From Anaeramoeba ignava BMAN (Eukaryota; Protista; Anaeramoebae), in assembly GCA_028826165.1 (NCBI GenBank), contig JAPDFW010000136.1, positions 744,001 through 808,000 on the forward strand: a stretch of 64,000 nucleotides of DNA, in the 5' to 3' direction. Both the position numbers and the translations under genes were made by a program. The notes under the pieces are model-generated. The model did not search any database. It was not told the DNA's origin and worked only from the letters and a program-made list of their open reading frames with translations. Positions 1 through 64,000 of the stretch are shown one piece after another; position 1 is the first letter of the stretch, and each line of letters begins with the position of its first letter.

Positions 1-780
1 TTTATTAAAATATTTATTCCACTTTTTAATATATTTTATTATAATTAAAATTGGAATAATAAATAATCAAAAATATTAATATAATAAATAAAAATATTAT
101 ATCAAATTAAAATTAAAATAAATTTAAATTAAATTATTATTAAATATTATTAAAATTAAATATTTATCTTTATTAAAATATTTATTCCACTTTTTTATTA
201 AGAAAAATTGAATTATTTAAATAAATAATCAAAATATTAATAAAATAAATAAAAATATAATCAAATTTAAAATAAAATAAATTTAAATTAAATTATTTAT
301 TATTAAATATTTATATTTATTAAAATATTTCAATTTTCTTTTCAATTTTATTAAATTATTGAGAATAATTTTATATTATTTTAAATAAAGAAATATTAAT
401 AAAATATATAAAATATAATTAATTCTAAATTTAGTTATTTAATATTCTTTATTCCATTTTTGAAATAAATTAATGAAAACATTTTATAATTTTATTAAAT
501 TATTGAGAATAATTTTATATTATTTTAAATAAAAGAAATATTAATAAAATATATAAAATATAATTAATTTTTAGGGGAATTTATTTATTTAATATTCTTT
601 ATTCCATTTTTGAAATAAATTAATGAAAAGATTTTATCAATTTTATTAAATTATTTGAATTAGTTTATATTATTTTAAATAAAATTAAATATTAATAAAA
701 TATATAAAAAATAAATTAATTCTAAATTTAATTATTTAATATTCTTTATTCCATTTTGAAATCAAATTAAATAAAATATT
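1..780. repeat. AT-rich tandem repeats (~169-bp then ~148-150-bp units), inverted homologue of 13921-14700
   Basis: TTCCACTTTT recurs at ~17 and ~186; ATTCCATTTT at 451, 601 and ~748. Positions 2-60 match the reverse complement of 14642-14700. Confidence 0.85.
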
Positions 781-1039
781 TTTTAATTGAAAGAAAAGAA
801 AAATAATATAAATTTCCAAAATTAAAATTAAAATTAAAATTAAAGTGAAAAATCAAAATCGTAAATTAAAATTAAGATTATAGTGAATCAAAAGTAATAA
901 AATTTCAAATATAAAATTAAAAAATTAAAATAAAATTAAAGATTAAAATTCAAATTACACAAGAAATAATTAATGAAATTCAAATTAAAATTGAAAATTT
1001 TAAAATTAAATCAAACAAAAAATAAAATTAAAATTAAAA

Positions 1040-1192
1040 ATTTAAAATTAAAATTAAAATTAAAATTAAAATTAAAATTAAAATTAAAATTAAAATTAAA
1101 ATTAAAATTAAAATTAAAATTAAAATTAAAATTAAAATTAAAATTAAAATTAAAATTAAAATTAAAATTAAAATTAAAATTAAAATTAAAAT
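1040..1192. repeat. (AAAATT)n hexamer microsatellite
   Basis: Perfect AAAATT run; produces the spurious poly-KL ORF 973-1236. Confidence 0.95.
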
Positions 1193-1288
1193 TCCAAAAT
1201 TTTATTTTTCATTTTTTCATTTTTCAATTTTTTTAAAAAAAAAAAGGAAAATTAATTTTTTAACATTTTTTTAATAAAAAAAGAGAAT

Positions 1289-4200
1289 ATGAATATGAAT
1301 ATGAATATGAATAAAATTCCAAAACAGTTTAAATTAAAGAAATACAATAAATTTTTAAGAAAACAAGCAAACACACAAATTGGTTTGATTTTTGGAGATA
1401 AAAAAAGTTCAGATTTTAAAATTTATTGTGGAAAAGATCAGGTTATGATTCCTTGTCACAAATTAATTTTAGAAGCTCGTTCAAAATATTTTATGATAAT
1501 AAAAAAAGAGAACCAAACAAATACAATCCATTTTAATAATTTTAGCTCAGAAATTGTCAAACCAATAATTAAATTTTTTTATAACGGAAAATTTAAATTT
1601 GATAAACAAAAATTTGATGAATATTTTAATTTTGCGAAGAAAATCAAATCAAGAGAAATTCAAACAAAAATTGAACTTGAAATTGAATCGATTTTGAATG
1701 TGGAAAATATTGTGGAAATTTATTTTAAAACCCAAAAAATTAATTCACAAAATCTTTATCAAATTTGTCAGCAATTCATTTCAGAAAATTTTGAATCGAT
1801 CATTTCAAATCCAAATTTCAAAACCAAATTGAATCAAAACCAAATCAATGATTTTATCGTGTTAATTGATTCAAACCACGAAATCAAAAACAACAAAAAA
1901 ATTATTCAATTAATTCAATCCAAAAAAGAAGATGATGAAAAATTCTTTCCAAAAGATTTTTTAAGCATGGTATAAATAAAAAAAAACAAAAGCAAATCCA
2001 AATAATCTTAAAATTCCTCAAAAAAACAAAAAAAAGGAAAAAATTGAACAACAAAAAGAGAAAGAATTTTTTACAAGTTTTCCAAATGGAGAGGAACTTT
2101 TTAAAATTTGGCAAGAAATTATATCAACATCTTACATTGAAGTAAAAAAAAACAAACAAAAAGAAAAACAAAAAGATATTTAAATTAAATCTTTTTGTTT
2201 TAGATTGATGAAAAAATTGTAGAATTTTGCTTATTATTCCAAGATTCATTCCAAAAATGGAACCCATTTCAAACAAAAGCAAATCCAAATGAAAATGGAG
2301 CACAATCTGAAAAATATTTTGATTTGCAAGAAATTGATGAAGGAATTAGTAAAAAAGAGGCACACTCAATAAAATTTATTCTTTTCATGATTAGTTTATT
2401 CACTTATTCAAAAGATCTCATCAAACGTAATTTAGGATTTAATATAGAATTTAATTTAATTTAATTTAATTTAATTTTGATCTGAAAAAAAAAAATCCCA
2501 AAAAATAGAAATGATACAAAAAGAAAATCAAAACCAAAATAAAAAAGAAAATATTCAAGGACACAAATACTTGATTTCTTTATCAATAATTGCCATTCTT
2601 TCCAAATCAAAATTTAATAGACAAAATTTATGTCAGAATAGAATTTTTCAAATTATCCAAGATTTATTGGAAATTACGAAACATCTTTTTAAGTTAATGG
2701 AAAATTTTAGAGTAAAAGAAAAACACAAATTCCTTTTTAATTCCTCTTTTTTTTAATTCCTCTTTCAAAAAAAAAGAAAAAGAAAAAGAAATCAAATCTT
2801 TCGCTTTCAATTTATTATTTAATGGAAATTCAATTTATTCTTTTAGGAATTATGGAAATTTTAAATCAGTATTTCAGAGAAAGACAACTTTTGCCAAATC
2901 AAGAAATCATTGAATCATTTAAACAAACAAGCATAATTCCGTTATTGATTGGTAAATTTAAAGTCAATTTCTATTTAAAATGAATTATTTATCCAGTTTT
3001 CATTATTTACAATAAATAGACTGCTTTGAATTCAATTTAAAACTCAGGAAAGTCTATTTTTTCACAACAAAGCAAATGGGAATCGTATTGAAATTACTGG
3101 AAATGTTTGAAAACTTTTATAGATTAAATTTATTAAAAGAAAAAGAAAAAATTGATTTAGTTTTGCTTTTGTTACCCTTTTTCCAACCTCCAAATTTATC
3201 CTCAACTCTCCCAAATATTGGATTTGAAATCAAAGAGGGAAATGAAAATGAAAAGGAGAATCGAATTGAAATTGAAGATGTTTTCGAGACTAATTATTTT
3301 ATGTTTGATCCAAAAATCAAAAAACGAGAAAATCCTTTCATTTTACAAAATTTCAGAACTCTCAAACCAAATTTAGTTCTTCTTGAATTTGATTTTCGTT
3401 CCAATATTTTCCAATTTCTCACTCAAGTGATTGAAGAAGAAAATATAAGTGATCAAATTATAAACAATAACAGGATTTCTTATATTGGGGATTTTATTCT
3501 TTGGATTTCTTATTATCTCAAACCAAAGTTATCAAAAAAATGGACAGATTTGAAGAAGGAAATTGAAGAAAAGAAGCTTCATGAGAAAGAAACTGGAGAA
3601 ATGCAAACACAAACAGAGAAAGAAGTCCAAATCACGAACCCAAAAAAAGTTTCGGAAATTAGATTATACAATAATTATTTTGATACAGTTTTCAATCATA
3701 TAAGAGACTTCCAATTCATTGAAAAATCAAGCCAAAATACATCATTACAAGAAAATCTCCAAAAAGAATTGGATAAATATAGCAATGAAACCCAAAACAA
3801 AGTCCATAATTTCAAAGAGAGATTAATTGTAATCTTTCTTGATTTATTCAAAAATCCAGAAAACAAAGAAACAGAAACAGAAACAGAAACAAACCCTTAT
3901 TTAATTCATATTTTGTCAAACGAAAAAATTATTAAAATCCAAAAATTTATCAAAAAATTTTATCCTCAACTTCAAATGTATATTTTAATAGAGTTGAAAA
4001 AAATGATAATTACTGGAAATGATCAAGAAACACTGAAATTTTTCCAAGAAAATGGAGGATGGGAAATCTTTTTTTCCGATTACTTTATCAGAAGAAATTT
4101 AATCAATTTAGATGTAAAAACAAAAAAAAACAACAACAAATCTTTTTTTTTTTTTTTGTCTCATTTCTTATTTTTCTTCAAATTATTTTTATTATCAATT

Positions 4201-7200
4201 AGATTGAAGAAAGGGAAAAGATTCACTTGGATGAAATGAATACAGATTTGCAAACATTATTGATTGATTTCATGTTTAATGTTCTTTTGAAATACCAGAA
4301 TCATTTTGATTATGGATTCTTATTTGACCAAATTTCCAAAAACACAAATATCAGATCCAATTTGTTTTTATTGAATCGATTTTTAGAAATGATAATTGAA
4401 CTTATCAAAACAAACCCTCAAGTATCATCCAACAAAATCATTGAAATTGCAGGATTCAGAGAAATTCAAGAAATTTTATCGCATTCAATCAAAGAAAGAC
4501 ATAATCAAACAATTGCATTATGCCTAGATATTTTGGATCTATCATTCCAAAACGCAGATATTGAAGTTATTTTCGGAAATGAAGACACTATCAACGTTTT
4601 GATGAAATTATTTGAAAACAAACTGAACCAAAAAATTCCTTTCGTTTATGTTCCAAAAATCCTGGAGAATGCTAAAAATGGGGAAAATGAAAATCAGCTC
4701 ATTTTCTACTTAATTCAGAAAATTCTTTTCCTGTGCCAAAAAATAAGTTCAAATCAAAACAACCAAGAGAAAAATAATGCAATTGAACTTCATGTTGTGG
4801 AAGAATTTTTTGCAAAATGCTCAGAATCCATTTCACGCAATCGAGAGGTTATTCAAAACATATTTTTGAATCCGAATCTGTTTTTCATTTTCCAATCTTT
4901 GCTGAATGACAAAGAACAAAACACAACCTATCTCATTTTATCCCTTTTGCAAGAAATTATCAGAAACAATCAAACGCTGATCGATGAACTCTATCAGATA
5001 ATTCCAATACCAGAATTTATCACAATTCTTTATGAAACAGAAAAAGGAAAGCCAACAAAAAAGTTATTCCAAATTCTTTTAGATTTGATGATTGATAATG
5101 GGACATTTTCAATAGAAAACAATTTCATTATCAGAAACGAAAATATGATCAATGTGATTTTGGAACTTTATTCATATAATTTGAAACAAACCCAAAACGA
5201 AAATCAAGAGATTTCTTTTAGCGAAGTTTTGGGAATATTTAACACACTTTGTGAGAAATCACTCCATAATATTTATTGTTGTTGTCGGCAAAGAATCACT
5301 CCTTTATTACTTGAATTGATTCCCCAAATCCAAAACTTAAATTTATTCAACCAAAATATCCAGTTTATCGGAACACTTGGAGCACATCAAATTCTAGTTT
5401 CTGAAATGAAACAGTACTTTTGTGTGCTAAAAGATCAGCTACGAAACACCAAAAGAAACAAATTCTCCATGGCAATGCTCGTTGGATTACGAAAAATAAT
5501 CAACCAAAATTCAGAACAAAACGAAACAACACCAAAAAATTTCTTTGATTTTTATGAAGAAAACTCAAATATCACACTTCCAACTTTCAAAAACAATTTC
5601 ATTTCCAAAAAATTCAGTTTTATCACTTGGATACGATTTGAAGATTTTCACATCAAAAATCCACATTCATTGCAAGAAAATGAAGAGAAAGATTATCGAA
5701 CTAAAATATTTAGTTTTTTGACAGAAGATTCACAAGGTATCCAGTTATTTGCGGAATTTAGTAACAAAAACGAAAAACTTGAATCACTTATCTACCAAAT
5801 TTCCTCAAATCAAGAAAAAGAAATTATTGAAAAAAGGTTTCATTTCCAAATTGAATTTAAGAAATGGTTTTTGTTTGTTTTCACACAAAAATACAAAAAA
5901 TCCAATTCACAATGCGAAATTTCAATTTCTCTCGATGAAAATCAAACAATCACAAAGAAAATCATGCTACCAAGAAAAATAGGAAATCAAAAATCCTTTA
6001 TTCGAAATGAAATTGGTTCAAACTTCTCATTTTCTGATAATCAAAAAAGCCCAAATCCAAAATCTTTTTTTGGGCAAATGGGAACAATTTATCTTTTCCA
6101 GGAATTCCTTAATCACAAAAAAGCTAAAGCAATTCATTTTCTTGGACCAAACTACAATTCCTTTTTCTATGAAAGCGAATTTTTCAAGTATTCCAATCCA
6201 GCAATCGAGAAAGAATTGAAAGAAATTTTCAATGGGAAGTTAACCCAAAAAATCACCAATTATTATAACCCAAAAGAGATGAAAGAAAATTTGTTTTTAA
6301 ATCACTCTCCAATGACCATAATCAAAGAAAATTCACAATCACACAAAATCTATTCCTTTTCAAAAACCAATTTCCAAGATATTGCTTCTTGTTTAGGAGG
6401 AGTTGAAATCTTTTTTTATCTAATTTTTGAAATTGATGAATTGTTTGAAGAAGAAAATTTCGAAATGAATAATGTAATTGCAAATCCAACTGAAACGGAA
6501 ACGCAAGCAAAAGTATTTTTTGAAGAGTTATTAAAAATAATGCAAGATATTTTACTAAATGATTCAAATTTGCAAAAAGAGATGATCCAAAAGGATGGAT
6601 TTTCAATATTAAACAATATCCTCAAGTCAATCAATTCAAAATATTTTTCAAAACAATTATATCATCTCATCAAGAATTTGCAAGAAAAAATCCAAAATGA
6701 TGAATTCCAAATACAACTTAAAAACCAATTAATTTTTGATTTCCACATTTGGAAAAATTTCAGTTTTGAAATCCAGAAAAAAATCATTTCTAAAAATGAA
6801 AATGAAAATCAAAATATCACAATTTTTGATTTGTTGGTTATACTATATTACTATGATGAATCTTTAAATAAAATTCAGCAATCAAATTCTCCTCCGCAAA
6901 ATGAGGATGATCCGAAAAAGAAAATTGAGGAATCATCTCAAAACTTGTTTTCTATGATTGAAATTCTTCTTGACAAAATTGAAAATTATGAATCCACAAC
7001 AAAATATCTCCAATCTTTGATTTCGACATGCTTTCTTTTCCAAACAAAAGACTTTGTTGAAAAAATGCTTAAGTTTCTTTTCGAATTCCTAAGCAAAATG
7101 AAGAAGCAGAATAAGACTCAATTATTCACAGTTAAATTATACGAACCACTAATCCAATTAATGAAGGAAAACAAAATGAACACAAAATTAATTTGTTTTG

Positions 7201-10200
7201 GACTTGAAATTATCCATTTGATTGATGCTTCTCTGAATATAAATGAGGAAAAGAATCAAATATTGGCAAACACAAGAGAATTTGAAATGAGTAAATTGGA
7301 GCATTTTTATCCTTTGATTCACAAGATACTGGCCAATAGCATAAATAAGATTCCAAAGCAAGTTGTTGATATCCTTTTCAAAATGATTTATGGAAATGGA
7401 AATGATCGATCGAAACCCTCTATTATCCAAAACCCTTTTATTTTAGCAACAATCACTGAAATTGTTGATTGCTTTCCAGATTTAGTAGATATCATCCATT
7501 TCCACAAATTATTCTATTTAATAGCAGAAAATGATTCGAATAAGGAAAAAATGCTCTCAAAATTTGGATGGCAAAAATGGTTTGCATCTTTATTAAACTT
7601 CACCCAAGCAGACCAAGAAGAAAAAAACGAAGACGAAAATCGAAAGAGACAAAATCAACATGACGTTAATGAAATTATCTTCAGCACCCTTAATCTATTA
7701 TTTATTTATTCTTTCTATAACACTTCATACAACTTCCCCAAAATGTTTGAGCAATTTCTTTCATCCGTTTATTTAGTTCATTTTTCAGCAGCAAACAAAC
7801 AAACCATTCCCAACATAATCGAGAGAATAATAAGTGATATTATTGAGGATCTGAATATAAACTTAAAAGTGGAAATCGATATCAACAACCAATCCTCATT
7901 CACATCAACAATACTTCTCACATCAAATTCAAGCATCTCAAAAGAACATTTTTCCAAAAATTTGTTTTATCTAATCAACGTGTTGAATGGGATGGTCTTC
8001 AATCTATCCAAAAATCAGTTTGAATTTACAAAAACAGAAAAAAAACAGCAAATACAGATCATTCAAACAAAGGTTTCAAAACATTTTACAGCACCTCTCA
8101 AAAGCAAAAAATCTATTCAAAATATGAACTTACCACCACAGGAACAAAACTTAAAGAACATTTTCGAAGTGAAATTTGATTCAGTTAAGAAAGGCAAAAT
8201 TTTGAAAAATTTGCTTTTGATTTTGGACAAAATTGAGTTTTTCAAAGAGAAGACAATCCAATTCAAAAGTAAAGACGAACAAAGAATAATCTTCAAAATT
8301 ATCATTTTCTTGATTATCGCATCCATTCCACAATCAGATATCAAATTGAGTAATTTTCTCCTTTCAAAGCTAAATCAGATGATTAGCGAACAATTAAATT
8401 TCAAATCTTCATCCATCCAGAATGCACAAGAGCTAATCTCGATCTGCTTTTCCTTTTTCTTTTCTTGCATTCAAAATGAAGACCACATTTCAGATGAAAA
8501 CGAAAACCATCACAAAGCCAAAAGAAATCTTCTATTAACATATCTGCAAATGATTATGCAAGAAAATTACAATTTCCTATTTGGGTTGTTTTCAATCCAA
8601 AACAAAAAGCAAAAACTGCTTTCTCGAAAACCCAAAAATTCGTTTGTTTTTTCAAGTAAAAATATCCAAGAATTCGAAAAAGAATTGATGAAAGATCAAT
8701 GGAAAAGCGCAGCAAATCGTGTTTTCTTCCCAATAAATGAAAAGATTTCGCGAGATATCCAAGAAAACGAAAAAGAGTTTATCAAAATTCAATCGAGCAA
8801 CACCTTTCATATGGAAGAATTATTCAATAAAGAATTTCAGGTGAAACAGAAGGAGATTGAATTAATTTCAAAGAAAATTGAAGGTGAAAAGCAAAGTCTC
8901 ATTTTGCAAGAAAAACAAAGAAAATTGGAAACAGAAATGAACCAAAAAAATCATTTGAGCTATATACAAAAATTTCAAAACAATGATTGATAATTCGATT
9001 ATCGGGAAATATCCTTGGAGTGTAAACGAAATTAGTGTTTTGGATAAGGAATTCAGCAAACAGCAATATTATGCCAAACTTTCTGGAATTGAGGACGAAA
9101 TGAGAAGACAAAAAAAATTAAAGTTTTATTCAAAAAATCAAAATCAACATCAAAATCAAAATCAAAATGAAAAAAGAAGGAATTTGATAAAAGTAAATCA
9201 ACGATTTCACTCAAAAATAATTGAAATTTCAGATCAATTAACACAAAGTGAAAGTGAAAATGAAAATTTAAATTTAAATGAAAAGGAAAAGGAAAAGGAA
9301 AAGGACAAAAAAAGGGAAAGATTCAAGCGATTAGTCATTTTATTTTCAAAACAATGCGAGATGATTTCGAAAACCAAAATAACAAAAGGAAAATTACAAA
9401 TTACAGAAAACTCCATTAATTTCTTTGTGAATTTTGATTTAAAGAAAGAAGAAAAAGTAAAAGATTATTTGTGGAAAATTGAAACAATCAAGTTAATCCA
9501 TAAAAGAAGATATCTTTTCAAACATTCGGCGTTGGAAATATTTTTTGAAAACAACAGAAAATACGTCTTTTTGAATTTCCAGACAATGGAAGATCGAAAC
9601 GAAATTTATGAAAGAATTCAAAAACATAGATTAGCCAATATCGATCTATCCAGTTTTAACTATTTTGGAAATGATCCGACTAAATGGATTGAAAAAACCC
9701 AGATGACAAAAAAATGGCAAGAAAGAAAAATATCAAATTTCGAATATATCATGTATCTAAACACAATATCAGGAAGAACATATCACGATATTTCGCAATA
9801 CCCCATTTTCCCATGGATAATTTCAGATTACGAATCGGAAAAAATAGATCTTAACAATATAGATGTATTTAGGGATTTATCAAAGCCAATAGGGATGCAG
9901 TATAACAAGATCATGTATTACTATGAGAATTATGAAATAAATGGAAAGCAAGTAGAATTTGAGTTCAATTACCAAAAGTATTATTCGAATCCAGAAATTG
10001 TTACATCGTATTTGGCAAGATTGGAGCCATTTACTTCAATCTGTTTAAAAGAAAAGTATCCAATATTCAAATCAATTCCTGAAACATGGCAACAAATCAA
10101 AGAGCAGAATAGCCTCGATTTTAATGGCGAGCTTATCCCAGAATTTTTCCATTTACCAGATTTCTTAAGAAAACCCAATATATTTCAACAAAATGAAAAT

Positions 10201-11568
10201 GAAAATGAAAAATTGATTTTAAACAAAATTGAAGATGTCGAGCTTCCAAAATGGGCGAAAACACCAGAAGAATTCATTCGAATACAAAAAGAAGCGCTTG
10301 AAGCAGAATATGTTTCAGAGAATCTTGATTACTGGATTGATTTGATATTTGGGTATAAGCAAAAAGGAAAAGAATCTAAGAATGTGCTGAACGTCTTCCA
10401 TCCAAGTTTGTATGAGGAAAATATTGATTTTTCAAAACTAGAACAAATGCAAAAAGAAATCCAAAGAAAAGGACAGATTCCAATCCAATTATTCACACAA
10501 AAGCATCCAAAAAGATTAAAAACAAAGGAACTTCAACAAAAAATTGTTTCATTTTTTGGATGGAAAAATATTTTGTCATCATCAAAATTTATCCATTTGA
10601 CTAAATTAGGGATGCATTCAAATCCAGTTATTTTTACTATTTTCCAAGAAAGTGGAGATGCGCTAATGATTCTCGGAAGCTCTGATAAAATTGTTACAAT
10701 TGATAAAGAAGGAATTATCCAAAAGCACACATTTTCCTTATTTGATTCAAACTCCAAAAACCAAGGCTTTAATTGCGCATTGGAAAAAAAATTGAAAGAG
10801 AAAATTGAGCTTTCCTTCTCAAAGAATTTCAATAATTTCCAAGAATCTATAGGAATTGACACAAATTCTAACTGTATTATTTGTTGTGGGTTTAGTGATA
10901 ATACTTTCAAATTTTTTCAATTTGACGGCTCTAAAATGGTTCAAAGTATTTCAAAACACAAAGATACTGTGAATTGCATATCAAATGATTCCAAATATAT
11001 TGTTACAGGATCAAGAGATACAACAGTAATTGTTTGGGAATTTGATTTAAAAGAAGGGAAAGTAAAAGAAATTCCAAAACATGTTTTTGAACATGAAAAA
11101 GAAGTTAAAAGTGTCGCAATATCCACTGAGTATGATATTGTTTTAAGTGGATCTATTGATGGGAAGTTAATATTCCATTCTTTAAACAAAGGAAAGCATA
11201 TCCAATCCATAATTCTATCAGATCAAAAACCAATTTCAATTATTCAAATCACCAAAGAAGGAAACATTATCACATTTTCAGAAAATTCCAATATTTTAAG
11301 ATTGTTTACAATTAATGGATATTTATTAAAAGAAGCTAAATGTTTACAAAATGTTTATTCCATTTCGATTACTCAAGATTCAAATTTTATTTTTTTAGGA
11401 GGAGAAAATGGAATTTTTGAAATTCGAAATTTATTTGATTTAAATCTTATTCAAAAAGTTGGTTTAGAAGCAAAAATTTATTCAATTTCAATAATTGAAA
11501 AATCATTTTTAATTATTTTTGGATTAGGAAATGGAGAAACTAAAATTGGTGAATTTATTTTGAAATGA
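1289..11568 (+). CDS. Multi-exon BEACH-domain protein (neurobeachin/LRBA/BchB-like): N-terminal BTB, ARM-like, ConA/LamG-like, PH, BEACH, WD40; one probable frameshift error near 8985
   Basis: ORF 8983-11568 has PH (IHKRRYLFKHSALEIF), BEACH (KWQERKISNFEYIMYLNTISGRTYHDISQYPIFPWIISDY, ELIPEFF, VELPKWA, WIDLIFGYKQKG) and WD40 (VTGSRDTTVIVW). ORF 4227-8990 has ConA-like FSFITWIRFE and FFGQMGTIYLF. GT-AG introns at ~1970-2036, ~2142-2204, ~2428-2508, ~2712-2847, ~2952-3019 and ~4114-4203 link these to the BTB ORF 1289-1975 (SDFKIYC..CHKLILEARSKYF). Confidence 0.85.
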
Positions 11569-11609
11569 GAAAACAATTTTAATTTTAAAAATGAATTTTA
11601 ATTTTAATT

Positions 11610-13399
11610 TTAATTTTGATTATTAAATTTGTTAATTAATAAATCAAATAAATTTGGATTTGTTTGATTTAATTGAAAATAATCAATTCCAATTTCAATT
11701 TCATCAATAATTTCTTTTGTAATTTTAATTCCTTCTTTAATTTGATTTGAATAAATCCAATATTCAAATATTTGAAATGATTTATTACTTAATTCACTAT
11801 AATCTGTAACTTTATTAGAAGTATCTTCAGTTACAGATAAAAACATTCCTCGATATAATTCACTTCTCATTATTAATATTAATTTAGGAAATTTATATTG
11901 TTTTTCTTTTCTTTCAATTATAAAATCTTTTTCATTTTCATTTAAATAAATTCTTTTCATTGTTTCTTCAATTTTTTCATTGTAATTTATAATTTCTTTA
12001 ATTTCAGAATATAATTTTGGATTTATTTTGGAATTGTTTGAATAAATCATTTCAAATATTTGATTTGATTCTTTAATTGATTTTTTTGAAATAATTTCTT
12101 GAAGTTTTTCATTTTGATTTTGATTTTTTTGATTTAATCTATATTTCAATATTAATTTATGAGCTTCAATTATTTCTCCATTTTCGGTTTTAAATGAAAT
12201 ATTACAAAATTCTTTTCTTCTAAATAAGTTTTATCAAATCTTCTTCAAGATTGGAAAAAGGAGGAGGAGAATAATAAAGAAATGATCTATTATCTCCACA
12301 AGAAATATGATAATTGGAAATTTCTTCATTAAATCTTAATTTAGGAAGTTCAATTTGAATTGGAATTGATTGATAATTTGTATCTTCAGTTCCTAATTGA
12401 CCATATAAATTATTTCCAAATCCAATAACTTTCCCTTTGGATGTTAAAATCAAATTATGTTCATCTCCAACAGAAAAATCAATAAAATTATCATTTTCTT
12501 CAAATAAAGATGATTTGATTTCAGTAAATTCATAAGTATTTTTATTTTTGCCAAGTCCATTATATAGATAATTTCCACATGAATAAAGTTTTCTTTTTCC
12601 ATTTTCATTTTCATTTTCAATCAACATTATTGAATGAAAATATCCACATTGAATATCAATTATTTTGCCTTTTGGAATATTTTGTATTTGGGTTAATTTT
12701 TGGATTTTTATTTCTTTTCTTGATTCTCCTAATCCAATTTGACCATATACATTGTATCCGCATCCAAATAATTCTTGATTTGAATTTAAAAGAAAAACAC
12801 AACTTGAATAATTTCCTGAAAGTATTTTAGAAACATTTTTCATCATTAAAATTGGTTTTTTTGTTTTTTCAAGTGTTTCAGAATCAAAACCAAGTTGGTC
12901 ATATTGATTTAAACCAATTCCATAAGCATTTTGATTTGAAGTTAATAAATAAATTGATTGATATCCAGAAACAATATCTTGAATTATTCTATCATTTGTA
13001 TCTTCAATTAATGATGAAATATTGATAAATTCTTTTGGATTTTTCTGGATTAATATCATTTCCTTTAGCAAATACATTTCCTTCTTTTGTTAAAATAGCT
13101 TCATTTCCCCATCCAACAGTTACTTTTTGAATATTTTCTTCAATTTGGATTTTTTCAGGATTTTGATATGAATCGTTTTCATTTAAATATTCTATTGCTT
13201 TTCCATTTTCAAAAAGGAAAATTGTTGCAAAGCCTCCTGTTACAATTTGTTTAATTTGTTTTTCATTTTTATTTTCATTTTCATTTTCATTTTCATTTTC
13301 ATTTTCAAATTTAAATTGAATTGGTTTTGTTATTTCATCTGGTTTATTTTTTATAAGAATTGGATATTGATTCCAACCAAAAAATATAATTTCATTCAT
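11610..13399 (-). CDS. RCC1-repeat + tandem BTB protein, copy A (two frameshifts: sequencing error or pseudogene)
   Basis: ORFs 13004-13399, 12220-13077 and 11610-12149 join into a paralogue of intact 21575-23341 (GxNxxGQLG RCC1 motifs; EAHKLILKYR; FPKLILIMRSELYRGMF). Confidence 0.85.
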
Positions 13400-13437
13400 T
13401 TTTGAAAAGAAAAAAATGAAAAAAATAAATTTTGGAA

Positions 13438-13548
13438 TTTTAATTTTAATTTTAATTTTAATTTTAATTTTAATTTTAATTTTAATTTTAATTTTAATTT
13501 TAATTTTAATTTTAATTTTAATTTTAATTTTAATTTTAATTTTAATTT
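13438..13548. repeat. (AATTTT)n hexamer microsatellite
   Basis: Perfect run between RCC1-BTB copies. Confidence 0.95.
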
Positions 13549-13925
13549 TTATTTTATTTTCTGAATCTTTCTTTTTCTAAAAAAGGTTTTCTTTTCTTTT
13601 TTTGATTTTGAATTTTGATTATTAAATTTGTTAATTAATAAATCAAATAAATTTGGATTTGTTTCATTTAATTGAAAATAATCAATTCCTGTTTCGAATT
13701 TCATCAATTGTTTCTTGTGTAATTTGAATTTCATCTTTAATTTGATTTGAATAAATCCAATATTCAAATATTTGAAATGATTTATTACTTAATTCACTAT
13801 AATCTGTAACTTTATTAGATTTATCTTCTTTTACAGATAAAAACATTCCTCGATATAATTCACTTCTCATTATTAATATTAATTTTGGAAATTTATATTG
13901 TTTTTCTTTTCTTTCAATAATAAAA
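13549..13925 (-). pseudogene. 5'-truncated RCC1-BTB fragment (copy B; last BTB only)
   Basis: IIERKEKQYKFPKLILIMRSELYRGMF...NPNLFDLLINKFNNQN; the upstream part is replaced by satellite at ~13921. Confidence 0.85.
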
Positions 13926-14850
13926 TATTTTAATTAATTTATTTCAAAAATGGAATAAAGAATATTAAATAACTAAATTTAAAATTAATTCTATTTTATA
14001 TATTTTATTAATATTTCTTTATTTAAAATAATATAAAATTATTCTCAATATTTTAATAAAATTAATAAAATATTTTAATTAATTTATTTCAAAAATGGAA
14101 TAAAGAATATTAAATAATTAAATTTAAAATTAATTATATTTTATATATTTTATTAATATTTCTTTATTTAAAATAATATAAAATTATTCTCAATAATTTA
14201 ATAAAATTAATAAAATCTTTTAATTAATTTATTTCAAAAATGGAATAAAGAATATTAAATAATTAAATTTAAAATTAATTATATTTTATATATTTTATTA
14301 ATATTTCTTTTATTTAAAATAATATAAAACTATTCCCAATAATTTAATAAAATTAATTAAAATATTTTAATTAATTTATTTCAAAAATGGAATAAAAATA
14401 TTAAATAATTAAATTTAAAATTTAATTTTATTTTTATATTTTAATATTTATTTATTTTATTAATAATATTATAAAACTATTTCAATTTTAATATAATAAA
14501 ATTGAAAAAAAATGGAATAAATATTTTAATAAAGATAAGTATTTAATTTTAATAATAATTTAATAATAATTTAATTTAAATTTATTTTATTTTAATTTAA
14601 TATAATATTTTTATTTATTATATTAATATTTTTAATTATTTATTATTCCAATTTTAATTATAATAAAATATATTAAAAAGTGGAATAAATATTTTAATAA
14701 ATATAAATATTTAATTTTAATAATATTTAATAATGATTTAATTTAAATTTATTTTATTTTAATTTTTAAATAATATTTTTATTTATTATATTAATATTTT
14801 TAATTATTTATTAATTCAATTTTAATTATAATAAAATATATTAAAAATAA
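13921..14850. repeat. Satellite C: ~145-147-bp units, then ~168-bp units
   Basis: TGGAATAAA at 13951, 14096, 14241 and 14388, then TGGAATAAATATTTT at ~14513 and 14681. Confidence 0.9.
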
Positions 14851-15318
14851 AATTAAAAAATTAAAAAATTTTTAAATAAATTGAATTTAACATGATTGAA
14901 TAAGATAAACTTTCTAAAAAAATAATTTACTAATTATTCTATTTTTGATTTTGATTATAATTTATTAATATTTAAATATTAATTAATAATAAATTTTATT
15001 TGATTTTTTTTATTTTAATATTTTAATTAATGAATTTAAATTTAATTATTATTAATTTCTATTTTCAATTTTTATTTTTATTTATTATATTAAAAATATT
15101 CAATTTTTAAAATTTATTATTTTTTTTTTTTGGATTATTTTTATTAATTAAATTTTTAATAAATATTTTAAATTAAAATTAAATTATTTAAAATTAAATT
15201 TGTTTCTTATTTATTATTTTAAAGAAATTAATTTGATTAAAAGTAAATTAAAATTGAATTAAATTTTGAAAAAAAAATTAAAAAATAAAAGTTTGATTTT
15301 CTTATTATTAATTAATTT

Positions 15319-16972
15319 TTAAATGAAATAAGTTTCAAGTTCATCAACAACCCATGAAGAATAAGAACCAGCTAAATAACTTTTAGCTTCATTTGTTCCA
15401 TAAGTAATTCCATTAGGTGGATTATAACTATAACCAAAATTTGATAAACCAGGTTGTAAATTATAAGATAAACAAAAATCATATCCTCCATCACCAAATG
15501 TTGGACCATAATTTAAATTAGAATAAATTGCATATTGAGGTTGTTTAATTGTAAACTTTGCAGGTATTCTATCTCCTTTATCATTTCTTAATGAAAAAAT
15601 AAATGCATTTGAATCAATAATTCCTCCTGTATTTCCATTAAATCCAACTTGAGTAAAACCTCCAAAAATAAAATTTTGTTTTGTTTTGATAATAACTAAT
15701 GTTTTTCCTTTCCCATCAACTGCTTTATGCCAATTTTGTGAATTAAATCCATCTTTTTTTGCTGAAAATCCTTTTTTCATTTTAGAAAAAAAATCATTAT
15801 CATTTATCCATTCTTGTAATTTATTAACATATTCAATATCTTGAACAATTTCGGAATCTGAAAATGCTTTTTCCAATTCCTTCATTTTCTTTTCATATTC
15901 CAAATCTTTTTGGTATTGATCTCGATATTTATCAAAAATAGGTTTCATATCTTCAACTTCTTTCTTCCATTTCTCTTCAATTTCCTTTTCTTTCTTCTTA
16001 TTTTCAGATTTCAAATTTCGAATATCTGATTCAAATGATTTGATTCTTTTATCTCTTCTTTTAATTTTCTTTTCTTTCTCTTGAATTTTCTTTTCTTTCT
16101 CTTGAATTAATTTTTTTTGATTATCTTGAATAACTTTGTTTTGAATATCAACTAAAAAAGATTTAGGAAAAAAAATCAAATTGTTTTAATTTATCAAAAT
16201 CTTGTTTTGAAATTGAATCTTTATCAAATAATGAAAAAAAAGAATGAAATAATCTTTTCTTTGCATTCATTTTGTGTTCATATTTCCTTAATTTTAATCT
16301 TTTATTTCTTTTTTCAATCCAATTATTTAAAAATTGAAAAAAATCAAATTGAAAAATTTCTTTTTTTTCTTGTTTAAATTGAATAAATTTGATAATTTCT
16401 TCTTTAGTTAAATTGAATAAATTTTCATTATTTTGAATTTGGGAAAAATTTTGATTTATTAATTCAAAACATTTTATTTCAATTTCATTTGAATTTAAAT
16501 TTCGATTTTGGAATAAAAATTGGAAAAAATTTGAATAATTAATTGAATTTGAAATTTTTTTTTGAATAATTTCTTTCAATAAATTTAATTTAAAATAAAT
16601 TGAAATTTCCAATAATTGAATAAGATTTTCTTGATTCTCAAAAGAAATATTTCCATAATAAATATAACTCAAAATTGATTCCATTTCTTTTTTATTAAAT
16701 TGATTTAAAGAAATTTTATTAAGATCATTTTGCCCTTTTAAAAACTCATTAAAAAAAGGAGATCTTGAACATAAAATTGATTTATGAACTTTAATTTCAA
16801 AAGGATTTGATTTATTCTCAACAAAAATTGAAAAATCTTTAAATGAATTTCCATTTAAAAGGTTTGAATAATCTTTAATTAAATTTTTTGTTACTTTTTT
16901 TTCTAAATTTTTCATTTCATTTTCATTTTGATTTTGATTTGCATTTTCAATTTGATCATTATTATTATCCAT
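15319..16972 (-). CDS. BTB/BACK + coiled coil + TLDc domain protein (frameshift in T-run near 16170)
   Basis: BTB: FKDFSIFVE..KVHKSILCSRSPFF. TLDc: FSAKKDGFNSQNWHKAVDGKGKTLVIIKT..IFGGFT..AFIFSL..YGPTFG..VDELETY. Confidence 0.88.
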
Positions 16973-17384
16973 TTTGTTTTTTGTTTTTTGTTGTTTTTTG
17001 TTTTTTGTTTTTGTTTTTTGGTTTTTAAAAAAAAAGGAAAAAAGGAAAAAAATGAAAAAAAAAATGAAAAAAAAAAGTGGATTTTGAAAATAAATAAAAA
17101 TATAAAAAATAAGAATAAATTTAAATTAATATTTAATTTAATTTTCTTTTTAATTTATTATTTTAAATTAATTTATTAATAAATTATTATTTTTTTTATT
17201 AATTTTTTTTATTAAAAAAAAAGGAAAATTATTTTTAATTTAATTTTTAATTTAATTTTTTTTTTTTTGGAATTTAAAAATTATTAATAAATTTAAATTT
17301 AAAAACAAATTTCTAAATTAATATTAATTCAATTTAATTCAAAAAGATAAAATTTTAATTTCAAAAATCAATTTTCAAAATATT

Positions 17385-18485
17385 TTTAAATAATAAAATA
17401 TTTAAATTTAAAACAATAAATTATTATTTTTAAACATAAAATTAAATATTAAATTATATTTTTAAATTAATTTATAAATTAAATATTAAATTAAATCTAT
17501 TCCCATTTTTATATTTATATGTTGAATATTGAAATAATAAAATATTTAAATCTAAAACAATAAATTATCATTTTTAATAATAAAATTAAATATTAAATTA
17601 TATTTTTCAAATTAATTTATAAATTAAATATTAAATTAAATCTATTCTCATTTTTATATTTATATGTTGAATATTGAAATAATAAAAATATTTAAATCTA
17701 AAACATTAAATTATTATTTTAATAATAAAATTAAATATTAAATTATATTTATAAATTAATTTATAAATTAAATATTAAATTAAATCTGTTCTCATTTTTT
17801 ATATTTTATATGTTAAATATTTAATAAATAAAATATTTAAATCTAAAACATTAAATTATTATTTTAAACATAAAATTAAATATTAAATTATATTTTTAAA
17901 TTAATTTATAAATTAAATATTAAATTAAACTTATTCTTATTTTTATATTTATATGTTAAATATTTAAATAATAAATTATTTAAATCTAAAACATTAAATT
18001 ATTATTTTAATAATAAAATTAAATATTAAATTATATTTTTAAATTGATTTATAAATTGAATATTAAATTAAATCTATTCTTATTTTTATATTTATATGTT
18101 AAATATTTAAATAATAAAATATTTAAATCTAAAACAATAAATTATTATTTTAATAATGAAATTAAATATTAAATTATATTTTTAAATTAATTTATAAATT
18201 AAATATTAAATTAAATCTATTTTCATTTTTTATATTTATATGTTAAATATTTTAAATAATAAAATATTTAAATCTAAAAACATTAAATTATTATTTTAAT
18301 AATAAAATTAAATATTAAATTATATTTTTAAATTAATTTATAAATTAAATATTAAATTAAATCTATTCCCATTTTTTATATTTATATGTTAAATATTTAA
18401 ATAATAAAATATTTAAATCTAAAACAATAAATTATTATTTTAAACATAGAATTAAATATTAAATTATATTTTTAAATTAATTTAT
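17385..18485. repeat. Satellite B: ~143-146-bp unit, about 7.5 copies
   Basis: Anchor TCTATTC/variant at 17496, 17641, 17785, ~17930, 18073, 18216 and 18362. Confidence 0.92.
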
Positions 18486-18763
18486 ATTATTTCTTTAATT
18501 CTAACTCTTCTAAATTTTTATTTTTTAAATTTAATTTTTTTTTGATTTTGTTATTCAAAAAAATAAAAGAATTAATAATAATTTTAAATAATAATTTTAA
18601 ATAATTTTAATTTATATTTTATATTTTAAATAAATTTATTAAATTAAAACTTAAAAATTAAAAATTGGATTTTGAAATTTTTTTATTCTTTCAAAAATGA
18701 AAAAAATTGAAAAAAAAATCAAAAAATGAAAAAAAAAGGAATTAATTTGGAATTATTTTGGAA

Positions 18764-19237
18764 TTATTTGAAATTAATTGATAATTTTGTTTTTTCTTCT
18801 TTTTTCTCTTCTTCTTTTTTTGGAATTGTTATTGAAAGAAATCCATCTTCAAAAGAAGCATCAGATTTTTCAATTTCAGCTAATTCTGGAAGTTTAAAAG
18901 ATTGTTTGAAACTTGAATAACTTCTTTCACATCTAACTCTCTTTTCTTTTTCATCTTCTTTCTCTTCTTTTTTTACTTCATGTTCTCCAAAAATTGATAA
19001 CATTCTTGATTCTTTATCAAATTCAATATTAATTGATTCTTTTGGAATATGAATTTTTCCAGAAATTTGAATTTCTTTTTCTGTTTCTTTTATTCCAAGT
19101 TGTGCAAATGATTTTGTTTTTCTTTCCAAATTTGAAATCCATAAAGGTTCATCTTTATCAAAAATTGAAAATGAATCTTCTTTAATTGGATTAAACCAAA
19201 AAGGAGAAAATAAAGAAGGATATTTACTAATTGACAT
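18764..19237 (-). CDS. Small heat-shock protein (HSP20/alpha-crystallin domain)
   Basis: IKETEKEIQI..KESINIE..LSIFGE..ERSYSSFKQSFKLPE..ASFEDGFLSITIPK, the alpha-crystallin consensus. Confidence 0.93.
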   Translation of the reverse strand: MSISKYPSLFSPFWFNPIKEDSFSIFDKDEPLWISNLERKTKSFAQLGIKETEKEIQISGKIHIPKESINIEFDKESRMLSIFGEHEVKKEEKEDEKEKRVRCERSYSSFKQSFKLPELAEIEKSDASFEDGFLSITIPKKEEEKKEEKTKLSINFK

Positions 19238-19450
19238 TTTTTTGTTTGTTTAAAAATTAAAAAAATTTAAAATTTAAAAAGTAAAAAAAAGTAAAAAAAA
19301 AATTTGTAGAATGAAAAATGGAAAAAAAAAAAATTTTTCTTTTCTTTTATTTACTTTTTTTCGTAATATCTTTGAAAGAAAAGTTTTTTTTCGTAAGAGC
19401 CTTGATTATTTATTTATTTTTTTTAATTAATAAAATATAATTATTTTTAA

Positions 19451-20430
19451 GGGGGTAGTTTACTCCATTCAAAATTTTTTTCCTTTTACAAATTTTTTAT
19501 ATTTTTTTCTTCTTTTGTGATATGACAATTAAACTACATGTAAATGATTTCATAAGCGCAAGAAATTCTTTCCTAAGATTTCTTCTTTTCAAAAAAAAAC
19601 AATACCTTTGTGATATGAGTTCCAGATATGGAAAAAAGAAGTCGTTCTTTTTTTCTTATTGTGAACCCGCGGGTTCAAATAAAGATTTGAAAAAATTTTT
19701 TTCTTCTCCTAAATATTCTTCTCAATTGATTTGTTAGTAAATTTGTTCTCAAAATATTATTCTTTTTTGTTCAAATTTTTCCTTTCTCTTCAAAAGAAGG
19801 GAAGTGGAACAAAAACAAATTGTCTGATATAGAATAAAAGGAAAAGCGAGGAATTGTCCAATATATAATAAATCTTTCCAAAATTCCAAAAAGAAACAAT
19901 ATGCATGAATGAAACGAGGTAATCCTTTTAAGATAGTCTGGAAATGATTATAGTAGATCATTTGAAACCAAATTAAGGAATTAAAGGGAAACAATTCATC
20001 TTTCTTCATACAACTTTTTCAAACAATTAACAACAAAGAGCCACATAAAACACTCATTAAATTGTTGAGAAATTGAAGAATTTTTAGAGATTCTCTCCAA
20101 TCTAACTTTCGCTTGTTTCCTTCTACAGAAAGTTCAATCTGCTGATCTTGTCCAATTATTTCGATTTACAATCCGATTTGAAAAGGAAGAAGAAAAAAAA
20201 TGCAAGAACTTGAAGAAAAAAGAAAGAATTCAAACAATAAAAAAGAGAAAAAAAGTGAATCCAAAACCAAAAAGAAATAAAAGAAAAAATCCATTTTTCT
20301 TTTGATAACTATTTTCTGATTTTGAGAAGATTGAATGAAACCGTTTATTTAATTAATGATAAATTTTATTAATTTATTATTGTGATAAAAAAATTTTTCT
20401 TTTAGAATCAATAACAGGTAAACTACCCCC
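19451..20430. mobile_element. 980-bp non-autonomous DNA transposon with 13-bp TIRs and TTAA target-site duplication (Kolobok-like RR..YY termini)
   Basis: GGGGGTAGTTTAC at 19451-19463 and GTAAACTACCCCC at 20418-20430; TTAA at 19447-19450 and 20431-20434. The paralogous empty site with a single TTAA is at 60556-60559. No transposase ORF seen. Confidence 0.92.
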
Positions 20431-21050
20431 TTAAATTAAAAAGTATTATTTCAATAATAAATTTAATAATAAAAATATATTTCAAACTTAATTTCAAATT
20501 AAATATTAAATCAAAATTATTTAAAAATTTAAATATAAATTAAATCAAAATATTAATTAATAAAATATAATTATTTTTAAATTAAAAAGTATTATTTTAA
20601 TAATAAAATTAATAATAAAAATATATTTCAAATTTAATTTCAAATTAAATATTAATTCAAAACTATTTAAAAATTAAATATAAATTAAATCAAAATATTA
20701 ATAAATAAAATATAATTATTTTTAAATTAAAAAGTATTATTTTTAATAATAAATTAATTTTAAAAATATATTTTAAACTTAATTTCAAATTAAATATTAA
20801 TTCAAAACTATTTAAAAATTTAAATATAAATTTAATCAAAATATTAATTAATAAAAATATAATTATTTTTAAATTAAAAAGTATTATTTCAATAATAAAT
20901 TTAATAATAAAAATATATTTAAAACTTAATTCCAAATTAAATATTAATTCAAAACTATTTAAAAATTTAAATATAAATTAAATCAAAATATTAATAAATA
21001 AAATATAATTATTTTTAAATTAAAAAGTATTATTTTAATAATAAAATAAT
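20431..21050. repeat. Satellite A: ~145-147-bp unit, about 4.3 copies
   Basis: AAGTATTATT at 20441, 20587, 20732, 20879 and 21025. Confidence 0.92.
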
Positions 21051-21284
21051 TTTAATTTTTTATTAATTTATCTAATAATAAAGAATTTAAAATAAATAAT
21101 TATTAATTTCTATTTCCAATTTTTATTTTTGTTTATCATTTTAAAAAATCAATTTTCCATTTTTTTTGATTTAAAATTTAAAATAAAAATTAATTTGAAA
21201 TTTTGTTTTAGAATTTAATTCTTTTTTTATTTATTAATTTGAAGATTTTTATTTGATTGAAAATAGAATTTTAAATTAAAAACA

Positions 21285-21371
21285 AAATTAAAAATAGAAG
21301 ATGAAGAATATCCTGTTTTATTAATTGAATTTTCATTAAATCCAAAAAACAAATCAAGAGAAAACAAGTAT
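21285..21371 (+). pseudogene. Actin/ARP gene relic
   Basis: Translates as KLKIEDEEYPVLLIEFSLNPKNKSRENKY, compared with actin [27 protein letters not shown]; no flanking ORF. Confidence 0.7.
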
Positions 21372-21574
21372 AATTTTAATTTTGATTTTAATTTTGATTT
21401 TAATTTGAATTTTAATTTTAATTTTAATTTTTAATTTTAATTTTGATTTTAATTTTGATTTTGATTTTAATTTTAATTTTAATTTTAATTTTAATTTTAA
21501 TTTTAATTTTAATTTTAATTTTAATTTTGATTTTGATTTTAATTTTGATTTTAATTTTAATTTTGATTTTGATT
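21372..21574. repeat. (AATTTT/GATTTT)n hexamer tract
   Basis: Degenerate hexamer run. Confidence 0.9.
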
Positions 21575-23341
21575 TTAATTTTGATTATTAAATTTATTAA
21601 TTAATAAATCAAATAAATTTGGATTTGTTTGATTTAATTGAAAATAATCAATTCCAATTTGAATTTCATCAATAATTTCTTGTGTAATTTTAATTCCTTT
21701 TTTAATTTGATTTGAATAAATCCAATATTCAAATATTTGAAATGATTTATTACTTAATTCACTATAATCTGTAACTTTATTAGATTTATCTTCAGTTACA
21801 GATAAAAACATTCCTCGATATAATTCACTTCTCATTATTAATATTAATTTTGGAAATTTATATTGTTTTTCTTTTCTTTCAATTATAAAATCTTTTTCAT
21901 TTTCATTTAAATAAATTCTTTTCATTGTTTCTTCAATTTTTTCATTTGAATTTATAATTTCTTTAATTTCTGAATATAATTTTGGATTTATTATTCTGTT
22001 TGAATAAATCATTTCAAATATTTGATTTGATTCTTGAATTGATTTTTTTGAAATAATTTCTTTAAGTTTTTCAATTTGATTTTGATTTTGATTTAATCTG
22101 TATTTCAATATTAATTTATGAGCTTCAATTATTTCTCCATTTTCGGTTTTAAATGAAATATTACAAAATTCTTTTCTTCTAAATAATTTTATCAAATCTT
22201 CTTCAAGATTGGAAAAAGGAAGAGGAGAATAATAAAGAAATGATTTGTAATATCCACAAGAAATATGATAATTGGAAATATCTTCATTAAATCTTAATTT
22301 AGGAAGTTTAATTTGAATTGGAATTGATTGATAATTTGTATCACCAGTTCCTACTTGACCATATTCATTATGTCCGAATCCTATCAGTTTCCCTTTAGAA
22401 GTTAAAATCAAAGTATGGAAATCTCCAACAGAAAGATCAAGAATATCATCATCATTTTCAAATAAAGATGATTTGATTTCAGTAAATTCATAAGTACCTT
22501 CATCAATTCCATTATATTGCCAATCTCCACATGAATAAAGTTTTCTTTTTGGATTTTGATTTTGATTTTGATTTTCATTTTCAATCAACATTATTGAATA
22601 AGAAGCTCCACATTGAATATCAATTATTTTACATTTTGGAATATTTTGGATTTTGGTTAATTTTTGGATTTCTGTTTCATCTTTTATTGATTCTCCTAAT
22701 CCAAGTTGACCATATAAATTGTATCCGCATCCAAACAATTCTTGATTTGAATTTAAAAGAAAAACATAATTTGAATAATTTCCTGAAAGTATTTTAGAAA
22801 CATTTTTCATCATTAAAATTGGTTTTTCTGTTTTTTGAAATGCTTTAGAATCAAATCCAAGTTGGCCAAATTCATTTGAACCAATTCCATAAACATTTTG
22901 ATTTGAAGTTAATAAGTAAATTGAATTAAATCCAGCAACAATATCTTGAATTATTCTATCATTTTTATCTTCAATTAATGATGAAATATTGATAAATTTA
23001 TTTGGATTATTTGGATTAATATTGCTTCCTTTGGCAAATACATTTCCTTCTTTTGTTAAAATAGCTTCATTTTGATAACCAACAGTTACTTTTTGAATAT
23101 TTTCTTCAATTTGGATTTTTTCAGGATTTTGTTTTGAATCATTTTCATTTAAATATTCTATTGCTTTTCCATTTTTAAAAAGGAAAATTGTTGCAAAGCC
23201 TCCTGTTGAAATTTGTTTAATTTGTTTTTCATTTTCATTTTCATTTTCATTTTCGAATTTAATTGGTTTTGTTATTTTATCTGCTTTATTTTTGAAAAGA
23301 ATTGGATATTGATTTGAACCAAAAAATAAAATTTCATTCAT
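21575..23341 (-). CDS. RCC1-repeat beta-propeller + two C-terminal BTB domains, copy C (intact, 588 aa)
   Basis: RCC1 motifs GIGSNEFGQLG, GCGYNLYGQLG, SVGDFHTLILT, GFGHNEYGQVG; BTB-like FCNISF..EAHKLILKYR and KDFII..FPKLILIMRSELYRGMF..FEYWIYS. Confidence 0.9.
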   Translation of the reverse strand: MNEILFFGSNQYPILFKNKADKITKPIKFENENENENEKQIKQISTGGFATIFLFKNGKAIEYLNENDSKQNPEKIQIEENIQKVTVGYQNEAILTKEGNVFAKGSNINPNNPNKFINISSLIEDKNDRIIQDIVAGFNSIYLLTSNQNVYGIGSNEFGQLGFDSKAFQKTEKPILMMKNVSKILSGNYSNYVFLLNSNQELFGCGYNLYGQLGLGESIKDETEIQKLTKIQNIPKCKIIDIQCGASYSIMLIENENQNQNQNPKRKLYSCGDWQYNGIDEGTYEFTEIKSSLFENDDDILDLSVGDFHTLILTSKGKLIGFGHNEYGQVGTGDTNYQSIPIQIKLPKLRFNEDISNYHISCGYYKSFLYYSPLPFSNLEEDLIKLFRRKEFCNISFKTENGEIIEAHKLILKYRLNQNQNQIEKLKEIISKKSIQESNQIFEMIYSNRIINPKLYSEIKEIINSNEKIEETMKRIYLNENEKDFIIERKEKQYKFPKLILIMRSELYRGMFLSVTEDKSNKVTDYSELSNKSFQIFEYWIYSNQIKKGIKITQEIIDEIQIGIDYFQLNQTNPNLFDLLINKFNNQN

Positions 23342-23382
23342 TTTTGAAATGAAAAAAAATGAAAAATGAAAAATGAAAAAAA

Positions 23383-23730
23383 ATTTTAATTTTAATTTTA
23401 ATTTTAATTTTAATTTTGATTTTAATTTTAAATTTAATTTTGATTTTGATTTTGATTTTAATTTTAATTTGAATTTGAATTTTAAATTTTAATTTTTATT
23501 TTAATTTTAATTTTAATTTTAATTTTGAATTTTAATTTTAATTTTAATTTTAATTTTAATTTTAATTTTGATTTTAAATTTTGATTTTAATTTTGATTTT
23601 AATTTTAATTTTATTTTTAAATTTGATTTTAATTTTAATTTTAATTTTAATTTTAATTTTAAATTTTGATTTTGATTTTAATTTTAAATTTAATTTTAAT
23701 TTTAAATTTAATTTTAATTTTGATTTTGAT
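23383..23730. repeat. (AATTTT)n degenerate hexamer tract
   Basis: Run between the RCC1-BTB start and the MROH stop. Confidence 0.9.
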
Positions 23731-23761
23731 TTCATTGATAATTTCTTGTTTTTTTAAGAAA

Positions 23762-26700
23762 TTAATAATCATATAAAAGACTCAGAGCTCTTGCAGCATC
23801 TGTTTTAACTAAAGGACTTTTATCCTTCAATAATAAGATAATTTGACTGCAAATATGACCTTTGTTGATTGTATTACGCATATCTTTTGGGGTATGTTTG
23901 AGGAAATATGCAATTACTAAAGCAGAATTTGCACGAATTTGGGGTTCATCTGAAGTGAAAAATTGGATTCCAGTGATCAAATAATTGCTGATTCTTGGGG
24001 AATAAATGCGGGCAAGTAGTTTGCACAGAGAATCCAGAAAATTTTCATAATCAATACCTCTTTTGGGATTAATGACATTTGATTGGAAAAGGGAGTTGAT
24101 TTCGTTATTGAAGATCAAAAGTCCGTAATTTCGGAAAGTAAGTTTGACAGACTCTCTGACTTGGTTATTGGAATCGCGGAGATAGATCATCAAAGAGGGG
24201 AAGTTATTGTGGAATTGTTCTACAAGAGATATTCGTTGTTCGAAGTTGTTTTCGATACCAAATTTGGCGAGAGATGCGAAAAGATTGATGGATGCTGCGC
24301 GGATTTTTGGGTGTGGAGACATGAATGTTTGTCTCGTTCGCGAACAGTTGTGTGTGACGAATCCGTTTGCAATGAAAGTGTGGTGAATGCTTTCTGTCTG
24401 AAGATCCATAAGCGCCTGCTTGGGTGTTTCAACAACAGATTCAAGAGGAATGAGCATGAATGGATGATGAACTTGAACTAATTTTTGGAAATTGGAAAAT
24501 TTCATAATTTCGTTTTCTTTTGAGTTTCTTTTTTTCTTCTCTTCAAACTTTCTCTGAAGAAGATATTCTGTTTTTAACATAATTTCTTCTGTTTTTTCTT
24601 CTCTTTGCAAACGGAACCCAATTATGCGGAATAAATTCAAAATGTTTCTTAAATTCTGTGCAAAATTCAAAACGATAATGTTTTCTGATTCCAAAATTTT
24701 CGAAATTTCCAATTCGCAATCAATTCCGAATTCATGATATAAATTGAGTGCTTGAGTAAAGAGTTTTTTTGCAAAAACAAATTCTTGTGGATCATTGAAG
24801 GATTGTTTGATTGGAGAAAGAATGAAATCGCGATCGTTGTTTTGGATAAGAAGAGAGAATTCAGGGAATCTGCTTTGGAAACCAGCAAGCCATTCACGTT
24901 TTGATTGGGAAGAACAAGCGGGAAGCCAGTGAAATATTTGATGTGAAGGAAGACATAAAACAAAAAGAAGTGATAGAAATGCGTTGAAATTCTGGGAATG
25001 GAGAAATTGTGTCAGATCATTTTGGTCTTTTTGAATTAAATCAAGAGATAAGAAATCTTGCAAGAAATTTGGCTCATTTTGCAAGATGAGAGAAATGAAA
25101 TCATCTCTGAAACAATCAAAAGAAGAAGAAGAACGAGTGAGGAAAGGAAGTATTCGGGAAATGGTTGGAATTCGTTGATCTGAAGAAGAAAGTGGGATGA
25201 GTTGCTTTGATTCAAGAATATCAAGATTTTCTGAGATTTGAGATTGTGTGATTGTATTTTCAAGAGAAGATTTGAATTGAGAAACGGAAAGAATATCGAA
25301 AGAGGATGAGTTTTTGACAAGAATATCTGGGATGTTTTTGAGAGTGTGAGCAATAACAACACTATCATCAGAAGTGAGGAATTTTGCTGGAGAAAATTCA
25401 GATGAAGAAAATGAAACCAAAAACGGATGGTCTTCAGAAACAGTTATTTTTCTGCCTGAGATTGTTGTAACGACAAAGAGACGTCTTTCAATTTGGGTTT
25501 TCTCGAGTTGAAAGAAGTTGTTTATGTTGGTTTTCTTTATGACAAGTGATTCAGGATCAACAGTTGAAATTTGGAGATTTTGGGAAGAGAAGGTTTCTGA
25601 GAGATTACTGATTGAGGTTGAGGTGATCCCATCAGCGAGAAGAACGTTTGTGTCTTCAGCAACACAGAGCGTAATTAGATGCGGGGAAATGACGGAGATT
25701 GGGAGAACTTCGGAAATACGTTTGAGATTCTTCATTGCCTCAAATTCAACATCAACATGTTTTCCTTCAGTTGAAGGGAGAATCATTCCAAAAATTGAAC
25801 CGATGTATTTGGAAGAAACCTCAGAATCAACAGACACGATATTGCCCAGTCCACGGATTGCGCATTTAACGACTTTTGGACAAGGATCATTTTGGCGCGA
25901 AAACAAACAGTTCAAAACCATTGATAAAATCTTTGGCAGAGATGAAACATGGTTTACAAGTTCAGCAAAGACAGATGTTGCAGCGATTCTTTGACCTTCA
26001 ATGTTCTTTGTGAGATATGGATAAACAAACTCACAAAGTTTGACAATATGCTGCGGATTTTCAAGAACATATTGTCTCACAATAAGTTGAAGACCCTCCT
26101 CGAAATTTTCTCCTGAGGATAATGCTGTCCATGCATCTAATTGAAGATTCTTCTCGAAAAATCCTGGATCGTCGAATTGTTCTTCGTTTTTGTAAAGTTT
26201 CTCAAGAAGATCCTTTGGAGACGGTTGTTCGGGAATTTGCATAAATGTGTTTGGAATAATCTCCTTATCAACGTTTTGCTTTGTTTCTTTTGGCGGTTCT
26301 TCTTTTTCATCATCTTGGATCTGAATATTTTCGTTTGATTTTTCGTCTTCATTTTTTGGAGAAGAATCTTGTGTGTTTTCTTTATCAGGAATTGTTTTCT
26401 CATCAATCTCATCAGGTAATTTTTTGAGAACTTCACGTTTGAAGAGGAAACTTTGAGCAACAACACTAAGCAAAGAAACAGCATCTTTCATGTTCAACGA
26501 GTTGAAAAATTGTTTGAGAGTTTCTGTTGTTTGAGCAAGAAGAGTGGATTCGTTTGACAATCTGTTGGAATATGTTCCCACAACAGATCCAAAACGCATC
26601 AGAATTGCGCCGAGAATGTGAGCAGGTCTTTGCGCAAGAATATCATCAAAACACCCGCTTTCAAGAATACCTCCTAACGCAGCAGTTGCGGTTTGTGGAG

Positions 26701-29700
26701 GAATTGTTGGTTCATAAACAAGTTTTTGAGAATTTGTATCCATTCGTTCAGTAACAAGTGTTTGGTTGTTCATTGTATCGAGGAGAATTTTGAGCAATTC
26801 GGGCGCAAGTTCAGAATCTGATGCGATGGAAACAAAGCATTTCTCGTCAAGTGGGGAAAGTGGAGGAGGAACTGAGAAAAGAGTGCCAATCACAGAGGTG
26901 ATATTGAATCTTGCGAGTGTTTGAGCAGCATGAAGTGTTGCATTGAGTGTTTGAGGATTAGATATTTGGGCTAGCGAACCACGCAGTGATGAAAAAACAT
27001 TTGAAACTTGGTCTGTTAGTTCCTCTTTTCCACGGATGGTGATACATTCGTTATAGATCAGTGCAGCAGCGTTTGATCCGCTGTCACCGATATCTGCAAA
27101 TCCGTCCACAAGTGCGACAAGAAATTGCGTGATTTGATAACGTTTGAATAAACTTGTAATCGCAACCGCAATCTCTCGAGCGGTTTCAAGCATGGTTTGT
27201 GTTTGTACAGTGTCGATTCTCTCTCTCGAAAGCGCGAGTCTGAGAAGAGGTTTTGGTGGTTTGACAACACGGAAAGGAGTCTTGTTTTTGGATGCAAGAC
27301 GCAGTAAATAGTCAATATAAAGCATCATTTCAACAGTGTGGAAAGCGTGAGAACGAATCGGTATTTCCGGATCAAAACATCTTGGAATCATTACTGCAAG
27401 AACTTCTCCAACTCGATGGAAGTCCTTTTCTGAGAAAACAAGATCTTTCTCGATATCTCTGTGCTTTTTTCTGCGTTGGTTTGTTCTGAAATCAATAAAA
27501 TTCATTGCCAATTCCTCGACTGTTTCGCATGCTCTTGATCTTTGTAACGGATTTGATGATCTTAATTTTGGAGCAATGTAATGGAAAATTCTATGGAAAC
27601 AAGCCCCACTTGTGTCCATATAAAGAATGGAAGAAAGAACATCTGTGAAGCCTTGCATGATCAAGTCTGTTCCGCCATGAGAATATGATCTTGCGGAATC
27701 TTGCTTATCTTCCTTCTTGTGTCTGTGTTTGTGCCGTGATTTCTTCTCCTTCGTGGATTGCAGCGCTCCAGCAACACCCACATCCCATAGCTTCAAAAGC
27801 GCTTCAACAACCTTTTTCTCCTGTTCTGGAGGAAGAAGCGGCTTGAGCAACACCAGCGCCACAATTGCTCTCAACGAGAGAACAACAAGATTATTATAGT
27901 CGTTTTTAATAGCGGCTTCTTTGACAACTGTTTTTATATACGAGTCTCCATGCTCGCTTTCCTCTTGATGCTTCTCGGAATCCGAGACTCGCATTGAATG
28001 ATTAGGATCAATTCTTGTTGGTGATATGAAGCCAAGCAAAATATCGAGGAATTCTTCTCTTCGCTCGAAATGGTAATTGGGATCCTGATTGGTTGATCTT
28101 AACGCAGTTGCCATGTTGTCAAAACTGACAGCTATGGATTCCATTGTTGTGACAGGCGAGTTTGCTGAAGAGGAAAAATTTGACACCAACGGCATAAGTT
28201 GTTTCAAAACAGAAATTTCTAATCTCGACACCATTGTCTTTGATGGTGCGTTTGCAACTGCATATCCGAAACCTAGAATCACACTTTCTCGCATCCCAAG
28301 CATTTCTGGTCCTGATTTGTCCTTTTTCTGGAAAAATCCCGACCGTTTCACAACCATGTCAACTTCGATAATGTTCGCTAGAGCATCCAGAACCCTGTCG
28401 AAATGTGATCCTGCAACAAGTCCATATCCAACCGCAAAGCCTTCTCTTTCGAGTGCCTCCATTTTCCGCAGTTCTTGAAACATTCCTCTTAATTTCCGGA
28501 TCACCAGATCATTGTTCCGTGATTTCTGCAAGCAAATGCACAGGAAAATGTGCAATGTGCGTCTCGCTTCGCTATTTTTGCTGATCTCCAACTGTCTTCC
28601 AAACGCTTCTGCAAGAACACTGTTCCATTCATCATCATTCACAGTTGTCACTGTACTTCTGACGAATTTGACAAGCATACCGCGCCACTTGTCAATGCCA
28701 AAATTCTTGGCGTGATGTTTTTCGAGATAGTTCTGCAATCTCTGGATGTGTTTTTTCTCGAAGGCTTCATTGAGCGAAGGATGGAGAACGGGGGAAAGAA
28801 CTCTGAGCAAAGACAAGGCATTGGCACCTGGATCGTTTCTATCGTATGGAAGAATTGACATTGAGAGCAGACGGGCGTAAATATGCTGTGGCTTTGGCAG
28901 GTTAACGAGTTGGTCGAAATCAAGGAAAAATTCATCCGAATAATCGGTTTGATTTGGATCCTCAGCAGCAGCTCTCTTTTTCATAGCGACAACACCTGTT
29001 GATTTGCAGAGCATAGGCTGTGCCATAAGATACTCCTCTCTGTCGAGTAATTCTAGGGAATAAGGGCCATAAAATATTCTCAGCAGCACCAATACTTTGT
29101 GCCATCATCAACAATATCCGATCCGCATGGCTGCGTAGAGAGCGTGGCGACATCTCCAGAGAATACACCTTGTTCTTTGTCTTCTCCTTCTCCTTCTTCT
29201 GCTGTTTTTCCAGACGCTTTTTGTTCTTCTTATCGAAAGCATCGATCTCTTCATCGCCAATTGACGCGCACTTGAGAACAAACATCACAAGATCTTTTCC
29301 TCCAGCAACATACAAATACATCTGGTTCGCCATCGAAACAATCAGATCGCAAACCGCTGCAGACAGCGCATAATTCGTTCCTGTTGTCTGTATTAGATTT
29401 TTCACAGAAGCAACTATTGTTTCCTTCATGTCTTTCAGTTCGTTCGATGAATGTGTCACTAAATGCGTTATCAACTTCACAGCTCCTTCTTTGGTTTGTG
29501 TATCTTTCGCCTCCATTTTCGGGAGCAAGAAGCGAAATAGGTAGTGAATAAACGTTTCCGATATTATTGCAAAGCATCTCAAAAGTTCATTATGTATTTT
29601 GTAAGAATTTTGGTCTGTCGGATCAACAGGCACGCAGATCAACGGAAATATCGTTGTGAATACACTAGTTAGGGATTGTTCCGACAAACGGATGTCTCCG

Positions 29701-31381
29701 TTCTTCATGGCCTCAAACACGTTGTTTAAGCATCGAACAAGAGGTAAGTGGTCTCTGTTTTTTTCCTTCTGAAAAAGTTTCAATAATGCCGAAAGAAATC
29801 TTGATATTTCACCACGTAGCTTGTCTGCCTTCAAGATTATTAACAACGGTCCCATTGATTGTGCTGCTGCTAATCTTATCATCTTGTCTGATGACTTCAG
29901 CATCCATGAATCGAATAACCATGTGTAAAGTGTTGAAACTTCGGTTTGGAATGAATCGTATGTTATACTTTTGATATCAACTGAATCTTTATTTGCAACA
30001 TAATGAATAATTGCTTCAAAGAAGTTTCCCATTGCTTTTTAAATATAAATATAAATATAAATATAAATATAAATATAAATATAAATATAAATATAAAAAT
30101 AAATATTTAAATAAATATAAAATATAAAATAAATTTAAAATAAATATAAATATTTAAATAAATTTAAATAAATATAAAAATAAATATTTAAATAAAATAA
30201 ATATAAATATAAATATAAAAATAAAATTTAAAATAAATATAAATATAAATATAAATATAAATATTTAAATAAAAATAAATATAAATTTAAATAAATATAT
30301 AAAAATAAATATTTGAAAATAAAAATAAATATAAATTTAAATAAATATATAAAAATAAATATTTGAATATAAATATTTAAATAAATATAAATATAAATAT
30401 TTAAATAAATATAAATATAAATATTTAAATAAATATAAATATAAATATTTAAATATAAATATAAATATAAATATTTAAATAAATATAAATATAAATATTT
30501 AAATAAATATAAATATAAATATTTAAATAAAGATAAATATAAATATAAATATTTAAATAAATATAAATATAAATATAAATAAATATATTAAAATATCAAA
30601 TCTACTTTTTGCAAATGCTGCTTGCATTTTCTTGGATTTAATTGAACTTAAAATTGGTAATACTCTTGTGAAAATTTCTCCTAATCTAGGAACTGTAACA
30701 AGTGGATTTGATGATGTAAATTCTCCAAAACATGTTATAATATGATAATGTGGAATTGTTCCAATTTGAAATTTAAGTAATAATTGATCAATAACTTCTT
30801 TATGAAATCTTTTTCCTAAAGCAACTAATGTATTTGAACTTGCAATTTGGTTATCTTGATTATTATCCTATTTTTATAATATTTTTATAATATTTTAATT
30901 TTAAAATAAATTTTAAAATAAATTTGAATTTTAATTTACATTTGAGGATGTCATTTCATCAATTGAAAATTGAATAATATTTAATGCTAAATCGGAAGGA
31001 ATTCTTTCTATTTTTTGTTCTACTATTGTTGACATTAATTGAATAAAATGAATTCTAATTTCTTTGTTTAACTTTTTTTTTTTTAAAATATAAAAAAAAA
31101 TTTAATTCAAAAAAAAAAAAAAAGCAAAAAATAAAATAATTTTAATTATAAACCTTTTCTTTGCTAATATGATTTAAAATTGAAGAAACAACAAGTGGAG
31201 TTTTATGATTTCCAATTTCAATTAATGCATCAGAAACAGTACTTCTCACAGTTTTATTTGTATCAGAAACTGAAATAATTAATTGTTTAACCATCTCATC
31301 AATCATTCCTCCAGTTTGGATTACAATATTTGAACGAATTAAAGCTTGAGCTCTTGAAGTTTTTTTACCAAAAATTTTCAT
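23762..31381 (-). CDS. MROH1: Maestro heat-like repeat protein (MROH1/HEATR7A/SGR6-like) precursor containing an intein; 4 exons; +1 frameshift near 29067 (probable error)
   Basis: MROH motifs [93 protein letters not shown]. Exons at about 31381-31153, 31071-30940, 30868-30606 and 30034-23762. Confidence 0.88.
24347..25666 (-). mobile_element. Cis-splicing intein (440 aa; Cys1...His-Asn | Cys+1) with degenerate LAGLIDADG homing-endonuclease region
   Basis: Block [14 protein letters not shown]; block [19 protein letters not shown]; remnant block [22 protein letters not shown] and [12 protein letters not shown]; blocks [24 protein letters not shown] followed by C. Excision restores the HEAT helix ISPHLITL|CSRTRQTF...[12 protein letters not shown]. 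Confidence 0.95.
30040..30590. repeat. Intronic (TAAATA)n satellite expanding MROH intron 3 (~30035-30605)
   Basis: TAAATA/TAAATATT repeats between the GTAGAT donor and AAAG acceptor on the minus strand. Confidence 0.9.
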
Positions 31382-31463
31382 TTTAAAAAAAATAAAAAAA
31401 ATAAAAAATGAAAAAAATGAAAAATTAAAAAATGAAAAATTTATTTTTTCTTTCTTTTTAAAA

Positions 31464-32925
31464 ATGGATTTTGCTTATATTGTTACTTTAGTTGACCAAT
31501 TTCTTAAACAAAATGGTTTTACTTTTACTCATGAAATGTTTCAACAAGAAATTCAAGATAAATTTAATTTAAAAATATTACAATCAGAAAATGAATTAAT
31601 TCAAAGATTAAATGAACATGAAGAATTAAAAAAATCTTCAATTACAAAAGATAATCAACAAGAAAAATTAAGACAAGCTTTAGTTGAATTTGTAATTTTG
31701 AAAAAAAACAAACAATCAGAAAAAGAAAAAATTTTTCAATTAATTTTTTAATTTATTTTTTAATTTAGAAACATAAACAAAATAACCATCCTTTTAAATC
31801 AGATCTTTATAGACATTTTTCAGAAATTCATTCTGCTAATATTATTTCAGTTAAAATATCTCCAGATTGCCGTTTGATATTTTTTTTGATTATTTTTTTT
31901 TTCCTTTCATCAAATTTATTTTATTTTATTTATTTATAAAAGGTTATATTGCAACAACTTCAACAGATAAAACATTAAAAATAACAGAAATTAAAACAAA
32001 CAAAATTATTCAAACATTTGATAAAATTTCAAAAGGAACAATTTTATGTTTAGATTTTCATCCAAATGAAAAGTATTTTGAAAATTAAAATTAAAATCAA
32101 AATTAAAATCAAAATTAAAATTAAAATCAATATTTAAAAATATTAAAAAGTGTTATTCTTGGAGGAGCAATGGATGGAACACATTTCTTAATTAATTACT
32201 TGCAAAATCAAGATCCAATAAAATTTCGTGATCATTCCAAATATGTTTCTGTTGTATCTTTTTCAGAAAATGGGAATTACTTTTTAACAGGTTCACATGA
32301 TTACACAATTAACATTTACACAAAAACGGAACAAAAGGAAGAAAAACAAGAAAAGGAAATGAAAATAACTGAATTCACACACAAATCCAAATTCACATTT
32401 GTTGGAGTTATTGAATCAGCAATTTTTGGAAAAACAGAAACAGAAATTATAGTTTCATCAAGAAATGATCATTTTTTCCATTATATTGACTTAGAAACAT
32501 CACAAGACACACGAATAAACATGAATCAAAACTTGGACAACCACATTAGTTTCACAGTAATGGATCTCCAAGTCTCTCCTGATAAGAATCACTTGCTTGT
32601 CACAACTGACAAGGATCGTGTGTTGATTTATTTATATAAATCAAATTTACAAGTTCAAAGTCTTTATGGTACTTCAAATGACGAATTTACAAATCCAAAA
32701 TCTTGTTGGGATCCTTCTTCTCATTTTGTTTATTCAACTTCCCAAAGAGATTTTGAAGTTATTGTTTGGGATTATATTGATGGTGAAAAAGTTGCTAATC
32801 TTAATATTCATTCTGGTTTGATTAGAAATATTCATGTTCGTCTCAATAAATCAACTCAAGAAACTTTTATTGCAACTTGTTCATACGATAAAAGTGTTGC
32901 TTTATGGGTTAGAAAACAAATTTAA
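31464..32925 (+). CDS. LisH + WD40 repeat protein (multi-exon)
   Basis: LisH-like LVDQFLKQNGFTFT; WD40 motifs ATTSTDKTLKI, LTGSHDYTINIY, ATCSYDKSVALW; introns near 31692, 31871 and 32073. Confidence 0.8.
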
Positions 32926-33057
32926 TTCAATTCAATTCAATTCAATTCAATTCAAATCAAATAAAATTTCTTTCCAATTTTTCTTTTTTTTTTCTTTTTC
33001 TCTTTTATTGAGAATTTGATTTAAATTTAAATTAATTTGATTTGAATTCAATTCAAC

Positions 33058-34915
33058 TTAATTAGTTGCAATATGAAAACCACGACAACAACCAATTGAA
33101 TTCTTTTCATTTTGATCACAACAAGACCATTTTTGTTCATTAAAAAAATTCTATTAAAATTAAAATTAAAATTAAAAATTAAAATTAAAAATTGATTTGT
33201 GTTTCTCTTTTATTTACCCATTTTCCAGGATGAAAATAACAAGCTTCAGAATGATTTTGACGAGGACTAAATTTATTCCCACAATTTTTACACTTCATAT
33301 CCTTTTTTTTTTTTTTTGAAGAATAAAATTTTTTTTTTATAAATTAGGAATTCGGGACAAAAAAAAAAAAGTTCTTATTAAATTTACAGGAAGTGATTTT
33401 GACATTTCAAGTATTTTTTTCCTTTTCAATTTTGATAAAGCTTCAATATCTATACTTTGAACAAGTCCTTCAAAATCACTTCTTAAATTTGTCATTGTTT
33501 TTCTTTGATCTTCCACAATCTTTTTTAATTCTCGAATTGTTTCCACTAAATGAGCCACTTTTGCATATGCACAATCATTTTCAACATGGTCTTGAATCAC
33601 ACTTGATTTCCCAACAAATTTGCATCCTATATCTACATATGGACAAGGCTTCTCCATATGAATACATTCATTCTTTAAATGCTCTTCTTCGTGTTTTCTT
33701 TCAACTATATTTTTTTTTGATATTAAATTTAATTTTAATTTTAAATTTTTCTTTCTTGATTTTCTTTTTACATTTTTCATGACAAAATTTGCATTCAATA
33801 ATTTCAAATTCACAAACTGCTAAATGATCCTTTGGAAATGATTTAATAAAATAAATTGTGAAAATTTTAATTTGATGATTTTCGTTTTTTTTTTTAATAA
33901 AATTTTTCTTTTTCTTTTTCTTTTTTTTACTTGAAGATCTTTTGCAATAATAAATTCTTGACATTGTTTATTGGGACATGGTATCACACTAAATTGACAT
34001 TGTTTCATATGATTTCCAAGTTCAGATTGAACAACTTCAACATCACATCCTTTATTAGGACATTTAACTAATTAATTAGATAAAAAAAATGTTTTTTTTT
34101 TTAGATTTTTTGGAAATGATTTAAACATCAACTGAATATTTTTTTTTTTGAATTAAAATCCAACCAGTTCTAAAAGGACATTTTGCTAAATGAAGTGATA
34201 AATCACATCTTTTGCAAATGTGTGTGCAACCAAGTAAATTATTACTACAATAAACTTGAAGTTCATCCACCATTTTACAAACAAGATTGTGAGTTTTTGT
34301 CAAATTTGATAAAGTAAATTCTGCTCCACAAATCATACAATGACCTTTTTCAGCTTTTCCAATTTGTTTTAGTAAGCATCTATATATTTAATTTAATATT
34401 TATTTGAATATTTATTTTAATATTCATTTTTAATATTTAATTTAATATTTATTTTTAAATAAAAATCTTCATTACATCTTGCAAAATGTATGTCCACAAG
34501 GGCAATCAACAGGTTCATAAAAAGGTTTTCGACAAATTTCACAAACTAAATTTTTAGAAATATCATCTGAAACATAAAAGAATTTTGGAGTTTCAACTGT
34601 TAAATAAATAAATAATTAATTAATTAAATAATTAATTTTCATTAATTTTCATTAATTTTTTTGCTTGTTTTTTTTTTTACGATTTTCAATATCAATTTCT
34701 TGCATTTCATTTGAAATTAAAACATTTTCTAAATTTTCTTGTGATTGAGAAGAATTAATTGATTTTTCATTTTGATTTGTTTCTTTATTTTGTTGTTCTA
34801 ATTTTGGTGTATTTTCTTGTGAATTTATTGATTCTTCTTGTGGATTTGAATTTTTTTGAGAAAGGATAAGTTTTTCAAGTTCTAAACTTAAATCGTCTTG
34901 TTCTTCTTCAGTCAT
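33058..34915 (-). CDS. RING-finger + TRAF-type zinc-finger protein with C-terminal Cys/His zinc motif (multi-exon)
   Basis: RING LVCEICRKPFYEPVDCPCGHTFC..CMIC; TRAF fingers VYCSNNLLGC, CPNKGC, CPNKQC, CPYVDIGC; C-terminus CKNC..ACYFHPG..WSCCDQ..GCCRGFH. Confidence 0.82.
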
Positions 34916-35305
34916 TTTTGGTTTTTGATTTTCATTTTGATTTTCTTTTTGTTTCTGTTTTTCTTTTTGTTTTTCTTTTTGTTTTTTGTTTTGTTTTTTG
35001 TTTTTAAATTGTTTTTATAAAAAAAAAATAGAAAAAAAACCTTTTTTAGTTTGTTTTTTTTCTTTTGGATTCTTTTTCCAAAAACGTAATCTAAATCGTT
35101 TTTTTTTCTTTTCTTCTTGTTGATTTTTTGGATTTGACATTAAAAACAACAAACAAATAAAATTTTAAGAAAAAAAATGAAAGGAAAAAAATGAAAAAAA
35201 AATTTTTGAATTATTATTATTTTATTTTATTTTTTTTTATCAATGAAACAAATGGTTTTTTTTTCTTGTTTTGTTTTAGTTTTTGTTTGTTTTTTTTTTT
35301 GCTTC

Positions 35306-37922
35306 TTAAATTTGTTTATCAGAATTTTCATTTTCTTGTAATTGATCCACATTTTGATTATTATTTTCATTATCTATTTTTTCTTTTTCATTTTCATCAT
35401 CAGTTTGAACATTTTCTTGTAAATCAATAGTTTTAGTTTCCAATTCAATTTGTTGTTGTTGAGCTTGTTCTAATTTTTTTTGATCAACAAAAGATTCTTG
35501 AAATGTTGCTTTTGTTACATTTCTTTTTATTGTTTTAACATATTCTTCATCTTTTTTGATTGCTTTAATAATTGGTTTTAAATTCGGAACCCAAAATAAA
35601 AATCCAACACAAAATGCAACCTAATTTTTAATTTTAATTTTATAAATGAATTTTAATTTTAATTTTATAAATGAATTTTAATTTTAATTTTATAAATGAA
35701 TTTTAATTTTAATTTTATAAATGAATTTTAATATTAATTTTATAAATGAATTTTAATTTTAATTTTATAAATGAATTTTAATTTTGATTTTAATTTTTAT
35801 TTAATTTTAATTTTAATTTAATTTAGATTTTTAATTTTATAAATGAATTTTAATTTTGATTTTTAATTTTAATTTCAATTTTATAAATGAATTTTAATTT
35901 GAATTTTAATTTTAATTTTAATTTTAATTTGAATTTTAATTTTAATTTTAATTTTAATTTTAATTTTAATTTGAATTTTAATTTTAATTTTAATTTTAAT
36001 TTTAATTTTAATTTTAATTTTAATTTTAATTTTAATTTTAATTTTAATTTTAATTTGATTTTTAATTTTAATTTTGATTTTAATTTTACATCAAGTGTCA
36101 AAATAACTCTATTAGTTATACTTCCTGCTGAACTATCTGTGGAACTATTAATTGGATTTCGAACAAGCCAAAAAAGAAATCCTATTATTCCTCCAATTAT
36201 TCCAACTATTACTGCTCTTTGAATTTCTTTATATTCACTATATTCATCAATAATTTTTCGAGTCTTAATAACCATAAACTTTTTTGTATTTTAATTTTAA
36301 TTTTAATTTTAATTTTAATTTTAATTTTAATTTTAATTTTAATTTTGATTTTAATTTTAATTTTGATTTTAATTTTAATTTTAATTTTAATTTTAATTTT
36401 TAATTTTAATTTTAATTTTAATTTTAATTTTAATTTTTAATTTTAATATTAATTTTAATTTCATTTTTAATTTTAATTTTCATTTTTGAAAAATAGTTAC
36501 AATCAATAACCCAATATTAGCAACTAATAATATAATAAGAATTACTACAGTAGCAGTTGTTGATTTACATTTTTCTCCTTCAACTGAATAATACATTCCA
36601 CCAAAAGCAGTAACAACTATTATAAATTTTAACAAAAAAAAATAAAGGAAAAATTAAATACAAAAGAGAAATTCCAAAAAAAAAAAACTGAATAAATTAC
36701 AAATTGCTAATAATAACCAAGGTGCTTGTAAAATTGCAAGTCCAACATAGAATACTTTTAATGTAGGTCTTTTATGTTTTTGAAAAACTAACCATAACCG
36801 AAAACTTCTTAAAATTAAGCAATTAACCCAAACTGAAAATCCAAGGAAAAATTGAATCCAAACTAATTTATAATATTTTTTAAGTTTAAATCAAATTTTG
36901 TTATTGAAATTTCTTTTTCTAATTTTTAAAAGTGGAAACCTCTCCAAAGTGTACAAATCGCCCAAAAGCTACCATCTGGTCTACTAAAATGATTATTTGC
37001 AACCTAAATTTAATTTTATAAATGAATTTTAATTTTGATTTTAATTTTAATTTTGATTTTAATTTGAATTTGATTTTGAATTTGAATTTGAATTTGAATT
37101 TGAATTTGAATTTGAATTTGAATTTGAATTTGAATTTGAATTTGAATTTGATTTTGATTTTGATTTTGAATTTTAATTTGAATTTGAATTTGAATTTGAA
37201 TTTGAATTTGAATTTGAATTTTAATTTTGGTTTTGAATTTTAATTTGAATTTGAATTTGAATTTGAATTTTAATTTTGATTTTAATTTTAATTTTGATTT
37301 TGAATTTTAATTTGAATTTGAATTTGAATTTGATTTTGATTTTGATTTTGATTTTGATTTTGATTTTAATTTTATAAATGAATTTTGATTTCAATTTTAA
37401 TTTTAATTTTATTTTAATTTTATTTTAATTTTAATTACAATTTGAATTTTAAAATGAATTTGAATTTTAATTTAATAAATTAGTTTAGATTTTAATTTTA
37501 ATTTTAATTACAATGCTTGAAGATGAAATAATAACACCTGCAATTGTAAAAAACATAACAATTTCAGGTTGTTTTGCTTTAATAGCACCATATTTTTTAT
37601 AATAAAAGAAAATTCCTAAACCAACAAGAGTAACAACACAAATAAGTAGAGTCACTACCTTTAATAAAAAGAAAATAAAAAGAAAAAAAAAGAAAAATTA
37701 ATTTGAAAAGATTTGTTGTTTAAAAAAAAAATTAATTAAGAAAAAATATAAATAAAAAATTAATTAAAAAAAATTTAAAAATAACGAAAATGCAAAAAAA
37801 TTAATTAAAAATAATAAAAAATAATAATAAATAAAAATACTAACAGCAACAACATAATCAATCCATAAACCTCTTTCTGTTGGTTTATCAGCATAAGCAT
37901 CAAGAAGTTTAATATTAATCAT
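35306..37922 (-). CDS. Multi-pass (probably 7TM) membrane protein, GPCR-like, with satellite-expanded introns
   Basis: Hydrophobic exons MINIKLLDAY..WIDYVVA, VVTLLLICVVTLVGLGIFFYYKKYGAIKAKQPE, WIQFFLGFSVWVNCLILRSFRLWLVF, DEYSEYKEIQRAVIVGIIG, AFCVGFLFWVPNFKP, then an acidic tail. Confidence 0.65.
35625..37510. repeat. Intronic (AATTTT)n/(AATTTG)n tracts in four introns of the 7TM gene
   Basis: Runs at ~35625-36087, 36288-36490, 37010-37510; source of spurious poly-NF/IL/LN ORFs. Confidence 0.9.
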
Positions 37923-38334
37923 TTGATAAGTCAATTAGAAATCAAAATAAAAAAAAAAGAAATTAAATCAAAAAAAAAAATGAAAAAATGAAAAATGAAA
38001 AATGATCAAAAAGAAATATTTTATTGAAAAAAATAAAATTAAAAATAAAAAAAGAAAATTTTTTTCTAATTGAATATTAACAATTGTTTTTTATTTTATT
38101 TTATTTTTAGTTTTTATTTTTATTTTTATTTTGCTTTTTATTTATTGATCAAACTTAATTAAAACTTAAAAAGAAAAAAAAATTTTAACTAAATAAATTA
38201 ATTGATGAAAGGAAATAATAATAAAAAATAATAAATTAATCCCTAAATAGATCAAATGATTTATTTGCTATATTTTGTAAAAGAAAAATTTATTGTTAAA
38301 GATTTCCTTTTTGATTTTCATTATTCAAAAAGTG

Positions 38335-40352
38335 GAATTTTATATTTAATTTTAGATTTAATTTTAGATTTAATTTTAATTTTAATTTTGGATTTAATTT
38401 TATATTTAATTTTACATTTAATTTTAGATTAAATTTTAATTTTAATTTTAGATTTAATTTTAGATTTAGTTTTATATTTAATTTTATATTTAATTTTGGA
38501 TTTAATTTTATATTTAATTTTATATTTAATTTTGGATTTAATTTTAGATTTAATTTTATATTTAATTTTATATTTAATTTTATATTTAATTTTATATTTA
38601 ATTTTAGATTTTAATTTTAGATTTAATTTTATATTTAATTTTGGATTTAATTTTAGATTTAATTTTAATTTAATTTGAATTTTAATTTTAATTTTAATTT
38701 TAGATTTTGATTTAATTTTTAGTTTAATTTTTGAATTTGAATTTTTGATTTAATTTTTAATTTAATTTTTAGTTTTTAATTTTGTATTTAATTTTATATT
38801 TAATTTTATATTTAATTTGAATTTTTAATTTTTATTTAATTTTGAATTTTAATTTTAATTTAATTTTATATTTAATTTTGAATTTATTTATTTTATTTTA
38901 ATTTTTGATTTAATTTTAATTTTAATTTTTATTTTTTAATTTTAATTTTAATTTTAATTTTTGAATTTTGAATTTAATTTTTAGATTTAATTTTGATTTA
39001 ATTTTGGATTTAATTTTTAGATTTTAATTTTAATTTAATTTTAGTTTAATTTTATATTTAAATTTGAATTTTAATTTTAATTTTAATTTTGAATTTTAAT
39101 TTTAATTTTATTTTAATTTTAATTTGAATTTTAATTTGAATTTTGATTTTAAATTGAATTTTGATTTTGATTTAATAAATTAGTTTTAGATTTAATTTTA
39201 ATTTTAATTACAATGCTTAATTTTAATTTAATTTTGCAATTTCAATTTTATATTTAATTTTATATTTAATTTATATTTTTTTGAATTTTATATTTAATTT
39301 TACAATTTAATTAGAGTCATTTAATTTTAATAAAAAATTTTAAAAAGAAAAAGAAAAATTAATTTTAAATTTAATTTGTTGTTTAAAATATTTAATTTTA
39401 AGAAAAATATAAATAAAAATTAATTAAAAAATTTAAAAATAACGAAAATGCAATTTTTAATTAAAAATAATAAAAATAATTTTAATAAAATTTTAATTTT
39501 AACAATTTAATTTTAATCAATTTAATTTTAAATTTAATTTTATATTTAATTTTATCAGCATTTTAATTCAAGTTTAATAATTTTTGATTTAATTTCAATT
39601 AGAATTCAAAATTTAAAAAGAAATTAAATCAAAAATGAAAAATGAAAAATGAAAAATGATCAAAAAGAAATATTTTATTGAAAATTAAAAATTAAAAATA
39701 AAAAGAAAATTTTTTTCTAATTGAATATTAACAATTGTTTTTTATTTTATTTTAGTTTTTATTTTTAGTTTTTAGTTTTTATTTTGCTTTTTATTTATTG
39801 ATCAAACTTAATTAAAACTTAAAAGAAAAAAATTTAACTAAATTAATTGAAAATAATAATAATAAAAATAATAAATTAATCCCTAAATAGATCAAATGAT
39901 TTATTTTATATTTATTTTGTAAAAAGAAAATTTTTATTTAATTTTAAAGATTTTATTTTTGATTTTTATTTCAAATTTTGGATTTTTATTTTTAATTTTG
40001 ATTTAATTTTATATTTAATTTTAGATTTAATTTTATATTTAATTTTTGGATTTAATTTTAGATTTAATTTTATATTTAATTTTAGATTTAATTTTATATT
40101 TAATTTTGGATTTAATTTTATATTTAATTTTAGATTTAATTTTGGATTTAATTTTATATTTAATTTTAGATTTAATTTTAGATTTAATTTTATATTTAAT
40201 TTTATATTTAATTTTGGATTTAATTTTAGATTTAATTTTGGATTTAATTTTAATTTTAATTTTAATTTTAATTTTAGATTTAATTTTGGATTTAATTTTG
40301 GATTTAATTTTATATTTAATTTTATATTTAATTTTAATTTAATTTTAATTTT
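38335..40352. repeat. 12-bp-periodic (ATTTAATTTTAK)n tracts with a degraded duplicate of 37470-38330 embedded at ~39170-39980
   Basis: ATTTAATTTTAT/AG/GG units. Unique words AAATAACGAAAATGCA and CCCTAAATAGATCAAATGAT recur about 1.64 kb apart. Confidence 0.85.
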
Positions 40353-40399
40353 ACATTTTTTTAAATTTCATTTTTCTAAATTTTTTTTTCTTTAAATAA

Positions 40400-41584
40400 A
40401 TGGAAAAAGAAAATTTATATTATGAAGAATCTAACTTCCCAATCGAACAGGAAAACCCAAACCAAATTGGAACATTAGTAATACAAAACGGAACAAGCGC
40501 AATCAAAGCAGGATTTGGAGGAGATGATGCACCAAGAACAAGTTTTCCAGCAATAATAGGAAAATCGCAACAAAAAAATATTATGATTGGAATGGGAATT
40601 AGAGAATATTTTGTTGGAGACGAAGCAGAAGCAAAACGAGGAGTACTTAAATTAACATATCCAATAGAAAACGGAATTGTGAAAAATTGGGAAAATATGG
40701 AAAAAATTTGGCATCATACTTTTTATAATGAATTAAGAGCTCTTCCTGAAGAAAATCAAATTTTGTTAATTGATACACCTTTAACACCTTTAAAACAAAG
40801 AGAAAAAACATGCGAAATTTTTTTTGAAACTTATAATACTCCAAAATTATTCATTTCTATGAATTCCCTTCTTTCTTTAATAGCAAATGGAAAAACTACT
40901 GGTACTATTTTACAAAGTGGACATGGAGTTACAACTTGTGTTCCAATTTCCGAAGGTTTTATCAACAAAAACTCAATTTTACGTTCGAATTTGGCTGGCA
41001 AAGTTTTGGTTGATTATCTTAATGATTTATTAACGGAATCAGGTTTTTTCTTCTCGAATTCTGCTGATTTTGAAACAATAAAGGATTCAAAAGAAAAATT
41101 ATGTTATGTTGCTTTAGATTTTGAAAGTGAACTAAACAAATCAATTGAAAATTCTCAAATCAATGTTGATTATGCTCTTCCAGATGGAGAAAATATTGTT
41201 TTTGGAGATTGTCGTTTTAGATGTCCTGAGCTCATGTTCAAACCTCATTTATTTGGATTGGATGATATTCTTCCCTTTCACGAAATGGTTTATAAATCAA
41301 TCATGAAATGTCCCATTCACAGTAGAAAAGATCTTTTTTCTTCTATTATTTTATCTGGTGGATCAACAAAATTTTCAGGATTAAAAGAAAGAATCACAAA
41401 TGAAATTTCTCGACTTGTCCCGAATTCCGTTAAAATTCAAGTCTTTGATCCTCCTGAAAGAAAATATTCTACTTGGATTGGTGGTTCTATTTTAGTTTCT
41501 CTTTCTAACTTTCAAAAATTTTGGGTTTCTAAAAAAGAATATGAAGAATATGATTCTCGAACACTTTTAAGCAAATTTATTTGA
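40400..41584 (+). CDS. Divergent actin / actin-related protein (394 aa, intronless)
   Basis: KAGFGGDDAPR, VGDEAEAKRGVLKLTYPIENG, MEKIWHHTFYNELR, KEKLCYVALDF, RFRCPE, ILSGGSTKF, PPERKYSTWIGGSIL. Confidence 0.93.
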   Translation: MEKENLYYEESNFPIEQENPNQIGTLVIQNGTSAIKAGFGGDDAPRTSFPAIIGKSQQKNIMIGMGIREYFVGDEAEAKRGVLKLTYPIENGIVKNWENMEKIWHHTFYNELRALPEENQILLIDTPLTPLKQREKTCEIFFETYNTPKLFISMNSLLSLIANGKTTGTILQSGHGVTTCVPISEGFINKNSILRSNLAGKVLVDYLNDLLTESGFFFSNSADFETIKDSKEKLCYVALDFESELNKSIENSQINVDYALPDGENIVFGDCRFRCPELMFKPHLFGLDDILPFHEMVYKSIMKCPIHSRKDLFSSIILSGGSTKFSGLKERITNEISRLVPNSVKIQVFDPPERKYSTWIGGSILVSLSNFQKFWVSKKEYEEYDSRTLLSKFI

Positions 41585-41745
41585 AACCAATTTTGTTTTA
41601 TTTATAATTAGAACAATAATTATCAAATTAAAGATTATTTTTTTGGATTAAAATTCATCTTTATTAAATTTGATTTGAAATTAAAATTAAAATTAAAATT
41701 TAAATTTAAATTTGAAATTAAAATTAATTAAAAAAATGTTTTGAT

Positions 41746-44700
41746 TTAATTTTCTCGTTCAACAAAAACAGAAATCAAATCTTTAATTCCAGAAGAACGT
41801 CCAGAAATAATATCAGAAATTCCAAATCCAGTAATATTTTGTAATCCAGGTGCAAGTGGAAATAATTGAAGAGGAACTTTAACAGAAGATTGAGGTTGTA
41901 CTCTTCCAATATCCTTTTTAATTAATTTTATAATTAATTTATTATTCATTTCATTTTTTATTTAATTTATTTTTTACAAAGCTTGAAAGACCTGATATCA
42001 TAATTCCTTTCATTTTTTCTTTGAAAAAAATCATTTTCAAATCCATTTCTTGATTACTAAGATTTTGGATTTCACATTCAATTTCAAATGGTTTTTCAAC
42101 ATAAATTTTTTCTGGAATTTTAGAAACAATAACTTCAATAACTTGGTTTGCTTCAACCTAATAAACAAATCAAATCGAATCAAATCAAATCAAATCAAAT
42201 GAATTTTAATTTGAATTTAATTTTAATTTGAATTGAATTAAATTTTGAATTTTGATTTTAATTTTTAATTTTAGATTTGAATTCAATTTTAAAAAATAAA
42301 TACATCTCTTAAAAATTCACGTGTTTGAAGATGTCCTAAATTTCCAAATAAAGTTCTCCATGAAATTGATAAATATCCAAGATTACTAATTTGCTAAATA
42401 AAAGTAATTTAAATAAAATTGAAAAATTCATTTAGTTTTTCATTTATATTCAAAAAAAAAAAGAAAGAAGTGATTTTTCTACTCTTGATTTTGCAGCAAA
42501 TTTTTCTTTTGGTTTAAATTTAAAAAGATATTGGCGATGATTATTTTTTTGTAAATAAGATAAACCTGAAAATGTTCCATCTTGTTTTTTTTGTTTTTGT
42601 TTATCATCATCATTATCATTATCATTACCATTATCATTATCATCATCATTATCATTACCATCATTTTTGATTTGATTTAAATCTTCCATTTCAAAATATG
42701 CTGATGGTTCAAATTTAATATTTTCCAAAAATAATGGATGATTTGTTTTGTTTTCAATTCTTGATTCAAGAAAAACTTTTTCAAGAGAAAGAGTTTTAAT
42801 TGTATGAATTTTTGTTTCTAAACTTAAAGGACTACTGACTCTAAAATTAAGTGAAGTTTTAATTGTTTTTGTTTCACCATCAAGTTTTTGATACCAAACT
42901 GTACAAGTAATTCTTTAATTTTGAATTTTAAATTTAAATTAAATTTTTTGAATTGAATTAAATTGAATTAAATTAAATTTTAAATTGTTTACGAATGATC
43001 TTCTGGTTTTTTTGCTTCTTGTTGAATTAAATAATCATGATGTTTTCCTGGTGCTAATTTATCAAGTGGTTTATTAGTAGAATCAACTAAATTATAAATT
43101 TGAGTTAATGATCTCATTTCAACTTTAACACTTAATTTTGAAACATATTGAGTAGAGTGATTAAAAATGCTAATATAACATCTAAATTCTTCACTTAAAT
43201 AAACATCTCTATTGGAATTTATAAATGAATTTTTAATTTATAATTGATTTATAATTTATAAATTAATTTGAATTTATAAATGATTTTGAATTTATAAATG
43301 ATTTTTAATTTATAAAATGATTTTTAATTTATAAATTATTTTTAATTTATAAATGATTTTTAATTTATAATTTATTTTTAATTTATAAATAATTTTTAAT
43401 TTATAAATTAATTTTAATTGATTTTGAATTTATAAATTGATTTTTAATTTATAAATGATTTTTAATTTATAAATAATTTTGAATTTATAATTGATTTTTA
43501 ATTTATAAATTGATTTGAATTTATAAATGATTTTTAATTTATAATTGATTTTTAATTTATAAATGATTTTTAATTTATAAATAATTTTGAATTTATAAAT
43601 GATTTTGAATTTATAAATGATTTTGAATTTATAATTGATTTTTAATTTATAAATGATTTTTAATTTATAAAATGATTTTTAATTTAAATTATTTTTAATT
43701 TATAAATGATTTTTTTTAAATGATTTTTAATTTTGATAAAATTTTTAATTTATAAATTAATTTTAAATTGATTTTGAATTTATAAATGATTTTTAATTTA
43801 TAAATGATTTTTAATTTATAAATGATTTTGAATTTATAAATGATTTTTAATTTATAAATTAATTTTAATTTATAAATGATTTTTAATTTATAAATGATTT
43901 TTAATTTATAAATAATTTTGAATTTATAAATTAATTTTAATTATTGATTTTTAATTTATAAATGATTTTTAATTTATAATTTTTAATTTATAAATAATTT
44001 TTAATTTATAAATAATTTTTAATTTATAAATTAATTATAAATGATTTTGAATTTATAAATGATTTTTAATTTATAAATAATTTTTAATTTATAAATTAAT
44101 TTTAATTGATTTTGAATTTATAAATTATTTTTAATTTATAAATGATTTTTAATTTATAAATGATTTTGAATTTATAAATGAATTTTTAATTTATAAATAA
44201 TTTTTAATTTATAAATGATTTTGAATTTATAATTGATTTTGAATTTATAATTGATTTTGAATTTATAAATGATTTTTAATTTATAATTGATTTTTAATTT
44301 ATAAATGATTTTGAATTTATAAATGATTTTTAATTCATTCTTTTCCTTTCCTTACTCTGTTTCTTCTGGAAATATTAAGAAATCACTAAATCCAAGTGCA
44401 CATTGTCCTTCTGCCATTTCTCCAACTTTTTGATATGTTGAAGGTCGTGAATGTGGAAAAATTTTATGAAGTGGTTCAGGTTCTTCACAAGTCATTGGAA
44501 AATTAAGAAAAAAATCTGGTGTGGAAAGTTTAATCACTAAAATAATAATAATAATAATAAATTTCATTTTTTGTTGTTGTTTTTAAATATGGAAAAACAA
44601 TTTTGTTGAAATTTCTTAAATTACTTCTAACTGTTATTAAATGTGGATCTTCAACAACTGTGCTTTGTTTTCCTTTCTATAAAAAATTTTATTAAAAATT

Positions 44701-44766
44701 TTATTTAAATTTTATTTAAAAATTTTATTAAATTACACTAATATTTGATTGTAATTTATTTGTCAT
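41746..44766 (-). CDS. TRAPPC13: Trafficking protein particle complex subunit 13 (multi-exon)
   Basis: HLITVR/xIKLSTP, DVYLSEEFRCYISIFN, RQYLFKF, GYLSISWRTLFGNLGHLQT, VPLQLFPLAPGLQNITG match TRAPPC13/Trs65 motifs. Confidence 0.82.
43212..44335. repeat. Intronic ~18-19-bp minisatellite (TTTTTAATTTATAAATGA)n filling a ~1.15-kb intron
   Basis: Dozens of variant units between acceptor ~43209 and donor ~44355 of TRAPPC13. Confidence 0.92.
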
Positions 44767-44854
44767 TTCTTTTAAATAATGAAAAAAAGAAAAAAGAAAA
44801 AAAATGAAAATAATTTTTTTGAATTTTTTTTTTTCATTTTTTTTTCTTTTTTTA

Positions 44855-45410
44855 ATGTTAAAACCAAAATTATTAACAAAAACTTTACAACAAACAAACA
44901 CAGATGGAATTAATGGAACAATGTTAATATTTATTATAAAAAAAATCTTTAAATTTTCCTTCATTTATAAATTATATGATTTAATTTTAATAATAATATT
45001 TTTCATTTTAAAAAAATTTTAAAGGTTATTTAATTCTGATGGAAGTTTAATTGCTTCATCTGGAGATAGAGATAAAAATCGTACTATTGCAGCAATTACT
45101 GCAAATATTTGGCAAACATATCAAAAAAAATCAAATGATCCTTTAATAAATTCTGATTTAAATGTTGTAATGATAAATTGCAAGGTTTGTTTTGTTTAGT
45201 TTAGTTTAGTTTTTTGAAAGAATTTAGTTTTTTAATTTCTAAAATAATAAAAAAAATAATAAAAAGGAAGGTAAAGTTATAATAAAAGAAGTTTGTAAAA
45301 TGTTCTTATGTGTTCATTCTGGAAATGATGTACCAACTGGAATACTTAAAGAAAAATTAATATCTTTAGCAAAATTCCTTGAACCTTCTCTTTCCAAAAT
45401 AGTTATTTAG
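44855..45410 (+). CDS. LAMTOR2: Ragulator subunit LAMTOR2 (roadblock domain), 3 exons
   Basis: MLKPKLLTKTLQQTNTDGINGTM|LFNSDGSLIASSG..AAITANIWQTY..CK|EGKVII..GILKEKLISLAKFLEPSL closely parallels MLRPKALTQVLSQANTGG. Confidence 0.9.
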
Positions 45411-45517
45411 AAACAAAATGAAACAACAAAAATAATTTAATTTCTTTTAAATTATGAAGAAAATTTATAAAGAGAAAATTCAAATCTTTTTTTTTTGTTA
45501 ATTTTATTTTCTTATTT

Positions 45518-46804
45518 TTAATTGTCTTTGGTTTCAATACCAAGACCATAAGATTGACTTAAGGAAATGATTCCTGTTTGAGGATTCCATTCAAAACCAC
45601 CTTTAAATGGTTGAGATTGGTCATCAACAAGCAGTGCACCATCAACATCAGCCTTTTCAGCAAGAGGAAGAAGCACTGCAGAAGCATTTGATAACAGAAT
45701 AGATCCGACCATCATTCCGATCCAAATCTTTAATCCTGCTTGTTTGGCTTGAGTTATAACAGAGACTGCATTGCGAAGTCCGCCTGTTTTCTCAAGCTTG
45801 ATGATCACTCCATCAATAAAAGGAGCAAGAGTTTGGATCTGGTTTTGATCAGAAAAACTCTCATCAGCATAGAAAAGAATTCCTGCTGAATGAGAAATGA
45901 TTTTTGCATTTTTCCATTTTTCATTTATATTCTGATCAGAAGGAAAAACAGGTGGAAATGGTTGTTCAACCATAACAACTCGTTTAGGACATGTGACATT
46001 AACAAAAGACACAAAACGCTCAACAAATCCAGTATCCCAAGAGCCATTGGCATCAACACACAACTGTCCAAGTTTCTTTGCGGAATCATCACCATCTTTG
46101 ACACTTGAATTGTCTTCTTTTTCTTGTTCTAAAATTTCTGAGAAAACAAATTTGATCCATTCAAAATCAAGATTGACTTTGATTTTTAAATTGTTTGTGT
46201 ATTTTCTTCCAAATTTGATTGTGTTTTTTGTTTCTTCTTTGTTATCAGTCATTGCAATAGTGTAAAAGCCAAGTCCTTCATTTCCTTCAATGCCAAGAAG
46301 TTTTCTGGCAGTTTGTTTTGTCAATTTACCAAAAAGATCCCAAATAGCCATTTCAAAGCCACTTTTTGCTGGATTTGCATATGATTCCAGATTAGCAGGG
46401 CAGTAATCAAGTGCAAAAAAAAGCACATGAATAGGATATGGGACATTGACATCTTTGGGTTTTTGTTGAGGAATATTTGAATATAAGTCATAACTGTCAA
46501 GTTGTTTTCTCAAATCAACGTTTTCAGTTTCAAGTGAATCTGACAACAGAAAATCCAAAAGACTAAAAAGACTTTTCATCCATTCCATAACATCATCTGG
46601 ATCTGCAACGTAAATTGGAGGTTTTTTTGGTGGAAGTCCAACTTCTCCAAATCCAGTTTCATTTCCATTTGAAATTGTGATTAAAATATTTTCTCTTTTA
46701 TTTGAAAATGAATGACTTGTTCCAAAAGTTGTTCTTAAATTTAATGGAAAAACTTTACAAGAAATTTCAATTTTAGAATCTTTGATAATAAAAGTTTTTT
46801 TCAT
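45518..46804 (-). CDS. Enolase-superfamily (MLE subgroup) enzyme, L-Ala-D/L-Glu epimerase-like
   Basis: GFGE, EMAIWDLFGK, KIKV, VDANGSW, VEQP, ADES, IKLEKTGG, GMMV, DVDG; intronless. Confidence 0.88.
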   Translation of the reverse strand: MKKTFIIKDSKIEISCKVFPLNLRTTFGTSHSFSNKRENILITISNGNETGFGEVGLPPKKPPIYVADPDDVMEWMKSLFSLLDFLLSDSLETENVDLRKQLDSYDLYSNIPQQKPKDVNVPYPIHVLFFALDYCPANLESYANPAKSGFEMAIWDLFGKLTKQTARKLLGIEGNEGLGFYTIAMTDNKEETKNTIKFGRKYTNNLKIKVNLDFEWIKFVFSEILEQEKEDNSSVKDGDDSAKKLGQLCVDANGSWDTGFVERFVSFVNVTCPKRVVMVEQPFPPVFPSDQNINEKWKNAKIISHSAGILFYADESFSDQNQIQTLAPFIDGVIIKLEKTGGLRNAVSVITQAKQAGLKIWIGMMVGSILLSNASAVLLPLAEKADVDGALLVDDQSQPFKGGFEWNPQTGIISLSQSYGLGIETKDN

Positions 46805-46919
46805 TTTTTTTAAAAATAGAAAAATAGAAAAATGAAAAAATAATTTTTGTTTTTTTGTCTATTTAAAAAGCTTTAAAAAAAAAAGAATTTTTTCTTGTTT
46901 TTGTTTTTGCTTTTTCTTT

Positions 46920-49522
46920 TTAAAGAAGTCCATATCTCGATTTAAATAAAGGATTTGGAAGTTTTTCAATAACATCAAGCCAAACTCTTTCTAAAATTAA
47001 AAGAGTTGTTTGTGAAGTAAAATCAAGATGAAGAATTTGATTTTTATAATCAAATAATTTAAGTTGTTCAAAACTCATTTTCTTTTTAGGAAGAGAAACA
47101 TCAGTATTTATTTGAGAATCATCAATATTTGCTTTTACTTGAGAATTATCATTGGTTTGATTTTTTTTGTTTTTTCTTCTTTTTTGGATTTGAGAATCAA
47201 GAGAATCAGAAGATTTTTGGTCTTGAATTGATAAATTTGGAAAATTAGCAAGATTGAAACTTGCGAACCAAGAAGAGCTTGATAAAAACAGTTTTGTAGG
47301 ATCATCTGGATGGAAAAAAGCGCGGAGTGTTGGTGTTCTTTTGTAGAGAATTCTTTTAGGAAAACTTGATTGAGGAGGTGATTCTATTGATTTTGTTTGT
47401 TGTTGAATATCATAAAGAATAAAACGATTATCAACAAAGCAAATAGCAACTTTTTTGCTATCACTTGAGAAGGCTATTGCTGTGTGCTGGATCTTAAACA
47501 CAGGCATTGAGAATTTGAAATCCAATTTTTCGAGATCGAAAATGTTGATTTGGTTCTTTCTATCCCCAGTTGCAAGAAATCGACCGCACTTACTAATGGT
47601 TGCTGTTGTAATTGGCGATATTCTGCTCATGTTGAGTCGTTTTTTTTTGCTTTTTGTTTCTTCTAAATATTGATGATTTCGGAAAACTTTTTCAAGAGTA
47701 ATTTCAATTTCGCTTGGGTTTTGATTTGATTTTTTAATTGAATAAATATTAATTTCTGCTTGACTTGTGCAAAGAATTAGTTTTTTGGAATTTGGAGTGA
47801 ATAAGATCTGATGAGAAAAAATTGAAGAAGAGTTTGTGTTGCTTTTCTTTTCAGGAAGCTTAATCGAATTGATTTCGATATCAATATAGCTATGATTATC
47901 TGATTTTTGGGGGATTAAATGAAAAATCTTTGTTCCTGTGAGATTTGAATATGCAATGAAATTTCCGTTCTGAGAAATGTTGCTGCAGAATATATTTGAA
48001 CCATCATTGCAATCCATTTGCAAAATATTTGAGGGTTGTTCTTCGATGGGTATTGAATGAACTTTTGAAGAAATGTGAGAATTTTGATCCAAAACTTGGT
48101 TCAAATTAAGCTTTCCGTCTTGCCATAATTGAAGTTTATTGTCATATTGAACGAGAATTATTGAATTACTGTGATAATCTGTGCAATTGTTTGCAATATT
48201 AATAACTGGTTGATTTGGATAAGGAAACATTTTGCGTTCTTTGAGAAGTTCGAAGTCTTGAATTTGTTTGATACACAATTGGGTATTAATTCCACCAGCA
48301 ACAAGATATTGATTTCTTGGATCGACCGCAAGACATTTGACATCATGAGATAAGGGTCTTACTCCACATACAAAAAACCATTTGGATAAATCTTGTTGAG
48401 CTGTTTGTACGAGATTTGCGAAAATATCGCGTGTTTTTTTGTGTTTTTCATCTTCAATATTTATATTTTGTTGTTTTTCTTTTGTGAACAGAACAATTTT
48501 GGAATCAATTCCACTTGAAAAAACTTGGTCATTTCCTGCATTTGCAACACAAAGAACATCAGCATCGTGAACCTTGAATTCTTGAAGAAGAGTTCCATGT
48601 TTTATATCCCAAAATCTAGTGAATCCTTCTGAATCTCCGCTTATAATTGTATTTTCAATACAAATTAATGACCAAATTTTGACTGATTCGTTTTTGAATT
48701 GGTTTGGAACTTTGATCCAAATTTTCGTGATTCCTGTCAATACGTTAATCACACTAATTGTTCTTTTTTGATTTCCTGTAATTATAAATTCATCGTTTGG
48801 ACTCCAAGCAAGTGATAAAACTGTTGATTTTTGTCCACTAAATGATCTTGTGTATTGGAGGTTTTCTTCTTGAACTAAAAATAATCGAACACTTCCATCT
48901 CTACAAGCTGCTGCTATTGTTGTTCCTGAATTATTTATTTTGAGATCGTAAATAGCGCCACCAAAAGAATCATATTCTGTCTTAATTTTTTTAATATTAA
49001 TTTTATAAATGAATTTTATAAATGAATTTTAATTTTATAAATTAATTTTGATTTTATAAATTAATTTTGATTTTAATTTTAATTTTGATTTTGATTTTGA
49101 TTTTGTAAATGAATTTTGTAAATAAAATTGATAAACCAAAATTACTTTTGGTTTTAATTCTTGAAGATCCCATTCAGTAATTTTTCCACTTAAACTTGCA
49201 GAAAATAATCTTTTACTATCAATAGACCAAACTAAAGCTTCAATTGATAATGATTGTAAACCAGGAATTTTCTAATTTAAAAGTAAAAATAAAAGTAAAA
49301 GTTTGATTTTAAATTCATTTTTGATTTTAATTATTTTGAAAAAAGAAAAATAAATACAAATTCACAAGAATGTTTTAAAGAACCCCAACTCCATATTTCA
49401 ATATCATTATTACGTCTTCCAACAGCTAAATATTTACCATTTGGTGAGAATGCAAGTGCTTTAATTTCACTTGGCATCCAATCTAAAAATTTTCCATGTG
49501 ATAAAATTAATTTATCGTTCAT
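46920..49522 (-). CDS. UTP4: SSU processome WD40 protein Utp4/cirhin (3 exons)
   Basis: FLDWMPSEIKALAFS..LAVGRRNNDIEIW, ISGDSEG..FWD..GTL, HDADVLC, HDVKCLA, C-terminal ERVWLDVIEKLPNPLFKSRYG. Confidence 0.87.
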
Positions 49523-49597
49523 TAATTAATTAATTAATTAATTATAATTAATTTTATTTTGAACAATTCTATTTTATTTGTAAAAAAAGAAAGAAAA

Positions 49598-49652
49598 AAT
49601 GAAAAAAAATTTTTTTAATTTTTTTAATTTTTCATTTTTCATTTTTCATTTT
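49598..49652. promoter_or_regulatory. Bidirectional core promoter with TCATTTT initiator-like motifs (UTP4/UTP25)
   Basis: AAAATGA (minus-strand TCATTTT) at ~49597 facing UTP4; TCATTTTTCATTTTTCATTTTT at 49633-49653 facing UTP25. Confidence 0.6.
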
Positions 49653-49667
49653 TAAATAAAAATATAA

Positions 49668-52276
49668 ATGGGAAGAAAAAGATTCAAAAAAAAACAAAGA
49701 AATTATCATAAAAAACCTAAAGAAGAAGAAGAACCAAAACTTGAAGATTTAATTTCAAATGTTTCAAAAAAAATGAATGAAAAAATAATTAATTCAGAAG
49801 AAGAAAAAGAAGAAGAAGAAATTGAATTTTTAAGGTATTTTCAAAAAACAAAATCATTTCCTTTCTTCTTTTTATTTTTATTTATAAATAATTTTCTTTT
49901 CTTTTTCAAAAAATAAATACAAAAATTAGTAAAAATCAAGTTCAAATTGAAAAAGAAAAAGAAAAAGAAAAAGATACTTATGATTTATTGAGAAAAACTT
50001 TTGCAGGAAAATATAATGGAAAATATCAAAAAATGTTAAGACAAAGAATAAAAGAAGAAAGAGGAAAAGAAAATAAAGAAAACAATAAAATAAATAATAA
50101 ATTAATGAATAAGAAAAAAAGAAAGAAGATTAATATAAATGAAAATATAAATGAAGATATAAATGAAAATTTAAATGAAAATATAGATGAAGATATAAAT
50201 GAAAATATAAATGAAAATATAGATGAAGATATAGATGAAGATATAAATGAAAATATAAATGAAGATTTAAATGAAAATATAGATGAAAATATAAATGAAA
50301 ATATAAATGAAGATTTAAATGAAGATATAGATGAAAATTTAAATGAAGATTTAAATGAAGATACAAATGAAAATACAAATGATGATTTAAATGAAGATTT
50401 AAATGAAGATATTCCAATTGAAAAAATAGATAAAAATTTAAATGAAGATATTCCAATTGAAAAAATAGATGAAAATATAGATGAAAATATAGATGAAAAT
50501 ATAGATGGAGATATATCAAAGAAAGAAAAATCAAAAGATAAATTTTATACTTGGTTTAATAACGAAAATGAAATTTCATCACAAGAACTTGAAAAATTAA
50601 GCAACAGAGAATTAACTCATATTATTAAAATATCAGAAAATCAACAAGTTATTTCCAATGCATTATTTTCAAGTCAGGAAATGATCAAATTTAAAAAAGA
50701 GAATTATCACATTTCAAAGGAAATAATGACAAAACAAAAAGATAAAGATGGATATTGGAAAAAAATGAACTTTACACCTTTACAAAATACACTTTTTGCA
50801 ATGATGAATAATTATCATGATATTTATTTTCCACAACAAACAATCGAAAACACTGAAGAAATTGAGGAAATATTTGTTCTTCATGCAATAAACCATCTTT
50901 TGAAAACAAGAAATTTGATAATTAGAAACAATACCAAAATAGCCAAATTGGATAATTCTGTCAATTATGATTTCAGAGATCAAGGATACACACGACCGAA
51001 AATTTTGATATTAGTTCCATTCAAAAATTTTGCAGAAAGGATTGTCAATTTAATCATTTGCCAATTACCTCAAAAATATAGAACATCAATCATGAATAAA
51101 AAAAGACTTAAGTCATATTTGCATGAAGAAGATTATCCATTCAATGAAAAATATAAAATCTATGAAAAAAAAAATACGCAAATCAATCAAAACGTATCAA
51201 AAGCAAAGAAAAAAAGAAAAGCACAACTGGAAAATTTGGATCAATCACAATACTCAAAACCAATTGATTATCTAAGATTATTTGCAGGAAATATAGATGA
51301 TCATTTTCGAATGGGAATATCATTGCGACCCAAAAACATCAAGTTATTTACGGATTTTTATTCTTCAGATATCATAATTGCATCACCATTAGGATTGAGG
51401 ATTGTTGTTGGAGATGTTGGTGATAAAGGAAGAAAGCTTGATTTCTTATCCTCAATCGAAATGGTGATTTTGGATCGAGCAGATATTTTCGCTATGCAGA
51501 ATTGGGATCATATTGGGATTATATTTCGCTCTTTGAATCTGATACCCAAAAAACAACATGAAGCAGATTTTTCAAGAATTCATTCATGGTATCTCAATTC
51601 AAATGCAAAATTTTATCGACAAAACTTAGTTTTTGCAAACTATCAAACTCCGGAACTTAATTCTTTTTTCAATAAATATTGTTTGAATGCAGTTGGAAAA
51701 ACCAAATTCATCAAAAATGAAAATGGAGAAATTCTCAAAATTATTCCTCAAGTGAGACAAATTTTCCAACGTTTTGATGTCTCTTCATTCCAGAATTTAT
51801 CTGAAGAAAGATTGCTTTATTTTGAAAAAAATATCATTCCTTCACTTAAACAACAGAATCAAGTTGAATTCCACATTTTGATTTTTGTTTCTTCTTATTT
51901 TGATTTTGTCAAAATTCGCAATTTATTACTTCGAAAGGAAATTGAATGCTGTTATTGTTCAGAATATACACCTTTAAATGCAGTTTCAAGAGCTCGTAGT
52001 TTTTTTTACAATGAAAAGTTAAGTTTTATGGTTGTTACAGAAAGATTTTTATTTTATAGAAGATTTAAAATTCGCGGAATTCATAATTTGATTTTTTATT
52101 CTCTTCCTGAAAATCCTATATTTTATTCTGAATTATTAAATTTAGTTGAATCTTCTCAAAGTTCTTGTTTGTCTCTTTATTCAAAATTTGATCAATTAGC
52201 ATTAGAAAGAGTTGTTGGAACAGAAAGAATGAAACAAATGATATTATCAAATGAATCAACTCATTTAATTTGTTAA
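49668..52276 (+). CDS. UTP25: SSU processome protein Utp25/DEF (2 exons)
   Basis: FRDQGYTRPKILILVPF, FAGNIDDHFRMGI, FYSSDIIIASPLGLR, DFLSSIE, MQNWDH, SYFDFVKIRN, TERFLFYRRFKIRG, LERVVG; intron ~49835-49929. Confidence 0.93.
50132..50512 (+). repeat. Coding 12-nt repeat giving an acidic (I/L)-(N/D)-E-(N/D) tetrapeptide array in Utp25
   Basis: ATAAATGAAAAT/ATAGATGAAGAT units. Confidence 0.9.
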
Positions 52277-52377
52277 AATCACAATTAAAAAATTAAATAG
52301 AAATTTTCAAAAATAAAAAAATTAAAAATTAAATTTAAAAATTTTTTTGTTTTGTTTTGTGTTTTTTAAAATGAAAA

Positions 52378-52464
52378 TCTCTCAGACATCCAAGGAAACT
52401 CCTCATGAGGCATCAGTTTCGACTGCGAATTTACGAAACTTATTTCGTTTTCTCTTCATTGAGA
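52378..52464 (-). ncRNA. U14: U14 (SNORD14) box C/D snoRNA
   Basis: Minus strand: box C ATGAAGA (52459-52453), domain A AATTCGCAGT, D' CTGA, C' ATGAGGA, domain B TTCCTTGGATGT, box D CTGA (52385-52382); perfect 17-bp flanking stem 52365-52381/52461-52477. Confidence 0.92.
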
Positions 52465-52622
52465 TTTTCATTTTAAATTATTTTTTTAAAAATAAAATAA
52501 AAAAATGAAAAAAATTAAAATTAAAAAAAATTTTTTTTTCATTTTTTTTTTTTAATTATTCATTTTTTTCTAAATTTTACTAATTCTTTTTTTTTTTTAA
52601 ATATAAAATATAAAATTTTAAA

Positions 52623-54024
52623 ATGAATTCTAAAATTGAAATTGAATCAGATCCTTTAATTGAAAAATTTACAAATGAAATTGTTGATTTAGAAAAATTT
52701 ATTTCTTCTATTCTTGAAAAAAACAATATTGAAATAACAATTGATAAATTAAATCAACAAATTGAAATTCTTGAAAATCATTTAAGAATAAATGTAAAAT
52801 TATTCTTAGTTTAAAATGAAAAGAAAAATTATATTTTGAATTTAAAAAATTTTTTCATTACATTTTTTGAATAATTAAAAAAACAAAAAACAAAAAACAA
52901 AAAGATCACAGAAAACAGAAAGGAATTATTAAATAAATTAAGAAAGATTAATGGATATCAAAACCAAACGAGAAGCATTAATGAAGATGCATCCAATTTA
53001 GAGAAATTACTATTAAAACTTTACGAACAATTTATGGAAAATTATGAAGAAATTGAAAAACAATATATTTTTGTGAATAACGTTCAAAAAGCATCAGAAT
53101 ATTTAAGACACACACTAAGATTTTCCTATTTAATATCAAGACTACAAAAACAAGAGAAATCTCAAATCAAAGATTGGTCTTATATGGCAAATATTTTAAA
53201 TGAAATTGGTAAAAGAATTTTATTCAATTAAAAAAAAAATTAATTAATTTTAAATTGGGATTTTAACTGAAATTTTTGGATTGCTTTTTTTTTTGTGGAT
53301 TCAAGATGCTTTATTGTCAGAAAATGATCTGAATAATATTGATTTTGTGGAAGAAAAGAAATCATTTATTACTCAAGTCAAGCAGAATATCCTCAAAAAA
53401 GCAGAAGAATTATTATTAAATGGAATGGAAACTCACAACCAATCAAACATTGGAATTGCGATACAAATTTATTTTAATATGCAAAATTTAGTTCCTAAAA
53501 TCACAAGCACTTTTTCAAATGCAATGAAGTTAACAACATCCTGCATTCAAAGCTGTTTGAATCCGCGTTCGATTAATATAGAACGCGATGGAATTTCAAC
53601 ATCAAAAGCAATAATTCGAAGTAATATGGAGAATTTATTGAGCACTGTTGGGAAATACTTCACTCAAATTTTTTATTTGCAACATGTTTTATCAAAACAA
53701 AAAGATATTCAATCAAATTCAACAATTATTTCATTAATTGAGGATAAAAATATCCAATTTCTCTCGCAAAATTTTTGGCAGAAAACCTGCGAGATTATAG
53801 ATCAAAGTATTAGGAATGCAATGAATTCTTCCTTTTTTCGTTCTGTTTTGATTGACGATTATTATTTGATTATTCAATTAGTAAATTCTACTTTAGAAAA
53901 AATTGATAGGCTTTCTTCATTGAATATTGATGCTAATTTTTTAAATGATTCTCAAGAGAAAAAGGTTCAAGTTGTTGATCATAATGTTTTTATGATTTGT
54001 TTCGAGCAAATTTATTTAAAATGA
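52623..54024 (+). CDS. COG5: Conserved oligomeric Golgi complex subunit 5 (3 exons, about 400 aa)
   Basis: IDKLNQQIEILENHLR..ENRKELL, NVQKASEYLRHTLRFSYLISRL, DLNNIDFV, LLLNGMETHNQSNIGIAIQIYFNM. Confidence 0.75.
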
Positions 54025-54123
54025 AAAAAAAAAAAAAAAGGAAACAGATTCAAAAAAAAGTTAAAGAATTTTCATTTTGATTTTGATTTTGATTTTTTTG
54101 GAAATTATAAGAAATTGAGTGAA

Positions 54124-55307
54124 TTATTTTTTTCGATATTTTTTATAAATCAATATTCCAATAATTGATAAAGCAATTCCACCAGCAATATAATATTTCA
54201 AATTTGATTTATCTTGATTATCTTCTTGTGAAGATGTGATTTCTTTTGTTAACTGAACTAATTTTTCAATTTTGGTTTCCTTTTGAACATTATTGTTATT
54301 TGGATATAAAACTTTCCTAATTGATTCAGGAATTTCAATATTTGAATTGACTTTATGAGCTTTTTCAAAAAATTCTCTTGATTTTTCAATATTTTGTTCA
54401 ACTCCTCTTCCTTGGAAATAAAGAATACCAAGATTATACATTGCTTGTGAATTTCCTTGTGAAGATGATTCTTCAAAATATTTAATTGCCATTTCATCGT
54501 CATAATCAATTCCAAATCCTCCTTCATAATATAAGCATCCTAAACTAAAAGCGACATCTTTGCTTCCTTTTTCATAAACAAAATGATAATATTTTGCTGC
54601 TAGTTGATAATTTTGAGGAGGCATTTCATGATATATTTTTGCAACCTAAATGAAACAAATATTTTTTTTTTTAATATTTTTTTATTTAAAAATGGATTAA
54701 TTGATTTTCCACCATTTTTTGTGATTCCATATCTCCTAAATCTGCTGCTTTTTTCCTTAATTCAAATGATTTCTCAAAGTTAGTATCAACTTCAAATTCA
54801 TTGTTTTCATCTTCAAAAATTGTTGCCAATCTAATTAAACTGGGTAAATAATTAGCATTTGCACTTAATTTGAGAAAAATCAATGATTTGTGAAAATTTT
54901 GTTTATTTTGGAAGTATTCTGAAAGTAAAAAACTAATTTAGCAAATCAAATTAAATTAAATTCAAATTAAATTCAAATCAAATTCAAATTCAAATAAAAT
55001 ACGCAGAAAAAGGATCAATTTTTTCAGTTTTTTCATCTACATTCAATATTAATATTGGCCAATCTTGTTGATTTTCTTGTTTTTTTAAATTAATAATTAT
55101 TGAGTTTGTTTCTTCAATTCTTTTCCAATTTGATTCTTCTGGAACAATTTTAGCGTATAATGATCCTCCAATCAATAATTCACCTGTATTTTTTGTTACT
55201 TTTAAAGTTTTTTTAGTAAATGTAACATGAATATTTTCTTTTGGATTTAATGGAAAGGTAACAATAATAAAATCATCATTTGAATTAAATTGATAATCAA
55301 AATTCAT
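54124..55307 (-). CDS. CS(p23/Hsp20-like) + SEL1/TPR repeats + C-terminal tail anchor protein (3 exons)
   Basis: CS domain IIVTFPL..LKV..LIGGSLYAKIVPEESNW; SEL1 motifs KKAADLGDMESQ, AFSLGCLYYEG, SQGNSQAMYNLGILYFQGRGVEQN; TM YYIAGGIALSIIGILIY followed by KKYRKK. Confidence 0.85.
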
Positions 55308-55320
55308 TTTATAAAGAAAA

Positions 55321-55365
55321 AAAATGAAAAAAATTGAAAATTATTTTTTTTCATTTTTCATTTTT
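55321..55365. promoter_or_regulatory. Bidirectional core promoter with TCATTTT motifs (68-bp gap)
   Basis: AAAATGA at 55321-55327 (minus) and TCATTTTTCATTTTT at 55351-55365 (plus) between ATGs at 55307 and 55376. Confidence 0.55.
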
Positions 55366-55375
55366 CTTTTCTAAA

Positions 55376-57132
55376 ATGAATGATGTTTTCTTTTTTGGTG
55401 AAAATCATTTAAGAATTATTCTTCCAGAACAAAGAAAAAAAATAAGAAAACCAATTCCAATTCAATTTGAAAATGAAAATAAAAATGAAAATGAAAAACA
55501 AATTAAACAAATTTTATCAGGAGAATTTGCAACAATTTTCCTTTTTAAAAATGGAAAAGCAATAGAATATTTAAGATATTCAAAACAAAATCCTCAAAAA
55601 ATCCAAATTGAAGAAAATATTCAAAAAGTAACTGTTGGTTCTTCAAATGAAGCTATTTTAACAACAGAAGGGAATGTTTTATTACTTGATGATAGCGAAT
55701 CACAATCAATAGATAATTTCAAGAGTATTTCATCATTAATTGAAGATACAAAAGATAGAATAATTCAAGATGTTATTACTGGTGCTAATTCAATTTACTT
55801 ATTAACTTCAAATCAAAATGCTTATGGAATTGGTTCTAATTTTAATGGTCAACTTGGTTTTGATTCATTTTATAACACAGAAAAACCAATTTTAATGATG
55901 AAAAATGTTTCTAAAATATTTTCAGGAAATTTGTTCAATTCATGTTTTTCTTTTAAATTCAAATCAAGAATTATTTGGATGCGGATATAATCAATTTGGC
56001 CAACTTGGATTAGGAGAATCAAGAAAATATGCAAAGAAAAATACAAAAATTAACCAAAATCCAAAATATTCCAAAAGGCAAAATAATTGATATTCAATGT
56101 GGAAATATTCATTCAATAATGTTGATTGAATTTAAATCAAAAAGAAAACTTTATTCATGTGGAGATTATCAACTAAATGGACTTGGCAAATACGAAAATA
56201 CTTATGAATTTACTGAAATCAAATCATCTTTATTTGAAGAAAATGATAATATTATTGATTTTTGTTGTGGAAATTCTCATACTTTGATTTTAACTTCTAA
56301 TTCAAAATTGATTGGATTTGGAAGGAATTTTTTTGGTCAATTAGGAACTGAAGATCCAGGAAATCAATTAATTCCAATTCAAATTGAACTTCCTAAATTA
56401 AGATTTAATGAATATATTTCCAATTACCATATCTCTTGTGGTGCTTTCAGTTCATTTATTTATTATTCTCTTCCTTTTTCCAATCTTGAAGAAGATTTGA
56501 TAAAACTTTTTGAAAGAAAAGAATTTTGCGATATTTCATTTAAAACAGAAAATGGAGAAATAATTGAAGCTCATAAATTAATATTGAAATATAGATTAAA
56601 TCAAAATCTAAATCAAAATCAAATTGAAAAACTTAAAGAAATTATTTCAAAAAAATCAATTAAAGAATCAAATCAAATATTTGAAATGATTTATTCAAAC
56701 AATTCCAAAATAAATCCAATATTATATTCTGAAATTAAAGAAATTATAAATTTAAATGAAAAAATTGAAGAAACAATGAAAAGAATTTATTTAAATGAAA
56801 ATGAAAATGAAAAAGATTTTATAATTGAAAGAAAAGAAAAACAATATAAATTTCCAAAATTAATATTAATAATGAGAAGTGAATTATATCGAGGAATGTT
56901 TTTATCTGTAACTGAAGATACTTCTAATAAAGTTACAGATTATAGTGAATTAAGTGAAGAATCATTTCAAATATTTGAATATTGGATTTATTCAAATCAA
57001 ATTAAAGATGAAATTCAAATTACACAAGAAATAATAGATGAAATTAAAATTGGAATTGATTATTTTCAATTAAATCAAACAAATCCAAATTTATTTGATT
57101 TATTAATTAGGAAATTTAATAATCAAAATTAA
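55376..57132 (+). CDS. RCC1-BTB protein, copy D (frameshifts near 55935 and 56040)
   Basis: ORFs 55334-55990, 55905-56090 and 56029-57132 join into a full paralogue of copy C. Confidence 0.87.
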
Positions 57133-57360
57133 AATTAAAATCTAAAATCAAAATTAAAATTAAAATTAAAATTAAAATTAAAATTAAAATTAAAATTAAA
57201 ATCAAAATTAAAATTAAAATTAAAATTAAAATTAAAATTAAAATCAAAATTAAAATTAAAATTAAAATTAAAATCAAAATCTAAAATAAAATCAAAATTA
57301 AAATTAAAATTAAAATTAAAATTAAAATTAAAATTAAAATTAAAATTAAAATTAAAATTC
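57133..57360. repeat. (AAAATT)n hexamer tract
   Basis: Between tandem RCC1-BTB copies. Confidence 0.95.
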
Positions 57361-57476
57361 CAAATTTAAAATCAAAATTCCAAATTTAAAAATTGAAGTT
57401 TCGAATTTTAAAAGAAAAAAAATTTTTTTTGAATTTTTTCATTTTTTTCTTTTTCAAAAAAATTAAAAAATTCAAA

Positions 57477-59277
57477 ATGAATTCTAACTCAAATCAAAAG
57501 AAAATGAATGATTGTTTATTTACTGGAAGAAATCAATTTCCAATTCTTATCAAAAATGAACCAGATAAAATAACAAAACCAATTCAATTTAAATTTGAAA
57601 ATGAAAATGAAAATGAAAATGAAAAACAAATTAAACAAATTTCATCAGGAAATTTTGGAACAATTTTCCTTTTTGAAAATGGAAAAGCAATAGAATATAT
57701 AAGTGAAAATGATTCAAATCAAAATCCTGAAAAAATCCAAATTGAAGAAAATATTCAAAAAGTAACTGTTGGTTATTTTAATGAAGCTATTTTAACAAAA
57801 GAAGGAAATGTATTTGCAAGAGGGTTAATCAATTCTTCAAATATAGAACATTTTACGAATATTTCATCATTAATTGAAGATACAAATGATAGAATAATTC
57901 AAGATGTTGTTACTGCACATGGATCAATTTACTTATTAACTTCAAATCAAAATGCTTATGGAATTGGTTATAATTATTATGGTCAACTTGGTTTAGATTC
58001 TGAAACACTTGAAAAAGCAGAAAAACCAATTTTAATGATGAAAAATGTTTCTAAAATATTTTCAGGAATTTCTTCAAATCATGTTTTTCTTTTAAATTCA
58101 AATCAAGAATTATTTGCATGTGGTGATAATAAATTTGCTCAACTTGGATTAGGAGAATCAAGAAAAGATGAAACAAAAATCCAAAAATTAACCAAAATCC
58201 AAAATATTCCAAAAGGCAAAATAATTGATATTCAATCTGGATATTATCATTCAGTCATGTTGATTGAAAATGATGACAGAAAAAGACAACTTTATTCATG
58301 TGGAGAATTTCACACAAATGGACTTGGCAAAACTGAAAATACTTATGAATTTACTGAAATCAAATCAGATTTATTTGAAGATGATTATATTCTTGAAATT
58401 TCTGTTGGAAATAATCATACTTTGGTTTTAACTTTTAATTCAAAATTGATAGGATTTGGATGGAATCCTTATGGTGGCTTGGGAAATGGTGGTACATATC
58501 AATCAACTCCAATGCAAATTGAACTTCCTAAATTAAGATTTAATGAAGATATTTTCAAATATCATATTTCTTGTGGAGAATTCAGATCATTTCTTTATTA
58601 TTCTCCTTTTCTTTCAACTCCTTTTTCCAATCTTGAAGAAGATTTGATAAAACTTTTTGGAAGAAAAGAATTTTGTGATATTTCATTTAAAACCAAAAAT
58701 GGAGAAATAATTGAAGCTCATAAATTAATATTGAAATATAGATTAAAAGATGAAAATGAAATTGAAAAAGTTAAAGAAATTATTTCAAAAAAATCAATTA
58801 AAAATCAAATCAAATATTTGAAATGATTTATTCAAACAAATCCAAAATAAATCCAATATTATATTCCGAAATTAAAGAAATTATAAATTTAAATGAAAAA
58901 ATTGAAGAAACAATGAAAAGAATTTATTTAAATGAAAATGAAAATGAAAAAGATTTTATAATTGAAAGAAAAGAAAAACAATATAAATTTCCAAAATTAA
59001 TATTAATAATGAGAAGTGAATTATATCGAGGAATGTTTTTATCTGTAACAAAGAAGATACTTCTAATAAAGTTACAGATTATAGTGAATTAAGTAATAAA
59101 TCATTTCAAATATTTGAATATTGGATTTATTCAAATCAAATTAAAGATGAAATTCAAAATTACACAAGAAATAATTAATGAAATTAAAATTGAATTGATT
59201 ATTTTCAATTAAATCAAACAAATCCAAATTTATTTGATTTATTAATTAACAAATTTAATAATCAAAATCAAAATTAA
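57477..59277 (+). CDS. RCC1-BTB protein, copy E (frameshifts in 3' part)
   Basis: ORFs 57393-58826 and 58823-59092 plus a tail ending NKFNNQNQN*; indels in A-runs. Confidence 0.85.
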
Positions 59278-59619
59278 AATTAAAATCAAAATTAAAATTA
59301 AAATTAAATTTAAAATTAAAATTAAAATTAAAATTAAAATTAAAATTAAAATTAAAATTAAAAATTAAAATTAAAATTAAAATTAAAATTAAAATTAAAA
59401 TTAAAATTAAAATTAAAATTAAAATTAAAATTAAAATTAAAATTAAAATTAAAATTAAAATTAAAATTAAAATTAAAATTAAAATTAAAATTAAAATTAA
59501 AATTTAAAATTAAAATTAAAATTAAAATTAAAATTAAAATTAAAATTAAAATCAAAATTAAAATTAAAATTAAAATTAAAATCAAAATTAAAATTAAAAT
59601 CTAAATCCAAATCAAAATT
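59278..59619. repeat. (AAAATT)n hexamer tract
   Basis: Near-perfect run. Confidence 0.95.
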
Positions 59620-59706
59620 ATACTTGTTTTCTCTTGATTTGTTTTTTGGATTTAATGAAAATTCAATTAATAAAACAGGATATTCTTCATCTTCTATTTT
59701 TAATTT
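59620..59706 (-). pseudogene. Actin relic, second copy
   Basis: Reverse complement of 21285-21371. Confidence 0.7.
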
Positions 59707-59944
59707 TGTTTTTAATTTAAAATTCTATTTTCAATCAAATAAAAATCTTCAAATTAATAAATAAAAAAAGAATTAAATTCTAAAACAAAATTTCAAATTA
59801 ATTTTTATTTTAAATTTTAAATCAAAAAAAATGGAAAATTGATTTTTTAAAATGATAAACAAAAATAAAAATTGGAAATAGAAATTAATAATAATTTATT
59901 TTAAATTCTTTATTATTAGATAAATTAATAAAAAATTAAAATTA

Positions 59945-60580
59945 TTTTATTATTAAAATAATACTTTTTAATTTAAAAATAATTATATTTTATTAATTAA
60001 TATTTTGATTTAATTTATATTTAAATTTTTAAATAGTTTTGAATTAATATTTAATTTGGAATTAAGTTTGAAATATATTTTTATTATTAATTTATTATTA
60101 AAATAATACTTTTTAATTTAAAAATAATTATATTTTATTTATTAATATTTTGATTTAATTTATATTTAAATTTTTAAATAATTTTGATTTAATATTTAAT
60201 TTGAAATTAAGTTTAAAATATATTTTTATTATTAATTTATTATTAAAATAATACTTTTTAATTTAAAAAATAATTATATTTTATCAATTAATATTTTGAT
60301 TTAATTTATATTTAAATTTTTAAATAGTTTTGAATTAATATTTAATTTGGAATTAAATTTAAAAATATATTTTTATTATTAAATTTATTATTGAAATAAT
60401 ACTTTTTAATTTAAAAATAATTATATTTTATTTATTAATATTTTGATTTAATTTATATTTAAATTTTTAAATAGTTTTGATTTAATATTTAATTTGGAAT
60501 TAAGTTTAAAATATATTTTTATTATTAAATTTATTATTGAAATAATATTTTTAATTTAAAAATAATTATATTTTATTAAT
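59945..60580. repeat. Satellite A (inverted copy), ~146-bp unit
   Basis: AATAATAC/TTTTT at ~59958, 60103, 60248, 60396 and 60541. Confidence 0.9.
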
Positions 60581-60746
60581 TAAAAATAAATAAATAATCA
60601 AGGCTCTTACGAAAAACTTTTCTTTCAAAGATATTACGAAAAAGTAAATAAAAGAAAAGAAAAATTTTTCCATTTTTCATTCTACAAATTTTTTTTTTAC
60701 TTTTTACTTTTTAAATTTTAAATTTTTAATTTTTAAACAAACAAAA

Positions 60747-61223
60747 ATGTCAATTAGTAAATATCCTTCTTTATTTTCTCCTTTTTGGTTTAATCCAATT
60801 AAAGAAGATTCATTTTCAATTTTTTGATAAAGATGAACCTTTATGGATTTCAAATTTGGAAAGAAAAACAAAATCATTTGCACAACTTGGGGAATAAAAG
60901 AAACAGAAAAAGAAATTCAAATTTCTGGAAAAATTCATATTCCAAAAGAATCAATTAATATTGAATTTGATAAAGAATCAAGAATGTTATCAATTTTTGG
61001 AGAACATGAAGTAAAAAAAGAAGAGAAAGAAGATGAAAAAGAAAAAAGAGTTAGATGTGAAAGAAGTTATTCAAGTTTCAAACAATCTTTTAAACTTCCA
61101 GAATTAGCTGAAATTGAAAAATCTGATGCTTCTTTTGAAGATGGATTTCTTTCAATAACAATTCCAAAAAAAGAAGAAGAGAAAAAAGAAGAAAAAACAA
61201 AATTATCAATTAATTTCAAATAA
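60747..61223 (+). CDS. HSP20, second copy (frameshifts in homopolymers in the 5' part)
   Basis: ATGTCAATTAGTAAATAT at 60747; from GIKETEKE onward the protein is identical to 18764-19237. Confidence 0.88.
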
Positions 61224-61489
61224 TTCCAAATAATTCCAAATTAATTCCTTTTTTTTCATTTTTTTTTTTCATTTTTTGATTTTTGAAAGAATAAAAAAAT
61301 TTCAAAATCCAATTTTTAATTTTTAAGTTTTAATTTAATAAATTTATTTAAAATATAAAATATAAATTAAAATTATTTAATTTTATTATTTAAAATTATT
61401 ATTAATTCTTTCATTTTTTTGAATAACAAAATCAAAAAAAAATTAAATTTAAAAAATAAAAATTTACAAGAGTTAGAATTAAAGAAATA

Positions 61490-62135
61490 ATATAAATTAA
61501 TTTAAAAATATAATTTAATATTTAATTTTATTTTTAAAATAATAATTTATTGTTTTAGATTTAAATATTTTATTATTTAAATATTTAACATATAAATATA
61601 AAAATAAGAATAAGTTTAATTTAATATTTAATTTTTATAAATTAATTTTTATAAAAATATAATTTAATATTTAATTTTATTAATAAAATAATAATTTAAT
61701 TTGTTTTAGATTTAAAAATATTTTTTATTATTTAAATATTTAACATATAAAAATATAAAAATAAGAATAAGTTTAATTTAATATTTAATTTATAAATTAA
61801 TTTAAAAATATAATTTAATATTTAATTTTTTTATTAAAAATAATAATTTAATGTTTTAGATTTAAATATTTTATTATTTAAATATTTAACATAAAAATAT
61901 AAAAATGGGAATAGATTTAATTTAATATTTAATTTATAAATTAATTTAAAAATATAATTTAATATTTAATTTTATTTTTAAAAATAATAATTTAATGTTT
62001 TAGATTTAAATATTTTATTATTTTAAATATTTAACATAAAAATATAAAAATAAGAATAGATTTAATTTAATATTTAATTTTATTATTAAAATAATAATTT
62101 ATTGTTTTAGATTTAAATATTTTATTATTTAAAAA
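61490..62135. repeat. Satellite B (inverted copy), about 4.5 units
   Basis: TTTTAGATTTAAA at ~61553, 61704, 61854, 61998 and 62106. Confidence 0.88.
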
Positions 62136-62532
62136 TATTTTGAAAATTGATTTTTGAAATTAAAATTTTATCTTTTTGAATTAAATTGAATTAATATTAA
62201 TTTAGAAATTTGTTTTTAAAATTTAAATTTATTAATAATTTTTAAATTCCAAAAATTAAATTAAAAATTAAAATAAAATAATTTTCCTTTTTAATAATAA
62301 AAATTAATAAAAATAATAATAATTTATTAATAAATTAATTTAAAATAATAAATTAAAAAGAAAATTAAATTAATTATTAATTTAAATTTATTCTCATTTT
62401 TATATTTTTATTTATTTTCAAAATTCACTTTTTATTTAAATTTTTATTTTTCATTTTTCATTTTTTTTTCATTTTTCCTTTTTAAAAACAAAACACAAAC
62501 AACAAAACAAAAAACAACAAACAAAAAACAAA

Positions 62533-64000
62533 ATGGATAACAATAATAATAACCAAATTGAAAATGCAAATCAAAATCAAAATGAAAATGAAATGAAAAA
62601 TTTAGAAAAAAAAGTAACAAAAAATTTAATTAAAGATTATTCAAACCTTTTAAATGGAAATTCATTTAAAGATTTTTCAATTTTTGTTGAGAATAAATCA
62701 AATCCTTTTGAAATTAAAGTTCATAAATCAATTTTATGTTCAAGATCTCCTTTTTTTAATGAGTTTTTAAAAGGGCAAAATGATCTTAATAAAATTTCTT
62801 TAAATCAATTTAATAAAAAAGAAATGGAATCAATTTTGGGTTATATTTATTATGGAAATATTTCTTTTGAGAATCAAGAAAATCTTATTCAATTATTAGA
62901 AATTTCAATTTATTTTAAATTAAATTTATTGAAAGAAATTATTCAAAAATTTTAAATTCAATTAATTATTCAAATTTTTTCCAATTTTTATTCCAAAATC
63001 GAAATTTAAATTCAAATGAAATTGAAATAAAATGTTTTGAATTAATAAATCAAAATTTTTCCCAAATTCAAAATAATGAGAATTTATTCAATTTAACTAA
63101 AGAAGAAATTATCAAATTTATTCAATTTAAACAAGAAAAAAAAGAAATTTTTCAATTTGATTTTTTTCAATTTTTAAATAATTGGATTAAAAAAAATGAA
63201 AAATTAAAAGGAAAAAAGGAAAATGAAAAGAAAAATGAATGAAAAAGAAAAGATTATTTCATTCTTTTTCATTATTTGATAAAGATTCAATTTCAAAACA
63301 AGATTTTGATAAATTAAAACAATTTGATTTTTTTCTTCCAAATTCTTTTTTAATTCATTTTGAAAGAACTATTTTTGAAATTCAAGATCAAACAAAAATC
63401 AAAGAGAAAGAAAAGAAAATTAAAAGAAGAGATAAAAGAATCAAATCATTTGAATCAGAGATTCGAAATTTGAAATCTGAAAATAAGAAGAAAGAAAAGG
63501 AAATTGAAGAGAAATGGAAGAAAGAAATTGAAAACAAAGAGAAAGAAAATCAACAAATGAAAATTGAAATTGAAGATAAATGGAAGAAAGAAGTTGAGGA
63601 TTTGAAATCCAAATTTGAATTAATGGAATTTCAAAAGAATTTTCTTCAATTTTCAGATTCCGAAATTATTAAAGATATTGAATATGTTAAGAAATTACAA
63701 GAATGGATAAATGATAATGATTTTTTTTCTAAAATGAAAAAAGGATTTTCAGCAAAAAGAGATGGATTTAATTCTCAAAATTGGCATAAAGCAGTTGATG
63801 AAAAAGGAAAAACATTAGTTATTATCAAAACAAAAGATAATTTTATTTTTGGAGGTTTTACTCAAGTTGGATTTAAATATGCACAAAATGGAGAATTTAG
63901 TAATGATTCAAATGCATTTATTTTTTCATTAAGAAATGATAAAGGGGATAGAATACCTGCAAAGTTTACAATTAAACAAGGAGAAGAACAAAATGCAATT
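62533..64000 (+). CDS. BTB-coiled coil-TLDc protein, second copy (frameshifts; runs off window end)
   Basis: BTB nearly identical to 16972 copy; TLDc GFSAKRDGFNSQNWHKAVDEKGKTLVIIKT..FIFGGFTQVG..AFIFSLRN. Confidence 0.87.

Follow-up and report, generated by a model that had tools for sequence, protein, structure and literature searches.

A class 1 intein with a decayed endonuclease in MROH1-like HEAT-repeat genes of Anaeramoeba ignava and its probable origin among RNA polymerase inteins

The stretch of Anaeramoeba ignava BMAN DNA analysed here (the window) comprises 64,000 nucleotides of contig JAPDFW010000136.1, from position 744,001 to 808,000 of the forward strand, and carries on its minus strand a gene for a large HEAT-repeat protein of the MROH1/SGR6 family, the last exon of which is interrupted in frame by an intein. 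The gene is composed of four exons that begin at 31381, and its start lies about 2.3 kb further upstream than that of the long ORF, a point that the first-pass annotation missed together with the one-base frameshift described below; the introns between the 5' exons are AT-rich, with a GC content of 3-5% where measured. The encoded protein is the same as KAJ5066965.1 (UniRef100_A0A9Q0L914) of A. ignava, in which the intein occupies residues 1650-2089 and is 100% identical. The features of the gene are, in window coordinates:

23762-24346, minus strand: C-extein, 194 aa plus stop, with Cys+1 at 24344-24346; contains the last HEAT repeats of the MROH2B_C-type domain
24347-25666, minus strand: sequence encoding the class 1 intein (440 aa), whose LAGLIDADG homing endonuclease has decayed
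24347-24511, minus strand: C-terminal splicing region, intein residues 386-440, with block F Asp421 (24404-24406) and His429
24512-25336, minus strand: degenerate LAGLIDADG domain, about residues 111-385, placed by alignment and fold match
25337-25666, minus strand: N-terminal splicing region, residues 1-110, with Cys1 at 25664-25666 and block B at 25427-25438
25667-30034, minus strand: N-extein, last exon up to the intein, with HEAT_Maestro_2 and HEAT_Maestro domains
29053-29095, minus strand: region of a one-base frameshift, the shift lying near 29053-29070
30605-31381, minus strand: three 5' exons (31381-31154, 31071-30940 and 30867-about 30605), from KAJ5066965.1 mapped to the window

The host protein matches the HEAT_Maestro_2 (E 2.5e-82) and HEAT_Maestro (E 2.9e-24) profiles, and in this protein of at least 1,600 aa the Maestro HEAT domains PF23221 (below cut-off), PF23210 and PF21047 stand in the MROH order. 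PF23227 is present in the precomputed annotation of the host and in the nearest ESM clusters, and the C-extein is closest to SGR6/MROH1 clusters with PF23227 in the ESM Atlas, a lead with a recognition score below the reliable range. The sequence flanking the intein is HEAT/MROH on both sides, which lends some support to the first-pass proposal that excision would give back a normal MROH HEAT repeat. The Maestro domain matches bear out the first-pass annotation, which had taken the host for a non-enzymatic, eukaryote-specific MROH1-like HEAT scaffold. Dictyostelium Mroh1 and Arabidopsis SGR6 share the domain order and the type of C-terminal domain, but no intein is reported for either (PMC5450189), and the two MROH paralogs of A. 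ignava differ from them in being longer and in containing acidic low-complexity inserts. A protein search with the C-extein returned only its own protein, and neither this search nor the PDB yielded an intein-free MROH1 orthologue; two metagenome scans were likewise without a match.

Two overlapping ORFs in different frames meet at the frameshift, which the NCBI model of KAJ5066965.1 passes as a 43-nt intron. This 43-nt stretch has a GC content of about 40% and encodes a Trp-Pro motif that is kept in the second MROH paralog on contig C24, and therefore the shift at 29053-29070 is probably an assembly indel and the short intron is likely to be a gene-finder patch. The alternative, that the window gene is a young pseudogene with a real frameshift at about 29055 whose intein rides along as a passenger without ever being translated in frame, draws on the same pair of ORFs and on the need of the NCBI model to skip 43 nt. 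It is very unlikely, as more than 5 kb of the gene downstream of the shift is free of stops, the catalytic residues of the intein are intact, and the shift lies at short homopolymers, with similar shifts occurring in the paralog and in other genes of the assembly. Elsewhere in the window a neurobeachin/BEACH-domain gene (3076-11568, plus strand) is split into three overlapping ORFs, another sign of assembly indels.

The intein consists of 440 codons without a stop (24347-25666, minus strand) and forms part of the open frame 29092-23762; the chance of such a stop-free run expected from base composition is about 2e-12. Its boundaries read HLITL/C...THN/CSR, with a Cys at position 1 and at position +1. 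Block B is formed by Ser77-Glu-Asp-His80, in which the usual Thr of the T-x-x-H motif is replaced by Ser and the His is invariant; the intein of the C24 paralog retains the Thr. Block F contains Asp421 and not the Cys of class 3 inteins, and block G consists of His439-Asn440 at 24347-24352 on the minus strand. C1, H80, D421, N434, H439 and N440 are invariant among 51 aligned sequences. The 1,320-nt in-frame insertion with class 1 motifs described in the first-pass annotation is thus present with Cys1, His80, Asp421, His439-Asn440 and Cys+1 all in place, and the profile searches proposed there agree with it: Pfam Intein_splicing matches the window intein above cut-off (E 6e-11), as do both the N- and C-terminal NCBIfam intein models (TIGR01445 and TIGR01443). 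At the level of sequence, the segment is confirmed as a genuine class 1 intein.

The same annotation had named removal of the segment as an mRNA intron, or lack of a predicted Hint fold, as outcomes that would speak against an intein. There are no GT-AG ends at any register that would give precise removal of the 1,320 nt, which rejects an ordinary intron, and the composition of the segment is exon-like, with 35% GC versus 3-5% in the measured introns of the host gene. A Hint fold is predicted: the AlphaFold2 model has a pLDDT of 91.4 and a pTM of 0.90 when built from a 51-row alignment with 50 relatives, an alignment that was needed since a single sequence gave a pLDDT of 37. The best Foldseek matches of the model are the endonuclease-containing inteins TliVMA, PI-PfuI and PI-SceI (E 5e-10), followed by mini-inteins at about 2.5 Å rmsd, and every match is an intein or a Hint domain. 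A cleavage-only domain of the Hedgehog or bacterial intein-like type is unlikely in view of the full His-Asn/Cys+1 set and the internal endonuclease domain.

The endonuclease itself is degenerate. In the first LAGLIDADG motif Asp-Gly has become Ser179-Ser180 (Ser179 at 25130-25132), and in the second Gly-Gly-Asp-Gly has become Ser-Arg-Phe-Pro (Phe267 at 24866-24868). A Pfam search gave no match to the endonuclease domain of the window intein, and LAGLIDADG_3 was matched in 18 of the 51 aligned inteins. Both catalytic aspartates are missing, which rules out an active homing element; they are gone in the C24 intein alike, and outside relatives keep the two residues in 82% and 76% of cases.

A search of the genome recovered two MROH genes, the second of which lies on contig C24 and carries an intein of its own:

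C24:620366-621694, plus strand: intein of the C24 MROH paralog, 443 aa, at the same codon as the window intein

The C24 intein likewise follows Pro-His-Leu-x-Thr-Leu and is followed by Cys. The paralog contains two frameshifts in AT-rich low-complexity stretches, which are probably assembly errors, and protein database searches returned no entry for it. The exteins of the two genes are 41% and 43% identical and the splicing regions of the two inteins 40% and 44%, in contrast to the endonuclease domain with 30% in the pairwise and 21% in the multiple alignment. These identities indicate that selection has held the splicing regions while the endonuclease decayed; judging from them, purifying selection on the splicing regions is about as tight as on the host, and homing is not maintained in this way. 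This is the pattern predicted for a scaffold whose function depends on splicing of its precursor. The presence of a related intein at the same codon in both paralogs points to an insertion before or near the duplication, and in the trees the MROH inteins form one clade with modest support (87.7/92 and 94/57). The junction sits in a HEAT helix and is only moderately conserved between the paralogs, with about a quarter of extein windows equal or better.

With the intein as the query region of a protein search, 36 of 36 full-length matches other than the protein itself carry RNA_pol_Rpb2 domains, the named ones being archaeal RpoB proteins (Helarchaeota, Odinarchaeia and Nanoarchaeota) and a pelagophyte polymerase. 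Within the A. ignava genome, its next kin are inserted at the (H)WG-x-x/CP site of RPB2, of RPA2 and of two copies of RPC2. The polymerase inteins at this site (archaeal RpoB, Chrysophaeum and A. ignava RPA2, RPB2 and RPC2) are homologous to the MROH intein over its full length, with 20-33% identity, and have the same C-terminal block, but host and insertion motif are non-homologous. Most of the prokaryotic and virus-like polymerase inteins keep both LAGLIDADG aspartates as well as a helix-turn-helix insert, which is missing from the MROH inteins. The window intein is thus a family member at a non-allelic position and not at a homologous polymerase site. The searches and the trees together give good support to an origin of the family in RNA polymerase genes. 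The two RPC2 genes with an intein both lie on contig C89 (222463, plus strand, and 292087, minus strand), are inverted, about 68 kb apart and nearly identical, and in each the open frame is interrupted a short way 5' of the intein. A more distant relative is found in RPB1 (C67:262296-263633, minus strand), where it is split by an assembly frameshift.

In the trees the MROH pair and the RPC2 intein form a clade with an SH-aLRT/UFBoot support of 99.9/95 under LG+F+G4 (60 rows) and a UFBoot/SH-aLRT support of 100/98 under LG+C20 (36 rows). Mis-delimited inteins and near-duplicates (P0003, P0036, P0046, P0118, P0123's second, P0127, P0137, P0141 and P0171) were left out of the trees, as were the second RPC2 copy and the frameshifted RPB1 intein. 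The window intein still joins RPC2 at 95/97 when the C24 row is removed, and the more diverged C24 intein alone joins it weakly (44/47). A topology that unites the three polymerase inteins to the exclusion of MROH is marginally rejected by an AU test (p 0.031). On this evidence the RPC2 intein is likely the specific sister of the MROH inteins.

All three branches of this clade are long and compositionally odd, and the intein might instead have come, as an element that splices, straight from a giant virus, from an archaeal donor or from RPB2 or RPA2, with the grouping of MROH and RPC2 arising by long-branch attraction among decayed, AT-biased inteins. In line with such a donor, a sister relationship of MROH and RPB2 is not rejected by the AU test (p 0.16), and the top pairwise score after the C24 intein belongs to the RpoB intein P0042 from a prokaryote-like gene cluster (108 bits versus 106 for RPC2). 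Members of the family also occur in non-polymerase hosts, and viral inteins are interleaved with such a cluster in the main text of the survey of A. ignava inteins (PMC10710043). However, the A. ignava inteins of RPA2 and RPB2 are equally long and AT-rich and yet stay outside the clade, the support of which survives both a change to the C20 mixture model and the omission of one MROH sequence, and a direct donor of this kind is considered improbable. The other hosts of the family in public data are of several kinds (P0074:54-587, P0162:1035-1536 and P0069:272-802): the flanks RLGGT/CLNR of one resemble a pyridine nucleotide-disulphide oxidoreductase active site, the flanks TVLSQ/CNTH of another resemble a HerA/FtsK-type ATPase, and a further host is the RNA polymerase largest subunit. 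The family to which the window intein is assigned by sequence seems to be prone to host changes.

The intein tree is unrooted and carries no direction of transfer, so that a movement from polymerase to MROH is inferred from distribution. The polymerase site is occupied in archaea, in virus-like contigs and in eukaryotes, and the RPC2 intein, which lacks the endonuclease, is common to A. ignava and A. flamelloides; MROH, in contrast, is absent from the eight intein sites that the main text of the survey gives as shared by the two species (PMC10710043). RPC2 and viral inteins are placed together in cluster 17 of the survey. The insertion sites of MROH and RPC2 share Leu at -1 and Cys at +1 and little else. 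No microhomology with the RPC2 site was found in the window gene, whose DNA is no closer to it than background (9 of 30 bases); the C24 site is weakly similar (13 of 30, in the top 3% of flank positions).

The MROH1 intein itself is already known. The first-pass annotation had implied its novelty, a suggestion that falls with the NCBI name of KAJ5066965.1, 'intein-containing maestro heat-like repeat family member 1 precursor'. The survey reports 103 inteins in 79 proteins of A. ignava BMAN, with 18 novel hosts, and describes inteins that spread non-allelically, endonucleases that have decayed and the demonstrated splicing of three other inteins (Gallot-Lavallee et al. 2023; PMC10710043). MROH, maestro and HEAT are not mentioned in its main text, and a literature search for inteins of maestro or HEAT hosts turned up no pertinent paper. 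New to the literature may be the occupied site in a second paralog and the probable movement of an RNA polymerase intein into MROH. As a catalogue entry the MROH intein matters little, the protein being already labelled as intein-containing.

Most inteins occupy catalytic or NTP-binding motifs, and the usual explanation of this is that homing needs conserved targets and that imprecise loss is costly. It is unusual for a nuclear intein to have a non-enzymatic host (Green et al. 2018; PMC5784728). The new hosts named in the main text of the survey (dyneins, kinesin and helicases) are NTPases, unlike MROH, and the non-allelic jumps reported there link similar motifs such as P-loops, whereas the MROH and RPC2 sites share little (PMC10710043). 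Inteins have been published in phage minor capsid, portal and tape-measure proteins (bioRxiv 10.1101/2025.01.02.630785), which likewise have no nucleotide-related enzyme activity, but these reside in often-exchanged viral genes while the MROH host is a nuclear, intron-containing, eukaryote-only scaffold. As the HEAT-helix junction is only moderately conserved and the kin are RNA polymerase inteins, the MROH intein is one of the better cases for asking how inteins gain new sites when no motif is shared, which the main text of the survey left open.

The reading that is probably correct is that a class 1 cis-splicing intein with a dead endonuclease, derived from the RNA polymerase family, became fixed in MROH1-like genes and was then duplicated. 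It is proposed that an intein of the family found in RNA polymerase second subunits, most likely of the lineage that A. ignava RPC2 carries today, entered an ancestral MROH gene by a non-allelic move at a time when the endonuclease still worked; the direction and timing of this move are inferred. The MROH gene would then have duplicated, or the intein would have homed early between the paralogs, and both endonucleases decayed. Translation of the gene would yield a precursor some 2,300 aa long. By the established chemistry of class 1 inteins, His80 and Asp421 would assist an N-S acyl shift at Cys1, Cys+1 would take over the N-extein by transthioesterification, and Asn440 would cyclise with the help of His439, which frees the intein and joins the exteins. 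The ligated product would be a HEAT solenoid of about 1,850 aa, and it is sound to expect from the sequence that the mature protein would require splicing.

The solenoid probably works on lysosomes together with WASH, as its orthologue Dictyostelium Mroh1 acts with WASH in late lysosome exocytosis (PMC5450189). An insertion near the 3' end of Dictyostelium mroh1 has the same phenotype as the knockout (PMC5450189) and, by analogy, the last HEAT repeats probably matter for function. Strumpellin, a component of the WASH complex, was found in the A. ignava genome. It is present at two loci, C65:58730-62770 and C74:372783-377121, one of which has in-frame stops or unresolved introns.

The persistence of the intein in both paralogs across about 60% sequence divergence, although the endonuclease is dead, could suggest domestication as a redox or metal switch, or as a cleavage-only element, that times the arrival of full-length MROH1 at the lysosome or symbiosome membrane. 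Redox traps between Cys1 and Cys+1 are known for other inteins and one is conceivable here. The difficulty of precise loss explains the persistence equally well, however, every residue for ordinary splicing is present and nothing points to conditional behaviour, so that a switch of this kind ranks as the least probable of the alternatives. A broader proposal, which is tentative, holds that a resident RPC2 intein jumped within the nuclear genome into a non-homologous, non-enzymatic scaffold gene, at a site with hardly any sequence resemblance to its home site, and was kept in both paralogs, where it may act after translation as a switch on the remodelling of lysosomes or symbiosomes. If true, and if absent from the supplement of the survey, this would clearly exemplify an intein that moved ectopically between sites with no motif in common. 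The two paralogous inteins, with 40% identity and native Leu/Cys junctions, form a natural pair for splicing assays.

The host MROH gene has a GC content of 36-43% (window 24000-30000) compared with 17-32% in most other genes of the window; the C24 paralog has about 28%, and each intein tracks its host (35% and 26%). RCC1-repeat genes form an expanded family in the window, with at least three members (12220-13077, 21575-23341 and 57393-58826), of which one has a BTB domain.
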